Assembly (NCBI GenBank): GCA_030656555.1
Contig: JAUSPN010000040.1
Coordinates: 375-64,374, forward strand
Length of the DNA stretch: 64,000 nt
Direction of reading: 5' to 3'
From: Candidatus Desulfaltia sp.
Lineage (GTDB): Bacteria > Desulfobacterota > Desulfobacteria > Desulfobacterales > ETH-SRB1
Below the pieces are notes generated by a model. The model worked only from the letters and a program-made list of their open reading frames with translations. It made no database searches and had not been told where the DNA came from. Within the stretch, counting starts at the first letter, position 1. Each line of letters begins with the position of its first letter. A program made the position numbers and the translations under genes. Positions 1 to 64,000 of the stretch are shown in pieces.

Positions 1-1
1 T

Positions 2-175
2 TTTATTCGTTTGACTGTACAGTTTTTTAATGACCACATACCCCATTATGGCGTGCTGATCATTCCTTATACAATTCCAGGTGATCAATTTCCCCGTATC
101 GCCGATAAACTTGTTAACTACGCTCATAAGCACCCTGAAGGAATGATGCCTTATACTGTTGATTTTCTGTCTTAA
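2..175 (+). CDS. 3' end of a gene entering from the left edge; possibly a DUF5615/PIN-like protein
   Basis: Open frame from base 2 (FIRLTVQFFNDHIPHYGVLIIPYTIPGDQF...YTVDFLS) to TAA at 173-175. Not in the ORF track. The family call is recollection of the 'H-x-G-(I/V)-L-I' PIN-like C-terminus. Confidence 0.35.
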   Translation, partial: FIRLTVQFFNDHIPHYGVLIIPYTIPGDQFPRIADKLVNYAHKHPEGMMPYTVDFLS

Positions 176-1899
176 CTCCTCCCAAACATTTTCTCAACTT
201 CTCCTTTGCTCCACTTTATCCAAGTGGGCCTGCCGTGCGGGCAGTTGGACGGGTTCTCGCACTGGTCAAGCTGATTGAGAAGCGTCTTTATCTCTGTGTC
301 TGTAAGAGCCTGATTTGCCCTGATCGCTCCGTGACAGGCCATTGTAATCAGGCATTTGTCAATACCCTTTTCCATGTCCGGCCCAAAACCTGTTTTTGCA
401 ATTTTTTCCACCATCTCGATAATAAGCGGCCTTATCTCCCTGCCTGCAAGAATAGCCGGCGCAGACTTTATCGCAAATGTATTGTTGCCGAACGGCTCTA
501 TTTCAAGGCCGAGCCTTAAAAACTCCGGGATCATCTTTTCAAGTATTTCTGCCTCCCTGTAACCCAGATCAACTGTTTCAGGAATAAGCAGGCTCTGATC
601 AGGGCTTTTTGAGCCTTTATACCGGCTTTTCAGTTGTTCATACAAAACCCGTTCATGGGCTGCATGCTGATCAATAAGCACAAGCTCATGATCCGACTCA
701 CAGATAATATATGTATTATAAAATCGGCCTATTATTTTTAAATCTGCGAAACAGGTTTTTTTATCCCAGAGCTGGTCCTGAATTTGAAGCGGGGAATGCG
801 CTCGCTTTTGCGGTTCAAACTTTTTGTAAGCAATGGCAGGTTCTGAAACAGAAAAATCATTATGCGTTTCAGCTGGTTTCCATTTATCCGTTTCAGCCCA
901 TTTATGTGTTTCAAGTTGACGAAGCGCCGTTGACACAGCATCTTTTACAGCTTCATGGACCTCCTTCTGCCTGGCAAATCTGACCTCCTGTTTTGCGGGA
1001 TGAACATTTACATCCACCTGTTCAAAAGGAACATAAACAAAAAGAACGGCCACGGGAAACCGCCCCTTCATCAATCTTTGCCCGTATCCTTCAGACAGGG
1101 CATGCTGAATGACCCTGTCACGCACAAACCTTTTATTTACATATATATAGATTCCGCGGGAGGTGCTGCGGAAAATTTTTGGAGATGATATCCAGCCTGC
1201 AATTGAAACAAATTTTTCATTAAATTGAAGTTTGCAAAAATCACTTTTCAAACCGGTTCCTGTGACATCCATTACCCTGTCAAACGGATCAGATGCCGGG
1301 AGCCAGCTTTTTACAATTTTCCGGTTGTGATAAAGCCTGAATCCGGCGTTCGGGTTTCCCAGCGCAATGCTTGAAATAATATCGGCAATATGGCCCATCT
1401 CCGTGGAGGCGCTTTTTAAAAACTTGCGCCTGGCCGGAATGTTATAAAAAAGCTGGCTGACGGTTACCATTGTGCCTTGAGGAGCCCCTGTTTGAGAGAC
1501 CTTTTTAATTCTGCCGCCTTCAACGATTATTTCAGCAGCAATCTCAGAAGCTTGATCCTTTGTAACAAGAGAAAATCTGGAAACAGAAGCAATGCTTGGA
1601 AGAGCTTCTCCCCTGAAACCGAGGGTCTTAATGGAAAACAGATCGTCATCCTTATATATTTTGCTGGTTGCATACCGCTCCAGGGCAAGCATGGCATCAT
1701 CTCCGTTCATGCCAATACCGTTATCCGACACACGTATCAGGGATTTTCCACCGTTTTCGACTTCGATTATGATGCGGCCTGCATGTGCATCAAGAGCGTT
1801 TTCAACAAGCTCCTTGACAACCGAACATGGCCGCTCCACAACCTCGCCCGCAGCTATCTTGTTGGAAAGATTCTCGGGAAGTATTCTTATCTTTGGCAT
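172..1899 (-). CDS. mutL: DNA mismatch repair protein MutL
   Basis: KIAAGEVVERP, GFRGEALPSI, DVNVHP, DQHAAHER and CPHGRP motifs. Confidence 0.98.
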   Translation of the reverse strand: MPKIRILPENLSNKIAAGEVVERPCSVVKELVENALDAHAGRIIIEVENGGKSLIRVSDNGIGMNGDDAMLALERYATSKIYKDDDLFSIKTLGFRGEALPSIASVSRFSLVTKDQASEIAAEIIVEGGRIKKVSQTGAPQGTMVTVSQLFYNIPARRKFLKSASTEMGHIADIISSIALGNPNAGFRLYHNRKIVKSWLPASDPFDRVMDVTGTGLKSDFCKLQFNEKFVSIAGWISSPKIFRSTSRGIYIYVNKRFVRDRVIQHALSEGYGQRLMKGRFPVAVLFVYVPFEQVDVNVHPAKQEVRFARQKEVHEAVKDAVSTALRQLETHKWAETDKWKPAETHNDFSVSEPAIAYKKFEPQKRAHSPLQIQDQLWDKKTCFADLKIIGRFYNTYIICESDHELVLIDQHAAHERVLYEQLKSRYKGSKSPDQSLLIPETVDLGYREAEILEKMIPEFLRLGLEIEPFGNNTFAIKSAPAILAGREIRPLIIEMVEKIAKTGFGPDMEKGIDKCLITMACHGAIRANQALTDTEIKTLLNQLDQCENPSNCPHGRPTWIKWSKGEVEKMFGRS

Positions 1900-1916
1900 G
1901 ATATTATCAACTTTTT

Positions 1917-1952
1917 ATTCACCGCAAAGCCGCAAAGAGCGCAGAGATTAAG
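1917..1952 (+). repeat. Solo terminal arm of the CACCGCAGAGCCGCAGAG repeat family
   Basis: ATTCACCGCAAAGCCGCAAAGAGCGCAGAGATTAAG, near-identical to 5195-5230. Confidence 0.85.
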
Positions 1953-1963
1953 AGTTTTTTTAT

Positions 1964-2137
1964 TCAATTTTCAGAAACAAAGCGGGATAAAAATTCCGCA
2001 TCCTTGGGAGACAGGTTGAATTTCAGACAGGCATCGGCTGTAAGCTGCTTTAAATCTTTTACATGCTCATGTTTACGTTTTTCTGAAATCCACTTTACCG
2101 CCTTTCTCAAATCTTCGCCTTTTGGTTGAACGCCCAT
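1964..2137 (-). CDS. 57-aa small hypothetical protein missed by the ORF track
   Basis: AAAGGAG RBS, ATG at 2137, TGA at 1964-1966; MGVQPKGEDLRKAVKWISEKRKHEHVKDLKQLTADACLKFNLSPKDAEFLSRFVSEN. Confidence 0.75.
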   Translation of the reverse strand: MGVQPKGEDLRKAVKWISEKRKHEHVKDLKQLTADACLKFNLSPKDAEFLSRFVSEN

Positions 2138-2223
2138 GAAACACTCCTTTTGTTATGGATTTTACCACAAAGAGCTTTGTAAAAACATCCCCTTTTGCCT
2201 ATATTGAATCTTTCTATTATATT

Positions 2224-2290
2224 TTTCGTGTTTTCGTACCTTCGTGATTTCGTGATAGTTTTTTATCTATTTCTTTGTGTCCTTCGTGGT
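2224..2290 (-). repeat. CCACGAAG/CACGAAA-type short repeat cluster
   Basis: Repeated TTCGTG units; the reverse complement starts CCACGAAGGACACAAAG, like 4367-4388. Confidence 0.6.
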
Positions 2291-2301
2291 TTAATATGTT
2301 T

Positions 2302-3762
2302 TTATATTTCCGGTTTTTTCTTATGAAAATCCGTGGCCTGCTCAAAATTATAAGCAGCCGTTAACATCTTTTTTTCTTCAAAATGCCTGCCCATCAGTTG
2401 AAGCCCGATCGGAAGGCCTGCGGATGAAAAACCGCATGGAACCGATATCCCTGGTATTCCGGCAAGGTTGGCTGAAATCGTAAATATGTCGGATAAATAC
2501 ATTGTAAGGGGATCATCGACCTTATCTCCTATTTTGAAAGCAGGGGTCGGCGCCACAGGAGACAGTATCAGGTCGCATGATTTAAATACATTTTTAAAAT
2601 CCTCCATGATCAGTGTCCGCACCTGGGAAGCCTTTTTGTAATATGCATCGTAATATCCGGCGGAAAGGGAGTATGTGCCAAGTATAATTCTTCTCTGAAC
2701 CTCTGCACCGAACCCTTTTGTTCTTGTAGATCTGTACATATCGATCAGGCTGTTTTTCTCTTTGTCTCTAAAACCATACTTTACGCCGTCGTACCTTGCA
2801 AGGTTCGAGCTTGCCTCTGAAGGGGCTATAACATAATAAACTGCAACGGCATATTTTGTGTGAGGCAATGTAATTTCAATGCATTTTGCTCCAAGAGCCT
2901 CAACCACTTTGACGGCATTTTTAATTGCGCCGGAAACCTCGGGATCGAGCCCTTTTGTCTCGTTATATTCCTTTGGAATGCCGATAGTCGTCCCGCTTAA
3001 ACCCTTATTTGAAAAGGATGTATAATCCGGCACAGCTTCAGGCACTGAAGTGGAATCTGCCGGGTCGTAACCTGCAATAACATTCATAAGCATGGCGCAA
3101 TCTAAAACATCCTTTGCAAGCGGACCGATCTGATCAAGCGAGGATGCAAAAGCAATAAGACCGAATCGTGAAACCCTTCCATACGTGGGTTTCATCCCGA
3201 CAACTCCGCAATGAGAGGCGGGCTGGCGTATCGACCCGCCGGTATCGGAACCAAGTGAGCCAAGGCACATATCGGCTGCGACTGCCGCGGCTGATCCACC
3301 GCTTGACCCACCCGGAATACAGGTTAAGTCCCATGGATTGCGGGTTATTTTCACGGCTGAATTTTCCGTGGATGATCCCATGGCAAATTCATCCATGTTT
3401 GTCTTTCCGACAATCACGGCCCCGGCCTTTTTAAGCTTTTTTATGACAAAGGCATCGTATTGGGGCGTAAAGTTATCAAGTATCCTTGATGCGCAGGTTG
3501 TGCGCAGCCCCTTTGTACAGATAAGATCCTTTACAGAAAGAGGGATCCCTGACAGAGGCAAAATATTACCTTTAGATATTTCTTTATCTGTAAGCTCAGC
3601 CTGCTTTACCGCTGTTTCAGCGTCAATTGTAATATATGCCTCTACCTTTTTCTCAACAGATTCGATCCGGTCAAGAACAGCTCTGGTCAGCTCCTGCGAA
3701 GATATATCCCTTTTCTTTAAAAGACCGCAGGCTTCATGTATTGTAAGTTCATGCAGTTTCAT
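2302..3762 (-). CDS. gatA: Asp-tRNA(Asn)/Glu-tRNA(Gln) amidotransferase subunit A
   Basis: Amidase signature [32 protein letters not shown]; start placed at ATG 3762 (MKLHEL). Confidence 0.97.
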
Positions 3763-3799
3763 ATTTTCTACCATCTACTCGGACAAGCCAGTTTTTTTT

Positions 3800-3982
3800 A
3801 TTCACCGCAGAGCCGCAGAGGACGCTGAGAAATTTATTCTTTTAAATTGTCGTGAGAGGCGACAATTTAAAAACCAACCTGTCTAATGACAATCTTAATA
3901 ATGCGTTTCTTTTTGTTTTCCGTCCTCTCAACGGAAAACAAAAAAACTCTTAATCTTTGCGTTCTCTGCGGCTCTGCGGTGA
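3800..3982. mobile_element. Gene-less palindromic element with the same ends as the GxxExxY cassette
   Basis: Inverted arms TCACCGCAGAGCCGCAGAGGACGC / GCGTTCTCTGCGGCTCTGCGGTGA, each followed inward by a hairpin with a TGAGAGG loop (3841-3871; 3910-3944 inverted). Mobility is inferred. Confidence 0.7.
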
Positions 3983-3994
3983 GATATAAATTTT

Positions 3995-4285
3995 TTACGC
4001 GTTTATCACTTTTGGAACTATAAAATTTCCGCCTTCCTTTTCAGGAGCATTTGCAAGGGCTTTATCTGCGCCAATAGATTCTTTTACCTCGTCTTCCCTG
4101 AAAGCATTGGACAGAAAAACAGCATGAGAAGTCGGGGTGATGCCCTTGGTGTCAACACTGTTTAGAGTATCGACATATTCGAGTATATCGCCTATCTGTT
4201 CCGCAAGCCTGTTAATAGAGTTTTCATCCAAATCAAGACGGGCAAGATCCGCCGTGTAAACAACTTCGTCTTTGGTTATTTTCAT
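3995..4285 (-). CDS. gatC: Amidotransferase subunit C
   Basis: MKITKDEVVYTADLARL...REDEV...NAPEKEGGNFIVPKVI; directly upstream of gatA. Confidence 0.96.
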   Translation of the reverse strand: MKITKDEVVYTADLARLDLDENSINRLAEQIGDILEYVDTLNSVDTKGITPTSHAVFLSNAFREDEVKESIGADKALANAPEKEGGNFIVPKVINA

Positions 4286-4313
4286 GATAAAATTTATCCT
4301 TTTTGCAATCATT

Positions 4314-4388
4314 AACCACTGAGATCACAGAGGACACAGAGGATTATTTATAAAAATTTTTTATTTTACCACGAAGAACACGAAGAAT
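4314..4388 (+). repeat. ACCACAGAG / ACCACGAAG-type short repeats
   Basis: AACCACTGAGATCACAGAGGACACAGAGG and TTACCACGAAGAACACGAAGAA. Confidence 0.6.
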
Positions 4389-4562
4389 AAAAATTAATCA
4401 TCGCAATTCCTGCGGATTACAATCCAATATCAAGAACGTAGCCGTCAAGCTAAAAGGATATTAACATCGACGTTCAAAAGAATTTTTACTCTGCCGCTCA
4501 ACATTCTCTTATCATAAATATTTTATTTCTTAATCTTACAACCATGCCATTAGGAGAGGGAA

Positions 4563-5189
4563 TCATTCTTCAACAACTATCGGTCTGTATTTATCCTTTT
4601 TCAGCTTTTCTAAAGTGTCGGCGGCATCTGATCTGTTTTTAAAATGCCCTATCCTGATCCTGTGCCAGGCGCCCGTATCGGGTATTTTCGCTGAAACCGT
4701 ATATGCCTGATATCCTTTTTTCTTTAACATTTCCGCCATCTCGACGGCAACCTTCATGTCTTTTAAAGACGCAACCTGAATCGTAAAACCAGCGTCTGCC
4801 GCGGCCTTAGTCTGTTTACTGTTTGAAGCAGACTTTTCGACCTCTTGCTCCGGCCTGGTTTTTGCGTTTTTAACTTCATGCCGCACGATCGGCCCGGTCT
4901 CTTTCAACGCCTCATAAAAGCCAAGCTCCATTTTAGCGCTTGCAGGGCCCCCGTCGGTTTTAAACCTCTCCCGCCCCTCTTTAACAACAGCCTCTTTCAA
5001 GGCAGCCAGCTCCTTTTGAAGGTTCTCAATATCAAACTTTACCGGAACCGTCCCCCTTCCCACAAAGATACCGAGTACAAACATCCATGCGGAAACAAAG
5101 AATATCACACAGATCCATGTCATTGTTCCTTTTCTGCCGGTCCCTGTCGAAGGTTTTATTATCTTTGATGCCTTATCGCTATTTTTCAT
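4563..5189 (-). CDS. SPOR-domain cell division/peptidoglycan-binding membrane protein
   Basis: N-terminal TM helix; C-terminal FTIQVAS...WHRIRIGHF SPOR domain; downstream of argS. Confidence 0.88.
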   Translation of the reverse strand: MKNSDKASKIIKPSTGTGRKGTMTWICVIFFVSAWMFVLGIFVGRGTVPVKFDIENLQKELAALKEAVVKEGRERFKTDGGPASAKMELGFYEALKETGPIVRHEVKNAKTRPEQEVEKSASNSKQTKAAADAGFTIQVASLKDMKVAVEMAEMLKKKGYQAYTVSAKIPDTGAWHRIRIGHFKNRSDAADTLEKLKKDKYRPIVVEE

Positions 5190-5288
5190 CTGTTATTCAC
5201 CGCAAAGCCGCAAAGGACGCTGAGATTAAGTTTTTTATTGTTTTCCGTTGAGAGGACGGAAAACAATAAGAGCTATCTGAAAAGTGGA

Positions 5289-5672
5289 TTACTCGTCTAA
5301 TTCGTTCACTATTCTTACTATGCCATCCCGCATAAGGGCTACATTGAAATTCAGGATCAAACCTAAATGAAGCCCTGACAATTTAAGATACGTCAAAAGT
5401 TGTGCCTTATGAATGGGCTCAACCTTATCGCATGACTTTAATTCAAGTATGATTTCGTCTTCAACAACTATATCCAGCCTATAGCCACAATCCAGTTTCT
5501 TGTTTTTATACATTACAGGTAAAGACTTCTGTCTTTCAAACTCCAAACCTATGAGACTCAGTTCATGACATAAGCATTCTTCATATATAGACTCCAGCAA
5601 ACCAGGGCCCAAGGTTTTATGTACCTCAATAGCAGCACCTATAATCTTACTGCTTAATTTATTGATATCCAT
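5289..5672 (-). CDS. GxxExxY protein (PD-(D/E)XK nuclease fold)
   Basis: GPGLLESIYEECL, YRLDIVVE, ILELK, QLLTYLK, GLILNF; start placed at ATG 5672 because the upstream extension runs into a repeat insert. Confidence 0.93.
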   Translation of the reverse strand: MDINKLSSKIIGAAIEVHKTLGPGLLESIYEECLCHELSLIGLEFERQKSLPVMYKNKKLDCGYRLDIVVEDEIILELKSCDKVEPIHKAQLLTYLKLSGLHLGLILNFNVALMRDGIVRIVNELDE

Positions 5673-5686
5673 CACGATCCAATCGT

Positions 5687-5805
5687 TTGAACTGAACAGC
5701 GAGCGCATTCCCCGCTGCTTGCGGCGGGGTTAGCGAGCGAATCAAAAAATTGACAGAATTCCTTACAGTCGAAGATTCCCCGCTGCTTGCGGCGGGGAGC
5801 TTCAA
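5687..5805. repeat. 119-bp insert with twin GC hairpins and TTGAA/TTCAA ends
   Basis: CCCCGCTGCTTGCGGCGGGG at 5710-5729 and again at 5778-5797. Confidence 0.8.
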
Positions 5806-5914
5806 TGCCCTGAAAGCGTTAGTTTTTTCCTTTCTGTCCTCTCAACAGAAAGGAAAATCTATCTTCCCTTTGCGTTCTCTGCGGCTCTGCGGTAAACAAT
5901 GGTATCAGGCTTAG

Positions 5915-7579
5915 CTACATCTTTTCAGGCGCAGACACGCCGAGAAGGGTGAGCCCGTTTTTAATGACCTTTTTTACGGCCACAACAAGATATAGCCGCG
6001 CACCGGTCAACAATTGATCGTCTGTTAACACCCTGTGTTTATTATAATAGGTATGAAAAGAGGATGCAAGATTCATAAGATAAAATGTTATGCGATGAGG
6101 TTCCATAAACTCGGCGCTTAATCTTACCGTCTCCGGATAGCTGCCTAAGCTTTTAATCAGATTAATCTCCTCAGGCTCTTTCAGTATGGAGACTGCCTTC
6201 TCATCCCAGCCTGTCTCCTTTATTCCTTTTTCACGCCCCTTTCTTATAATGCTCGATATCCTGGCATGAACATATTGAACATAAAAAACAGGGTTTTCGT
6301 TTGTCTTTTTCTTTGCAAGTTCCAAATCAAAATCAAGCGGGCTTTCATGATGACGTGTCAAAAAAATAAACCTTGCAGCATCAGATCCCACTTCACTTAT
6401 TACATCAGCAAGGGTAATAAATTCACCTGCCCTTGTTGACATGGCAACAGGCTGTCCACCCCGCAGTAGATTTACAAGCTGAACCAGTATTACATCAAAC
6501 CGGTCTTTGCTGTATCCGGCCGCCTCTATAGAAGCTTTTATACGCGGGATATAGCCGTGATGATCCGCTCCCCATATATCTATTATACGCTCAAACCCGC
6601 GATCGAACTTGTCTTTGTGGTATGCAATATCAGATGCAAAATATGTTGTCTGGCCGTTATTGCGTACAACCACCCTGTCCTTTTCATCTCCAAAGTCTTT
6701 TGTTCTAAACCAGTGCGCCCCGTCCTTTTCATATATAATATTCCGGCTGCGAAAATCATTTAAAACGTTATCAACCTTGCCTGAGTCATAAAGGCTCTGT
6801 TCGCTGAACCAGTTGTCAAATTCCACACCAAAGGATTTAAGATCATCCCTGATACCTGCAATAATATTTTTTGCGGCAAATTGCGCGCAATAATGCACTG
6901 CCTCTTCCTCCTTTTGATCAAGAAGGGTGCGCCCTTTATCCTCTTTTATCAGCCCTGCCAGATCCCGTATATAATCTCCCTGATAACAGTCATCCGGAAA
7001 GTCTATGTTTTCTCCAAATAGCTGCCTGTATCTGAGAAAAACAGATCGCCCCAGGGTATTTATCTGCCTGCCTGAGTCGTTTATATAATACTCTTTTTCA
7101 ACATCATATCCGCAAAAAAGCAAAATGTTTGCCATAGCATCCCCGACCGCTGCCCCGCGTCCATGCCCCACATGCAGCGGCCCGGTTGGATTTGAGCTTA
7201 CAAACTCCACCTGAATTTTACTTCCCTTTCCGATATCTGATGAGCCGTACATGTCACCTTCTTCATGAATCCTGGGCAAAACAGGATGCCAGGCCAGGTT
7301 GTTTATGAAAAAATTAATAAAGCCGGGCACTGCTATCTCTGTTTTTGAGATTATTCCTTTTGGATCGTCGATGTTTTTGATTATCGCCTCTGCAATCCTT
7401 TTTGGCTGCATCTTCTGAACCGATGCCATAACCATGGCAATATTGGTTGAAAAATCACCTTGAGACTCAATCCTTGGCGTATCCACCTCGACATCCGGGA
7501 ATTCAGACGACGGCAGATCCCCTTTTTCATGGGCATTTAACGCTGCTTTAAGTATCAAATTTTTTATCTTTTGTTTCAT
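5915..7579 (-). CDS. argS: Arginyl-tRNA synthetase
   Basis: [18 protein letters not shown] (HIGH), [23 protein letters not shown]. Confidence 0.98.
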
Positions 7580-7624
7580 TTTGTTATAAATTCCAATCTA
7601 TTATAGTAAGAACCTGCTCAAAAC

Positions 7625-7666
7625 TGATGAACTCGTAAAAAGTCTAAAAATCACTTTTTGCGAACA
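7625..7666. repeat. Degenerate copy of the TGATGAATTCGTAAAAAGT inverted-repeat family
   Basis: TGATGAACTCGTAAAAAGT-CTAAAAATC-ACTTTTTGCGAACAT. Confidence 0.7.
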
Positions 7667-7740
7667 TGTAAGCTGTAACCAGAATTCATCTCCAAGTCAA
7701 GAAGCTTTGCCCAGCCTGACTCACGAGCTGCAATTTAACA

Positions 7741-7768
7741 TTGACATGCTTTCCCTCTTAATTATAAA
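7741..7768 (+). promoter_or_regulatory. Candidate sigma-70 promoter of the Ni/Co operon
   Basis: TTGACA (7741) - 16 nt - TATAAA (7763). Confidence 0.5.
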
Positions 7769-7832
7769 ACCAAATATAATTTACGGGCTGAAGCCTGTTG
7801 CATATTTAAGAAATCAATAAAATTCAGTAAAT

Positions 7833-7889
7833 AAAGCCACGAAGGTATTATGTGTCAGGAAGACACTTAATTTCTCGTGGTTTTTTTTT
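7833..7889 (+). promoter_or_regulatory. Leader hairpin plus U-tract (attenuator-like) ahead of the Ni/Co operon RBS
   Basis: AAAGCCACGA/TCGTGGTTTT outer stem, inner GTGTC-AGGAA-GACAC hairpin, T9 at 7881-7889. Confidence 0.5.
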
Positions 7890-7907
7890 GCAATGATGGA
7901 GGTAATT

Positions 7908-8678
7908 ATGAAAAAAGGAACTATTTTGGTTTTGATTCTTTGCTTTACTTTTTTTACAGCCGTGCCTGCGTTTGCACATTTCGGGATGCTGATCCCGTCA
8001 GATTCCATGGTCATGCAGAATGATAACAGAACCGTAAGCTTAAAGCTTTCCTTTTCCCATCCTTTTGAAGTGGTGGGGATGGAGATGGTTAAGCCAAAAG
8101 TATTTTCAGTTATGGCAAACAGCGCAAAAGAAGATCTGCTTGGAAACCTGAAAAAGATAAAGGTCATGGAGCATAGCGCATGGCAGGTTGACTACTCGAT
8201 TAAGAGACCCGGAATATACATGTTTTACATGGAGCCCAAACCTTACTGGGAACCGTCGGAAGACTGTTTTATCGTGCATTATACAAAAACGGTTGTCGCT
8301 GCTTTCGGGGATGACGAAGGATGGGATGAGGAAATCGGCCTTAAAACCGAAATAGTTCCACTGTCAAAACCATTTGGATTGTATGCTGGAAATGTTTTCC
8401 AGGGAATTGTCAAACTCGACGGCAAGGCTGTTCCATATGCTGACGTGGAAATAGAATACTACAACCAGGACGGAAAGTTAAAAGCCCCGACCGACTACAT
8501 GGTAACCCAGGCCATCAAGGCGGATCAAAACGGAGTGTTTACATACGCTGCGCCAAAGGCCGGCTGGTGGGGTTTTTCCGCTCTTAATCCATCGGACAAA
8601 AAAATGAACTACAACGGCAAGGAAAAGGATGTCGAGCTTGGAGCGGTTATATGGGTTGAATTTCATGATATGGATTGA
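7908..8678 (+). CDS. DUF4198-family periplasmic protein (Ni/Co uptake component)
   Basis: Signal peptide ending [11 protein letters not shown]; [15 protein letters not shown]; GWWGFSAL; GGAGG RBS before ATG 7908; heads the cbiM/Q/O operon. Confidence 0.85.
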
Positions 8679-8703
8679 GGAATTGAGGAATTGAGGGATT
8701 AAG
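8675..8703 (+). repeat. Heptamer tandem repeat (ATTGAGG)n
   Basis: attgaggaattgaggaattgagggattaagg overlapping the stop codon. Confidence 0.75.
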
Positions 8704-8724
8704 GAAAACCCATGGTTCTGAGCA

Positions 8725-8809
8725 GTCATTGCGAGAAGTGAGGAACGAACGACGAAGCAATCCCCTTGTTTTCGTGAGATTGCTTCGGTCGTACCTCCCT
8801 CGCAATGAC
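8725..8809. repeat. REP-like nested palindrome
   Basis: GTCATTGCGAG/CTCGCAATGAC outer IR and GAAGCAATC/GATTGCTTC inner IR. Confidence 0.85.
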
Positions 8810-8875
8810 AGAAAAACTGTAATTCAGAGACTTTTCGTTCAGGCACTATATAACTATATAATTGGAGCTTTTAAT

Positions 8876-10152
8876 ATGACAAATCGCAACTGTATTATTG
8901 TCTGTATAACGATATTTATGTCATTATTTCTATTTAACCTGAATGCCCACGCATTAAGCCCTGAAACCGAACTGCTTTTGAAGCTTCTTGAAAAAAAGGT
9001 GTTATAACAACAGATGAGGCAACTGCCCTGAAGCAAGAGATTGAAACCGCTGCTCCAAAAGCAACAGACAAAGAAACAATCAAGGCGGAAATCAAGCGGG
9101 AAATCACAGACGAGCTGAAAACCGATGGAGGCCCGTTAGCAGGGATTCAGGACAATTTAACCATAAGCGGGAAGGTTGAGGTTGATTACCAGTATCTTGA
9201 TCACAGGGACAGAACAAACAAAAACAGCGACGGCACGTCTGATCTTTATGCTTCGACAATCGAGCTGGGGATAGAAGCCCTGATTAATGAATCAACCAGG
9301 GCCAATATTGTTTTAAAGGCAGAGGATATCGATAAAAGCGATACCACTGCAAATAACACTGACCCGAGCGATCCTGACAAGGTATTATTCGACGAAGCAA
9401 CTATAACCATATTTAATCAGGAAAAATGCCCGTTTTATGCGGTTTTGGGAAAACGTGGCCAGCCGTTCGGAAATTTTTTCACACACACAATAAGCGACCC
9501 TGTCACAAAAAGCGCATACGAAATTGCGACAACAGGGGTTACCGTAGGATATGCGCCAGCGGATCTTTATGGCCTGGATCTTTCATTTACCCTGTACAAA
9601 GGAGAAAAGTTGATAGGTCAGGTAGCGGGGATCGGAAGCACAAGTGCCCCTGTCCGTAATACAACAAGCCATGTCGAAACCGATGATGTGGAATCATACA
9701 TAGCGAACCTGTCTTTGCAGCCTATAGAGGACCTGACAATCGGGGCTGCTTTCAACTCAGAACCGGGATATGAGAGCCGTAATAATACTGTAAATGCATT
9801 TGCGGAATATTCACTGGCCGGGTTTACCCTTGACTGCGAGTATTTTGCCGCCGTAAAGAGAGAAAAATTCTCAGATAACAAAACATACAAGGAAAAAGCA
9901 TGGGCAGCCGGGCTGGCCTATAAGATCACAGAGCCTCTTGAAATTGCGGCCAGGTATGAAACCTTTGATAATGACCGTGACACAGACTTAGACGGAGACA
10001 TCGATTACACTCTAACTGTAGGCGCAAACTATGAAATACTTGACAGCGTTACACTCATGGGTGAATATCGCAGGCTTCAGGAAAAGGCTACGGATTCATC
10101 TTATGAAAAAACAGCCAATGAATATAACCTGAGGATGGGGATAGAATTTTAA
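8876..10152 (+). pseudogene. Outer-membrane beta-barrel porin (LbtU-like), frameshifted at an A7 run
   Basis: Signal peptide from ATG 8876. One extra A at 8991-8997 gives LEKKGVITTDEA and a continuous 425-aa frame into ORF 9445-10152, which ends in the barrel-type C-terminus MGIEF. Confidence 0.8.
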
Positions 10153-10161
10153 GGAAAACAT

Positions 10162-10773
10162 ATGCATATATCTGAAGGAGTATTATCACCGGCCATACTT
10201 ATAGGCGGCGCGGTTGTCACAATGGCGGGCGTGGCTATCGGCTTGAAAGGGGTTGACAATAAAGATATCCCAAAGATGGGGATACTTTCAGCAGCCTTTT
10301 TCGTAGCCTCACTTGTCCACGTTCCTGTGGGGCCCGCATCCGTCCACATGATATTAAACGGCCTCCTTGGTTTCATCCTCGGCTGGAAGGCCTTTCCGGC
10401 AATACTGGTTGCTCTGGGGCTACAGGCCCTGCTTTTTCAGTTTGGCGGCATTACGACTCTCGGGGTAAACACCATGAACATGGCCCTTCCTGCCGTAATA
10501 TGCTACTACCTGTTCGGATGGAGCACAAAAAGCAGCATAAAACAATCTGTATTCATAACCGCTGCTTTTGCTTCCGGCTTTTGCGCAGTCCTTGTTTCCA
10601 GTATACTTGTCGGGTTTTGCCTGTATCTTACCGGAGAGGCCTTTTCGCCTGCGGCAAAACTTATAGTTGCAGCACATTTGCCTGTAATGATAATCGAAGG
10701 AATCGTTACAGCCGCCTGTGCGGTGTTTCTCAAAAAGATAAGACCGGAACTTTTGGAGGAAATAAATGTTTAA
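10162..10773 (+). CDS. cbiM: ECF Co/Ni transporter substrate-binding S component
   Basis: N-terminal MHISEG metal-binding motif; SVHMILNGLLG; GGITTLGVN. Confidence 0.93.
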   Translation: MHISEGVLSPAILIGGAVVTMAGVAIGLKGVDNKDIPKMGILSAAFFVASLVHVPVGPASVHMILNGLLGFILGWKAFPAILVALGLQALLFQFGGITTLGVNTMNMALPAVICYYLFGWSTKSSIKQSVFITAAFASGFCAVLVSSILVGFCLYLTGEAFSPAAKLIVAAHLPVMIIEGIVTAACAVFLKKIRPELLEEINV

Positions 10774-11458
10774 AAAAAATCAAAATCTTTGCAAAGTGAT
10801 CCCGTTTTTATATCTATTCCTGTTGATTCTGCCGATAACTTTTCATACAACGGCTGCTTTTGCGCACAAGGTTACTATCTTTGCCTGGGTTGAAGGGGAT
10901 ACAATATACACTCAAAGCAAATTCAGCAAAGGAAGAAAAGCCAAAGGATCGCTTGTTACGCTTTTTGACATGGAAGGAAACAAACTTCTTGAAGGCACAA
11001 CCAACGAAAAGGGGGAGTGCTCCTTTAAAATCCCCCAAAAGACCGGGCTTAAGGTTGTCTTAAAGGCTTCTATGGGCCATATGGCTGAATGGAAAATACC
11101 TGTAGAGGAAATCGCTGCAACACAGGCATCACAAACCAAAACTCCCGAAGCCGGCGTAATAAGCGATATTATATCGCCATCAAACCTCAGCGGCAGTGAA
11201 GCAGACGCTAAGCAGCCGATTTCCGGCCCTGCCAGCTTGCAAAAAGAGGAAATCAGGCGCCTGATTGATGAGTCCCTGGATCAAAAGCTCAGCCCTATTA
11301 TAAATATGCTGGCGGACTCTCAGGATCAAGATCCTGGAATAAGCGAAGTAATGGGCGGCATAGGTTATATATTCGGCCTTGTCGGCGTGGCCCTCTATTT
11401 TACAAACCGCCGCAAAACTCAAGAGGTCAGAGGTCAGAGGTCAGAGGTCGAAAAGTGA
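10766..11458 (+). CDS. Ni/Co transporter accessory protein (CbiL/NikL-like)
   Basis: AFA-HKVTIFAWVEG, GHMAEW, C-terminal TM GGIGYIFGLVG; between cbiM and cbiQ. Confidence 0.7.
   Translation: MFKKNQNLCKVIPFLYLFLLILPITFHTTAAFAHKVTIFAWVEGDTIYTQSKFSKGRKAKGSLVTLFDMEGNKLLEGTTNEKGECSFKIPQKTGLKVVLKASMGHMAEWKIPVEEIAATQASQTKTPEAGVISDIISPSNLSGSEADAKQPISGPASLQKEEIRRLIDESLDQKLSPIINMLADSQDQDPGISEVMGGIGYIFGLVGVALYFTNRRKTQEVRGQRSEVEK
11422..11449 (+). repeat. Perfect heptamer repeat (AGAGGTC)x4 in the gene's 3' end
   Basis: agaggtcagaggtcagaggtcagaggtc encodes the tail EVRGQRSEV. Confidence 0.9.
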
Positions 11459-12210
11459 TCGAAGAAATCAACGGCTATGATTCTTTTATTCAACGTCTTG
11501 ATCCTCGCGTCAAGATTATTATAGCCATTCTTTTTTCCGTTTTAGCAGCCGTGTCAAACCGGTTTGTGGTTTTAATTGCAGCCCTTGCCGTAAGCATTAT
11601 TATACTGTTTTCTGCCGGAATAAAGATAAAAGAGGTGTTCAAACGACTGATTCCCGTAAACACTCTACTTGTTTTCCTGTGGCTTTTTCTGCCCTTTACA
11701 TTTGCCGGTGAGCATCTCTTTTCAATCGGCTCTCTGACCGGAACACGTGAAGGCGTGCTGTTTGCTTTTAGAATAACCATTAAATCAAATTCAATCATGC
11801 TGATGCTGATCACGCTGGCTGTATCAACCCCGATATTTACTATAGGCCATGCCATGCATCAATTGGGTATGCCCCAAAAACTTGTGCACCTTTTCTTCTT
11901 TACATACAGGTATCTCCATGTAATATATAAAGAATATACTCGCCTGGTCAATTCCATGAAAATTAGAGGTTTTAAACCAAAGACAGATTTGCATACCTAT
12001 AAAAGTTACGCTCATCTGGTTGGAATGCTTCTGGTAAGGGGTTTCGACCGGTCGCAGCGGGTTCACAACGCCATGATTTGCCGCGGCTTCAGGGGAAAGC
12101 TTTACAGCCTGAGCAGCTTTTCAATCAGCAGAGCGGATATAATTGCATTTATTCTGATGGCAGGCTTTATCCTGATACTTGGAATACTGGAATGGACAAA
12201 AACAACCTGA
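11455..12210 (+). CDS. cbiQ: ECF transporter T component
   Basis: LDPRVK, FTYRYL, MKIRGF, AMICRGF. Confidence 0.92.
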   Translation: MIEEINGYDSFIQRLDPRVKIIIAILFSVLAAVSNRFVVLIAALAVSIIILFSAGIKIKEVFKRLIPVNTLLVFLWLFLPFTFAGEHLFSIGSLTGTREGVLFAFRITIKSNSIMLMLITLAVSTPIFTIGHAMHQLGMPQKLVHLFFFTYRYLHVIYKEYTRLVNSMKIRGFKPKTDLHTYKSYAHLVGMLLVRGFDRSQRVHNAMICRGFRGKLYSLSSFSISRADIIAFILMAGFILILGILEWTKTT

Positions 12211-12932
12211 TTGTCAATCTTCAAGATATATCCTTTGGCTACCCCGGCAGCCCGCTCATACTCGATAAACTCAGCTTGAAATTTTTCCGTTATGACCGGG
12301 TTGGATTGATGGGGCCTAACGGAAGCGGCAAGACCACCATGTTTCATGTTATCATGGGGCTTCTCAAGCATACTTCCGGCAGTATAGAGATATTCGGAAA
12401 ACCTGTAACAAAAGAAAAAGAGTTTGATGAAGTGCGCCGGAAAATCGGCCTGCTTTTTCAGGATGCTGACGACCAGCTATTCAGCCCCACGGTCCTTGAG
12501 GATGTTGCTTTTGGGCCATTAAACCTGGGTATGAGCAGAAATGAGGCTATCGACATCGCCAAAAGGACTTTGGAATCACTTGATCTGGCAGGGTTTGAAG
12601 AAAGGGTTACTTATAAACTGTCCGGAGGAGAAAAAAGGCTTGTCTCCCTTGCCACAATCCTTGCAATGGAGCCTGAAATCCTTCTCCTGGATGAGCCGAC
12701 CGCCGGCCTTGACGATAAAACAAAGGCAAAGCTTATCAGCATACTATCCAATCTTGATCTTTCCTTTATATTAATTTCACATGAAATCGATTTTCTTTTT
12801 GAAATAACCGATTCAATATATACAATGGAAAACAAAAGGATTGTTTCAGACAAAGAGGCGCATCTGCATCAGCATATCCATTCTCACTCTCATGGCTCAT
12901 ATACGCACAAACATAGTAAATCCAGTCCCTAA
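12192..12932 (+). CDS. cbiO: ECF transporter ATPase with His-rich tail
   Basis: GPNGSGKTT, FQDADDQLF, LSGGEKR, LLLDEPT; tail HLHQHIHSHSHGSYTHKH; start placed at ATG 12192. Confidence 0.92.
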   Translation: MDKNNLIVNLQDISFGYPGSPLILDKLSLKFFRYDRVGLMGPNGSGKTTMFHVIMGLLKHTSGSIEIFGKPVTKEKEFDEVRRKIGLLFQDADDQLFSPTVLEDVAFGPLNLGMSRNEAIDIAKRTLESLDLAGFEERVTYKLSGGEKRLVSLATILAMEPEILLLDEPTAGLDDKTKAKLISILSNLDLSFILISHEIDFLFEITDSIYTMENKRIVSDKEAHLHQHIHSHSHGSYTHKHSKSSP

Positions 12933-14065
12933 AGCCTTAAAAACTCTTTTATCTTTTCTACCACATAGTCTTGCTGATCATCTGAAAGTTCGGGGTATAT
13001 TGGGATGGCAAGTGTATGTGAGGCTGCATATTCAGCTACGGGAAAGTCACCTTTTTTGTAATTCAGACATGAAAAGCATTCCTGGAGATGCAGCGGCACA
13101 GGGTAGTAAATCTCTGTTCCTATTTTCGCATCATTTAAAAACAGGCGAAGCTCATCCCTTTTTTCCTTAATACTTATTACAAACTGATTGTATATATGCC
13201 GGTTCTCCTTTTCAACCGGCAGACTTACCATATCGCCTATATCTGCATCTGCAAAAAGCTCCCTGTATCTGCTTGCATTTTCCTGGCGGGCCTTTGTCCA
13301 GTTGTCAAGGTGCGAAAGCTTTAAGGAAACAATTCCCGCCTGCAATGCATCCAGCCTGAAATTGCCGCCGATCATTTTATGATAATACTTTGGTCTTCCC
13401 CCGTGAACACGGAGTATCCGCAGTTTATCATGCAAAGCCTCGGAATTTGTGGTTACAATTCCTCCATCGCCAAAAGCTCCAAGATTTTTTGAAGGAAAAA
13501 AGGAAAAGCATCCAAAATCACCCATAGCCCCTGCCCGCATTCCATTATGTTCGGCTCCAATGGCCTGTGCTGCATCCTCAATAACAATCAGGTTATATTT
13601 TCCGGCTATCTTCAAAACGCTCTGCATGTCCGCACACTGGCCGTAAAGATGAACCGGCATTATTGCCTTAACACTGGCCCGCTCTTCCTCGTTCATATCA
13701 GCCATAGCCCTGTCAATGCATTCAGGAGAGATATTATAGGTGTCTTGATTGATATCAACAAAAACCGGAATGGCGCCTGTACGGGCTATTGCTCCGGCTG
13801 TTGCAAAAAAGGTATATGGCGTAGTTATTACCCTGTCATGATATCCGATATCAGCAGCCATAAGTGAAATAAGCAAAGCATCTGTACCTGACGAAACCCC
13901 TGTTGCATGACGCGTGCGGCAATAGCCGGCAATTTCCTTTTCAAGCGCCTCAACACGAGGCCCTAAAATAAAATACTGGCTCTCAAATATTTCTTCAACA
14001 ACCTTCAAGACATCATCTTTAATGGTTTTATACTGGCTTTTAAGATCAAGTAATGGTACTTTCAT
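12929..14065 (-). CDS. DegT/DnrJ/EryC1/StrS PLP-dependent aminotransferase
   Basis: SGTDAL, PVHLYGQ, IEDAAQA, SFFPSKNLGAFGDGG. Confidence 0.93.
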   Translation of the reverse strand: MKVPLLDLKSQYKTIKDDVLKVVEEIFESQYFILGPRVEALEKEIAGYCRTRHATGVSSGTDALLISLMAADIGYHDRVITTPYTFFATAGAIARTGAIPVFVDINQDTYNISPECIDRAMADMNEEERASVKAIMPVHLYGQCADMQSVLKIAGKYNLIVIEDAAQAIGAEHNGMRAGAMGDFGCFSFFPSKNLGAFGDGGIVTTNSEALHDKLRILRVHGGRPKYYHKMIGGNFRLDALQAGIVSLKLSHLDNWTKARQENASRYRELFADADIGDMVSLPVEKENRHIYNQFVISIKEKRDELRLFLNDAKIGTEIYYPVPLHLQECFSCLNYKKGDFPVAEYAASHTLAIPIYPELSDDQQDYVVEKIKEFLRL

Positions 14066-14077
14066 TTTAATTAAACC

Positions 14078-15451
14078 TCACTTACAGCTCATTTGCACCT
14101 GAATAATATAAAGCGGCCTGCTTTCGGGGTTGCTCACTTTAACAGTGTCCTTATCAGAAATAAGAATTGTTTCCCCTTTTTCAAAAAGCCTTGTTTGTTT
14201 ATCTGATTTAATGTTCGCGCGGCCTTTTATTATAAGCAGATTCTTTGTTGCTGACGCGTCAACTTTAATTTTCAACATTGAACCAGGATATATGATTAAT
14301 TTAGACACTGTAAAATCATCCCTTTGCTCTAATAAAGTCAAAACCCCCCAGGGATGATACAGCGTATTATGCTCGTGATATTCCTTTCTACCCTTTTCCT
14401 TGAGCTGTGCCACAATAGACTTGACATCTCTGCTGTTATCAATATTTGAAATAAATACAGAATCAGGTGTTTCAACAACCACCATATTATTAAGATGGTT
14501 GGTCGCAATCAGCCTTTCGCGCCCCATTATAAAACAGTTTTTCGTATCCTTTGCAATTACATCTCCATCAATAACATTGTTGTTTTCATCCTTTGGAAGA
14601 AAGTCATAAAGAGATTTCCATGAGCCGATATCGCTCCATCCAAAATCGGACGGCAAAACAACCCCTTTGTCGGTTTTTTCCATTATAGCGCAATCAAAAG
14701 CAATATCCGGAAGTTGTTCATATTCATCTATGGTAATGGCTTTTTCTCTGGAAACCAGATTCTTCATGCTCTTCAGAAGTTCGGGCTGAAAGCGTTTAAA
14801 CTCTTCGATGACAACAGAAGCTTTAAAAGTAAACATTCCGCTGTTCCAGTAAAAATTGCCGGACTCGATATACTTTTCTGCAAAGGATTTATCAGGCTTT
14901 TCAACAAACCTCTTTATGGTTAATGCATTGCCGAATAACTCTTCAGCTCCCTCAATATATCCATAACCTGTTTCAGGGCAATCGGGTTTAATACCATAAG
15001 TGACAATATGTCCGATGTCGGCAAGCTTTATAGCGGTTTTAATGCTCTTATGAAACTTTTTAACATCCCTGATTACATGATCTGCCGGAAAAACAGATAG
15101 TATTGCATCTGAATCGGTTTTCAGAACATTCAGCACTCCAAGAAGAATTGCCGGCCCGGTGTTTCGGCCGCATGGTTCACAGATTATTTGCCCTTTAGCC
15201 TGCATACCTGTTTCCGCCATGTGCCGCGTGATTTCGTAAAAATGTTCCTGACCACAAACAATTCTGATGTTTTCCGTATCTATAACAGAAGACAATCTTT
15301 TTACAGTACTTTGCACAAGAGAATCATTACCGATAAACTTTACAAGCTGCTTGGGATATAATTCTCTTGATACCGGCCATAAACGTGTGCCTGTTCCGCC
15401 TGCTAACAAGATAGCATATACATTTATATTGCTGCCGGTTTTATGATCCAT
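14078..15451 (-). CDS. manC: Mannose-1-phosphate guanylyltransferase with a degenerate C-terminal cupin
   Basis: LAGGTGTRLWPVSR, PKQ, EPCGRNTGPA, FVEKPD, WNSGMF, WSDIGSW; start placed at ATG 15451. Confidence 0.88.
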   Translation of the reverse strand: MDHKTGSNINVYAILLAGGTGTRLWPVSRELYPKQLVKFIGNDSLVQSTVKRLSSVIDTENIRIVCGQEHFYEITRHMAETGMQAKGQIICEPCGRNTGPAILLGVLNVLKTDSDAILSVFPADHVIRDVKKFHKSIKTAIKLADIGHIVTYGIKPDCPETGYGYIEGAEELFGNALTIKRFVEKPDKSFAEKYIESGNFYWNSGMFTFKASVVIEEFKRFQPELLKSMKNLVSREKAITIDEYEQLPDIAFDCAIMEKTDKGVVLPSDFGWSDIGSWKSLYDFLPKDENNNVIDGDVIAKDTKNCFIMGRERLIATNHLNNMVVVETPDSVFISNIDNSRDVKSIVAQLKEKGRKEYHEHNTLYHPWGVLTLLEQRDDFTVSKLIIYPGSMLKIKVDASATKNLLIIKGRANIKSDKQTRLFEKGETILISDKDTVKVSNPESRPLYIIQVQMSCK

Positions 15452-18400
15452 TTTTAAATCTCTTTTTTTTCCCGTTGTTTCTAAAATTATTAGGCTGTTG
15501 GGAAGCGGCAACTTCTTTGCAAACCGTTTCCACGGCATTATAACCAAGAAATCTGTTAATTTCCTTTATTAATGCCGAACCAGCCTTAAGTTTCATTGTA
15601 TCAGGCAAAGCAATTATTGTCTCTGTTTTATCAGGATCACGCAGATGGATGTAAGCCGGGCACAAGCCCGAATGTTTGTTGATGATATCATAAAGTTTAG
15701 CAAGTTTTTTTCTTTCGATCTTCGTTATATCCAGATTAAAGTGGATGCTTGCAGTCCAGGTTTCTTCAGCCTTATCAATAGGAATGAGGGAATCAACCAG
15801 TATTTTTGCCGAGTTTTCATCCTTTTGAACCCTTCCCTGGAGAATAATTGGATTGTCATCTACTAAAAAATCGTGTGTGTGTTTATAAACTTCAGGGAAA
15901 ACCGTAACTTCAATAGCACCCAGCAGGTCCTCTATTGTCACAAAGGCCATTAAATCCCCTTTTTTCGTCGGAGTTGTCTTGATGTTTCTTATAATGCCTC
16001 CGATCCTGACCGTTTCACCATCGTTTTTTTCCTTTATTGAAATAGAGTTTGCATTGGTGAACTTATCAAGCAGAGCCTCATGCCTGGTTAAAGGATGCCC
16101 TGTTATATAAAAACCAAGCGACTCTTTCTCAAAGGCTAAAAGCTGTTTCTCATCCCATTCGTCAATTACCGGCATAGGCGGTTGCAATTTGTTTGCGCTG
16201 ACATCAAACAGGCTTATCTGTGGGCCTGATCTTTCCTTTTGCACCCTTTGGCCATAATCAAGAATGTCTTCCATGGATTCCATCATCTGACTGCGACCGG
16301 CGCCGGTAGAATCAAATGCCCCGCATTTTATAAGGCTTTCAATAACCCTCTTATTAACCTTTTGCAAATCCACACGCTCACAAAAATCATACAGGGAAGA
16401 AAATCTTCCATTTTTTCTGGCATCAATTATAGATTCAATTGCCCTTTCTCCTACATTTTTAACCGCTACAAGCCCGAATATTATCTTTGAACCAACCGTG
16501 GTAAATTCCTTGCTGCTTTCATTTATGTCAGGAGAAAGAACATCTATTGCGTGACTTCGGCATTCAGCAATATATTTTACTACGCCGTCGATTGAATGAA
16601 TTTCACTCGTAAGCAAAGAAGCCATAAGCTCTACAGGAAAGTGCGCTTTAAGGAAGGCGGTCCGGTATGCGATAAGAGAGTATGCAGCGCTGTGAGATTT
16701 GTTAAATCCGTATCCGCCGAATTTTTCTATAAGCTCAAATATTTTTTTTGCCTTATCGGAAGCAATGCCATTATCCTTTGCTCCCTGTATAAAACGCAGA
16801 GTGTGCTTAGCCATAATTGCCGGTAATTTTTTTCCCATTGCTTTGCGTAAATCATCCGCCTCTGCCATGGAATAGCTTGCCAGCACCCCTGCAATCTTCA
16901 TAACCTGCTCCTGATATACAATAACCCCGTAAGTTTCTTTTAAAATGGGTTCCAGCTCGGGGATAGCGTATTTAACAGATTTTCTTCCGTGCTTTCTTTC
17001 AACAAAATCATCCACCATTCCGCTTTCAAGCGGACCGGGACGGTAAAGAGCAACAAGGGCTATGATGTCGTCAAAGCATTCCGGCTGAAGTCTCACAAGC
17101 AGATCTCTCATGCCTGAACTTTCAAGCTGAAACACTCCGGTTGTATCGCCTGACGCTAAAAGTCTATAGGTATCAGGATCTTTAAAATCAAGACTTGCAA
17201 AATCAGGAGGAACGCTGCCACGTGCGGCAATAATAGAAAGGGTTTTGGCGATAACGGTAAGGTTGCGAAGACCTAAAAGGTCAAATTTTACCAGCCCGAT
17301 TTTCTCAACACATTTCATGTCAAACTGAGTTACCACTTCCCCTTTTTTGCCTCTGCATAACGGCAAATATTCCACAAGGGGTTTGTCTGCTATCACGACA
17401 CCTGCGGCATGTGTTGATGCATGCCTGGGCAGCCCTTCGAGTACACGGCATATCTTTATGAGATCCGCTACTTCTGGATTATTTTCTGCAAGGCGCTTAA
17501 TCTTTGGTTCCTTTTTAAGCGCCTCATCAAGGCTTATATTCAAAACATCCGGCACCATCTTGGCGATTGAATCCACCTCGCGCAGCGGTATTCCAAGGGC
17601 GCGGCCTACATCACGTATAACGGCTCTGGTTTTGAGCTTCCCGAATGTTATGATCTGGGCGACATAATCGCCGCCACCGTATTTATTCACTATGTATTTA
17701 AAAATTTCTTCCCTGCCGTTTATGCAGAAATCAACATCAATATCCGGCATACTTTTTCTGGCTGGATTAAGGAAGCGTTCAAAAATAAGACCATGCTCTA
17801 TGGGATCCAGCTCTGTAATTCCCAGGCTATAGGCGACAAGACTTCCGGCTGCAGATCCTCTTCCCGGGCCCACCGGAATATTATTTTCTTTGGCATAATG
17901 TATAAAATCGGCAACAATCAGGAAATAACTCGAAAATTCCATATCCTTTATGATGGAAATTTCATAATCAAGACGGTCATTATAAATTTTCTCATCAATA
18001 TCCGGGTTCTTTGTTTTTATACGTTGTAATATGTGTGAGTATCCCTGCCTGACCTTTTGCTCGAAAACTTCGGCCGCAGTCTGGCCGGAAGAAGAATCCG
18101 AAGAAAGACCAAATTTCGGAAAGTGATATGTGCTGCTTGCTTTTGACAGAAAGTCAAATTCAACATTGCACCTTTTTGCAATGCTTACAGCGTTGTTAAG
18201 GGCGCCGGGATAAAGGGAAAAAGATGAATACATCTCTTCTTTTGATTTAAAATAGAGCTGGTCGGTTGAAAACTTGAAGTGATCCGGATCATGAATGGTT
18301 TTTCCGGTCTGTATGCACAAAAGCACTTCATGTGCACGAACATCCTCTTTATCCAGGTAATGGCAGTCGTTGGTTGCTACAAGAGGGATTGAAAGCCTGT

Positions 18401-18995
18401 TGCTCATATCAAGAAGAGCCTGGTTAACCTTTTCCTGTATTTCAATCCCGTTCCTTTGAACTTCAAGAAAAAAGTTGTCCTCTCCAAAGATTTCAAGGCA
18501 GGTACGCGCAGCTTCATCAGCCTTATCAATAGTGTTTTCAATAATCAGCCTGGGGATTTCACCATGCATACATGCTGAAAGGCCGACAAGTCCCTTGCTG
18601 TATTTTTTCAGTACATCTTTATCTATACGTGGTTTATGGTAAAAGCCTTCAAGCTGTGCAATGGTAGCCAGTTTGCATAAATTGCGGTAACCTTCAAGAT
18701 TTTCGGCTAAAAGGACAAGATGGGAAAGCCCTTTGTGATCAAACGGGGTTTTATCATTAATGGTTCGCGGAGCCACATAGCATTCGCACCCTATTATCGG
18801 TTTTATTCCAGCCTTTACAGCCTTTTCATAAAATTCAATAGTTCCAAACATAGTGCCATGATCGGTAATGGACACAGAATCCATACCAAAATCGGATGCC
18901 CGTTTTAAGAGGGCATCAATCCTTATGGCGCCGTCAAGAAGACTGTATTGCGTGTGAACATGCAGATGGATAAAATCGGATGCTGGATTTGTCAT
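15441..18995 (-). CDS. dnaE: DNA polymerase III alpha subunit
   Basis: PHP HLHVHTQYSLLDG, GRGSAAGSL, PDIDVDF, GFNKSHS. Confidence 0.98.
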   Translation of the reverse strand: MTNPASDFIHLHVHTQYSLLDGAIRIDALLKRASDFGMDSVSITDHGTMFGTIEFYEKAVKAGIKPIIGCECYVAPRTINDKTPFDHKGLSHLVLLAENLEGYRNLCKLATIAQLEGFYHKPRIDKDVLKKYSKGLVGLSACMHGEIPRLIIENTIDKADEAARTCLEIFGEDNFFLEVQRNGIEIQEKVNQALLDMSNRLSIPLVATNDCHYLDKEDVRAHEVLLCIQTGKTIHDPDHFKFSTDQLYFKSKEEMYSSFSLYPGALNNAVSIAKRCNVEFDFLSKASSTYHFPKFGLSSDSSSGQTAAEVFEQKVRQGYSHILQRIKTKNPDIDEKIYNDRLDYEISIIKDMEFSSYFLIVADFIHYAKENNIPVGPGRGSAAGSLVAYSLGITELDPIEHGLIFERFLNPARKSMPDIDVDFCINGREEIFKYIVNKYGGGDYVAQIITFGKLKTRAVIRDVGRALGIPLREVDSIAKMVPDVLNISLDEALKKEPKIKRLAENNPEVADLIKICRVLEGLPRHASTHAAGVVIADKPLVEYLPLCRGKKGEVVTQFDMKCVEKIGLVKFDLLGLRNLTVIAKTLSIIAARGSVPPDFASLDFKDPDTYRLLASGDTTGVFQLESSGMRDLLVRLQPECFDDIIALVALYRPGPLESGMVDDFVERKHGRKSVKYAIPELEPILKETYGVIVYQEQVMKIAGVLASYSMAEADDLRKAMGKKLPAIMAKHTLRFIQGAKDNGIASDKAKKIFELIEKFGGYGFNKSHSAAYSLIAYRTAFLKAHFPVELMASLLTSEIHSIDGVVKYIAECRSHAIDVLSPDINESSKEFTTVGSKIIFGLVAVKNVGERAIESIIDARKNGRFSSLYDFCERVDLQKVNKRVIESLIKCGAFDSTGAGRSQMMESMEDILDYGQRVQKERSGPQISLFDVSANKLQPPMPVIDEWDEKQLLAFEKESLGFYITGHPLTRHEALLDKFTNANSISIKEKNDGETVRIGGIIRNIKTTPTKKGDLMAFVTIEDLLGAIEVTVFPEVYKHTHDFLVDDNPIILQGRVQKDENSAKILVDSLIPIDKAEETWTASIHFNLDITKIERKKLAKLYDIINKHSGLCPAYIHLRDPDKTETIIALPDTMKLKAGSALIKEINRFLGYNAVETVCKEVAASQQPNNFRNNGKKKRFKNGS

Positions 18996-19077
18996 TTAGT
19001 AGATTGTAACATTTTAGGTTTTTGAAAATAAATCAAACTTCAGGTATAATCAAATTTAAACTTGTTTAAAAAGTTAT

Positions 19078-19249
19078 AAGTGAGCTAAAGTGGTTTGAAG
19101 TTACAAGTTGCAAGTGCCTAAAGTGAGCTAAAGTTAATGAGTCGCTTTGCTCCATTTTTTATATAAAATTGCCAGCATACCTTAACTTTAGGCACTCGTA
19201 ACTTTAGTCACTCGTAACTTTAGGCACTTTAGCTCACTTTAGACACTTA
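19078..19249. repeat. Palindromic intergenic element built from 9-nt AAGTGAGCT/AAGTGCCTA units
   Basis: Left arm AAGTGCCTAAAGTGAGCTAAAGTT; right arm has ACTTTAGGCACTTTAGCTCACTTT and tandem ACTTTAG(G/T)CACTCGTA. Confidence 0.8.
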
Positions 19250-19319
19250 TAAGTCTTCAACCCATAAAGGGTGGGCGCCTAATAATTAATGATGTCACTG
19301 TATTTACGAATCAAAGTAC

Positions 19320-20783
19320 TTACTCAACCTGATAATTCGGGGCTTCTTTGGTAATTATTACATCATGAACATGGCTTTCGCGCATTCCTGCAGCGCTTAT
19401 CCTTATAAAGCGAGCCTTTTCCCTGAGTTCTTCCAGGGTTCGGCACCCAACATACCCCATGCCCGCCTTTAATCCTCCAATAAGCTGAAAGATATTAGCT
19501 GTAAGAGAACCTTTATATGGAACACGTCCGACAATGCCTTCCGGAACCAGTTTATCGTCCTCGGGCATTTCATCATGATAATACCTGTCCTTGCTGCCTT
19601 TTTTCATTGCCTCAATTGAGCCCATGCCCCTGTATACCTTGTATCTGCGGCCCTGAAAAAGGATTAATTCGCCGGGGCTTTCCTCTGATCCGGCAAAAAG
19701 CCCGCCTATCATTACCGTATGGGCTCCGGCGCCTATAGCCTTTGTAATATCGCCGGAAAACTTGATGCCTCCATCAGCAATTAAAGGAACGCCGGTTTTG
19801 CTGGATATTGACCTGCAATTAATTATTGCGGACAACTGGGGTATACCTATGCCGGCAATGATACGCGTAGTACATATGGACCCCGGCCCTATTCCGATTT
19901 TTACTGCGTCAACACCCGCTTTAATAAGATCTTCAGCCCCTTTTGCCGTGCTGACATTGCCGGCAATCAGTTCAATGTTTTTGAAATTGCCTTTTAATGT
20001 TTTTACTGCATCAATAACATTTTTTGTATGTCCATGAGATGTATCTATTAATATAACATCTGCTCCTGCTGTGAGAAGGGCTTGGGCTCGTTCCTCCATA
20101 TCCAGACCGACTCCGATTGCCGCTCCGGCCCTGAGCCTGCCCATATTGTCTTTGCAGGAATTTGGATATTTTTTTATTTTTTCAATGTCTTTTATTGTTA
20201 TCATCCCCTTGAGCCGGCCATTTTTATCAACAACAAGAAGCTTTTCAATCCTGTGTTTATGAAGCAACCTCTTAGATTCTTCCAGATTAATTCCTTCTTG
20301 AACCGTTATAAGGTTTTCCTTTGTCATAACTTCAGAGACTTTCTTCTGCATGTCTGTTTCAAATCGCAGATCCCTGTTGGTCACGATACCGACCAGCTTA
20401 TCTCCTCTTGTAACCGGAATCCCGGAAATGCGATACTGTTCCATCAGCTTCAAAACTTCATATACCAATTGGTCGGGATGGATTGTAATCGGATCAATAA
20501 TCATACCGCTTTCAGATTTTTTAACCTTGTTAACCTCCATAACCTGGCTTTTGATACTCATGTTGCGGTGTATGAAACCTATACCCCCTTCACGGGCCAT
20601 GCTAATGGCTGTATGCGCCTCTGTTACGGTATCCATGGCAGCGCTTACAATCGGGATGTTAAGCGCAATATTTCTTGTCAACATGGTTGCGGTATTAACA
20701 TCTTTCGGCAGCACATCGGAATAGTTCGGAATTATCAGAACATCATCAAAAGAAAAAGTTTCTTCAGGTGGTATTTTTATCAT
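19320..20783 (-). CDS. guaB: IMP dehydrogenase
   Basis: [12 protein letters not shown] pair, [23 protein letters not shown]. Confidence 0.98.
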
Positions 20784-20821
20784 AAATTTCCTCCGGGAAA
20801 GATTATTTTAAAAGTTTGAAC

Positions 20822-21802
20822 TCATTTATCTAATTCGGTTGCTTCCGGCTCATATTCATCGAACAGCTCGCTATAATGCTTTTTCAAACAGTTGGGACAA
20901 ATACTATGGCTGAATTCAGCCTCAGAATGTTTATGAATGTATGATTCAATTTGATTCCAATAACCTTTATCATCACGTATTTTTTTACAATAAGAGCAAA
21001 TCGGAAGTATTCCTTTTAATGTTTTGATTTCAGACAGGGCTTTTTCAAGTTCTTCTTTGCGGATCTGGAGCTCCCTATTCAAACCGCGCAATTTCATCAC
21101 ATTTAACTGGTTTACCTCCTCATATTTTTTTTCAATAATCTCCTTGTCTTTTTCCTGTTCAGCAATGATATCCTTCAGCATTGCTCTGGACATAAAAAAC
21201 CTGGAAAGATACTCACGAACTGTGTTTTGGAACCGCCATCTTACATGATACTCACAATATGGAGCGCCGTCGAAATAGCAACATTCCTCTTTGAATTTAA
21301 AAGGCTTTCCTGACCAGATGGTTGGTAAAAATGTATAAATACCTTGATTGAAAAGGCATAAATCTTTTGAAAGTTTCATTGATGAATCCCAGTGTAAACG
21401 AAGTATGGCCAAATTTCTTCTTTTATGCACAAGTTCGACCTTTTTGCTCCGATTAAATTTATCGTTGATCGCCTGGGCATGTTCGAAACTCTTTTTTGAA
21501 GACCAGAATGCCTTAACAAATATCTTTTGGATATAGCCAAGAGATGAATTCTCAACAGAATGTTTTGCAATATTATAAGCAACCCTTTCGTCATGCAAAA
21601 TCAATCCTGCCCTTTTTAATAATTTAGAAATTACAGAGGTTGAAATCCAGTTATTTGGATCCTGTAAAAAACTTTCAGGGTCGGGGAGGCTGTCTATTTC
21701 AGGGTCAAGGTCACGTAACAGTTCGGAACAATCACCGTTGTTATGAGCCCTCATATAATTTATAATGGACTTGGAATTTATACAGTTTACTTCTTTTTCC
21801 AT
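20822..21802 (-). CDS. V4R-like sensor domain protein with coiled coil and C-terminal Cys/His motif
   Basis: DLC...EECCYFDGAPYC; tail LPICSYCKKIRDDKGYW...FSHSICPNC. Confidence 0.7.
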   Translation of the reverse strand: MEKEVNCINSKSIINYMRAHNNGDCSELLRDLDPEIDSLPDPESFLQDPNNWISTSVISKLLKRAGLILHDERVAYNIAKHSVENSSLGYIQKIFVKAFWSSKKSFEHAQAINDKFNRSKKVELVHKRRNLAILRLHWDSSMKLSKDLCLFNQGIYTFLPTIWSGKPFKFKEECCYFDGAPYCEYHVRWRFQNTVREYLSRFFMSRAMLKDIIAEQEKDKEIIEKKYEEVNQLNVMKLRGLNRELQIRKEELEKALSEIKTLKGILPICSYCKKIRDDKGYWNQIESYIHKHSEAEFSHSICPNCLKKHYSELFDEYEPEATELDK

Positions 21803-22097
21803 GTAGCATACTTTATTGTGTTTGCATCAAATACTTATCCTCTTTTATCCAGTCTTGTCAAAAGAAGGCCTAAATACGTATTTATTAAAGCCGGTAAGGC
21901 CCAAAATAAATTTGGCTCCTTTACCGTCCTAAATTTGATAGAAATTAGGAATGTAAAACTTAAGTTAATAACATTAAAAGCGAAATAGCAAATGGATTTA
22001 CCTTTATCAATCTTTTACTTGTTGCATTGACAATATAAAAGGATTAGGGAATTAAGGATTATAGGATTAGAAGGTTCTTTAACTTTTAGATATAATT

Positions 22098-22709
22098 ATG
22101 CTTATTAAAATAAATTCAAAAAATCCGCAGGCGCGTCTCATCACAAAGACCGTTGAAACGCTCAAAAAAGGTGGAATAATCGCCTATCCAACAGATACCT
22201 TTTACGGGATAGGTTGTGATATTATGAACAAAAGGGCTATTGAGAAGATTTACCAGTTAAAGCAGCGAGATAAAAGCAAGCCGTTTAGTTTTATCTGTTC
22301 AGGACTCAAAAATATCAGCCATTATGCCAAAATATCAAATTATGCGTATAAAACCATGAAACGGCTTTTGCCCGGACCTTATACTTTCATTCTGGAAGGA
22401 TCAAAACTTGTACCCCAAATTATGTTGACCAAGCGAAAAACCGCGGGCATACGTGTACCTGACAATCAGATTTGCCTGGCGATTGTGGAAGAACTGGGAA
22501 ATCCGATTATCACAACAAGCGCAACAATGCCGGACGGAAGCATTATTCATGATCCATCCATTATACATGATTATTTCCATTCAAGAATTGATCTTGTAAT
22601 TGACGGGGAAACCCCTGTCACGGGAAAACCCTCAAGTGTAATCTCCCTTATAGATGATATGCCCAAGGTTATTCGCGAAGGTATCGGCGATGTGAGTATT
22701 TTTATGTAA
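22098..22709 (+). CDS. Sua5/YciO/TsaC-family protein
   Basis: AYPTDTFYGIGC, KQRDKSKP, LPGPYT, TSAT, PSSVI. Confidence 0.92.
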   Translation: MLIKINSKNPQARLITKTVETLKKGGIIAYPTDTFYGIGCDIMNKRAIEKIYQLKQRDKSKPFSFICSGLKNISHYAKISNYAYKTMKRLLPGPYTFILEGSKLVPQIMLTKRKTAGIRVPDNQICLAIVEELGNPIITTSATMPDGSIIHDPSIIHDYFHSRIDLVIDGETPVTGKPSSVISLIDDMPKVIREGIGDVSIFM

Positions 22710-22783
22710 CCTGGTATTTTTATTGCAAAATCACTTTTATATCAAAAAATTCGTCGCAGATATTCTTCTTTTTCAAGACAGAA

Positions 22784-23941
22784 TTAAGGCCTCATAATAG
22801 TAACGGTTTTTGAAGAATCGGATAAAAGCAACAGGTTTTGCCTGTTAATTTTGACACCAAGTCCAGGTCCATCCATAGGGCCTGCTTCACCGCCGAGTCC
22901 AAAGGAAACATCTTCACAAGTAATGTTTTTTTTTAACAAAAACTTATCATAGGAGCCGTCATAATATACAGCATCGCCGCATAGAAGTGATAAAATTCTC
23001 CCTGCAGCAGAAAGGATGCCTGACTCGCCCAGGTGACAACTGATCTGAAAAGGTGTTTTATTTAACCGCAAATAGTTAATTATTTTAAGAGAATTTCTAA
23101 ATCCGCCGCATTTTGATAATCTTACATTTATCATCTTATAGAAACCCTCTTTATAAAGCCTTTTTACGTCCTGCAGAGAGCATGCAGACTCATCAGCCAT
23201 TAAAATCATACCATAGGTTTGCGCTAATTTCGCATAATCAGCGATGTTCGGATCATCCGGCATCATAGGTTGTTCAATAATGCTGACCTTGTATTCCTTC
23301 ATGAGCTGCAGATGTTTTAAGGCAAATTCGCCATCTCCCGCTCCATTGATATCTACCCTCAGATCATAACTGTCTATAAACATGTGCCTTACTGTATCAA
23401 AAATTTCTTTGTTCTGGTCAAAATCTTTACCTATCTTAATACGAAGTTTATTGATTTTGATTTTGATTTTTTTGATCAATTCACAGATTTCCGTGATTCT
23501 TTCTTTATTCTCCATAGGAATTAATGCTCCATAATAGATTTTGTCTGTTCGGAAATCCTTTGGAAAATAGTCTATGATATATTTGTTCTGGTTCGTGCCT
23601 AAAGCATCCAAAAGAGCAGTTTCAATTGCGCATAATGCACAGTGATGTGCCTTGTCACGGGGAAGGCTGTCAACAAACTCCCATATCTGGGAAACATCAT
23701 TTAATTCCCACGGAAAATTATTCTGCTTGATGAAACCTTTTATAGTTCTGGTAACGCTTTCTTGTGATTCTCCTGTTACGTAGGATCGTGGGGCGCTTTC
23801 TCCATAGCCTTTAATTTCCCCTTGTTTGGCTATAACTTCAGCAACGATATTCTTTGCTGATGATCTTTTTCTTAAAGAATGAGTGAAATTACCTGTAAAA
23901 GGCAGTAATACCTGATAAATATTTACCTTTTCTATTTGCAT
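22784..23941 (-). CDS. Enolase superfamily, muconate-lactonizing/dipeptide-epimerase-like enzyme
   Basis: GYGESAPRSYVTGES, RVDIN, EQP, ADES, SKCGG. Confidence 0.85.
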   Translation of the reverse strand: MQIEKVNIYQVLLPFTGNFTHSLRKRSSAKNIVAEVIAKQGEIKGYGESAPRSYVTGESQESVTRTIKGFIKQNNFPWELNDVSQIWEFVDSLPRDKAHHCALCAIETALLDALGTNQNKYIIDYFPKDFRTDKIYYGALIPMENKERITEICELIKKIKIKINKLRIKIGKDFDQNKEIFDTVRHMFIDSYDLRVDINGAGDGEFALKHLQLMKEYKVSIIEQPMMPDDPNIADYAKLAQTYGMILMADESACSLQDVKRLYKEGFYKMINVRLSKCGGFRNSLKIINYLRLNKTPFQISCHLGESGILSAAGRILSLLCGDAVYYDGSYDKFLLKKNITCEDVSFGLGGEAGPMDGPGLGVKINRQNLLLLSDSSKTVTIMRP

Positions 23942-23944
23942 AGA

Positions 23945-25949
23945 TTAATCTTTATCCGATGATACCGGGGCATGGCCGGCAGAAGTGTTGGGAAAAGATA
24001 AGATAAATATAGTACCCTCATTTACCTTGCTTTTTACTTCAATGGTTCCGCCATGTTCCTGCATGTTTTTATGGGCAACAAACAGGCCCAATCCTGTTCC
24101 ATTGTGCATGCTGCTTTTATGCCTGGTGGTAAAATACGGGTTGAATATTTTGTTAATTAAAGATTCAGGTATTCCAGGGCCATTATCTTTGATTTCTATC
24201 TGAACAGACTCGGACTCTTTATCTCCCATAATTTTTTTTGTTGTTAATTCGATTTTTCCATTATCCGGAGTAAAATCTATGGCATTTGAAAGCAGGTTTA
24301 AAACAACCTGTTTCATCTTTTCCGAATCCATCCATACTTGTCCAATGCCGGAATCATAATTACGTACAATATCGATATGTTTTGCCTTGCTATGAGGTGA
24401 AGTAAGAAGAATCATTTTATCTATCAGTTCATTAACATCGTTTAGCTCAAAGTGTGATTCTCTTGTTTTAGCCAAATCCATGAGTTCGGTAATAAGATTA
24501 TTTACTCTTGCTGTTTCCTCCATTGCGATTTCATAAAACTCGGTTCTGAATTCTTCATCATCATATTTTTGTGGCAGCATCTGGATAAATGTTCCTATGG
24601 CTGTCATTGGATTTTTAATCTCATGGGCCAGCCTTGCCGCCATATTGCCGAGAAAGGAAAGCTTTTCAGCTCTGCTTAAAAGAGCCTGGGATCTTTTCAG
24701 CTCCTCCATCTGCTCGTATAGTCTTTTATATAATTTTGCATTTTCTATTGCGATAGCGATCTGTGGGGCAAAGATTTCCAGGGTTTGCCTTGTTTCCTCT
24801 GGGACTCCATCTCTATCCACAGCATCTGTCGCAATGATCCCAATTACCTTGGATTTTGTTACAAGAGGAACAATGAATGCCGAAGTGGGATTAGCAAGCT
24901 TTAAAACGATATTTTCCTTTCTCAGGATTGATTTTTTTATATCAGGAACATACTCGGGCAGTCCTGTGCTGGCAACCCTTGCAATTATGTTGCTCAAACG
25001 ATTCAGGGGGATCGTGTAATTTTTGACCTCTTCCGGAACTTCACCATCAAAACCCACACCATGCATATATTGAAGGCATCCTTTCTCCTCGTTTACAAGC
25101 ATGATTACGGCCCGGTTTATTTGGCATATATTTGATAAAATATTCATTATGACGGTCAAAAGCTGCTTTAAATCCAGTATGGAAAGTATAGCCTTTCCAG
25201 TGTCCTGTATAGCCATGAGCTGTTTAATTTTTTTGTTTAGCGCAACGTTTAAATGGTTTACCTCTCCATATTTTTTTTCAATAAGCTCCTTGTCATTCTC
25301 CTGTTCAGTAATGATATCCTTCAGCATTGCTCTGGACATAAAAAATCTGGAAAGATACTCACGAACTCTGTTTTGAAAGCGCCATTTTATATGGTACTCG
25401 CAATACGGAGCGCCGTCAAAATAACAACATTCTTCTTTTAATATATAAGGCTTTCCTGACCAGATAGTTGGAAAAAATGTATAAATACCTTGATTGAAAA
25501 GGCATAGAACTTTAGAAGATTTCATTGATGAATCCCAGTGCAAACGAAATATGGCCAAATTTCTTTTTACATCTACAAGTTCGACCTTTTTGTTCCGGTT
25601 AAATTTATCATTGATCGCCTGGGCATGTTCGAAACTTTTTTTTTGAAGACCAGAATGCCTTAACAAATATCTTTTGAATATAGCCAAGAGATGAATTCTC
25701 AATAGAATATTTTGCAATCTTATAAGCAACCCTTTCATCATGCAGAATCGATTCTGCCTTTTTGAATAATTTAGAAATTACAGAGCTTGAAATCCAGTTG
25801 TTTGGATCCTTTAAAAAACTTTCAGGGTCGGAAAGGGAGTCTATTTCAGGATCAAGACCATATAACAGTTCGGAGCAATCCCCGTTGTTATGAGCCTTTA
25901 TATAATTTATAACAACCCTGGAATTTATACAGTTTACTTCCTTTTCCAT
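23945..25949 (-). pseudogene. V4R-like - GAF - HisKA - HATPase sensor kinase, frameshifted at a T9 run
   Basis: ORF 25608-25949 plus 23945-25741; removing one base at 25636-25644 restores 667 aa, as judged against the intact paralog; HEIKNP, NLLSNA, DNGPG, GTGLG. Confidence 0.88.
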
Positions 25950-25991
25950 GCAACATACCTCATTGTGTTTGCATTAAGTACTTATCCGGTT

Positions 25992-26969
25992 TTATGAAAC
26001 CCCACCAAAAGAATGCCTGAGTTGCGGCAGATATAATGATTTTTCAACCATTGTGCCGGATGACGGGACATGTTCGATAGCCGGATATTTTTTCCATTGA
26101 TACCAGCCTTCTGGATACTTGTAAATGTATTGCTCCAGATATTTTAACACGATCTCTCCGACTGATGCATCTGTTAATTGTTTGAACTGTTTTTTTATTT
26201 CTCCCATTGAAGCTGAAATAAATTTATATCGATTATTACGATCTCTATGCATAATGCCGAACACTACAAAAGCGCCGCCCTTTTTTGAAATAATATTTAT
26301 CGTTCTATCCAGATTTATCTCTTTACCCAGAAAGGACATTCTGTTTTTAGGGGAAGGCCTCCACTCATCTATCTCATCACACTGAGTAAGTACCACACGA
26401 TTTTCTCTCAGGTTATCAAAAATAGCCTTTATGATATTGGGGGTATTATTAGCGTCGATAATTCTTGTTGAAAAGTTATTAGACTGTTTCATAGCTGTGT
26501 TACGCATGTGGTCTGAAGAAAATCTTACTATCATCGTTACAGGATATTTCTTGTCACAAAGAAAAGCAGGAATCAGCTCAATTCCTCCCACATGTCCGGT
26601 GATTAACAAAACACCCTTACCTCTGGAAAGCCCCTTTTCTATGGCTGCTATGCCTGTGCTTTCAATGTGTGTTTTCACAAAAGCTCTGAGAGTTGCAGGA
26701 GAAGAATATGCGTTAAAAAATTTTTCATAATAATGCGATACTATCCCACGAAAAATATCCCTGGTAATCAACTTTATCTCAAATCTACTTTTCCTGCCGG
26801 CAAATACCTCCTTAACGGAATTTTTTATTTTCCACCTTTCCTTTCTTCTAAAGAAAAAATATAATTTCCCCAACATTGTTATATAAAAAAAGGTAATTCT
26901 CCACCCAAGTTTCTTGCACATAAAAATGTTAAACCTTAATTGCAAAAAGGAACTTAAGTTTATCTTCAT
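25992..26969 (-). CDS. LpxL/HtrB-like lipid acyltransferase
   Basis: GKGVLLITGHVGGIE (H-x4-E), LRENRVVLTQCDE, YPEGWYQW. Confidence 0.78.
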   Translation of the reverse strand: MKINLSSFLQLRFNIFMCKKLGWRITFFYITMLGKLYFFFRRKERWKIKNSVKEVFAGRKSRFEIKLITRDIFRGIVSHYYEKFFNAYSSPATLRAFVKTHIESTGIAAIEKGLSRGKGVLLITGHVGGIELIPAFLCDKKYPVTMIVRFSSDHMRNTAMKQSNNFSTRIIDANNTPNIIKAIFDNLRENRVVLTQCDEIDEWRPSPKNRMSFLGKEINLDRTINIISKKGGAFVVFGIMHRDRNNRYKFISASMGEIKKQFKQLTDASVGEIVLKYLEQYIYKYPEGWYQWKKYPAIEHVPSSGTMVEKSLYLPQLRHSFGGVS

Positions 26970-27230
26970 TATAACTGCCTCCTGTTATTATAATTAATGA
27001 TTATGCCTATAAACCTAATAACCCTTCTTACTAACTCAAAATACATGCCAAGAAAGATCTGATGCATTGCACAGTCAAAAAAAGGAACGCTCTTCTGGAT
27101 ATTTTGAATTTATTATTATGCCAATTCCTGTTTCACAGGTATTTAACACTAATATGATGTGCAAACCGTATGTTTGAATATCAAGACAAATATAACGGAA
27201 AAAATAATTATATAAATAAATCTTAGCGAA

Positions 27231-27273
27231 TGCACATATTTTTGTGTGCAAATGCACATGTTTTTGTGCATTT
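27231..27273. promoter_or_regulatory. Tandem TGCACA-Nn-TGTGCA palindromes (candidate activator sites)
   Basis: TGCACA-N8-TGTGCA (27231-27250) and TGCACA-N6-TGTGCA (27253-27270) in the divergent intergenic region. Confidence 0.5.
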
Positions 27274-27322
27274 GCCGCGGCATTCATTTGACGAAAACAA
27301 AATTTTGTGGTGATATGTTATC

Positions 27323-28666
27323 ATGAATAAGGCTACAATTCTTGTTGTTGATGATGAACGTGGAATTCGCCAGTCTTTTAACATGGCGCTAAAGGACGAA
27401 TATCATGTTCTTCTTGCCGGTACTGGTGAAAAAGCCATTGATATCTTTCAGAAAAATCCTATTGATCTGATTTTACTGGACATCCTCCTTCCTGATATTG
27501 ACGGCATTGATCTTCTTAAAAAACTCAAACACACAGATCCAAATACCGAAATTATTATGGTAACAGCCGTCAACGATCTTCAAACAGCTGTAATGGCAAT
27601 TAAATTAGGAGCTTATGAGTATATCATCAAGCCGTTTATTGTTGATGATGTATTAACCGTAATAGGCAGAGCTTTAGAAAAACGGCGTCTTGTAAGGCAG
27701 GTTGCCTATCTTAGGAATGAACTCGAAAGATATCAGCCCTTTGAAAAGATGATTGGCAAAGATAAAAAGATGAGAAGTATTTTTGAGTTAATATCTACTG
27801 TTTCTCAAAGTGACGGCACCGTACTTATTCAGGGGAAAAGCGGAACAGGCAAGGAGCTTGTTGCCAGAGCGATACATAACCTTAGCCCAAGGAAAAGCCA
27901 GCCTTTTGTAGTGATAAATTGTGCGGCCATACCTCCGACCCTGATGGAAAGTGAACTTTTTGGATATAACAAGGGGGCATTTACAGGAGCTGCAAGCACC
28001 AACATGGGAAAACTGGAAATAGCCGATAAGGGCACGGTTTTTTTCGACGATATAGATTCTCTGGATATCAATATGCAGGCCAAGCTCCTCAGGATTATAC
28101 AGGAAAAAGAGTTTCAAAGATTAGGCAATACAAGGCTTATTAAGGCTGATCTAAGATTCGTAGCAGCTTCAAACAAGGACATTAGCGACCTGATATTACA
28201 TGGAGAATTTCGGGAAGATCTTTTTTACCGGCTAAATGTATTTCCCATAAAACTTCCGCCTTTAAGAGAAAGAATGGGGGATATTCCTTTGCTTTTAAAT
28301 CACTTTTTTAAATTGTATGCAAAAAAATCCGGCCGCCCTCAAAAAACGGTTTCTGAAAAGGCATTAAAGGTTCTAATGGAATATGATTGGCCCGGAAATG
28401 TCAGAGAAGTTCAAAATATAGTGGAAAGGTTATGCACAATAAAACAAAATTCGGTTATTCAATTTAAAGATGTTGCAACACTTATTATCAGCAAGAAAAA
28501 AATAACAGACAGCTCCCTCAAAGAGGCGGTAAGCTCTTTTGAAAAACAATATATTGCCGAAGTGCTTGAAATGGTTAATGGCAACAGAAAAAAAGCATCG
28601 GAAAAACTCGGCATTCATCGCAACACACTCCTTTCAAAAATTCATGAATACGATCCGCATATATAA
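27323..28666 (+). CDS. Sigma-54-dependent response regulator (NtrC family)
   Basis: REC domain, GKSGTGKELVA, ESELFG, GAFTGA, WPGNVRE, Fis-type HTH. Confidence 0.95.
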   Translation: MNKATILVVDDERGIRQSFNMALKDEYHVLLAGTGEKAIDIFQKNPIDLILLDILLPDIDGIDLLKKLKHTDPNTEIIMVTAVNDLQTAVMAIKLGAYEYIIKPFIVDDVLTVIGRALEKRRLVRQVAYLRNELERYQPFEKMIGKDKKMRSIFELISTVSQSDGTVLIQGKSGTGKELVARAIHNLSPRKSQPFVVINCAAIPPTLMESELFGYNKGAFTGAASTNMGKLEIADKGTVFFDDIDSLDINMQAKLLRIIQEKEFQRLGNTRLIKADLRFVAASNKDISDLILHGEFREDLFYRLNVFPIKLPPLRERMGDIPLLLNHFFKLYAKKSGRPQKTVSEKALKVLMEYDWPGNVREVQNIVERLCTIKQNSVIQFKDVATLIISKKKITDSSLKEAVSSFEKQYIAEVLEMVNGNRKKASEKLGIHRNTLLSKIHEYDPHI

Positions 28667-28704
28667 GAATACCTTTAAAACTTTTTTCTGTAAATTAACA
28701 TAAA

Positions 28705-28726
28705 TTGTGTGCATATTTGCACTCAA
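28705..28726. promoter_or_regulatory. Candidate upstream activator palindrome
   Basis: TTGTGTGCA-TATT-TGCACTCAA; shares the TTGTGTGCA half-site with 27242-27250. Confidence 0.45.
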
Positions 28727-28778
28727 TATGCGGCAATAACAGTCTGTAAAAAATGTCATAAAATCATAAAGATATGTT

Positions 28779-28794
28779 TGGCACAACTATTGCT
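28779..28794 (+). promoter_or_regulatory. Sigma-54 -24/-12 promoter
   Basis: TGGCACAACTATTGCT (GG-N10-GC). Confidence 0.75.
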
Positions 28795-28881
28795 AAACCT
28801 AATAACAGGAACTTTGAAATACCTTTTCCGCTCAAGCGGGATTTGAGTTCAAGGAAAGCAAGAAATGAAGAGGTCTTGAAG

Positions 28882-30042
28882 ATGTACCCAGAACCAAAGA
28901 ATGAGGATAAAAATAACAATTATGAGAAAAAACCGCGTATTTTAGTGGCAGATGATGAGCCGAACATTTTGCGGGCAATGTCTCTAGTGCTCAAATCAAA
29001 GTTTGATGTTACCATGGTAACAAGCGGCAATAAAGGAATTGAAAAGATCCGGCAGGGCATGGATTTTGATGTAATTTCATTGGACCTGCAAATGCCCGGA
29101 CTGTCAGGCATTGAATCGCTCAAAGCTATAAAACAATTGAGCCCTTCTACGGAAGTGTTATTTGTTACAGCCCATTCAGATGTTGAATCAGCAAAAGGAG
29201 CTCTTAAATTTGGAGCTTATGATTACATTAATAAACCATTCAACAATGCTGAATTAATTGCGGCATTCTGCAAAGGTGTGAAACGCCGAAACAATGTAAT
29301 AAAGGTGGAAAAAACCAAAGAACAGCTTGCGTTCGTCAAGGCACAATTGATGCAATCGGAAAAATTCTCCGCTATCGGACAACTGCTGTCCGGGGTTGCC
29401 CATGAATTAAACAACCCCCTGGCCGCGGTCATTGGTTTCTCAGAACTTCTTCTTATGAGGGAACACCCACCTGATATAACCCGAAACTACCTGGAAAAAA
29501 TAAATAAAAACTCTATGCTTTGCAAAAATATCATCAAAAAGCTGCTTTTATTTTCCAGAAAAGAGGAATCAAAACTGGAATATATCCAGATCAATCACGT
29601 TATTGAAAGCACCATTGACCTTAAACAGTATGATTTCAAAGTAGATAGCATTGAGGTGGTCAGGCAATTAGCAGATAATATACCCAATACAATGGCTGAC
29701 TTCTACGAACTCCAGCAGGTATTTCTGAATATAATCAACAATGCACACCAGGCAATGAAAATGGATGCAGGAACGGGAATTCTGACCGTTAAGAGCGAGT
29801 TTGATAAAAAAACAATACGCATCAGTTTCCTTGATACCGGGCCTGGCATCCCCCAAAAAAATCTCCAGAATATTTTTGAACCGCTTTTTACCACAAAAAA
29901 AAGAGGTGAGGGCACAGGGCTCGGTTTAAGTATTTGCCATGAAATCATCAAAAAACATAATGGGGATATCTTTGTTGCCAGTGACAAACAAAAAGGAGCT
30001 TGCTTCGTAATAGAGATTCCTGTTGTTGACCGGATATCATAA
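28882..30042 (+). CDS. Hybrid REC-HisKA-HATPase protein
   Basis: VADDE, DLQMP, HELNNP, NNAHQA, DTGPG, GTGLG; start placed at ATG 28882 after GAAGAGG and the sigma-54 promoter. Confidence 0.9.
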   Translation: MYPEPKNEDKNNNYEKKPRILVADDEPNILRAMSLVLKSKFDVTMVTSGNKGIEKIRQGMDFDVISLDLQMPGLSGIESLKAIKQLSPSTEVLFVTAHSDVESAKGALKFGAYDYINKPFNNAELIAAFCKGVKRRNNVIKVEKTKEQLAFVKAQLMQSEKFSAIGQLLSGVAHELNNPLAAVIGFSELLLMREHPPDITRNYLEKINKNSMLCKNIIKKLLLFSRKEESKLEYIQINHVIESTIDLKQYDFKVDSIEVVRQLADNIPNTMADFYELQQVFLNIINNAHQAMKMDAGTGILTVKSEFDKKTIRISFLDTGPGIPQKNLQNIFEPLFTTKKRGEGTGLGLSICHEIIKKHNGDIFVASDKQKGACFVIEIPVVDRIS

Positions 30043-32733
30043 ACTGCGCAGAACGTAAGCCAGTATCCCTCCATGCCTGTAGTAACTGAGCTCTATTGGA
30101 GAGTCGATCCTGGCGGTAACCATAAATTCGATCTTTTCGCCGTCTTTCCGGTTGGCGCAAACCAAAAGTTTCCCCCCGGGTTTTAGTTTGTTTTGAATCC
30201 CTATTATATTATACAGTTCGGTTCCATCCAGTTGAAGCGATTCGGCATTTTCACCGGATTTGAACTGAAGAGGTAAAACACCCATGCACACAAGGTTGCT
30301 CCTGTGTATCCGCTCGAAACTTTCAGCAATTACCGCTTTAACTCCAAGTAAAGAGGTTCCTTTGGCTGCCCAGTCCCGAGAACTGCCGGTGCCATAGTCG
30401 CTGCCTGCCATAATCAGCAGCGGTGTTCCTTGCTTTTGATAATGCATGGCTGCTTCATAGATGGACATTTCTTTTCCTTCCGGCAAACAGATGGTCCATC
30501 CACCCTCTATGCCTGGCACAAGCCTGTTTTGAAGACGGATATTGCCGAATGCGCCCCGCAACATAACGTCATGGTTTCCGCGCCGGGATCCAAACGAATT
30601 AAAATCCAAAGGCTTTACGCCATGCTCAGTAAGATATACGCCGGCCGGACCGTCAGCAGGGATTGCGCCCGCAGGTGAAATATGGTCTGTTGTAACGCTG
30701 TCTCCAAGAAGAGCCAGAATCCTTGCTCCCTTGATCTCCTGAATCTTTGGAACCTCACGCGTTATTTTCTTAAAAAAAGGTGGTTCCTTGATATAAGTTG
30801 ATTTTGAATCCCATTTGTAAATTGCTCCTTCAGGAGTCGAAATCGATTTCCACTGGTTTGATCCTTCAAACACCGTTGCATACGCTTTTCTATATATTTC
30901 CGGTTTTATGGTCTTTTTAACAACTTTTTCAATCTCCTCCATGCCGGGCCATATTTCACTCAAATATACCGGCTTGCCGATGGAATCAATCGATATGGGC
31001 TCTTTTTCAAAATCAATGTCCACTCTCCCTGCAATGGCGTAAGCAACAACTAATAGGGGCGATGCAAGAAAGTTGGCTCGGGTCAGGGGAGAAACCCTTC
31101 CTTCAAAGTTACGGTTGCCGCTTATCACAGATGCAGCCACGAGGTTGTGTTCCCTTATAGCATTTGCCACAGATTCCAAAAGAAGCCCGCTGTTACCGAT
31201 ACAGGACGCGCATCCATAGGCAACAAGGTTAAACCCCAGAGCATCTAAATATTGCATCAGCCCAGCAGCCTTAAGGTATTCTGTAACCACTTTAGACCCT
31301 GGTGCCAGGCTGGTTTTAACCCACGGCTTGGCACAAAGTCCTCGGTCAACAGCATTTTTTGCCAGCAGACCTGCTCCAACCATAACCGAGGGGTTTGAGG
31401 TGTTGGTGCAGCTTGTTATTGCCGCTATAACCACACAACCATTGCCGATACTAAATGTATTACCGTCAATGCTGATCTCAACAGATTTTGCGCTTTGCTG
31501 ATTTGGGGAATTGCCGGTTGCGAATGATTCCTTCAAGTCATTAATAAAACTCTTTTTCATTTTCAAAAGAGGAATCCGCTGCTGGGGACGGCTTGGGCCG
31601 GCCAGGCTCGATTCTATACCGCTCATGTCCAGATGGATGGTATCATTGTAAATCGGGTCCGGCATTGCCGAAGTTCTGAAAAGGCCCTGGGCTTTGCAAT
31701 AATTTTCAACAAGGTTGATATTTTTTTGTGATCGACCCGATAGACCAAGGTACTTGATTGTTTCATCATCTACAGGGAAAAAACCCATGGTTGCTCCGTA
31801 CTCTGGGGCCATATTGGATATTGTCGCCCTATCTTCGCAGCTCAGGCTCTTTACCCCGGGCCCGTAGAATTCAACAAATTTGCCGACCACCTTTTTTTTT
31901 CGAAGCAGTTCGGTTATGGTAAGCACAAGATCTGTAGCCGTGGCTCCGTCAGGAAGCCTGTTGGTCAGATTACACCCGACTACCTGGGGAGTAAGCATAA
32001 AATAAGGATTGCCGAGCATCACGGCCTCGGCTTCAATACCGCCGACACCCCAGCCAAGAACACCGATTCCGTTAATCATGGTAGTGTGGGAATCAAGGCC
32101 GACAAGGCTGTCCGGGAAAGCGATCATTTGCCCATTTTCTGTCTTTACAAATATTACTCTTGCAAGGTATTCCAGATTAACCTGATGAATAATGCCTGTT
32201 GCCGGAGGCACTACATTAAAATTTTTAAAATTTTTCTGCCCCCAGCGCAAAAAGGCATAACGCTCTGAATTACGTTGAAACTCCTTTTTAACATTATACT
32301 CAAAGGATCTCGCAGAACCGAAAGAGTCAACCTGAACCGAGTGATCAATTACCAGTTCAACTGGAATATCAGGATTGATTTTCATGGGATCGATATTAAG
32401 GCGATTTGCGGCATCTCGCATGGCAGCCAAATCAACAAGAGCCGGAACCCCTGTGAAATCCTGGAGCAGGATTCGGGCAGGCATGAAAGGAACCTCATTG
32501 TTTCCGGAAACCTTTGGATTCCATCTTGCCATATTTTCTACGTCATCGGCATTCACTACAATACCGTCTTCATTCCTGAGCAGGTTTTCCAAAAGTATTT
32601 TTATACAAAAAGGAAAGCGATCGATATCGGCAAAACCCGAATCCGCAATTTTTTTCAGATCATAGTATACAAAAGAACCATCAGATGTGTCGAGAATCGA
32701 CCTTGTTCCAAAACTGTTTTTGCACGCTGTCAT
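30037..32733 (-). CDS. acnA: Aconitate hydratase A
   Basis: QDFTGVP, DSHTTM, AITSCTNTSN, CASCIGNSG, SGNRNFEGR, TTDHISPAG. Confidence 0.97.
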   Translation of the reverse strand: MTACKNSFGTRSILDTSDGSFVYYDLKKIADSGFADIDRFPFCIKILLENLLRNEDGIVVNADDVENMARWNPKVSGNNEVPFMPARILLQDFTGVPALVDLAAMRDAANRLNIDPMKINPDIPVELVIDHSVQVDSFGSARSFEYNVKKEFQRNSERYAFLRWGQKNFKNFNVVPPATGIIHQVNLEYLARVIFVKTENGQMIAFPDSLVGLDSHTTMINGIGVLGWGVGGIEAEAVMLGNPYFMLTPQVVGCNLTNRLPDGATATDLVLTITELLRKKKVVGKFVEFYGPGVKSLSCEDRATISNMAPEYGATMGFFPVDDETIKYLGLSGRSQKNINLVENYCKAQGLFRTSAMPDPIYNDTIHLDMSGIESSLAGPSRPQQRIPLLKMKKSFINDLKESFATGNSPNQQSAKSVEISIDGNTFSIGNGCVVIAAITSCTNTSNPSVMVGAGLLAKNAVDRGLCAKPWVKTSLAPGSKVVTEYLKAAGLMQYLDALGFNLVAYGCASCIGNSGLLLESVANAIREHNLVAASVISGNRNFEGRVSPLTRANFLASPLLVVAYAIAGRVDIDFEKEPISIDSIGKPVYLSEIWPGMEEIEKVVKKTIKPEIYRKAYATVFEGSNQWKSISTPEGAIYKWDSKSTYIKEPPFFKKITREVPKIQEIKGARILALLGDSVTTDHISPAGAIPADGPAGVYLTEHGVKPLDFNSFGSRRGNHDVMLRGAFGNIRLQNRLVPGIEGGWTICLPEGKEMSIYEAAMHYQKQGTPLLIMAGSDYGTGSSRDWAAKGTSLLGVKAVIAESFERIHRSNLVCMGVLPLQFKSGENAESLQLDGTELYNIIGIQNKLKPGGKLLVCANRKDGEKIEFMVTARIDSPIELSYYRHGGILAYVLRSL

Positions 32734-32880
32734 ATCTTTTCCTTACACATTTCAAAGATTCGGAATTCACAGTTAGAGGACGATGAAGCTTGAGTTGTGG
32801 GTTCTTATTGAAAACTAAAAAATACCAATCGTCAATTGAAATTTGACAATATATTTTTAAGCTGTTTCTTTCTTTTATTC

Positions 32881-32909
32881 TTGACAAAATTTTGCGGGTT
32901 GACTATAAG
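32881..32909 (+). promoter_or_regulatory. Candidate sigma-70 promoter of RsbRD-dsrMKJOP
   Basis: TTGACA - 17 nt - TATAAG. Confidence 0.6.
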
Positions 32910-32978
32910 CTCTAACTTAAAATCAAACCTCATAAGATGATAGATGCTGATTTTCATGTGTTAAATTAATAAGGAACA

Positions 32979-33509
32979 ATGCTGAGAATGAGGCTAAACG
33001 ATTTACTGAAGCAAAAAAAAGCCGCAATTGTTAAACAATGGTTTGATATGGTGGTTAATACTTATCCTCTCGACACCTCTCAGTTTCTCAAGGGCCAGAA
33101 AGATCCTTTTGCCAATCCTGTTGGAAACACCATTTCGCAGGGCATTGAACCTCTATTTGATGAATTAATCAATAAAATGGATCAAAACACAATAACATCG
33201 TTTTTGGAACCTATCCTCAAAATCAGAGCTGTCCAGGTAATGTTTTCTCCCTCACAAGCTGTTGCCTTTATCTTTTCTTTGAAAGAAGTAATTAGAAAAA
33301 ATTTAAAAAAAGAAACCAGCGATAATGAGATTTTAAATGAGTTGTTGCTGTTCGAGTCAAAAATTGACGAGATGGGATTAATGGCATTTGATGTTTTTAT
33401 GAAATGCAGAGAAAAAATTTACGCAATTAAGGCAACCGATGAAAGAAACAGAACTTTCAAGGCCTTTGAAAGAGCAGGCCTGGTAGCAGAAAGCCAGGAT
33501 GCCTGGTAG
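32979..33509 (+). CDS. RsbRD N-terminal-domain protein
   Basis: KDPFANPVG, KIRAVQ, FSPSQAVAFIFSLK, CREKIY; this family commonly precedes dsrM. Confidence 0.85.
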   Translation: MLRMRLNDLLKQKKAAIVKQWFDMVVNTYPLDTSQFLKGQKDPFANPVGNTISQGIEPLFDELINKMDQNTITSFLEPILKIRAVQVMFSPSQAVAFIFSLKEVIRKNLKKETSDNEILNELLLFESKIDEMGLMAFDVFMKCREKIYAIKATDERNRTFKAFERAGLVAESQDAW

Positions 33510-33524
33510 CAGAATGCCAGTAGG
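33479..33524 (+). repeat. Imperfect 23-bp tandem duplication over the stop codon
   Basis: CCTGGTAGCAGAAAGCCAGGATG / CCTGGTAGCAGAATGCCAGTAGG. Confidence 0.7.
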
Positions 33525-33584
33525 ATAGATCGAGCAATTAATTTCAGATATATATTTTAGGGCTATACAGCGAGGTAATGTTAA

Positions 33585-34586
33585 ATGAATTCAAAGTATA
33601 TGTTTTCCCTCATAGCGGTTGTTGTGCTGATTTTGCTAGCCTATGTGGGAGTTGAGGCGGCTGGACTTCAGGTTATTTTTGGCATCGTTATACCTTATAT
33701 AGCCGTACTCATCTTTATTGTGGGGTTTATATCTCGTGTAATGGACTGGGCGCATTCACCTGTTCCATTCCGCATTCCCACTACATGTGGCCAGCAAAAA
33801 TCTCTCCCCTGGATCAAACATTCTAAGATAGACAATCCGTTTACTGCCGGCGGCGTAATTGTGCGGATGTTTTTTGAAATACTTTTTTTCCGCTCATTAT
33901 TCAGGAATACCAGGTGCAGAATAAATGAAGGGGCTAAAATCTCATATATATGGGAAAAGTGGTTGTGGCTTGCGTCATTGGCATTCCACTATTCTTTCCT
34001 TACCGTGCTGATAAGGCATCTGCGGTTTTTTCTTGAGCCTGTGCCTGTATGTTTGCAGTTGCTGGAGAATGTCGATAGTTTCTTCCAGGTCGGTTTGCCC
34101 GGGCTTTTCCTGTCCGGCGCAGTTCTTTTAGCATCTGTAACCTTTCTGTTTTTAAGGAGAATCTATATTCCGCAGATAAGATATATTTCCCTTGCTGCAG
34201 ATTTTTTTCCGCTTTTCCTTATTATCAGCATAGCCACTACCGGCATTCTCATGCGTTATTTCACAAAGGTGAACATCGTAGGCATTAAAGAGTTTGCCAT
34301 GGGTTTGGCAACACTTCATCCAACTGTGCCTGATGGTATAGGAAGCCTTTTTTATGTCCACCTGTTTCTTGTAAGTGTTCTTTTTGCATATTTCCCTTTC
34401 AGCAAACTCATGCATATGGGAGGTATATTTTTGAGCCCTACCAGGAATCTGCCAAACAACAACCGTGCTGAAAGACATATCAACCCCTGGAATCCCTCTG
34501 TTAAGATTCATACATATGAAGAATATGAAGATGACTTCAGGGAAAAAATGATAGAAGCTGGACTTCCAGTGGAAAAGGAGAGCTAA
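33585..34586 (+). CDS. dsrM: Sulfate reduction electron transfer complex, b-type cytochrome
   Basis: PVPFRIPTTCGQQKSLPWI, FPFSKLMHMGGIF, PTRNL; NarI-like. Confidence 0.97.
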   Translation: MNSKYMFSLIAVVVLILLAYVGVEAAGLQVIFGIVIPYIAVLIFIVGFISRVMDWAHSPVPFRIPTTCGQQKSLPWIKHSKIDNPFTAGGVIVRMFFEILFFRSLFRNTRCRINEGAKISYIWEKWLWLASLAFHYSFLTVLIRHLRFFLEPVPVCLQLLENVDSFFQVGLPGLFLSGAVLLASVTFLFLRRIYIPQIRYISLAADFFPLFLIISIATTGILMRYFTKVNIVGIKEFAMGLATLHPTVPDGIGSLFYVHLFLVSVLFAYFPFSKLMHMGGIFLSPTRNLPNNNRAERHINPWNPSVKIHTYEEYEDDFREKMIEAGLPVEKES

Positions 34587-36199
34587 TGGCTGCACTTCCC
34601 AAATCAGATGAATTGTTTTCGAAGATTAATTATAAACCTCCACAAAGTGGATGGATGGATACCCCTGCAGTACTTAGAGAAGGGATGTTTTGTTTTGCCG
34701 CTAAACCGAAAAGCGTTGAAACACTTAGTCTCCCCTACCCCAGGGAATGGAATCCTAGAAATGATGACTGGCTGCTTCCAGAAAACTGGAAAGAGATAAT
34801 TTATGAGGGTATGAAAGATCGACTGGGGCGATTTAGAACCTTCAAAATTTTCATGGATATCTGTGTGCGGTGCGGAGCATGCGCCGACAAATGCCATTTT
34901 TTTATCGGAACAGGCGACCCGAAAAATATGCCGGTTCTCAGGGCCGAACTTATACGATCTGTATATAGAAATGATTTTACAACGTTCGGAAAAATGCTGG
35001 GAAAGCTTGCAGGTGCAAGACCTCTCACTTTAGATGTTTTGAAAGAGTGGTGGTACTATCTTTTTCAGTGTACTGAATGCCGCCGCTGCTCGGTCTTTTG
35101 TCCATACGGTATTGATACTGCCGAAATCACCATTATCGGCAGGGAGCTACTCAATCTTCTTGGCCTTAACATTGACTGGATAGCGACACCTGCTGCAAAT
35201 TGTTACAGGACAGGAAATCATATGGGGATTCAGCCACATGCATTTAAAGATATGCTTGATTTCTTTGTCGATGAAATTGAAGAGGTAACCGGAGTAAGAG
35301 TAGAGCCTAGTTTTAATAAAAAAGGCGCGGATATTCTGTTTATTACCCCGTCCGGTGATGTGTTTGGCGATCCAGGCACATATACTGCGATGGGATATTT
35401 GATGCTGCATCACTATTTAAAGGTGAACTACGGGCTTGATATTACATGGAGTACCTATGCTTCAGAGGGAGGAAACTTTGGCTTTTTCACTTCCAATGAA
35501 ACAATGAAACGTCTTAACGCAAAAATGTATGCTGAAGCCAAAAGGCTGGGAGTAAAATGGATTCTCGGAGGAGAGTGCGGGCATATGTGGCGGGTTATAA
35601 ACCAGTACATGGGCACCATGAACGGCCCTGCCGATTTTCTTGAAGAACCGGTTAATCCGATAACAGGCACCAAGTTCGAGAATGCCAAGTCCACCAAAAT
35701 GGTTCATATTATTGAGTTTACTGCTGATCTTATCAAACACGGCAAACTTAATCTTGATCCGAGCCGTAATGATCATTTAAGGGTTACATTCCATGATTCC
35801 TGTAATGTTGCAAGGGGCATGGGAATGTTTGATGAGCCAAGATATGTTATAAAAAATGTGTGCAATAATTTTTATGAGATGCCAAGAAACTGTATAAAAG
35901 AACAGACATTCTGCTGTGGAAGCGGGTCCGGCCTGAATGCAAGCGAAGATATGGAATTGCGGCTTGCAGGAGGTCTGCCAAGGGCTAATGCCGTAAAATA
36001 TGTTCATGATAAACACGATGTGAACATGCTGGCCTGTATATGCGCAATTGACAGAGCTGCGCTTCCGCCGCTTATGAAATACTGGGTCCCCGAAGTGGAT
36101 GTTACAGGTACTCACGAGATGGTGGCCAATGCCCTGATCATGCCCGGAGAAAAGGAAAAAACCGTTAATCTGCGTGGAGAAGAACTACCGGGCAAATAG
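34586..36199 (+). CDS. dsrK: Fe-S/CCG subunit
   Basis: CVRCGACADKC, CTECRRCSVFCP, GECGH, HDSC, CCG. Confidence 0.97.
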   Translation: MAALPKSDELFSKINYKPPQSGWMDTPAVLREGMFCFAAKPKSVETLSLPYPREWNPRNDDWLLPENWKEIIYEGMKDRLGRFRTFKIFMDICVRCGACADKCHFFIGTGDPKNMPVLRAELIRSVYRNDFTTFGKMLGKLAGARPLTLDVLKEWWYYLFQCTECRRCSVFCPYGIDTAEITIIGRELLNLLGLNIDWIATPAANCYRTGNHMGIQPHAFKDMLDFFVDEIEEVTGVRVEPSFNKKGADILFITPSGDVFGDPGTYTAMGYLMLHHYLKVNYGLDITWSTYASEGGNFGFFTSNETMKRLNAKMYAEAKRLGVKWILGGECGHMWRVINQYMGTMNGPADFLEEPVNPITGTKFENAKSTKMVHIIEFTADLIKHGKLNLDPSRNDHLRVTFHDSCNVARGMGMFDEPRYVIKNVCNNFYEMPRNCIKEQTFCCGSGSGLNASEDMELRLAGGLPRANAVKYVHDKHDVNMLACICAIDRAALPPLMKYWVPEVDVTGTHEMVANALIMPGEKEKTVNLRGEELPGK

Positions 36200-36281
36200 A
36201 GCGATCCTGATGGAATTATGTATGGCCTGTTTTCCCAGGCCGGTAGTTGAATGCCGATTTCAGTAATGGAGGATGAAGTGG

Positions 36282-36680
36282 ATGAATGATAAAAACAAAA
36301 TCATCACCGGTTTAATCATTTTTGTTATATTTATAACGTTTCCTTTTTGGTATAATATGGGGAAAGCAGCTCCTGTCCCCGAACCAAAACTGACAGAAAA
36401 GGCAAAACTTGAAAAAGAATGTATTGAGCCAAAGGAGTTTATGAAGGCAGAGCACATGCAGATACTTGATGTCTGGAGAGAATCTGTTGTAAGGAATGCC
36501 AGCAGGACTTATGTGAGCAAAACAGGCAAAAAATTTAATATGAGTCTTGCCAGCGGAGATGATTCATGTATTGGATGCCATTCCAGCAAGGCTGATTTTT
36601 GTGATAAATGCCACAATTATGCATCGGTAAGACCTTACTGCTGGACTTGTCACATAGAGCCGCCAAAGGAGAAGAAGTAA
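36282..36680 (+). CDS. dsrJ: Triheme cytochrome c
   Basis: CIGCH, CDKCH, CWTCH; HMQILDVWR; start placed at ATG 36282. Confidence 0.96.
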   Translation: MNDKNKIITGLIIFVIFITFPFWYNMGKAAPVPEPKLTEKAKLEKECIEPKEFMKAEHMQILDVWRESVVRNASRTYVSKTGKKFNMSLASGDDSCIGCHSSKADFCDKCHNYASVRPYCWTCHIEPPKEKK

Positions 36681-37465
36681 TGGAAAACAGCAGAAGAAGC
36701 TTCTTGAAAATAGCTGGTATTTCAGCTCTTGGTTTTGGGACAAAGCCCGTTCTGAATGCATTTGCTTCTGGTGGAAACAGCGAAAAGCATGAAGCTGAAA
36801 TCCAGAAAAATCCAGCTGCTTTAAAAGCAAAAAGATGGGCTATGGTTATAGATACCAGAAAGTACAAGTCGGAAGAGGACCTCAAGCCGATTATTGAGGC
36901 TTGCGACAAGATCCATAATATCCCTAAGCATACGAACAAAAGACACGAAATCATGTGGATATGGATTGACGAATTTAAATATGTCTTTACAAATCAGGAA
37001 CATGAATTTGTTGATGACAGGGTAAAACATTTGCCATTTCTGGTGCTTTGTAATCATTGTGAAAAACCCGCATGTGTTAGAGCCTGTCCGACCAAGGCAA
37101 CTTTTAAGCGGGATGACGGAATTGTTCTAATGGACTTTCATCGCTGCATAGGGTGCAGGTTTTGCATGGCTGCATGCCCCTATGGATCGAGAAGCTTCAA
37201 TTTCAGAGATCCACGTCCTTTCATCAAGGAGGAAAACAAAGAATTCCCCACAAGGATGAAAGGGGTTGTGGAAAAGTGCAATTTTTGCGCTGAAAGGCTG
37301 GCTGTTGGGAAAATGCCGGCCTGCGTGGAAGCATCAAACGGAGCAATGGTTGCTGGAGATCTTTACGATCCTGAGTCTGAAATCAGAAAATTATTGAAAA
37401 ATAACTATACAATTCGTCGAAAACCGGAGCTTGGTGCAGGACCGGCCATTTACTACATAGTATGA
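36680..37465 (+). CDS. dsrO: Tat-exported Fe-S protein
   Basis: SRRSFLK Tat signal; CNHCEKPACVRACP, CIGCRFCMAACP, KCNFC. Confidence 0.96.
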   Translation: MENSRRSFLKIAGISALGFGTKPVLNAFASGGNSEKHEAEIQKNPAALKAKRWAMVIDTRKYKSEEDLKPIIEACDKIHNIPKHTNKRHEIMWIWIDEFKYVFTNQEHEFVDDRVKHLPFLVLCNHCEKPACVRACPTKATFKRDDGIVLMDFHRCIGCRFCMAACPYGSRSFNFRDPRPFIKEENKEFPTRMKGVVEKCNFCAERLAVGKMPACVEASNGAMVAGDLYDPESEIRKLLKNNYTIRRKPELGAGPAIYYIV

Positions 37466-37472
37466 GGTTATT

Positions 37473-38633
37473 ATGCTTGAATTAGCGATTAAAGGTAGCA
37501 AAAAATACTGGGTTTGGATTCTGAGCTTGCTCGCTGTTATGAGCATTGCTTTTTGTTTCTGGCTGTGGCAGCTTAGTTTCGGCCTTGGAATTACAGGTAT
37601 GAGCAGAGACGTTTCATGGGGTTTTTATATCGCCCAATTTACATTTCTTGTCGGTGTTGCAGCAGGGGGTGTTATGGTGGTTCTTCCATACTACCTCCAT
37701 GACTATAAAGCTTTCGGCAGGATTACTATTTTAGGTGAGTTTCTGGCTATAGCGGCTGTTATCATGTGTCTTATGTTTATTATTGCAGATCTTGGACAAC
37801 CTATGCGCGCTCTTAATGTTTTATTATATCCAACGCCGGGATCTGTCCTTTTTTGGGATATGATAGTGTTAAACGTGTATCTTTTGCTGAATATCATTGT
37901 GGGTTGGAATGTGATTGAGGCAGAACGGAATAATGTGCATTATCCAAGCTGGATAAAGGTACTTGCGATTTTTTCTATTATATGGGCGCCGGCCATACAT
38001 ACTGTAACAGCCTTTTTATACTGTGGTTTGCCGGGAAGGGGCTTCTGGCTAACCGCTATTCTTGCTCCGAGATTTCTTGCTTCAGCCTTTGCCGCAGGCC
38101 CTGCATTATTAATTCTTTTGTGCCTTATCATCAGGAGGGTAACAAAGTTTGATCCAGGCAGGGAACAGATTCAATCTCTTGCTAAAATTGTAACATATGC
38201 GATAATAATCAATGTATTTTTCTTCCTTTGTGAAATATTTGTAGTCTTTTACAGCAGAATACCGAGCCACATGTCTCATATAAAGTACCTTTTTTTCGGG
38301 CTTCACGGACATGCCGCACTGGTTCCATGGATGTGGGCATCAATGGCGTTTATGGTGATATCGATTATTCTCCTTGCTAATCCTGTTACCCGCAAAAATG
38401 AAGCTGTTCTGGCTTTTGCGTGCGTAATACTGTTTATCGGAACATGGATTGATAAAGGGCTTGGAATGATCTCAGGCGGATTTGTGCCGAACCCGCTCCA
38501 TCATGTTACCGAATATATCCCAACATTACCGGAGCTTGTTATAGCTCTCGGTGTTTGGGCAACGGGATTTTTTGTATTAACCCTGCTTTTCAAGATTGCT
38601 GTTACTGTTAAGGAAGAGGTTTCCGGGGTATAA
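37473..38633 (+). CDS. dsrP: NrfD-family membrane protein
   Basis: GITGMSRDVSWG, ADLGQP, HTVTAF, WIDKG; last gene of dsrMKJOP. Confidence 0.96.
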   Translation: MLELAIKGSKKYWVWILSLLAVMSIAFCFWLWQLSFGLGITGMSRDVSWGFYIAQFTFLVGVAAGGVMVVLPYYLHDYKAFGRITILGEFLAIAAVIMCLMFIIADLGQPMRALNVLLYPTPGSVLFWDMIVLNVYLLLNIIVGWNVIEAERNNVHYPSWIKVLAIFSIIWAPAIHTVTAFLYCGLPGRGFWLTAILAPRFLASAFAAGPALLILLCLIIRRVTKFDPGREQIQSLAKIVTYAIIINVFFFLCEIFVVFYSRIPSHMSHIKYLFFGLHGHAALVPWMWASMAFMVISIILLANPVTRKNEAVLAFACVILFIGTWIDKGLGMISGGFVPNPLHHVTEYIPTLPELVIALGVWATGFFVLTLLFKIAVTVKEEVSGV

Positions 38634-38637
38634 AAAG

Positions 38638-38685
38638 ATGATAAATTCGTAAAAAGTCAAAAACCACTTTTTACGAATTTATCAT
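38638..38685. repeat. Perfect 20-bp inverted repeat (empty form of the TGATGAATTCGTAAAAAGT family)
   Basis: ATGATAAATTCGTAAAAAGT-CAAAAACC-ACTTTTTACGAATTTATCAT. Confidence 0.92.
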
Positions 38686-38699
38686 AATATAATATGCAT

Positions 38700-38735
38700 A
38701 AAAAGGGTTCGCAATTTATCGATGAACCCTTTTTT
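38700..38735. terminator. Bidirectional intrinsic terminator between dsrP and fdhD
   Basis: AAAAAGGGTTC...GAACCCTTTTTT. Confidence 0.75.
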
Positions 38736-38758
38736 GTATTTTAATCGGTTTAAGTTTT

Positions 38759-39535
38759 TTAACAGGTTAATTGTTTGCCAAACCGATGTTTGCCGCAGAA
38801 GATGTATAAGCCGGAACCTTTGGCAAGACATGCCAGGGTCATATTTAGTTTTGTTGCAATCTCTACGGCAATGGAAGTGGGACGCGACATTGCAAGTATA
38901 ACAGGAATTCTTGCCCTTGCAGCCTTCTTGACAAGTTCATAACTGATACGGGAAGAAAGGATAAGGAGGGATGCCTTGTTGAGTGTATTATCCAAAAAGA
39001 GCTTTCCGATAGCTTTATCAACAGCGTTGTGACGGCCGACATCCTCAGCAACGGATAATAACTCAAAATCTGAATTATACAGGGCAGCGGCATGGGCTGC
39101 ATGTGTATTAGAACGCAAGGGTTGATGATTGGAGAGCCCTTCAAGACAATTTACGGCTGATTTGACATCTATTATAATTTCATCTGCCATGGGAGGAATG
39201 TTTTGATAATAAAAACTGTCAACTATATCCTGCCTCTCAAGAAGATGGGATATTTTATTTTTTCTTGATTCGCTCAGGGTAATGGCAACCACATTGGTAT
39301 CTGCATCATCTTTAAATGATAGTGATGTTAAATCATCGGGGATATCAATGAGTTCTTCATAAAGGCTGAAACCGGCCACATGCTGAAGTTCATTGCCAGG
39401 TGTGCGCATAATAACACAGTATGGTTTCCCCTGAACCAGAATTGATAAGGGTTTTTCATTAATAAGTTTGTGTTGCGCTAAAATTGTGTTTTTTTTATCA
39501 ATAAAAACAACCTGATGATTTAAAAAAGTATTCAA
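38759..39535 (-). CDS. fdhD: FdhD-family sulfurtransferase lacking the CGxCG loop
   Basis: EKPLSI, MRTPG, HAAAL, EDVGRHNAVDKAIG, SSRISYELVKKA, SRPTS. Confidence 0.85.
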   Translation of the reverse strand: MNTFLNHQVVFIDKKNTILAQHKLINEKPLSILVQGKPYCVIMRTPGNELQHVAGFSLYEELIDIPDDLTSLSFKDDADTNVVAITLSESRKNKISHLLERQDIVDSFYYQNIPPMADEIIIDVKSAVNCLEGLSNHQPLRSNTHAAHAAALYNSDFELLSVAEDVGRHNAVDKAIGKLFLDNTLNKASLLILSSRISYELVKKAARARIPVILAMSRPTSIAVEIATKLNMTLACLAKGSGLYIFCGKHRFGKQLTC

Positions 39536-39689
39536 CGAGACCTCCTTGCGTAAAATATAATTTAAAATTTTTTACTTGACAAAATAGTTTAATAAAATAG
39601 AAAATCAATATTTTATTAGTTGAAGGTTTCATAATAAGTCAAATGTTTAATTTTAAAAGTCGTTAAAATTAAGAGGGGAGCTAAATCAG

Positions 39690-40001
39690 ATGTACGCTAT
39701 AGTTGCTACAGGTGGAAAACAATATAAAATTCATGAGGGAGAAACTTTAAAGGTTGAAAAGATTCCCGGAGAAACAGGTGACTTTGTTTCTTTTGATAAA
39801 GTCCTCATGTTTTCAGATGGTAAAACTGTAAATATCGGCAGACCGCTTCTTGATAATGTGGTGGTTAAAGGACATATTGTTTTGCAGGGTAAAGCAAAAA
39901 AAATAATTGTTTTCAAGTATAAGAAACGGAAAAGATACCGCAAAAAGCAAGGTCATCGCCAGCAGCTTACTGATGTTATGATAGATAATATTGAAGCATA
40001 A
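39690..40001 (+). CDS. rplU: 50S ribosomal protein L21
   Basis: MYAIVATGGKQYK...GHRQQLT. Confidence 0.98.
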   Translation: MYAIVATGGKQYKIHEGETLKVEKIPGETGDFVSFDKVLMFSDGKTVNIGRPLLDNVVVKGHIVLQGKAKKIIVFKYKKRKRYRKKQGHRQQLTDVMIDNIEA

Positions 40002-40190
40002 ATAATATTTATAACAGTTCAGCCACTTAGGCACAAAGGCACAACAAAGGGATATTATTGACAAATTGAGGAATTAAAAGTGACAATCTCCTTCAATTTG
40101 CAATCCCTAAATTTCCAAATTATAAATTGCAAGAGAATTATTATAATCTTGGTGTCTTGGTGGCAGGAATATACGCAAGGAGTAGAAATA

Positions 40191-40445
40191 ATGGCACATA
40201 AAAAAGCCGGCGGCAGTTCAAGAAACGGTCGCGACAGCAAAGGACAAAGGCGTGGTGTTAAACGATATGGCGGAGAACAGGTAATAGCCGGAAATATACT
40301 GGTTCGCCAGCTTGGTACAAAGATTCATCCAGGTAATAATGTTGGAATGGGTCGAGATTATACATTATTTGCCACGATTGACGGGATTGTTGCTTATGAA
40401 CGAATGGGCCGTTTGCGCAAGAAAGTAAGTGTTTATGCAAATTGA
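40191..40445 (+). CDS. rpmA: 50S ribosomal protein L27
   Basis: [16 protein letters not shown]; start at ATG 40191. Confidence 0.98.
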
Positions 40446-41443
40446 AATTCATTGACGAAGCGATTATTACTGTTCAGTCCGGGGATGGAGGTCGCGGGTG
40501 TGTAAGTTTCAGGCGTGAAAAATTTATACCCCGAGGAGGACCGGATGGAGGAGACGGCGGAAAAGGCGGAGATGTTGTTTTTGTGGCAACAGCAGGGAAA
40601 CGCACCCTGTATCAGTTTCGATACAAAAAGCAGCTGAAAGCTAAAAACGGCGTTTACGGACAGGGCAACCAAAAGAAAGGCAAAAACGGTGAAGATCTTA
40701 AAATAGAAATTCCCCTTGGCACCTTGGTCTTTAATGCCGAAACCGGACTCCTGATAAAAGATTTTGTTAAAGTCGGCGAACCTTTTATTATAGCAAAAGG
40801 CGGAAGAGGCGGCCAGGGAAACACACGGTTTAAATCGTCAACAAACCGTACGCCACGGTTTGCCCAGCCGGGTGAACCCTGCGAAACACTGACTCTAAAG
40901 ATAGAACTCAAACTCCTTGCAGATGTGGGCATTGTCGGTCTTCCCAATGCAGGAAAATCCACCCTTATCAGCGTAATTTCTTCAGCGCGACCCAAAATAG
41001 CCGATTACCCCTTTACAACCCTTACACCCAACCTCGGCGTAGTTCAAACAGACAAGGGAGAACCTTTTGTTGTCGCTGATATACCCGGATTGATATCAGG
41101 AGCACATAAAGGGGCAGGCCTGGGTATAAGATTTCTAAAACACATAGAGCGAACCCGAATCCTTGTTCATCTTATCGATATATCCTCTGTTGACACGAAC
41201 CATCCCCTTGATGTTTATAATACGATAAACATCGAACTTGCGCTATACAGCGAGAATCTTGCAAAAAAGCCTCAAATTGTTGTATTGAATAAACTTGATC
41301 TCCCAGGCGCTAAAGAAGCGGCAGATATATTTCAATCCGCTGCCAAGGAAAAGGACATAGAATTAATTTCCGCCATTACCGGAAAAGGGGTTAACCATTT
41401 AATATTACGGATTCTTGAGATATTAGATAAGACGTATGAATAA
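40442..41443 (+). CDS. obgE: GTPase ObgE/CgtA
   Basis: Gly-rich [32 protein letters not shown]; TTG start. Confidence 0.97.
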
Positions 41444-42572
41444 AAACAGAAAATCTTGTTTTAATTGCGTAAAGCGTGTTGTTATCAAGGTCGGCAGCGG
41501 AGTCCTCACCGAAGATAACGGGTTGAACCTAAAAGCTCTCAGATCCATCAGCAGGCAGATTTGTTATCTTATTGACGGAGGAATGGAGATTATCCTTGTT
41601 TCATCCGGGGCTATGGCAGCAGGGATAAGAAAAGTCGGGCTTTCCAGAAGACCGGATGAAATCCCCCAAAGGCAGGCAATTGCCGCTGTTGGTCAGGCCG
41701 GACTTATCATGGAGTATGAAAAGGCATTTGCCAGATATGGGAAAAGAGTAGCTCAGATTCTTCTGACCAGCGAAGATCTCAGCAACCGAAAAAGATACTT
41801 AAATGCTCGAAACACTTTAAGCACATTGTTGTCCTGGAAGTTTGTTCCGATTATTAATGAAAACGATACTGTTGCAGTGGAAGAGATTAGATTTGGAGAT
41901 AATGACAATCTTGCCGCCATGATTACAATGCTGATGGATGCCGATATTCTAATCAATCTTACCGATATTGACGGGCTTTATAATAAAGATCCTCGCAACA
42001 ATCCGGATGCAAAGCTGATTCCGGTTGTATCCACAATAAATAAGAGCATTGAAAAACTTGCAAGTGATATTCCGGGCACCCTCGGAACCGGGGGAATGAT
42101 TGCAAAGATAAATGCTGCAAAGAAGGTTACTGCAGCTGGAATACCTATGATAATTGCCGGTGGTGCAAAACCGGATATTTTGAAAAAGCTTTTTTCAGGA
42201 AAAGATTATGGAACCTTTTTTGTTCCGAAAAAGGAAAAGCTTGCAGGACGTAAATGCTGGATCGCTTATAGTTTGAAGCCTAAGGGGGTTATCATAATTG
42301 ATAACGGTGCTGCAACCGCAATACTTAAAAAAGGAAAGAGTCTTCTTCCAGGCGGTATTATCGGTGTGGAAGGTAATTTCAGTGTGGGAGCGCCTGTAGA
42401 ATTTCAAATGGATGATAACAAGAAATTGGGAACCGGCCTTGTCAATTACAGCGCAGCCGATATACGTAAGATCATGGGGCTCAAGTCAAGCAAGATTGAG
42501 GAGTGCCTCGGATATAAGCCTTATGACGAAGTTATACATAGAGACAACCTGGCTATTACATATTATGATTAA
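41436..42572 (+). CDS. proB: Glutamate 5-kinase
   Basis: VIKVGS, VSSGA, NENDTV, GDNDNL, GTGGM, PUA domain. Confidence 0.97.
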   Translation: MNKNRKSCFNCVKRVVIKVGSGVLTEDNGLNLKALRSISRQICYLIDGGMEIILVSSGAMAAGIRKVGLSRRPDEIPQRQAIAAVGQAGLIMEYEKAFARYGKRVAQILLTSEDLSNRKRYLNARNTLSTLLSWKFVPIINENDTVAVEEIRFGDNDNLAAMITMLMDADILINLTDIDGLYNKDPRNNPDAKLIPVVSTINKSIEKLASDIPGTLGTGGMIAKINAAKKVTAAGIPMIIAGGAKPDILKKLFSGKDYGTFFVPKKEKLAGRKCWIAYSLKPKGVIIIDNGAATAILKKGKSLLPGGIIGVEGNFSVGAPVEFQMDDNKKLGTGLVNYSAADIRKIMGLKSSKIEECLGYKPYDEVIHRDNLAITYYD

Positions 42573-42574
42573 TA

Positions 42575-42682
42575 TTGATGAATTCGCAAAAAGTCTAATT
42601 CATCAGGTGTTAGGTGTTAAGAGCTTTATAAAAAAGTTAATTGCTTTAACCTGACAAACAACCCCTAACACATTTTATAAAA
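42575..42682. repeat. Composite repeat: TGATGAATTC hairpin plus inner palindromic segment
   Basis: TGATGAATT..AATTCATCA-GGTG followed by a 48-nt core that recurs inverted at 61623-61670. Confidence 0.8.
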
Positions 42683-42704
42683 ATCTCAAAAAAAAGGGAT
42701 AGAG

Positions 42705-43961
42705 ATGTCTGTTGAATTAACGGTTCTGGAAATGGCAAAAGCCGCAAAAGCTGCTTCAATAGAGATGGCAAAATGCCCCTCAATTAAAAAAAACGGAGCT
42801 CTTCTCGGAATTGCCGGTAAAATCGAAAAAGAAGCTTCATATATAAAGCAAGAAAACAATAAGGATCTTTCACGCGCAAAGGAGATGGGGCTTTCAAGTG
42901 CAATGATTGATCGACTTACTGTTTCTGATTCAACTATAAAATCTATGGCTGATGGACTGAGAGAAGTAGCGCAGCTTGACGACCCTGTCGGTTCCATAAG
43001 CAAAACATTGATAAGACCCAACGGCTTGCAGGTGTCACGTATGCGCATACCTTTGGGCGTTATCGGTATAATTTATGAATCAAGACCAAATGTTACCGTA
43101 GATGCTGCCGGCCTTTGCCTGAAGGCCGGAAATGCGGTTATACTTCGCGGCGGTTCTGAGGCATTCCATTCCAATCAGGCATTAGCCGGAATTATAGCTA
43201 GCGCTCTTCTTGAAAACGGCCTTCCTGAGGCTGCGGTTAATATTGTGCCGGTTAGAGACAGGGCCGCCGTTAATGCGCTGTTAAATCAGGAAGAGTTTGT
43301 TGATCTTATTATACCGCGTGGCGGCGAGAGCTTGATCCGCTTTGTCGTGGAAAATTCAAAGATACCTGTATTAAAACATTATAAAGGCGTATGCCATGTA
43401 TATGTTGATGATAGCGCAGATCTGTTTATGGCTGAAGAGATCTGTTTTAATGCAAAGGTTCAGCGCCCCGGCGTATGCAATGCCATGGAGACAATGCTTG
43501 TTCACAAATCAGTGGCCCAAAAATTTTTGCCGGCTATCGAAAAACGCTTTGTTAAGGCCGGGGTTGAAATCAGGGGCTGCCCTGAAACATGCCGTATCCT
43601 GCCAAAAGTAATAAAGGCATCGGAAGAGGACTGGCCTGCCGAATATCTGGACCTTGTTATTGCCGTCAAGGTTGTTGATGATATGGATCAGGCCATAGCA
43701 CACATGGCAAAATACGGTTCCAGCCATACGGAAGCTATTGTTACATCAGATTATAAGAGAGCAAGGCGCTTTGTCCGCGAGGTGGATTCTTCGGTTGTTC
43801 TTGTAAACGCTTCAACACGCTTCAACGATGGAGGACAGTTAGGATTAGGTGCTGAAATCGGCATAAGCACTTCCAAGCTGCACGCTTTCGGACCAATGGG
43901 TGTGAAAGAGCTTACCACTACCAAGTTTGTAGTTTTTGGAGACGGGCAAATAAGGCTTTAA
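42705..43961 (+). CDS. proA: Gamma-glutamyl phosphate reductase
   Basis: [38 protein letters not shown]. Confidence 0.97.
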
Positions 43962-43964
43962 GTA

Positions 43965-44642
43965 ATGCATATAGGACTTTTTGGCGGTACATTTAATCCG
44001 ATTCATAATGGACATCTAAAAGCTGTCGAAGAAGTGCAAAAGGGGTTTTCTTTAGATGAAATCTATCTTATTCCATCCGCCCTTCCCCCGCACAAAGAGC
44101 AAAAAAATCTTGCTGACGCAAAAAACCGTATGGAGATGATACGCCTCGCTGTTGCAAGCTGCCCTGCCCTTATGAAATCAGTCATTGTTTCCGATGTTGA
44201 GCTGAAACGTTCAGGACTTTCATATACAATCGATACTGTTTGCCATTTCAAATCCATATCACCGAAAAACAGCCGGCTTTATCTTATCCTCGGCCTTGAT
44301 GCTTTCCTTGAGATAGACACATGGAAATCTTATATGGATATTTTCACGCTTGCCTCCTTTATTATAATTCCCAGGCCCGGGACAGGAAGCTCGGATAAGT
44401 CCATTGTCCTGAAATCTATTGAAAATTATCTAAAAAAGAGCATATCTCACGGTTATAACTATTCCTTTTCGCAATCATGCTGTATTCATCCCGATAAACA
44501 GCCTGTTTTTTTCTTTGATATAAGCCCAATAAATATTTCGTCAACAAAAATACGCAAACTTATTAACCAGGGCATATCTGTTAAATCTTTAGTCCCTGAA
44601 AAGGTGGAAGAATTTATTAAAACAAAAGGACTTTATTTATGA
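43965..44642 (+). CDS. nadD: Nicotinate-nucleotide adenylyltransferase
   Basis: GGTFNPIHNGH, PPHK, SYTIDT, ISSTKIR. Confidence 0.96.
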   Translation: MHIGLFGGTFNPIHNGHLKAVEEVQKGFSLDEIYLIPSALPPHKEQKNLADAKNRMEMIRLAVASCPALMKSVIVSDVELKRSGLSYTIDTVCHFKSISPKNSRLYLILGLDAFLEIDTWKSYMDIFTLASFIIIPRPGTGSSDKSIVLKSIENYLKKSISHGYNYSFSQSCCIHPDKQPVFFFDISPINISSTKIRKLINQGISVKSLVPEKVEEFIKTKGLYL

Positions 44643-44995
44643 CCAACGATCTTGATGAACTTCTTGCTCATTACGTTAAAGCAGTTACGGGGAAACAGGC
44701 GATCGATCCTGTGTTTCTTGATGTCCGGGGACTGACTTCTGTCGCAGATTTTTTTATTATTTGCAGCGGCAGTTCAAACCGCCAGGTTATGGCGATTGCC
44801 GAATTTATTAAGGTCGATCTCAAAAAGCATGGAATAAAGCCGCTTAGCGTGGAGGGTATAAAGGATGGGCGCTGGGTTTTGATAGACTACGGCGATGTTA
44901 TCATTCATGTTTTTTATGAACCTTTGCGTGGTTTCTATGACCTTGAAGGATTATGGACAGATGCAAAAAGAGTAAAAACCGATGACAAAGAATAA
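44639..44995 (+). CDS. rsfS: Ribosome silencing factor
   Basis: ADFFIICSGSSNRQV, WVLIDYGDVIIHVF, FYDLEGLW. Confidence 0.96.
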   Translation: MTNDLDELLAHYVKAVTGKQAIDPVFLDVRGLTSVADFFIICSGSSNRQVMAIAEFIKVDLKKHGIKPLSVEGIKDGRWVLIDYGDVIIHVFYEPLRGFYDLEGLWTDAKRVKTDDKE

Positions 44996-46556
44996 AAAAC
45001 CATGTATGTTGATGATTTTAGACGGATGGGGAATCAATCCCAACCAATACGGAAATGCTGTTAATCTTGCCAGAACTCCCTGTCTGGACATGCTGAAGAA
45101 AGAATATCCTAATACCAGCCTCATGTGTTTTGGTGAAGCTGTAGGACTTCCAGAAGGTGTGATGGGCAATTCCGAGGTTGGTCATCTAAATATTGGAGCA
45201 GGAAGGATAGTCTTTCAGGCTTTACTCAGAATAAACACGGCAATTAATGATGGATCGTTTTACGAAAATCAGGCCATAAACTCCATAATATCCAAGGTAA
45301 AGGATAATAATTCCGCGCTTCATATGATGGGGCTTGTTTCAGACGGAGGCGTGCACAGCCATCTGAATCATCTGTTTGCCCTTCTAAATATGGCTAAACA
45401 AAAGGGGCTTAGCCGGGTTTATATACACGTCATAACCGATGGCCGTGACACACTGTCCGACAGCGGAGCAGGATATGTAAAAGATCTGCAGGACTATATC
45501 GACTCAATCAATTTCGGCTTTATCGCGACTGTTTGCGGCCGTTTCTATGCTATGGACAGGGATAGCAGATGGGACCGTACTGAAAAGGCTTTCCGTTTGT
45601 ACACACTTGGTGAAGGAATAAAAGAAAAGGAACCTGTAGAAGCGGTAAAAAACGCTTATATGCGAAAGGAAACCGATGAATTTATCCGCCCAACCGTAAT
45701 TACAGGTAAGGATAATAGCGCCCTGGGAACAATAAAAGATGGTGATGGAATTATATTTTTCAATTTTCGCGTCGACCGTGCCAGACAGATAACTCACGTC
45801 TTTACAGACCCGGTTTTTGATTCATTTAAAAGAGAGTCGCTGCCAAAGCTTTGCGAATATCTCTGCATGACCTTATATGATGAAAAGTTTAATTTGCCTC
45901 TGGCTTTTCCCCCCGTTCATCTGAATAAAATCCTGGGACAGGTAATAAGCGAGCAGGGATTAAGACAGCTCAGAATTGCGGAAACAGAAAAATATGCCCA
46001 TGTAACCTATTTTTTTAACGGCGGAGAAGAAAAGCCTTTCTCGCTCGAAGATCGATGCCTCATCCCGTCGCCACGCGAGGTCGCGACCTATGACTTAAAA
46101 CCCGAAATGAGCGCCGCTCTGGTGACTGAAGAGGTTATTTCACGCTTGCGGTCAAATAGCTATGGCACCTACGACCTGATTGTTCTAAACTTTGCCAATA
46201 TGGATATGGTGGGTCATACAGGAGTTCTTGAGGCTGCAATCAAAGCATGCGAAACAGTTGACAGGTGTGTAAAAAAAATAGTCGATGAAATGCGGCTGAT
46301 AGGCGGAGTTATTCTGATTATGGCAGATCACGGAAATGCAGAAGAAATGATAAATGAAAACGGCCATATCCATACCGCCCATACACTCAATCCTGTTCCT
46401 TTTATATTAGTTGGCGATAATTACAAGGATGCCAAGCTGAAATCCGGCATCCTTGCAGATGTCGCCCCCACCATCCTCAACATCTTAGGGATTGACAAAC
46501 CAGAACAGATGACCGGAAATTCTTTGATTCATCAGCCCGTTAAATTCCCTCTTTGA
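44982..46556 (+). CDS. gpmI: 2,3-BPG-independent phosphoglycerate mutase
   Basis: ILDGWG, MGNSEVGH, SDGGVHSH, AETEKYAHVT, DMVGHTG, ADHGNAE. Confidence 0.97.
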   Translation: MTKNKKPCMLMILDGWGINPNQYGNAVNLARTPCLDMLKKEYPNTSLMCFGEAVGLPEGVMGNSEVGHLNIGAGRIVFQALLRINTAINDGSFYENQAINSIISKVKDNNSALHMMGLVSDGGVHSHLNHLFALLNMAKQKGLSRVYIHVITDGRDTLSDSGAGYVKDLQDYIDSINFGFIATVCGRFYAMDRDSRWDRTEKAFRLYTLGEGIKEKEPVEAVKNAYMRKETDEFIRPTVITGKDNSALGTIKDGDGIIFFNFRVDRARQITHVFTDPVFDSFKRESLPKLCEYLCMTLYDEKFNLPLAFPPVHLNKILGQVISEQGLRQLRIAETEKYAHVTYFFNGGEEKPFSLEDRCLIPSPREVATYDLKPEMSAALVTEEVISRLRSNSYGTYDLIVLNFANMDMVGHTGVLEAAIKACETVDRCVKKIVDEMRLIGGVILIMADHGNAEEMINENGHIHTAHTLNPVPFILVGDNYKDAKLKSGILADVAPTILNILGIDKPEQMTGNSLIHQPVKFPL

Positions 46557-46588
46557 AGATTTCCCTTCTGAAGGGGGATAAGGGGTAA

Positions 46589-46657
46589 AGGGCTCGGTGT
46601 CAGGGCTCGGTGTCAAATCTTGATTAGTGTCAGGGCTCGGTGTCAAATCTTGATTAG
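46589..46657 (+). repeat. Perfect 30-bp tandem duplication with nested 13-mer
   Basis: TGTCAGGGCTCGGTGTCAAATCTTGATTAG at 46598-46627 and 46628-46657; AGGGCTCGGTGTC occurs three times. Confidence 0.9.
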
Positions 46658-46806
46658 CACATTAGCGGACTCCCGAGACGCCCTGAAATTATAAGTTTCT
46701 ATTTTATCTGTTATATGACATGGTTTTAAGAACGCGGTGTTATGTGGTAAATAAAAATAGGAAATGCAACAATTAATCAATAAATTTAAATGTAAAGGAG
46801 TTAAAA

Positions 46807-47133
46807 ATGGCAGAAGCAAAAGGATTGATGAAACCGGTAAAGCTGAAAAGTCAGCTGGCAAAGTTTCTGGGAGCAACAGAACTTCCCAGGACAGAGATCA
46901 CCAAAAAACTATGGGACTATATTAAAGCGAATAAACTTCAGACAAAGACTGAAAATGGAAAACCTGAGAACGCAGGAAAGTTCATTGTGGCTGATGCGAG
47001 TTTGCTCCCGATCTTCAAAAACACAAAATCCAAAAGCAAATCAGGCAATGTCACTGACCTTACAAAGCTGAAAGAAGGCCAGACGATCAACATGCTGCAG
47101 ATGGCCGCTGTTGTTGGCGCAAACATAGAATAA
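46807..47133 (+). CDS. SWIB/MDM2-like small protein
   Basis: GLMKPV...LAKFLG...RTEITKKLWDYIKANKLQ; AGGAG RBS. Confidence 0.75.
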   Translation: MAEAKGLMKPVKLKSQLAKFLGATELPRTEITKKLWDYIKANKLQTKTENGKPENAGKFIVADASLLPIFKNTKSKSKSGNVTDLTKLKEGQTINMLQMAAVVGANIE

Positions 47134-47191
47134 GCTTAAAGTATCGGGCCTGCATATGAATAATGCATTTGAGCAAAAGCCCGTGGGCGGA

Positions 47192-47237
47192 AATATGAGT
47201 CAAGAAACAGGCGGCAAGTCTGTTCTTGACTCATGTT
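47192..47237. terminator. Long hairpin between convergent genes
   Basis: AATATGAGTCAAGAAACAG / CTGTTCTTGACTCATGTT. Confidence 0.55.
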
Positions 47238-47313
47238 CGCTGATAATGGAAAAACAAATCTAACCTTGCTCTTTCAGCCGACAGCTGATCGCTGAAAGGA
47301 GTTGAGAGATGTC

Positions 47314-47745
47314 TATTCAACCACCCAGACCAACTCCGGGACTTCCGGAACGCCCCTAAAAGAAATGGGGCCACCCATTATCTTTTGTTTTTTTATGGTA
47401 TGATAGCCTTTGGCACTTTTCCCAGGATATTAATTCCTTCATCCACAAATTCACAAAAGGGAAGTTCCCTCTCTATTTGTGCCAGATGCTCTTCGGAAGG
47501 TTCTTCCATTTGCAACTGCCATTTAATCCAAAAGCATTTTCCAGTATAAGGCTTTCCGTCTTTTTCATAAATTAATGCTCCATGTCTGGCGCTTTTATCT
47601 GCATGTTTTCCAAAGAATACAGCGGCTGCCAGAGCAGATGGTGCTTTAATCATGCGTTCATTAGAAATAATAACTGCTTTGTATATGTGTAGTTTCATAA
47701 TTGCCCGATTTTTAATCCAATTTTTCTTATTCAACCACCCAGACC
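47314..47745. repeat. 18-bp direct repeat of the USP gene 3' end flanking a small gene
   Basis: TATTCAACCACCCAGACC at 47314-47331 and 47728-47745. Confidence 0.85.
47393..47698 (-). CDS. Hypothetical protein (101 aa)
   Basis: MKLHIYKAVIISNERMIKAP...; co-oriented just after USP; start placed at ATG 47698. Confidence 0.6.
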   Translation of the reverse strand: MKLHIYKAVIISNERMIKAPSALAAAVFFGKHADKSARHGALIYEKDGKPYTGKCFWIKWQLQMEEPSEEHLAQIERELPFCEFVDEGINILGKVPKAIIP

Positions 47746-48194
47746 GTACAGTTGCGCGCATAGTTGACGATCTTGCTGGAAACACTCCCGAAGAGGAATT
47801 CCTGGCTTCGTGAAAGCCCTTGTCTTCCAACAACTACGGTGCTGTATTCGGCCTCGTCTTTTTCTTCCAGGATGCATGTTGCCATGGAAGGACAGTGGCG
47901 CATTATAGAACGAACCGAAACCACGCTTGGATCAAAACCGCCTTGTATCAATATCTGACGGTAGTCTTCAAGTGTTTTATCAACCTTCTTTTTATGCTGA
48001 TCAAGCCATTTGTCTCTCTCTTCCAAAGTGGGAAAGTAATCTTCCTCGGGTTCAGGAATTACATGCAGGACAGATACCCTGAAGCCTTTAGCGCCTTCCA
48101 GAAGTTTAGCCACATATAAAACCGCACGACGAGCGTTCTCTGACTCATCAACCGCAATAAGGATATTCTTGTTAAAAATATGCTCTTTATTCAT
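47727..48194 (-). CDS. Universal stress protein
   Basis: ILIAVDESENA, VVGRQG, FLFGSVSSKIV. Confidence 0.92.
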   Translation of the reverse strand: MNKEHIFNKNILIAVDESENARRAVLYVAKLLEGAKGFRVSVLHVIPEPEEDYFPTLEERDKWLDQHKKKVDKTLEDYRQILIQGGFDPSVVSVRSIMRHCPSMATCILEEKDEAEYSTVVVGRQGLSRSQEFLFGSVSSKIVNYARNCTVWVVE

Positions 48195-49173
48195 GCTTTT
48201 TCTCCTTGCAAGTCTGCATAAACCCTTCTAAATCCTCCAGCAACTGACCGGTGTTATCATAAAACCAGTTGGCGCCTCGTGAAAAATGCATTAGAACCGT
48301 GTTAAGGATTTCAGGTATATAGGGATAAACCTTTTTTAAGTTTGCCACGCGATTGTGAAAAACAATATTAACATCATCATCTGTCAGCAAACTTAAAGCA
48401 GGATGGTTTTGATTTTTAAGGTCGGTCATCATTAGATCGCCCATTCCTGTCAGAAATATTAAAATATTACCCAAACCAAAAAGATCATAACCATATATAT
48501 TCTCTCTGTGGCGGTAATTATAGTCAAAATCTATCCAGCGGAAATCTCCGCTGTTCCTGTCAATGAAAATATGATCTCTACGGATATCACCGTGTTTCTC
48601 ATTATTTTCGTGTAGAAATTTAACAGCCTTAATACACTCAATATATTTACTTAAAATGTCCGGAAACAGCTCATAAAAATAAGCCTTATGATCAAGCTTT
48701 AAGTTTTGCACATAAGCATGGATAGTTTCTCCATTAATTACGTCTAATACTCTAACAATATTAGCCTTTTCATCTTCTACCGCATATCCATGCATGAAAT
48801 TTTTATGACCGGCTACCAGCTTCAATATGCGCGCCTCTTTTTTTGGGCTTCTAAAGCACTCGAACGGAATGCCTGCTATATTAGCCGTAAACTTTTCATG
48901 AAAAACGAGCTTTAAGATCTTCCTGCTCCCATCAGTCAAGTCAACTGATCGCTTAACCCAGAATTTTTCCTCATCATCAAGCCCGAAACGTCCTTCCTTT
49001 GTATTATGCAGAACCAGAAATGGTTTTTCATTAAGAACAACCACGCTTCCATATTCGACACGGAAAAAATCCGAGGTATCTTTATAAATTTTAAACCGAT
49101 AACTTTCAGGGCGAGGAGATGTCCACCGCGCAATCATTTGATGAAGAGTCTCTTGAGATATAGATTTTGCCAT
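48187..49173 (-). CDS. Protein-kinase-like protein
   Basis: KLVF Lys, KKEARIL alphaC Glu, HGDIRRDH catalytic loop, IDFD. Confidence 0.72.
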   Translation of the reverse strand: MAKSISQETLHQMIARWTSPRPESYRFKIYKDTSDFFRVEYGSVVVLNEKPFLVLHNTKEGRFGLDDEEKFWVKRSVDLTDGSRKILKLVFHEKFTANIAGIPFECFRSPKKEARILKLVAGHKNFMHGYAVEDEKANIVRVLDVINGETIHAYVQNLKLDHKAYFYELFPDILSKYIECIKAVKFLHENNEKHGDIRRDHIFIDRNSGDFRWIDFDYNYRHRENIYGYDLFGLGNILIFLTGMGDLMMTDLKNQNHPALSLLTDDDVNIVFHNRVANLKKVYPYIPEILNTVLMHFSRGANWFYDNTGQLLEDLEGFMQTCKEKKHE

Positions 49174-49346
49174 AACTATTTTTATGTTATTGAAGAACCC
49201 TGTAGCCCCGCTGGAACGGGATCTCCGCTTTGCTCCGACAAGCTACAGGGAATTCGCTCATTATTGCGGTTAAAAAGTCAGCCGGCGGAAATGCGCTCTA
49301 TGGAAGGTTTAAAAAACTTCTTTGGGGGAAAACAGAGAAAAAATAA

Positions 49347-50024
49347 TCAAAGGCCCGCAACCTCTTTGCCGCAATGCTTGCAGACGTTGGCTCTTTTTTT
49401 TATTATTTCAGCGCAAAACGGACATTCCCGCGTATAATGTCTTTCATGTATCTTTTTTATAGATTCATCGACCTGTTTTTGAATAAGCTGATTACCGAAT
49501 TTTACATTTCTGATCGGATCGATCGACTCCAGACATCCAACATCACCAATCATTTCAGCTGCTTTAAGCCTGACCCTTACCGGCTCTGTTGCATCTAAAA
49601 GCAATCTTAATATTGTAATGTCATCCTTTTCCACATAACAGCCGGCAAGAATTGAAAACCCTTTCTTTATAGCCTCTTTCAACATATCCTCCTGTATAAG
49701 GACCTGTTCATCAACAACCTGCCCTGTTGCTCCTGATTTGCTGAAAACAGGCATACATTCGAACGTTCCTGAACTGGGATAGCACATGCATCTGTAAGAA
49801 GCATGATGGCCATAATCTTCCTCAACTTTATCCCACCCCTGATTATATAATGAGCATTCATCATTAAAACATACAAACAGGTAGGGTTCACCCCATCCAA
49901 GGCCGTCGCCCATAGAAACAGGAGGCACCTCCCATAAGTTCATTTCTTTGCCGCAATGAGGACATGTTGGTTTCTCCTGAGATAGTATCTTTTCTAAAAC
50001 TTGTTCCTTTGTTTCAAAATTCAT
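49347..50024 (-). CDS. Zinc-ribbon plus HEAT-like repeat protein
   Basis: CPHC...CFNDEC; RLKAAEMIGDVG; CPFC...CKHC; start placed at ATG 50024. Confidence 0.75.
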   Translation of the reverse strand: MNFETKEQVLEKILSQEKPTCPHCGKEMNLWEVPPVSMGDGLGWGEPYLFVCFNDECSLYNQGWDKVEEDYGHHASYRCMCYPSSGTFECMPVFSKSGATGQVVDEQVLIQEDMLKEAIKKGFSILAGCYVEKDDITILRLLLDATEPVRVRLKAAEMIGDVGCLESIDPIRNVKFGNQLIQKQVDESIKKIHERHYTRECPFCAEIIKKRANVCKHCGKEVAGL

Positions 50025-50197
50025 TGGATTTCCTCTTAAATTAACAGTTTCGTAACGCAACAGTTATTACCTGATATCTCGCATAATACCCTCTTTGATC
50101 AAACAGGTCAATAACAATGACAAAATTAAGATTGCCACACAGCAATGACCAAAATATCCAGCAGGCCGCCGGCAAAAACGGGATAGAACAGGGTGGT

Positions 50198-50815
50198 TTA
50201 TTCTCGATCAGCCTTATTGTCGGCGGGTTTGGGTTTCATCAAATCAGAAAAGCTCATAATTTTTTCAGAATCTTTATATTTATCCAACATTTTTTGCATT
50301 TTTTTAAAATAAGGAAGCTTGTGTTTGATCTTGCCAAAGAGGATGCGGGCAAGGATATACATGGGTATGAATGTGAAGGAATATCCCGCTGATTCTCCCA
50401 GTGCGGGAAGACGGCAAGGCAACAAGAACTCCACATCTAAGAAACGCGTCTGCATCCAGCCCAGGGCAAAGGGGATTGGCCATAAGGAAGAGGCTGCAAG
50501 GGCTATCTGTTTAAAAAATACCTTTCCAAAGGCCTCATTAGCTTCTTTATTACATGCCTTGTAACTCATCTTGTCTTTGGCCATCAGAGCCTGAACAGAA
50601 AGGTTCTGCATCCTTACCATCTTCCGGTTGTCATGATCAATGTACTTTTTATTAAATCTAAAAGCCAGGGAGATGGTAAACTCGCCTATAATGACACAAA
50701 TCACGGATAAGACAAGAATTCCAATAAAATAGCCAATCACAGGATTTGTTGTGATGCGAAAAAAAAAGATCAGAAAGGTGTCAATATTCAAGTAAATGGT
50801 TTGGAAAAAATTCAT
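50198..50815 (-). CDS. Hypothetical membrane protein
   Basis: Hydrophobic segments; SSLWPIPFALGWMQTRF; in an operon with TauE. Confidence 0.75.
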   Translation of the reverse strand: MNFFQTIYLNIDTFLIFFFRITTNPVIGYFIGILVLSVICVIIGEFTISLAFRFNKKYIDHDNRKMVRMQNLSVQALMAKDKMSYKACNKEANEAFGKVFFKQIALAASSLWPIPFALGWMQTRFLDVEFLLPCRLPALGESAGYSFTFIPMYILARILFGKIKHKLPYFKKMQKMLDKYKDSEKIMSFSDLMKPKPADNKADRE

Positions 50816-50921
50816 AAAAAAAGCCGCGTCCTGGGTCTTAAGTATTAATGGGGCGATCTCGCTGGAATCTTATCAGACCCGCAGAGATCTGCCCCCGGTT
50901 AAGTAATTATTTGTCTCAATG

Positions 50922-52091
50922 CTAAAATGGCGGTACAATGCTGAATCCGAGAAATCCCACGCTCGTGTACCGAACGCCCACATAGAGCGCCAATACTATA
51001 AAAAGCCTCTTAAGCCAGACTTCCGGAAAGTACTTTGAGGTACGGGGACCGATCATGGAACCAACAAAGATACCGATAAGCTCAACGCCGATCAACGGCC
51101 AGTAAATCATTGTGCCCTTGACGACCATATAGGTGAAGATACTCACTACCATCCCCACCAATACAGTAAGGGCTGATGTGCCGGCCACTATGAACATGGG
51201 CAGGCCCGCGACACTCGTCAGGAACGGAACGAACAGGAAGCCGCCACCCACACCGATAAACGAAGCTATCATTGCGATAAAAAAGCCACCAAGCACAGGT
51301 ATGATGGGACGGAAACTGAACTCCACTCCATAGAAAGTAAAGACTACCCTGCCAAAGCCAAATTTTTTGATCTTAACACCACGTTTTTCATCTTTTTCAG
51401 CTATATCCTTTCCCTTTACGCTTTCTTCAAAGGCCCTGGCTGCTTTTGAAGCTTCCTTCCTTTTTCTCTGCCCCGCTGGAAGCGTTTCCCACAAGAGAAC
51501 AAATGCTACGGCAAACACGCAAAGCCCAAAGTAGCCTATATACGCTTTCAATGAAATCTTGCCTGCTGTCAGGATTGGCACCAGGATGCTGCCCCCGACA
51601 GCGCCAATGGCCAGGCATATGCCGAGAGGCAACACGAGTCTGCCCATTCTATAGTAATTGAGGCTTGAGATGGCCGCGCTCAAACCTACCAGCCACTGGT
51701 TCGACACCCGGATGCTGTCTGTTATCAGTTTGTTAAGGGTTGGTGACGTCTCCTTAAAGGCCTTGCCGTAATTGGCCAGTCCAAAGATCGTAATATGTCC
51801 AACGCCTGCCATGATCCCTCCAAAAGCGCCTACTGTAGAAAAAATCCAGCCTACCCATATGGCCCAAAAAAAGGCTAAAATTAAACTGGGTGATGGCGCT
51901 CCTGGAATCCCTAACCATCCAGGCTTGGCCTTCGGATCAATCTGGCCCTTTTCGGTGCCCTGGGGTGTTTTGGCAATAGCCTCGGTGAGTCTATCCCCGG
52001 CCGCATGAGCTGAGGCAGCAATCAGAATCGGCGATACAAAGAATACGCTTAGAACAAAGATCGCAAAAAATACTTTCAAGTTTTTACTCAT
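50922..52091 (-). CDS. TauE/SafE (TSUP) family exporter
   Basis: Signal-like N-terminus; STVGAFGGIMAG, IGVGGGFLFVPFL, AGTS; multiple TM helices. Confidence 0.88.
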   Translation of the reverse strand: MSKNLKVFFAIFVLSVFFVSPILIAASAHAAGDRLTEAIAKTPQGTEKGQIDPKAKPGWLGIPGAPSPSLILAFFWAIWVGWIFSTVGAFGGIMAGVGHITIFGLANYGKAFKETSPTLNKLITDSIRVSNQWLVGLSAAISSLNYYRMGRLVLPLGICLAIGAVGGSILVPILTAGKISLKAYIGYFGLCVFAVAFVLLWETLPAGQRKRKEASKAARAFEESVKGKDIAEKDEKRGVKIKKFGFGRVVFTFYGVEFSFRPIIPVLGGFFIAMIASFIGVGGGFLFVPFLTSVAGLPMFIVAGTSALTVLVGMVVSIFTYMVVKGTMIYWPLIGVELIGIFVGSMIGPRTSKYFPEVWLKRLFIVLALYVGVRYTSVGFLGFSIVPPF

Positions 52092-52194
52092 TTTTCCTCC
52101 TCACTCCTTTAAATGTTTGAATATTTGAGACCTTTGAAAAATGTTCATGCAGTTATGCAAAGGTCTATCTGTGTGAAACCTTTAGAAAGTTTTT

Positions 52195-52210
52195 TGCAAG
52201 CAATATGCCA
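52195..52210 (-). promoter_or_regulatory. Sigma-54 -24/-12 promoter for the TauE operon
   Basis: TGGCATATTGCTTGCA on the minus strand (GG-N10-GC). Confidence 0.75.
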
Positions 52211-52502
52211 TAGACACTTTTGTCCTGAATAAATCTTTTTAATTCAGCCCTGGTTTAGCTTGATGTTACAATAAAAATCTTTTACTTGGCTGTTATTACT
52301 GAGCATTTGGCAGGGCAATGCTGAAACGGTTTAAAGGAGGATAGTTGTGTATAGAAAGATATATTATTTTTTATAAGAAGTGATATACAGATAACATGAA
52401 GCGTAAGCTGCTAAAAACAGATGACAATTTGGAGGATATATGAAGGTATGATCTATAATTACAAAAGGTTATATGTTATAAAAGGTTTTAGTTGCAGAGC
52501 AG

Positions 52503-53906
52503 TTAATTTCTTGCACTTTTTCTAAATTTAGCTGATTTAATATTGCATTTTTTCATAATCTGTTGCGAAGATTGCTTTTTCAGCTCGCATAGTTGGGCAG
52601 CTCTTGTTACATTGCCGCCTGTTTTCTGCAAGGCTTTAGTTGCATAATTAATATTAAAATCTTGCAAAACCCGCTGTTTTGCCTTTCGATATAGAAGGTC
52701 TTCCTCTTTTTTAAAAGAAAAGCCCTTTTGTTTAGAAGCAATATCCCATCCAATATCAGAAACTTTAACTTTATCGCCAGGCGCCATAACCACCGCTTTC
52801 TTTATAATATTTTCTAATTCCCTTACATTGCCGTTCCAGTCGCTGTCTAAAAATAGCCCCATTAGCTCAGGAGATAGTTGCTTATTTTTCCTGTTAAACT
52901 TTGCGCAATATTTTTTCAGGAAAAATTCAGTCAAAAGGGGTATATCCTCTTTTCGTTCCCTTAATGGAGGCATATTTATGTCAACCACACAGAGCCTGTA
53001 ATAGAGGTCTCTGCGAAATTTGTTTTCCTCCATCCTAACCTTTAAGTTGATATTCGTAGACGCAATAATCCTTACATCAACATGCATTGTCTTAGTACAG
53101 CCAAGTGGTTTAAATTCTTTGTCCTCCGATATCTGCAAAAGTTTTGTCTGGACAGACGGACTGATGTCTCCAATTTCATCAAGAAAGATAGTGCCTCCAT
53201 CAGCCTCTTCAAAAAGTCCTTTCCTGGTTTGAACGGCATTGGTAAAGGCTCCCTTTGTGTAACCAAAAAGTTCACTTTCCAATATGTTTTCCGGGATAGT
53301 AGGACAGTTTATCCGAACATATGGTTTGTTACTGCGATGACTTAATGCATGTATGGCCTTTGCGGCAAGATTCTTGCCGGTGCCTGAGTCTCCGGTAATT
53401 AACACGGCAACATCGGTTTTGCTGATTATCTGTATAGTATCATACACCTTCTGCATGCATAGACTGGCACCAACAAAGTTCTGAAAGGTTTCCTCTTCCC
53501 TGATACGCTCTCGAAGGTTCAGATTCTCTCGCAGTAAGCGGCTCCGTTCCAAAGCCTTTTGCAAAAGATGTATGAGGTGGTCGTGATCAAACGGTTTGGT
53601 AATAAAGTCGTAAGCCCCTTTCTTGATCGATTCCACCGCAACTTCTATAGCGCCGTGCGCTGTCATCATGATTACCGTGAGCCATTGGTCGAGCTGTTTG
53701 ATCCGTTCAAGAAGTTCAATCCCGTTCATGCCCGACATGCGTATATCCACAAGGGCGAGATCAAACGGTTTTTGTTCAACAAGGCGGAAGGCCTCTTCAC
53801 CGCTTAAAGCTGTTTCGATCTCGCAGTCAATATGCTGTGGGATAGATCTACTCAGAAGCTTAAGCATATCTATTTCATCATCAACAATTAAGATTCTTGT
53901 TTTCAT
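52503..53906 (-). CDS. Sigma-54-dependent response regulator (NtrC family)
   Basis: REC domain, GDSGTGKNLAA, ESELFG, GAFTNA, WNGNVRELEN, HTH. Confidence 0.94.
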   Translation of the reverse strand: MKTRILIVDDEIDMLKLLSRSIPQHIDCEIETALSGEEAFRLVEQKPFDLALVDIRMSGMNGIELLERIKQLDQWLTVIMMTAHGAIEVAVESIKKGAYDFITKPFDHDHLIHLLQKALERSRLLRENLNLRERIREEETFQNFVGASLCMQKVYDTIQIISKTDVAVLITGDSGTGKNLAAKAIHALSHRSNKPYVRINCPTIPENILESELFGYTKGAFTNAVQTRKGLFEEADGGTIFLDEIGDISPSVQTKLLQISEDKEFKPLGCTKTMHVDVRIIASTNINLKVRMEENKFRRDLYYRLCVVDINMPPLRERKEDIPLLTEFFLKKYCAKFNRKNKQLSPELMGLFLDSDWNGNVRELENIIKKAVVMAPGDKVKVSDIGWDIASKQKGFSFKKEEDLLYRKAKQRVLQDFNINYATKALQKTGGNVTRAAQLCELKKQSSQQIMKKCNIKSAKFRKSARN

Positions 53907-55888
53907 AGTGTTGTATTGTCATAAACAGGAAGCGTAACAATAAATGTCGCTCCATTTCCAGGCTCACTTTGCACAGAAATTTCACCGTTATGTTCCTTAA
54001 TAATTCCATAGCTTACTGAAAGGCCAAGGCCTGTGCCCAGACCGGTCGGCTTGGTAGTAAAAAATGGATCAAATATCTTGTTGATAATATTAGTCGGAAT
54101 GCCGGAGCCGCTATCTTCAACGATAACACATACCCTGTTATGGTTTGGCGCAAATGTCTTAATAGTAATATCTCCGGATTCTGATATTGCCTGCCTGGCA
54201 TTCATTAAAAGGTTCATAAAGACCTGTTTGAGTTTTTCCTCGTCTCCAGTGACAGGTTGTATGCTTTCATCAAGAACTGTTACAAGACTTACATTGTCAA
54301 GTTCGAATTGATGTCTGATAACGGCAATTATATTTTTGATGGTCTGGTTTATATTTATCGCTATTTTTTGTGTTTCCGTTTTTCTGGCAAAATTCAGCAG
54401 GGCTTCAACAATTATTTTGCAATTACATGTTTGCTTTTCTATTGTTTTAAGGTCTTCAAATACTTGAGGACCTTTAGATTCACCACGCATCAAAAGCTGT
54501 GTGTATCCAAGAATCAGGCCGAGCGGATTATTGATTTCATGGGCTATTCCCGCAGAAAGCTGGCCAAGAGAGGCCAGCTTATCGGCCTGAAGCAACTGCT
54601 GCTTCATATCTTTCCATATAGTGATATCCTTTATTATCCCTTCATGTCTAAGTATCTGACCTGTTTCGTCTTTTTGAGCCGTGCTGCTGAAAAGAGCTTG
54701 AAGTTCACAACCGTTTTTTGTCTTTAATTTATATTCCATGTCTTTGATAAATCCTTTAGACCCGATTTCATTAAGCATGTTTTCATAATGCTCAGTCTCG
54801 ACAAAGAGATCGGCCAGATTCACGGATTGAAGGAAGTCTTCTCTGGTGTCATAGCCAAGCATTTCAATGCCGGCCCGGTTGATATCTATAAAGCGGCCAT
54901 GGTTGCCGGCTATAAATATCAGGTCTATAGAGCCTTCGAATATTCGGCGATACCTCTTTTCGGATTTTTCTATAGTTTCTGCTGATTGTTTTAATTGCGT
55001 TATATTGTTTTTCAAGGTCAGGGCCATGGCATCAAAGGCCTCTGCCATTTCCTGGATCTCGTCACCCGATAGCCTGGAATATACCTCACAGGTCCGGCAG
55101 CTAATAATTTTTTTTGCATATTTACCGTCAATGCAATTCGGGCACATGGTGCCCGCAAGATACCAGCAGCGCCTGCGCCTGTCACCATAAGCAGAGCATG
55201 CCTCTCTGTTGCAGCTCATGATTTCCCAGCAGTTTTTGTTCAACAATGGGGCTGTCTGGATATCCAGATCGCCGCTTAATGCTTTTTCAGATGCCTGGCG
55301 CAGCTTTTTTACTCTTTTTGTAACCTGATCGGCAAAACCTGCCCCAACAAGACCGGCAATAAGTATTGTCAATCCGGTTAATAGAAAGATCGTTCCCAAT
55401 AGATCTTTGATCGTTTGTTCAATTCTTGTTCTTGAAAGACCCAGCCGCACAGTTCCAAGCCGGTGATTTTCTATGAACACAGGCGCAGCAACATCGTAAA
55501 TCAGATATTCTCCGGTATCCAGGAGCCTGATGCTGTAATCCTGATCTTTTGAAACACTGTTCGCTTTTTTAAGCTCGACTGGAAAGCCTTCCTGAAATGT
55601 GTGAGCCAGGGTCTGTCCATTTTGATCAAGTATAAATGCGTATGGAATATCATCGCCTGAATCAGAGACTTCATCGATCAGATCCTTCATGCGAAGGAAA
55701 TCCACAGCCAGAATCGGGTCCTGGGCTCGGGCGGCGAGGTTTAAGGCAATGGATATTCCTCTGTGTTTACACTCGGTCGATAATGCTTCTGCAACTATTA
55801 TTCTCACAGACAGAGCCATCAGCAGCCCTGAGAGCAGAACTATGGAAATGATGCCGGTGTAAACTTTTCCTCTAAAGCTAAATTTCAT
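53903..55888 (-). CDS. Membrane histidine kinase: HAMP with 8-Cys insert, PAS, HisKA, HATPase
   Basis: Two TM helices; CWEIMSC...CWYLAGTMC...CRTC; HEINNP, MNARQA, DSGSG, GTGLG. Confidence 0.92.
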
Positions 55889-55893
55889 TTTGC

Positions 55894-56820
55894 TTATCTA
55901 TCCAGATCAATTCCCAACCCTGTCAACAGGTTTCTAACAGAATTAAATTCCGAATCTTTAGAGTGAGCAACACCTGTGATATCGGCCATATCGAGTATTT
56001 TTCTATGTTCAGGGTTATCATAATTTAGCCTCAAGAGAGCATCTCTTATCCTGCCGACAATTTCCGGGTCGAGTTCTCGCCGCGAAGCATATACCCAACC
56101 AGGATACCATTTACTGTGTGCAACAACCCTGATCTGACCTATGTCGATCTTGTCGGCCACAACATTCAGCGTCCCTTCCCGAATGGAGCCTATGTCATAT
56201 TTGCCCGCATATACGGCAAGGACCACTTTTTCCTGTTTACCACCCGGACCTGGAGAAAAGGCGATTTCAGCAAAGTCTTTTTTGGTAATGCCGTGGTCAT
56301 AAAAATGCCCCAACGGATAAAGATATCCACCGGCAGATGATGGATCAACAGCAATCCAGCGCTTGCCTTTGCAATCTTCAAGCGTTTTTATCTTCTTATT
56401 GTCAGAGCGGCATATGATCTGTCCTCTAAAGTTTTTCTTGCCGTAAACTTCTATCACCTGCGCAAAGGCGCCGGCTCCACAGCGATGGGCAATCTTTACG
56501 TAAACACAGGGATTGGAAAACGAAATATCTATCTTGCCCTGCTCTACCATCCTCATGTGTTCGTCAAAGGTGTCAGGAAATACCTGTTTAATGTTAAGCC
56601 CTGTTTCCTTTTTAAGATACTCTATCAGCAAGTAATGTCTTTGATAGGAAACAGTGTGTGAATATTGCGGCAGATAGGCATATGTAATCGCATTTTCTGC
56701 CTCTTTTACATATACTGCTTCCCGTTTGCTCAGGTCAATTTTTTGAACCAATTCGTCTTCAAAGCAGCCACAAAACAAAAAGTTTGTTAATAAAAGTATT
56801 ATTGAAATCCCTTTTTTCAT
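55894..56820 (-). CDS. PhnD/SsuA-like periplasmic oxyanion-binding lipoprotein
   Basis: Lipobox-like LFCGC; YLPQYS, FSNPCVY, DPSSAGGY, YDIGSIRE; start placed at ATG 56820. Confidence 0.85.
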   Translation of the reverse strand: MKKGISIILLLTNFLFCGCFEDELVQKIDLSKREAVYVKEAENAITYAYLPQYSHTVSYQRHYLLIEYLKKETGLNIKQVFPDTFDEHMRMVEQGKIDISFSNPCVYVKIAHRCGAGAFAQVIEVYGKKNFRGQIICRSDNKKIKTLEDCKGKRWIAVDPSSAGGYLYPLGHFYDHGITKKDFAEIAFSPGPGGKQEKVVLAVYAGKYDIGSIREGTLNVVADKIDIGQIRVVAHSKWYPGWVYASRRELDPEIVGRIRDALLRLNYDNPEHRKILDMADITGVAHSKDSEFNSVRNLLTGLGIDLDR

Positions 56821-57112
56821 AATTATTATCCGTTGAACTGCAATGGTGAGCAAATTAAACAGTTTCTATGCAGAATATGTCCAAATGTCAAGATGATTGA
56901 CCTCATGGTGCAATTTTTATATTGCAGAACAATAGTATTATTTTAGCATTATGTATTTCATTAATATCATAGGATAAATATTTACTATCCTCTTTCAACT
57001 GTCACTGTAATATTGCATTCAAAACCTAATTTATAAAACTATTTTCAATACATATCATAAAATTAGCGTATAACCTACTGTAATAGTAATATAAATCACG
57101 CATGCCAACAAT

Positions 57113-57128
57113 CGGCACTCTTTTTGCA
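57113..57128 (+). promoter_or_regulatory. Sigma-54 -24/-12 promoter for the oxidoreductase operon
   Basis: CGGCACTCTTTTTGCA (GG-N10-GC), 50 nt before the ATG. Confidence 0.72.
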
Positions 57129-57178
57129 ATTGTTTTTAGTAGTTGGTCTATACTAATTAACCTATAGAGAGTAAAAAT

Positions 57179-59977
57179 ATGCAAGACAGTAAATCAATAA
57201 AGGCAACGGCAAAGGCGCTTCAATTTCTATCCACCTTGTATCGTGACGAAATACCTCTTGATTTAGTAAGCATGATGCAAAAAGCCGATTTTACAGAAAA
57301 GCTTTCCGGCGCTGCAAAGGAATCAGGTGCCGGCATTTTTGAGGAAGCTGTTTCTCAGATAACCTCATTTTTGAACGCCGGCAACAAAGAAAAGGTTTAT
57401 AAAGAACTAAGCTACGAGTATGCTGATCTATTCCTGAACGCCGGGGCAAACCCGGTTTTCCCCTATGAATCCGTTCATGTAAGTAAAGAACCGGTTGTAA
57501 TGCAAGCGCCTGTTTTCGAACTGCGCAAGGCTTTTTATAAGGCCGGCGTACACAAATCTGAAGACTACAAAGATCTTGATGAGCACATTGCCGTGGAGAT
57601 AGAATTCCTAAGATATCTTCTGGACATGGAAATGACAGACAAATACACCGAATTTTTCAAAGACAGGTTCTTAGCCTGGGTGCCCTCTTTTTGCGAACAG
57701 CTTGAAAATTGCGCTCAAACCGATTTCTACAAAGGCCTGGCCAAACTTACCCGGGCGGTTATTGAGTGTTCCATGACTACCCTGTCTGAATCTGCAGGAG
57801 ATGCTGAAAAAGCTATAAATAGTTTAGCTGCTTCTGTAGGCGAGCTGAATTTAGATTCAGGATATGTTACCCTAACTGAAGGATCTGTTGAGCCTGAACC
57901 GGCAAAGAATATCCCGAGCCATTGTTACACCTGCGGCGCTCTTTGCGGAATGGTGGCAAACCTAAAGGACGGTATACTTGTAAAAACTTCCGGCCTTCCC
58001 GGAGATCCCAAGGGAGGCGGAAGGCTCTGTCCCAAAGGAGCTTCCGCAAACAAACATCTCTACTCCCCTTACAGATTAAAAAGCCCTATGATAAAGGAAA
58101 ATGGTCGTTTCCGCAAGGCAAGCTGGGATGAAGCCCTGGATAGAGTGGTCCAGGGAATTAAGAGCATTGAGCAGGGTAAACTTGGCTATTTCAGAGGTAA
58201 TGACTATGTAAACTGGATACATGAAGCCCTCTTTGACCATCTCGGCTGCCCCAAAGGCACTCACAGGACAATGTGCGACAACTCCAACCGCATGGCAAAC
58301 GAGCATAATTTAAATGACAAACGCCCCTGGATAAACTATCAAGAATCGGATTATATTATTCATTTTGGGATAAATGAACTCGCAACATCAATCGGTCAAC
58401 GCAAAACGGCCGAATTTAGAGAGGCGATCAAAAACCGTGCAAAACTTGTTGTCTTTGATCCGAGAAAATCCGAAACAGCTTCTTCCGCAACTGAGTGGAT
58501 ACAGATAAAACCGTCAACAGATGGCGCCGTGGCAATGGCCATGTGTTATGTTATCATTAAAAATGATCTGTATGATAAAGAATTTGTGGCCGACTGGACT
58601 TACGGATTTGAAGAATTTAAAAAGAGAGTTTTAGGAGAAGAGGATGGCGTTGCCCGCACCCCTGAGTGGGCCGAAAAGATAAGCGGCGTTCCAGCCAAAA
58701 CCATTGAGCGTATTGCTGTTGAATTCGCCGGCTCTAAAAATAAAGGCGTAATCTCGTGGGCCGGAGTTGCCCAGGGGCCAAACTCAATGTATGCCACAGC
58801 CGCTATTCAGGCATTAAACGGTCTCTGCGGCGCCTTTGACGCGCCAGGCGGCCCTTCACTGCCTTTTAAACGCAAGCTGAAGTCTGCCTGGGGGGAGGGC
58901 CAGGAAAAACCGCCAAAGACACCAGCCCCCAAACTCGACAAATTTGGCCTCTGGTCAGGCTGGGCGCCGGCAAACATGTTGGCCGATGTTGAAGCTGGAA
59001 AGCTTAAAGGGATGATCACATATTTTGGCGATCCTGTATTATCAGCCGGCAACCAGGAAGCCATCACCAAGGCTATTGAGATGATGGGGTTTAATGCAAT
59101 TATCGAGGCTTACATGTGCAACACAGCTCTCCTCTGCGACGTTATTCTCCCTGATGCCACATGGATGGAGCAGGCACAGATCAAACCGGACTGGCTTTAC
59201 GACGCCTTTATCGGCTACTATGCCGAAGTGGTAAAGCCGATGTACAACACAAAGCCCATATGGAAAATAATTGTCGAGCTGGCCGGCAAACTAAATCTTG
59301 GACACTTCTTCCCATGGGAAAACATCGAAGAGGCATTCCGCAATCAGATGGCAGGTCTCCCATGGTCTTTTGATGAACTAAAAGAAAAAGGATTTATTAT
59401 CACCGACGAAGCTGAATATTATAAATATAAAAAGTGGGGCTCACTCAACCCACCTGAAGGTTATGGATCATCAGGTAATACAAAAACCGGAAAATATAAC
59501 TTCCTGAACCCAGTGGCCCGGGAAAAAGGCATAGACCCGCTTCCTGACTATAAAGAACCGGATAAAGAGTTCCAGCCGGATGAAGAATATCCCTTTATCT
59601 TCGGCAACTTCAGAGTTCTTGGGCACGAACACTCTTCAACATTCAACAATTACTATCTCATGAAGCAATATAGCACAAATCCACTCTGGATCAATATGCT
59701 TGACGCTCAGAAACTGGGAATAACCGAAGGGGACAGGGTAAAGCTCAAGTCTCCATGGGGCGAGGTCGATATGGTGGCCAACCCAACATGGCGCATTATG
59801 AGCGGAGTTCTGGCAACTGCCGGAGGTTTCGGCCATATCCGGGGCATAGAGGGTGATCCAAAGTATCCGCAGTTCGGCGGGGTAAACACTCCAGGCATTA
59901 TGAAGCCTAACACAACCGAAGAAATCGGCGGCACCCCCCTGCGCAAGTATATAAAAACCAAAGTTGTAAAATTATAG
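57179..59977 (+). CDS. TorD/DmsD chaperone fused to a Mo/W-bisPGD oxidoreductase (PsrA/PhsA-like)
   Basis: PYES and DEHIAVEIEF chaperone motifs; CYTCGALC...LCPKG 4Fe-4S; HRTMCD Cys ligand; DVILPDATWME; molydopterin-binding C-terminal domain. Confidence 0.88.
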   Translation: MQDSKSIKATAKALQFLSTLYRDEIPLDLVSMMQKADFTEKLSGAAKESGAGIFEEAVSQITSFLNAGNKEKVYKELSYEYADLFLNAGANPVFPYESVHVSKEPVVMQAPVFELRKAFYKAGVHKSEDYKDLDEHIAVEIEFLRYLLDMEMTDKYTEFFKDRFLAWVPSFCEQLENCAQTDFYKGLAKLTRAVIECSMTTLSESAGDAEKAINSLAASVGELNLDSGYVTLTEGSVEPEPAKNIPSHCYTCGALCGMVANLKDGILVKTSGLPGDPKGGGRLCPKGASANKHLYSPYRLKSPMIKENGRFRKASWDEALDRVVQGIKSIEQGKLGYFRGNDYVNWIHEALFDHLGCPKGTHRTMCDNSNRMANEHNLNDKRPWINYQESDYIIHFGINELATSIGQRKTAEFREAIKNRAKLVVFDPRKSETASSATEWIQIKPSTDGAVAMAMCYVIIKNDLYDKEFVADWTYGFEEFKKRVLGEEDGVARTPEWAEKISGVPAKTIERIAVEFAGSKNKGVISWAGVAQGPNSMYATAAIQALNGLCGAFDAPGGPSLPFKRKLKSAWGEGQEKPPKTPAPKLDKFGLWSGWAPANMLADVEAGKLKGMITYFGDPVLSAGNQEAITKAIEMMGFNAIIEAYMCNTALLCDVILPDATWMEQAQIKPDWLYDAFIGYYAEVVKPMYNTKPIWKIIVELAGKLNLGHFFPWENIEEAFRNQMAGLPWSFDELKEKGFIITDEAEYYKYKKWGSLNPPEGYGSSGNTKTGKYNFLNPVAREKGIDPLPDYKEPDKEFQPDEEYPFIFGNFRVLGHEHSSTFNNYYLMKQYSTNPLWINMLDAQKLGITEGDRVKLKSPWGEVDMVANPTWRIMSGVLATAGGFGHIRGIEGDPKYPQFGGVNTPGIMKPNTTEEIGGTPLRKYIKTKVVKL

Positions 59978-60020
59978 TATTGAAGGATTTGCAAAAAAAA
60001 TTATATTTTATGGGCAACAT

Positions 60021-60194
60021 TGATGAATTCGTAAAAAGTCCCTTTAGCCTGTCATTTCGAGTGAAACGAGAAATCCTTGTTTCGACGACAGGAGAAATCT
60101 TGCTGCAACCTATTGAAAAGATAAGATTTCTCCCTGTGGTCGAAATGACACAAATGACACATTCGATGAATCCGACTTTTTACGAGTTCATCAA
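60021..60194. mobile_element. MITE-like element: 21-bp terminal IRs around a REP-like palindrome
   Basis: TTGATGAATTCGTAAAAAGTC / GACTTTTTACGAGTTCATCAA; inner GTCATTTCGA/TCGAAATGAC and GGAGAAATCT/AGATTTCTCC. Confidence 0.8.
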
Positions 60195-60225
60195 CATTGA
60201 GTAATTTTGGGAAAAGGAGAACTCT

Positions 60226-61584
60226 TTGAAAAAAGGCAAAACGCTTGTTTTTGTATCATTTATTTTGTTATCATTATTTTTAATGAGCCTCACCCCAATT
60301 GTCTCATTTGCCAGAGCAATTACAATTGACAGCGAATGTATAAACTGTCACACCAACCTGAAAAAACTGATCCGTCTTTGCTGGGAAATCGAAAAAACAA
60401 GGTCAAAGGCGGGTAACTCGGCTGAAACATCCGGTGAAGGATGAGGCGGGCCGCTGGCTCCGTTGGAGTTATACGAAAAGATCTACGTTAATCCCTCTTT
60501 TTTAAAAACCGATCATGGTGAAATTGCATGTGTGACCTGCCACAGTGGAGATCCAAAAAACCCAGACTGGCAAACAGCGCACAAGGGAATCGTTAGAGAC
60601 CCCACATTTCCTGATGCCGGCAATACATGCGGGGAATGCCATGAAGATATTGTTAAAACCGCTAAAAACAGCCTGCATTTTACTCTGGCGCCTTTTAAAA
60701 AGATTATTGAAACACGGGCCAACAAACATGATAAGACTGTTTTTAAAAAGGTCTGCGGGGCAGCAGAAAAGCACTGCAACGCTTGTCACTCCAGTTGTGG
60801 TCAGTGCCATGTAAGCCGTCCTGATTACGCCAAAGGCGGCTTTCTGGCCGGTCATCTCTTCCAGAAAAAACCGTGTATGGACACAACATGTTCGAGCTGC
60901 CACGGCGGTCGGGTGTACGGAGAATTTACAGGTTTAAACGACGGATACCCGGCAGATGTTCATTATGAGAAAAAGGAGATGACGTGCATGGACTGCCACA
61001 CCGGAGAAGAGATGCACGCTGATGCCTCAGGTCTGTCCAGCAGGTTTGATCTTCCCGAGCGACCGGCATGCAAAAAATGCCACCCAAATGTTCTGTCTGA
61101 AAAACCTGAAACCAGGTCGCATAGCATTCACAGAGAGAAGGTTGCATGCCAGGTCTGTCATGTTGTAGCCAATAAAAACTGCTTTGGTTGCCATGTGGGA
61201 ACCGATAAAAAAGGGCTCCCCTTTTACAAGTCCGGAGAGACCAAAATGCTCTTTAAAATCGGACTCAACATAAACAAGACAAACGAGAGGCCCTATAACT
61301 ATGTGGTTTTGCGGCATCCGCCGGCAGATCCGGGGCTGTTTGATTTTTATGTAAAGAATGGACTGGCGGATTTTGATAAGCTTCCGACCTGGAAGCTTGA
61401 TACACCCCACAGTATTCAGCGGATAACCCCGCAGAACAAGACCTGCAATAACTGTCACGGCAATCCCGCACTCTTTTTGCAGGAAAAAGATGTAACCGGA
61501 TGGGAACGTAAGGCCAATGCCGGTGTAATTGTTCCGGACAATAAGATACCGGAACCTGTAAAAGAGGAGGCTGCCAAACAATGA
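60226..61584 (+). CDS. Exported 11-heme cytochrome c with in-frame UGA (probable selenocysteine), 452 aa
   Basis: ORFs 60226-60444 and 60463-61584 share one frame, split only by TGA at 60442-60444; signal peptide; 1+10 CxxCH motifs. Confidence 0.82.
60457..60469 (+). promoter_or_regulatory. Candidate bacterial SECIS apical stem-loop
   Basis: GCTCC-GTT-GGAGT starting 13 nt after the UGA, with G first in the loop. Confidence 0.5.
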
Positions 61585-61682
61585 TGAGTTCATAAAAAGT
61601 TAAATTCATCAGGTGCCAGGGATCAGGTTAAAGTAATTATCTGTTTTATCAAGCTCTTAACACTTAACACATTTCGTAAAAA
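61582..61682. repeat. Composite repeat, sister of 42575-42682 with the core inverted
   Basis: TGATGAGTT..AATTCATCA-GGTG then TCAGGTTAAAGTAATT...TTAACAC. Confidence 0.8.
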
Positions 61683-61693
61683 AGGAGGAAGAA

Positions 61694-62275
61694 ATGAAGC
61701 ACGTTAAAAGGACATTGGTACTATCTATTGCTCTGGTTTTTGTTTTAAGCGGACTTGCCTTTGCAGGATTCGCATACAAGGTAGAAAAGGCTCATATCGG
61801 TGGCGATCTCACACCCTCGGAGGCCTTTGAGATGATCGAAAAAGATCCAGGCCATACCTTTCTGGTTGATTGCAGAACCCGTGCCGAATATCAATTAATC
61901 GGCTACCCAAAAGGGGCCTGCAATATCCCTTTGCAATTCTGGACCGGCAAGTTTGGGGAAAAGGAATATGGAAATGCCGCTAATCCTGATTTTGGCAAGG
62001 ATCTTCTGGCCCGGTTCAATCCAAAGACCGACACATTGTTGTTTATATGCCGGAGCGGCAGCAGGAGCTGCGCTGCATGCAACGAAGCGGTTAAGGCGGG
62101 ATTTGCCGAAAACAAGGTGTTTAATGTAATGGGCGGTTTTGAAGGGGGCAAGGTAAAATGCAAATCAAGCGCTTACTCAGGCCAGCGCAAGCTTGGCGGA
62201 TGGCGCAATGAAGGCCTTCCCTGGACATATCATATGGACAAAAAACTGGTCTATCAACCTGATATCGCAAAATAA
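61694..62275 (+). CDS. Exported single-domain rhodanese
   Basis: Signal peptide; LVDCRTRAEY, active loop CRSGSR, NVMGGFEG, GWRNEGLPW. Confidence 0.92.
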   Translation: MKHVKRTLVLSIALVFVLSGLAFAGFAYKVEKAHIGGDLTPSEAFEMIEKDPGHTFLVDCRTRAEYQLIGYPKGACNIPLQFWTGKFGEKEYGNAANPDFGKDLLARFNPKTDTLLFICRSGSRSCAACNEAVKAGFAENKVFNVMGGFEGGKVKCKSSAYSGQRKLGGWRNEGLPWTYHMDKKLVYQPDIAK

Positions 62276-62297
62276 CAAATTCCTCTGTCTCACAATT

Positions 62298-62331
62298 AAA
62301 GGCTCACGCTGCCACAGTGTGGGCCTTTTTT
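62298..62331 (+). terminator. Intrinsic terminator ending the oxidoreductase operon
   Basis: AAAGGCTCAC...GTGGGCCTTT stem followed by a T run. Confidence 0.7.
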
Positions 62332-62443
62332 ATGAAACGCCTGCCAGTATCTCCGACAGCCCAAAAAGAGTCTTGCTAAAAAACCGTGGCAATGCGATAA
62401 TTTTTTGGTTAATGCCGGTGTAATTGTTTCGGATAATAAGATA
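62330..62443 (+). pseudogene. Decayed duplicate of the multiheme cytochrome 3' end
   Basis: 62411-62443 matches 61516-61548 at 31/33 nt; weaker similarity continues upstream. Confidence 0.6.
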
Positions 62444-62463
62444 GAGATCAAGATCAAGTTCCC

Positions 62464-64000
62464 ATGAATAATTCAGACCAGATCATACAGTATCCAGCTC
62501 CTGGAACACATCTCCTTTTATTCCGAGGCGATACCATAACATTCACCCTTTCACTTTCCCGCAAAGAAAAGGGATGTGCCTGGCTTCGCACAAACATAGG
62601 ACATGCCAGAATCTCGCGCAGAGAAATAATAAGAGAGGTTCATTACGATGAACCTCCTCTTGGACGTGACTGGTTTGATATCCCCATGACCAGGGTTGAC
62701 GACCAGCGCTTTAAGGTCGTCCTCCCTCTTTGTGAGGTCGGCCATTTTCAGGGAAAATGCATGTTTTTAAGCAAAGGCGGGTCTGATCCAATATGGCCGG
62801 TCGGCTCAAATACCATTGTCAATGTTGAGCCGTCGGATACATGTTGTGCGAACATAATATATAATGCTTTTGTGCGACAATTCGGGCCGAACAAGAAAGG
62901 CGGTAAAACCCTTGATCAGGCAAAAGAGACCTGTATCAAATCGCTCGACAGCTCCGCTTATTCCGTGATTCCGCCCTCCGGAACCTTTCGTGACATGATA
63001 AAGGAGCTTGATTTTATAATCGGAGAACTCGGCTGCCGGATTATCCAGTTGCTTCCGATTCATCCCGCACCGGTTACCTATGGCAGGATGGGACGGTTTG
63101 GAAGTCCGTATGCGGCGCTAAATTTTACTTCCGTCGATCCTGCCCTTGCGGAATTTGATCCATGCACCACTCCCATGGAGCAGTTCATCGAACTGCTGGA
63201 TGCGATCCATAAACGCTACGGGAAAATTGTTATGGATATTGCCATCAACCATACAGGCTGGGCTGCCGGTATCCATGAAACACACCCTAAGTGGCTTGTC
63301 AGAGATAATAAAGGACGTATCGAGGCTCCGGGAGCATGGGGCACAACATGGGAAGACCTGACAAGGCTCGATTATACCCACAAGGATTTGTGGAAATACA
63401 TGGCGGAAAGATTTCTGTTGTGGTGCGGACGTGGAGTAGACGGCTTCCGTTGCGATGCAGGCTACATGATTCCTGTGGCTGCCTGGAAGTATATTGTTGC
63501 CGTTGTCCGGGACCAATATCCTGACACGATTTTTATTCTCGAGGGGCTTGGCGGAAAGATTTCCGTTACTCGAGATATATTAAGCAGGGCGAATTTCAAC
63601 CAGGCATACTCAGAACTGTTCCAAAATTATGACCGCAGCCAGATCCAAGCATATCTTCCAGGGGCTATTGAAATATCCCAAAAAGATGGAATTATAATCC
63701 ATTTTGCCGAAACACACGATAACAATCGCCTGGCTGAACGTTCAAATACTTTTGCCAGGATGCGTACCTCACTGTGCTCTCTTTGTTCCAGCAATGGGGC
63801 CTTTGGTTTCGCCAATGGGGTGGAATGGTATGCAACCGAAAAAATCGACGTTCACGAAGCTCCTTCTCTTAACTGGGGAGCGGCAAACAACCAGGTCGAT
63901 CACATACGCCGTCTCAACACACTGCTAAAGCTCCACCCTGCTTTTCACGACCAGACAGAGCTGAAGCTTGTGCAGCAGGGCGACGGGAACTACATTGTCT
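62464..64000 (+). CDS. Glycogen debranching enzyme / GH13 alpha-amylase-domain protein (5' part, runs off the window)
   Basis: Open frame from ATG 62464 read by hand (absent from the ORF track): QLLPIHP, GRFGSPYA, DIAINH, DGFRCDAG, FAETHD. Confidence 0.85.
   Translation, partial: MNNSDQIIQYPAPGTHLLLFRGDTITFTLSLSRKEKGCAWLRTNIGHARISRREIIREVHYDEPPLGRDWFDIPMTRVDDQRFKVVLPLCEVGHFQGKCMFLSKGGSDPIWPVGSNTIVNVEPSDTCCANIIYNAFVRQFGPNKKGGKTLDQAKETCIKSLDSSAYSVIPPSGTFRDMIKELDFIIGELGCRIIQLLPIHPAPVTYGRMGRFGSPYAALNFTSVDPALAEFDPCTTPMEQFIELLDAIHKRYGKIVMDIAINHTGWAAGIHETHPKWLVRDNKGRIEAPGAWGTTWEDLTRLDYTHKDLWKYMAERFLLWCGRGVDGFRCDAGYMIPVAAWKYIVAVVRDQYPDTIFILEGLGGKISVTRDILSRANFNQAYSELFQNYDRSQIQAYLPGAIEISQKDGIIIHFAETHDNNRLAERSNTFARMRTSLCSLCSSNGAFGFANGVEWYATEKIDVHEAPSLNWGAANNQVDHIRRLNTLLKLHPAFHDQTELKLVQQGDGNYIV

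Follow-up and report, generated by a model that had tools for sequence, protein, structure and literature searches.

An in-frame UGA in Desulfobacterota probably encodes the selenocysteine of an exported 11-heme cytochrome c associated with a rhodanese

We found that two neighboring open reading frames (ORFs) in the 64,000-nucleotide stretch of Candidatus Desulfaltia sp. DNA analyzed here (the window) are best explained as a single gene for an exported 11-heme selenoprotein, and that this gene forms a conserved pair with that of an exported rhodanese. We put the probability of this reading as a whole at roughly 0.85, and we grade the specific function of the protein separately. Gene callers report separate ORFs of 72 and 373 amino acids, the second of which has no signal peptide. 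The original prediction, made from the sequence without database searches, held that these ORFs are the two parts of one cytochrome gene split by an in-frame UGA, and translation bears out this frame from 60226 to 61584. The parts of the gene are as follows:

60214..60219, + strand: Shine-Dalgarno sequence AAGGAG, 6 nt 5' of the TTG at 60226 (read from the sequence)
60226..61584, + strand: predicted coding sequence of the selenoprotein cytochrome c, 452 amino acids, with a TTG start, a selenocysteine (Sec) UGA at codon 73 and 11 CxxCH motifs (from the translation)
60226..60312, + strand: predicted Sec-type signal peptide, MKKGKTLVFVSFILLSLFLMSLTPIVSFA (judged by eye from the translation)
60337..60351, + strand: heme-binding motif 1, C38-I-N-C41-H42, upstream of the UGA and invariant in 87/87 sequences
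60433..60450, + strand: Sec motif G70-E71-G72-U73-G74-G75, with the UGA at 60442-60444
60445..61581, + strand: post-Sec part (379 codons) with ten CxxCH motifs and a beta-rich region at residues ~316-363

The 72 codons 5' of the UGA contain the only signal peptide, one CINCH motif and Cys52 (in RLCW), and the part beyond it contains ten CxxCH motifs and no signal peptide, an arrangement that the original prediction had described correctly. By eye, the signal peptide (MKKGK...VSFA) is likely cleaved before RA and is the sole export signal of the cytochrome; a hydrophobic N-terminus likewise precedes the first CxxCH in all homologous loci. Heme attachment to cytochrome c takes place after export, and the ten-heme downstream part, having no signal peptide of its own, therefore needs fusion to the upstream part for both its export and its heme attachment. 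The context of codon 73 in the window translates as ...ETSGEG-TGA-GGPLAPLELYEK, with the Sec-bearing G-E-G-U-G-G loop lying between heme motifs 1 and 2, and the gene ends on a TGA stop codon at 61582-61584. Contigs of ~93% identity from three other groundwater metagenomes carry synonymous differences at 60435 and 60447 and an unchanged TGA at 60442-60444. The presence of the same TGA in these independent contigs excludes an assembly error.

Evidence for decoding as Sec comes from the homologues. We compared the window with 79 loci fetched from species-representative genomes (47-86% identity; 80 loci with the window) and found that 80/80 have TGA in the same column, with no case of TAA or TAG, within the motif G-E-G-U-G/A-G and downstream of a signal peptide and a CxxCH. 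We also drew an independent, even sample of 401 Desulfobacterota genomes; 43 of these contained the cytochrome family, and all matches that cover the column (45/45) had exactly one in-frame TGA. Distant subfamilies (250-380 bits) also keep U, with the flanks GEG-U-AGAPP or VAG-U-GVSAP. Throughout the 80 loci, the amino acids of the G, E and G codons before the TGA and of the G and G codons after it are invariant and all synonymous variants are used; this synonymous variation on both sides of the TGA points to a single continuous protein under selection. In the same loci, codons +4 to +8 have zero synonymous change (GTG, GCT, CCG, TTG and GAG only), a sign of selection on the RNA. A protein search returned 670 homologues, nearly all of ~370 amino acids and comprising only the downstream half, so that the gene is split everywhere in annotation. 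We searched exhaustively with HMMER, using a profile of 77 columns across the Sec site, and found eleven distant, uninterrupted, full-length homologues (cluster representatives) whose residue at column 73 is Cys, as in GEG-C-GG of P0162; no full-length homologue had come up when residues 25-100 were used in a word-based search. These distant Cys-containing homologues provide the classical selenoprotein signature of Sec-to-Cys replacement. Among close relatives, including the 401-genome sample, no Cys was found at the Sec column, and in the close relatives from Desulfobacterota every copy but one has Sec. The exception (P0106) is the lone case of TGG (Trp) among close relatives and has an intact hairpin; we regard it as a recent mutation or an error. 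When all relatives are considered, U, C, Y and H recur at this column, Trp, Arg, Ser and Leu are rare, and some other residues are scattered. The homologues thus show what had been expected of them, namely TGA or Cys with conserved flanks, and the single TGG, a Trp replacement of the kind that had been named as a possible refutation, leaves the reading standing. The Sec machinery that the original prediction called for was found in the genome as well: selA (620 bits), two selB genes (380 and 303 bits), selD (381 bits, with an in-frame TGA of its own) and two tRNA-Sec genes (anticodon tca).

In bacteria, a SECIS element is a short stem-loop that starts ~11 nt 3' of the UGA and has G/U in its apical loop. 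A G-loop hairpin at a compatible distance had been predicted here, and we found it as the following feature:

60455..60471, + strand: SECIS-like hairpin, with a 6-bp stem (60456-60461 with 60465-60470) and an apical GUU (or CGUUG) loop

The hairpin starts 11 nt after the UGA and has the sequence GGCUCC-GUU-GGAGUU in the window; the common form across loci, GGCUCC-GUU-GGAGCC, is made by codons +4 to +8. A 65-nt segment of the window showed no significant structure when folded alone (z = +0.92), and the case for the hairpin therefore comes entirely from the comparison across loci. In this comparison, 97.8% of cells were paired as against 84.2% in shuffles, and 0/500 shuffles reached the observed value. 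At two adjacent stem positions, compensatory exchanges convert CG to AU and UA to GC, and the peptide even switches A-P-L-E to E-P-L-A in a way that preserves the stem. Other subfamilies have GGAUCC/GGAUCC, UGGUUCC/GGAACCA or CUCCGCC-GGUCCG-GGCGGAG in the same place. Rfam gave no match within 59900-61700. The predicted hairpin is thus present and covaries across loci, and its geometry, as read from the sequences, fits a bacterial SECIS.

Together, these observations suggest that the UGA at codon 73 is very probably decoded as Sec. It is very improbable that near-cognate or recoded decoding inserts Trp, Cys or Gly at the UGA. Such a reading could draw on the one close homologue with TGG and on the few distant relatives with Trp, Arg, Ser or Leu, but such single-step variants (TGG, CGA, TCA, TTA) are rare singletons, and TGA serves as a normal stop codon in the genome, as at the end of the cytochrome gene itself. 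The full Sec apparatus, with a SelD that has its own in-frame TGA, also argues against this alternative, as do the covarying hairpin with its conserved G/U apical loop at the canonical distance and the replacement of Sec by Cys in relatives. It is more improbable still that the TGA is a true stop (a nonsense mutation or a designed boundary) separating a 72-aa monoheme peptide from a ~373-aa decaheme protein that starts at a TTG 21 nt past the TGA with GAGG within 'UGAGGNGG' as its ribosome-binding site: gene callers everywhere annotate the ~370-aa ORF, 79/80 loci have the TTG, and a string resembling GAGG overlaps the TGA, but the downstream part would lack the signal peptide required for heme attachment, the residues between TGA and TTG are conserved as protein with synonymous variation, the codon is always TGA in >120 genomes, distant subfamilies that lack the TTG still have the TGA and a hairpin, and uninterrupted Cys-containing homologues exist.

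Judging from its signal peptide, its 11 CxxCH motifs and its conserved distal His residues, the encoded protein is a multiheme c-type cytochrome with 11 covalently attached hemes. An alignment of 87 sequences shows little or no variation in any of the 11 CxxCH motifs or in the distal His residues 97, 119, 151, 210, 246, 264, 299, 302 and 395. Two further, clade-specific candidates, H183 (72/87) and H364 (78/87), vary further in distant relatives, and all 11 candidate distal His residues are present in the clade of the window. The original prediction suggested either a Cys/Sec redox pair involving the Cys of RLCW or a Sec heme ligand. The redox pair is ruled out because Cys52 is not conserved: it is Cys in only 10/87 sequences, and no other Cys outside CxxCH is conserved in the alignment. 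Two Pfam models, PF14522 and PF14537, score above their cut-offs on the cytochrome. An AlphaFold2 model without hemes reached a mean pLDDT of 82.4 and a pTM of 0.80; a Foldseek search of the PDB with this model returned no solved relative at E <= 0.001, and a sequence-profile search of the PDB with the cytochrome found nothing.

The gene neighborhood adds a second conserved component. Next to the cytochrome gene, and upstream of a neighboring operon gene, we identified the following features:

61694..62275, + strand: predicted exported single-domain rhodanese with the loop CRSGSRS (Pfam PF00581, E = 5.8e-13)
57114..57128, + strand: sigma-54-type -24/-12 element GGCAC-N5-TTGCA, upstream of the gene of a molybdenum (Mo) enzyme (read from the sequence)

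A homologue of the rhodanese lies directly downstream of the cytochrome gene in 69/80 loci, at a median gap of 77 nt, and is the sole conserved neighbor. The active-site loops of these partner rhodaneses are CRSG(S/N)RS or CK(S/T)GGR. The rhodanese is missing from the other 11/80 loci, four of which end within ~650 nt of the cytochrome. One relative of the 11-heme cytochrome (P0128) is fused to two rhodanese domains, and the name 'sulfurtransferase' given to the cytochrome by JGI probably stems from fusions of this type. Of two Cys-type relatives that we examined, P0162 lacks an adjacent rhodanese, whereas P0223 sits at a contig end and is uninformative on this point. In a Syntrophaceae-type subclade, a longer cytochrome is followed by a cytochrome b561-type membrane protein. 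The TorD-fused Mo-oxidoreductase encoded upstream in the window was considered as a member of the conserved unit and rejected, since none of the other 79 loci contains it and the neighbors in close relatives are unrelated. The sigma-54-type element is a probable operon promoter, by its sequence, in this genome only; a sigma-54 promoter directly upstream of the cytochrome was rejected as a family feature, with the strict pattern occurring in 4/73 loci, compared with 2.8% of random windows. Adjacent to the operon, the minus strand encodes an NtrC-type activator, a sensor kinase and a PhnD-like binding protein; this set is specific to this genome, which also has dsrAB.

The closest functional comparison is MccSep, or ExtKL (GSU2937-2936; NCBIfam NF040886), of Geobacter sulfurreducens, which was characterized in Sci Adv in 2026 as a periplasmic five-heme tetramer that reduces polysulfide and is required for sulfur respiration (PMC13510729). 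Its Sec (U325) lies in a C-terminal Ig-like domain within D-G-U-P, its heme 2 is His/Cys-ligated, and it needs the heme-ligating Cys239 (PMC13510729). MccSep and the window cytochrome have in common that they are periplasmic multiheme c-type cytochromes with one UGA-encoded Sec in a Gly-containing loop, that a SECIS-like hairpin directly follows the UGA, that both are annotated as two ORFs, and that both occur mainly in Desulfobacterota. We also take MccSep/ExtKL to go with a rhodanese, ExtH. The two differ in heme number (5 in MccSep and 11 here) and in the Sec site, which is residue 325, C-terminal and in D-G-U-P in MccSep, whereas it is residue 73, before heme 2 and in G-E-G-U-G-G in the window cytochrome. 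Moreover, in contrast to MccSep with its heme-ligating Cys239, the 11-heme family has no conserved Cys outside CxxCH, and the chemistry therefore cannot be identical. The original prediction had named ExtKL as a precedent without claiming homology. We found no match to NF040886 at E <= 0.01 for the cytochrome, and none in its own genome. An hhalign comparison of the 11-heme family (A3) with eight MccSep sequences from genomes, one of which has the published peptide NHAGHSIPDGUPTPNR (A4), gave a probability of 28% over 32 columns around one CxxCH. With the differing motif layout, these results lead us to reject homology to and membership in ExtKL, which is better viewed as a functional analogue. 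By sequence, then, the 11-heme family is unrelated to MccSep and points to a second family of multiheme selenoenzyme. In the 401 genomes, MccSep was present in 45 and the 11-heme family in 43, with an overlap of 0 where ~4.8 would be expected (hypergeometric P = 0.0044, a signal that comes from a small sample and is inflated by phylogenetic structure). In two genera (g30 and g42), different species hold MccSep or the 11-heme family. This distribution fits non-orthologous replacement and is partly phylogenetic.

Other multiheme families are more remote. A 2026 selenoproteome review lists Sec-containing members of the octaheme tetrathionate reductase family (TIGR04315), and the heme-related selenoproteins named in this prokaryotic review are ExtKL, the GSU2204 family and the octaheme family only (PMC13188914). 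Like the window cytochrome, octaheme tetrathionate reductase is a multiheme c-type cytochrome with selenoprotein variants, and it acts on sulfur compounds, but its heme number and architecture differ, and TIGR04315 scored 25 bits on the cytochrome over only 70 residues (cut-off 375), so that the cytochrome is not a member. The best match to a curated model, the GSU2203 decaheme family (NF041028; 38.7 bits, cut-off 325), does not amount to membership, and neither does that to the DmsE/MtrA decaheme family (TIGR03508; 32.6 bits, cut-off 192.2). GSU2203 and DmsE/MtrA share generic multiheme packing with the window cytochrome, but they are electron conduits with no Sec at that position. Full-text literature searches returned no description of an 11-heme Sec cytochrome, although most subscription journals lay outside their scope, so that this absence is no proof. 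A parallel for the cassette as a whole is the Sud-Psr system of Wolinella succinogenes, in which a periplasmic rhodanese-like polysulfide-sulfur transferase feeds polysulfide reductase. Sud-Psr resembles the proposed cassette in pairing a periplasmic single-domain rhodanese with a periplasmic sulfur reductase, but Psr is a molybdopterin/Fe-S/NrfD enzyme that has neither heme nor Sec and no sequence relation to the window cytochrome.

On the basis of the gene neighborhood, the one fusion to rhodanese domains (P0128) and the analogy with MccSep, we tentatively propose, at somewhat less than even odds, that the protein uses its Sec to reduce sulfane sulfur in the periplasm, in the form of polysulfide or of a persulfide borne by the rhodanese. 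The lack of overlap with MccSep and the dsrAB genes of the host also favor this function, whereas the Cys-type relative without an adjacent rhodanese (P0162) speaks against it. In such a mechanism, the selenolate of Sec73, on its flexible Gly-rich loop, would attack the S-S bond of polysulfide or of the rhodanese persulfide, and the resulting Se-S adduct would be reduced by electrons from the heme chain with release of sulfide. The electrons would probably be supplied by periplasmic c3-type cytochromes or, in the Syntrophaceae-type variants, by the adjacent membrane cytochrome b. This would be the same logic as in MccSep, reached independently, although the detail must differ without an equivalent of Cys239. 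Some of the readings considered here (sulfane-sulfur reduction, a Sec-ligated heme and a selenium or tellurium substrate) are mutually compatible.

A competing explanation, which we consider unlikely, is that Sec73 is not a free nucleophile as in MccSep but a distal axial ligand of a heme (His/selenolate) that tunes or gates the electron chain or forms a TsdA- or SoxAX-like catalytic heme for thiosulfate, tetrathionate or sulfide. The catalytic sites of TsdA and SoxAX are His/Cys-ligated hemes (cited in PMC13510729), and in TsdA, SoxAX and DsrJ, all of them c-type cytochromes, sulfur chemistry is performed by a chalcogen side chain next to or on the heme iron; these proteins differ from the window cytochrome in being di- or tri-heme and in using Cys rather than Sec, and ligation by Sec73 would be hypothetical. 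Across the superfamily, only 9 distal His residues are conserved for 11 hemes (H183 and H364 vary), there is no conserved Cys outside CxxCH to take the role of MccSep Cys239, and the residues that recur at the Sec column (U, C, Y and H) can all coordinate heme iron. Tyr or His, found at this column in some relatives, would suit the role of a metal ligand at least as well as that of a nucleophile. The PhnD-like binding protein, kinase and sigma-54 activator that adjoin the operon in this genome may also be counted in favor of a ligand role. Against it, the clade of the window has all 11 candidate distal His residues, so that every heme could be bis-His, and the Gly-rich G-E-G-U-G-G loop resembles a mobile arm more than a fixed ligand. 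It is doubtful that Sec73 is the distal ligand of one of the two hemes that have no universal His, which would be the first natural selenolate-ligated heme. If it were, this might be the catalytic heme of multiheme sulfur reductases that depend on selenium and evolved independently as a second class, one that replaces MccSep in sulfate-reducing Desulfobacterota, though we regard this, too, as doubtful; a similarly doubtful corollary is that the Cys, Tyr and His relatives would be ligand-swapped versions of the same site.

It is less probable that the selenoprotein acts on a selenium or tellurium oxyanion or on elemental selenium, with the rhodanese serving as a selenium carrier. MccSep also reduces selenite, but as its poorer substrate (PMC13510729). 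In NCBIfam, the ext cluster of Geobacter goes by the name 'selenite/tellurite reduction operon', and the window cytochrome has a weak ExtM-like match, but its 37.5 bits fall short of the cut-off of 800. In addition, most carriers are sulfate reducers found in sulfidic sediments and groundwater, habitats in which sulfane sulfur far exceeds selenium in abundance.

Multiheme selenoenzymes were recognized as a class only in 2026, with MccSep of Geobacter, and the locus described here points to a second, sequence-unrelated family whose members combine 11 hemes with an N-terminal Sec and lack a partner Cys. This 11-heme Sec family and its SECIS are not covered by any Pfam, NCBIfam or Rfam model, and in essentially all genomes annotation wrongly breaks the gene into a small orphan ORF and a following 'hypothetical' protein or 'sulfurtransferase' without a signal peptide. 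About one in nine of the Desulfobacterota species sampled carries the family, and cultured Desulfosarcina (D. alkanivorans PL12 and D. widdelii PP31) are among the carriers. If the proposed reduction of sulfane sulfur is correct, many sulfate reducers, including partners of methane- and alkane-oxidizing archaea, would carry an unrecognized selenium-dependent route for zero-valent sulfur, which would bear on cryptic sulfur cycling and on the selenium need of such bacteria.

Only one close homologue of the 11-heme cytochrome, P0106 from a Syntrophales MAG (L091:6001-7671), lacks the TGA, and it carries TGG (Trp) at the Sec column, the alignment column of codon 73. Its SECIS hairpin GGCUCCGUUGGAGCC is intact. 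The TGG reflects either a sequence error or a loss that happened very recently. P0106 is also extended at its C-terminus by a membrane helix and additional CxxCH motifs, and the next gene at this locus encodes a cytochrome b561. P0128, a protein of 715 aa encoded on a metagenomic contig, has Tyr (GEG-Y-AV) at the Sec column. It is a naturally occurring fusion in which two rhodanese domains follow the 11-heme cytochrome at the C-terminus; in another homologous protein, P0197, a partial rhodanese domain appears to be present at the N-terminus. JGI names many of the truncated cytochromes recovered by protein search 'thiosulfate/3-mercaptopyruvate sulfurtransferase', a name probably propagated from such rhodanese-fused relatives. 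NCBI labels the truncated cytochromes as hypothetical proteins.

Upstream of the cytochrome and its rhodanese partner, we observed the following features in the window:

50922-52091: TauE/SafE-family exporter gene
52503-56853, minus strand: PhnD-like periplasmic binding protein, sCache/PAS histidine kinase and NtrC-type sigma-54 activator
57114-57128: -24/-12 element GGCAC-N5-TTGCA, preceding the operon of Mo-enzyme, cytochrome and rhodanese genes
57179-59977: PhsA/PsrA-like molybdopterin oxidoreductase with an N-terminal fusion to a TorD/DmsD-type chaperone domain
60029-60152: dispersed repeat with a very stable fold, based on folding and on copies elsewhere in the same genome

The binding protein, kinase and activator genes are divergent from the -24/-12 element. 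Within the oxidoreductase, the chaperone domain spans residues ~7-205, and no twin-arginine motif was seen in the linker; nor did we see a gene for an Fe-S or NrfD partner within the operon. This enzyme adjoins the cytochrome-rhodanese cassette in the window's genome only. The 250-nt gap that separates its gene from the cytochrome contains the fold (-42.7 kcal/mol, z = -6.9), and copies of the repeat (~115-124 nt, 92-98% identity) are found on six further contigs of this genome (C63, C94, C35, C32, C78 and C6). The repeat looks like a MITE/REP-type element, and the 74-aa ORF at 59980-60204 is probably spurious.

The Sec machinery of the window's own genome is located on four other contigs:

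C31:4036-6069, C31:12070-12996, C95:10709-12601, C75:29706-29803 and C38:11300-12661: Sec machinery

This machinery is partly duplicated: selB is present twice (380 and 303 bits), and of the two tRNA-Sec genes one lies directly upstream of the second selB. The selD gene has an in-frame TGA of its own and encodes a selenoprotein. At a homologous locus, L056, a formate-dehydrogenase-like Mo enzyme adjoining a Syntrophaceae-type cytochrome is split into two ORFs of 188 and 824 aa (8566-9132 and 9181-11655), and this split may represent another, candidate Sec-UGA.
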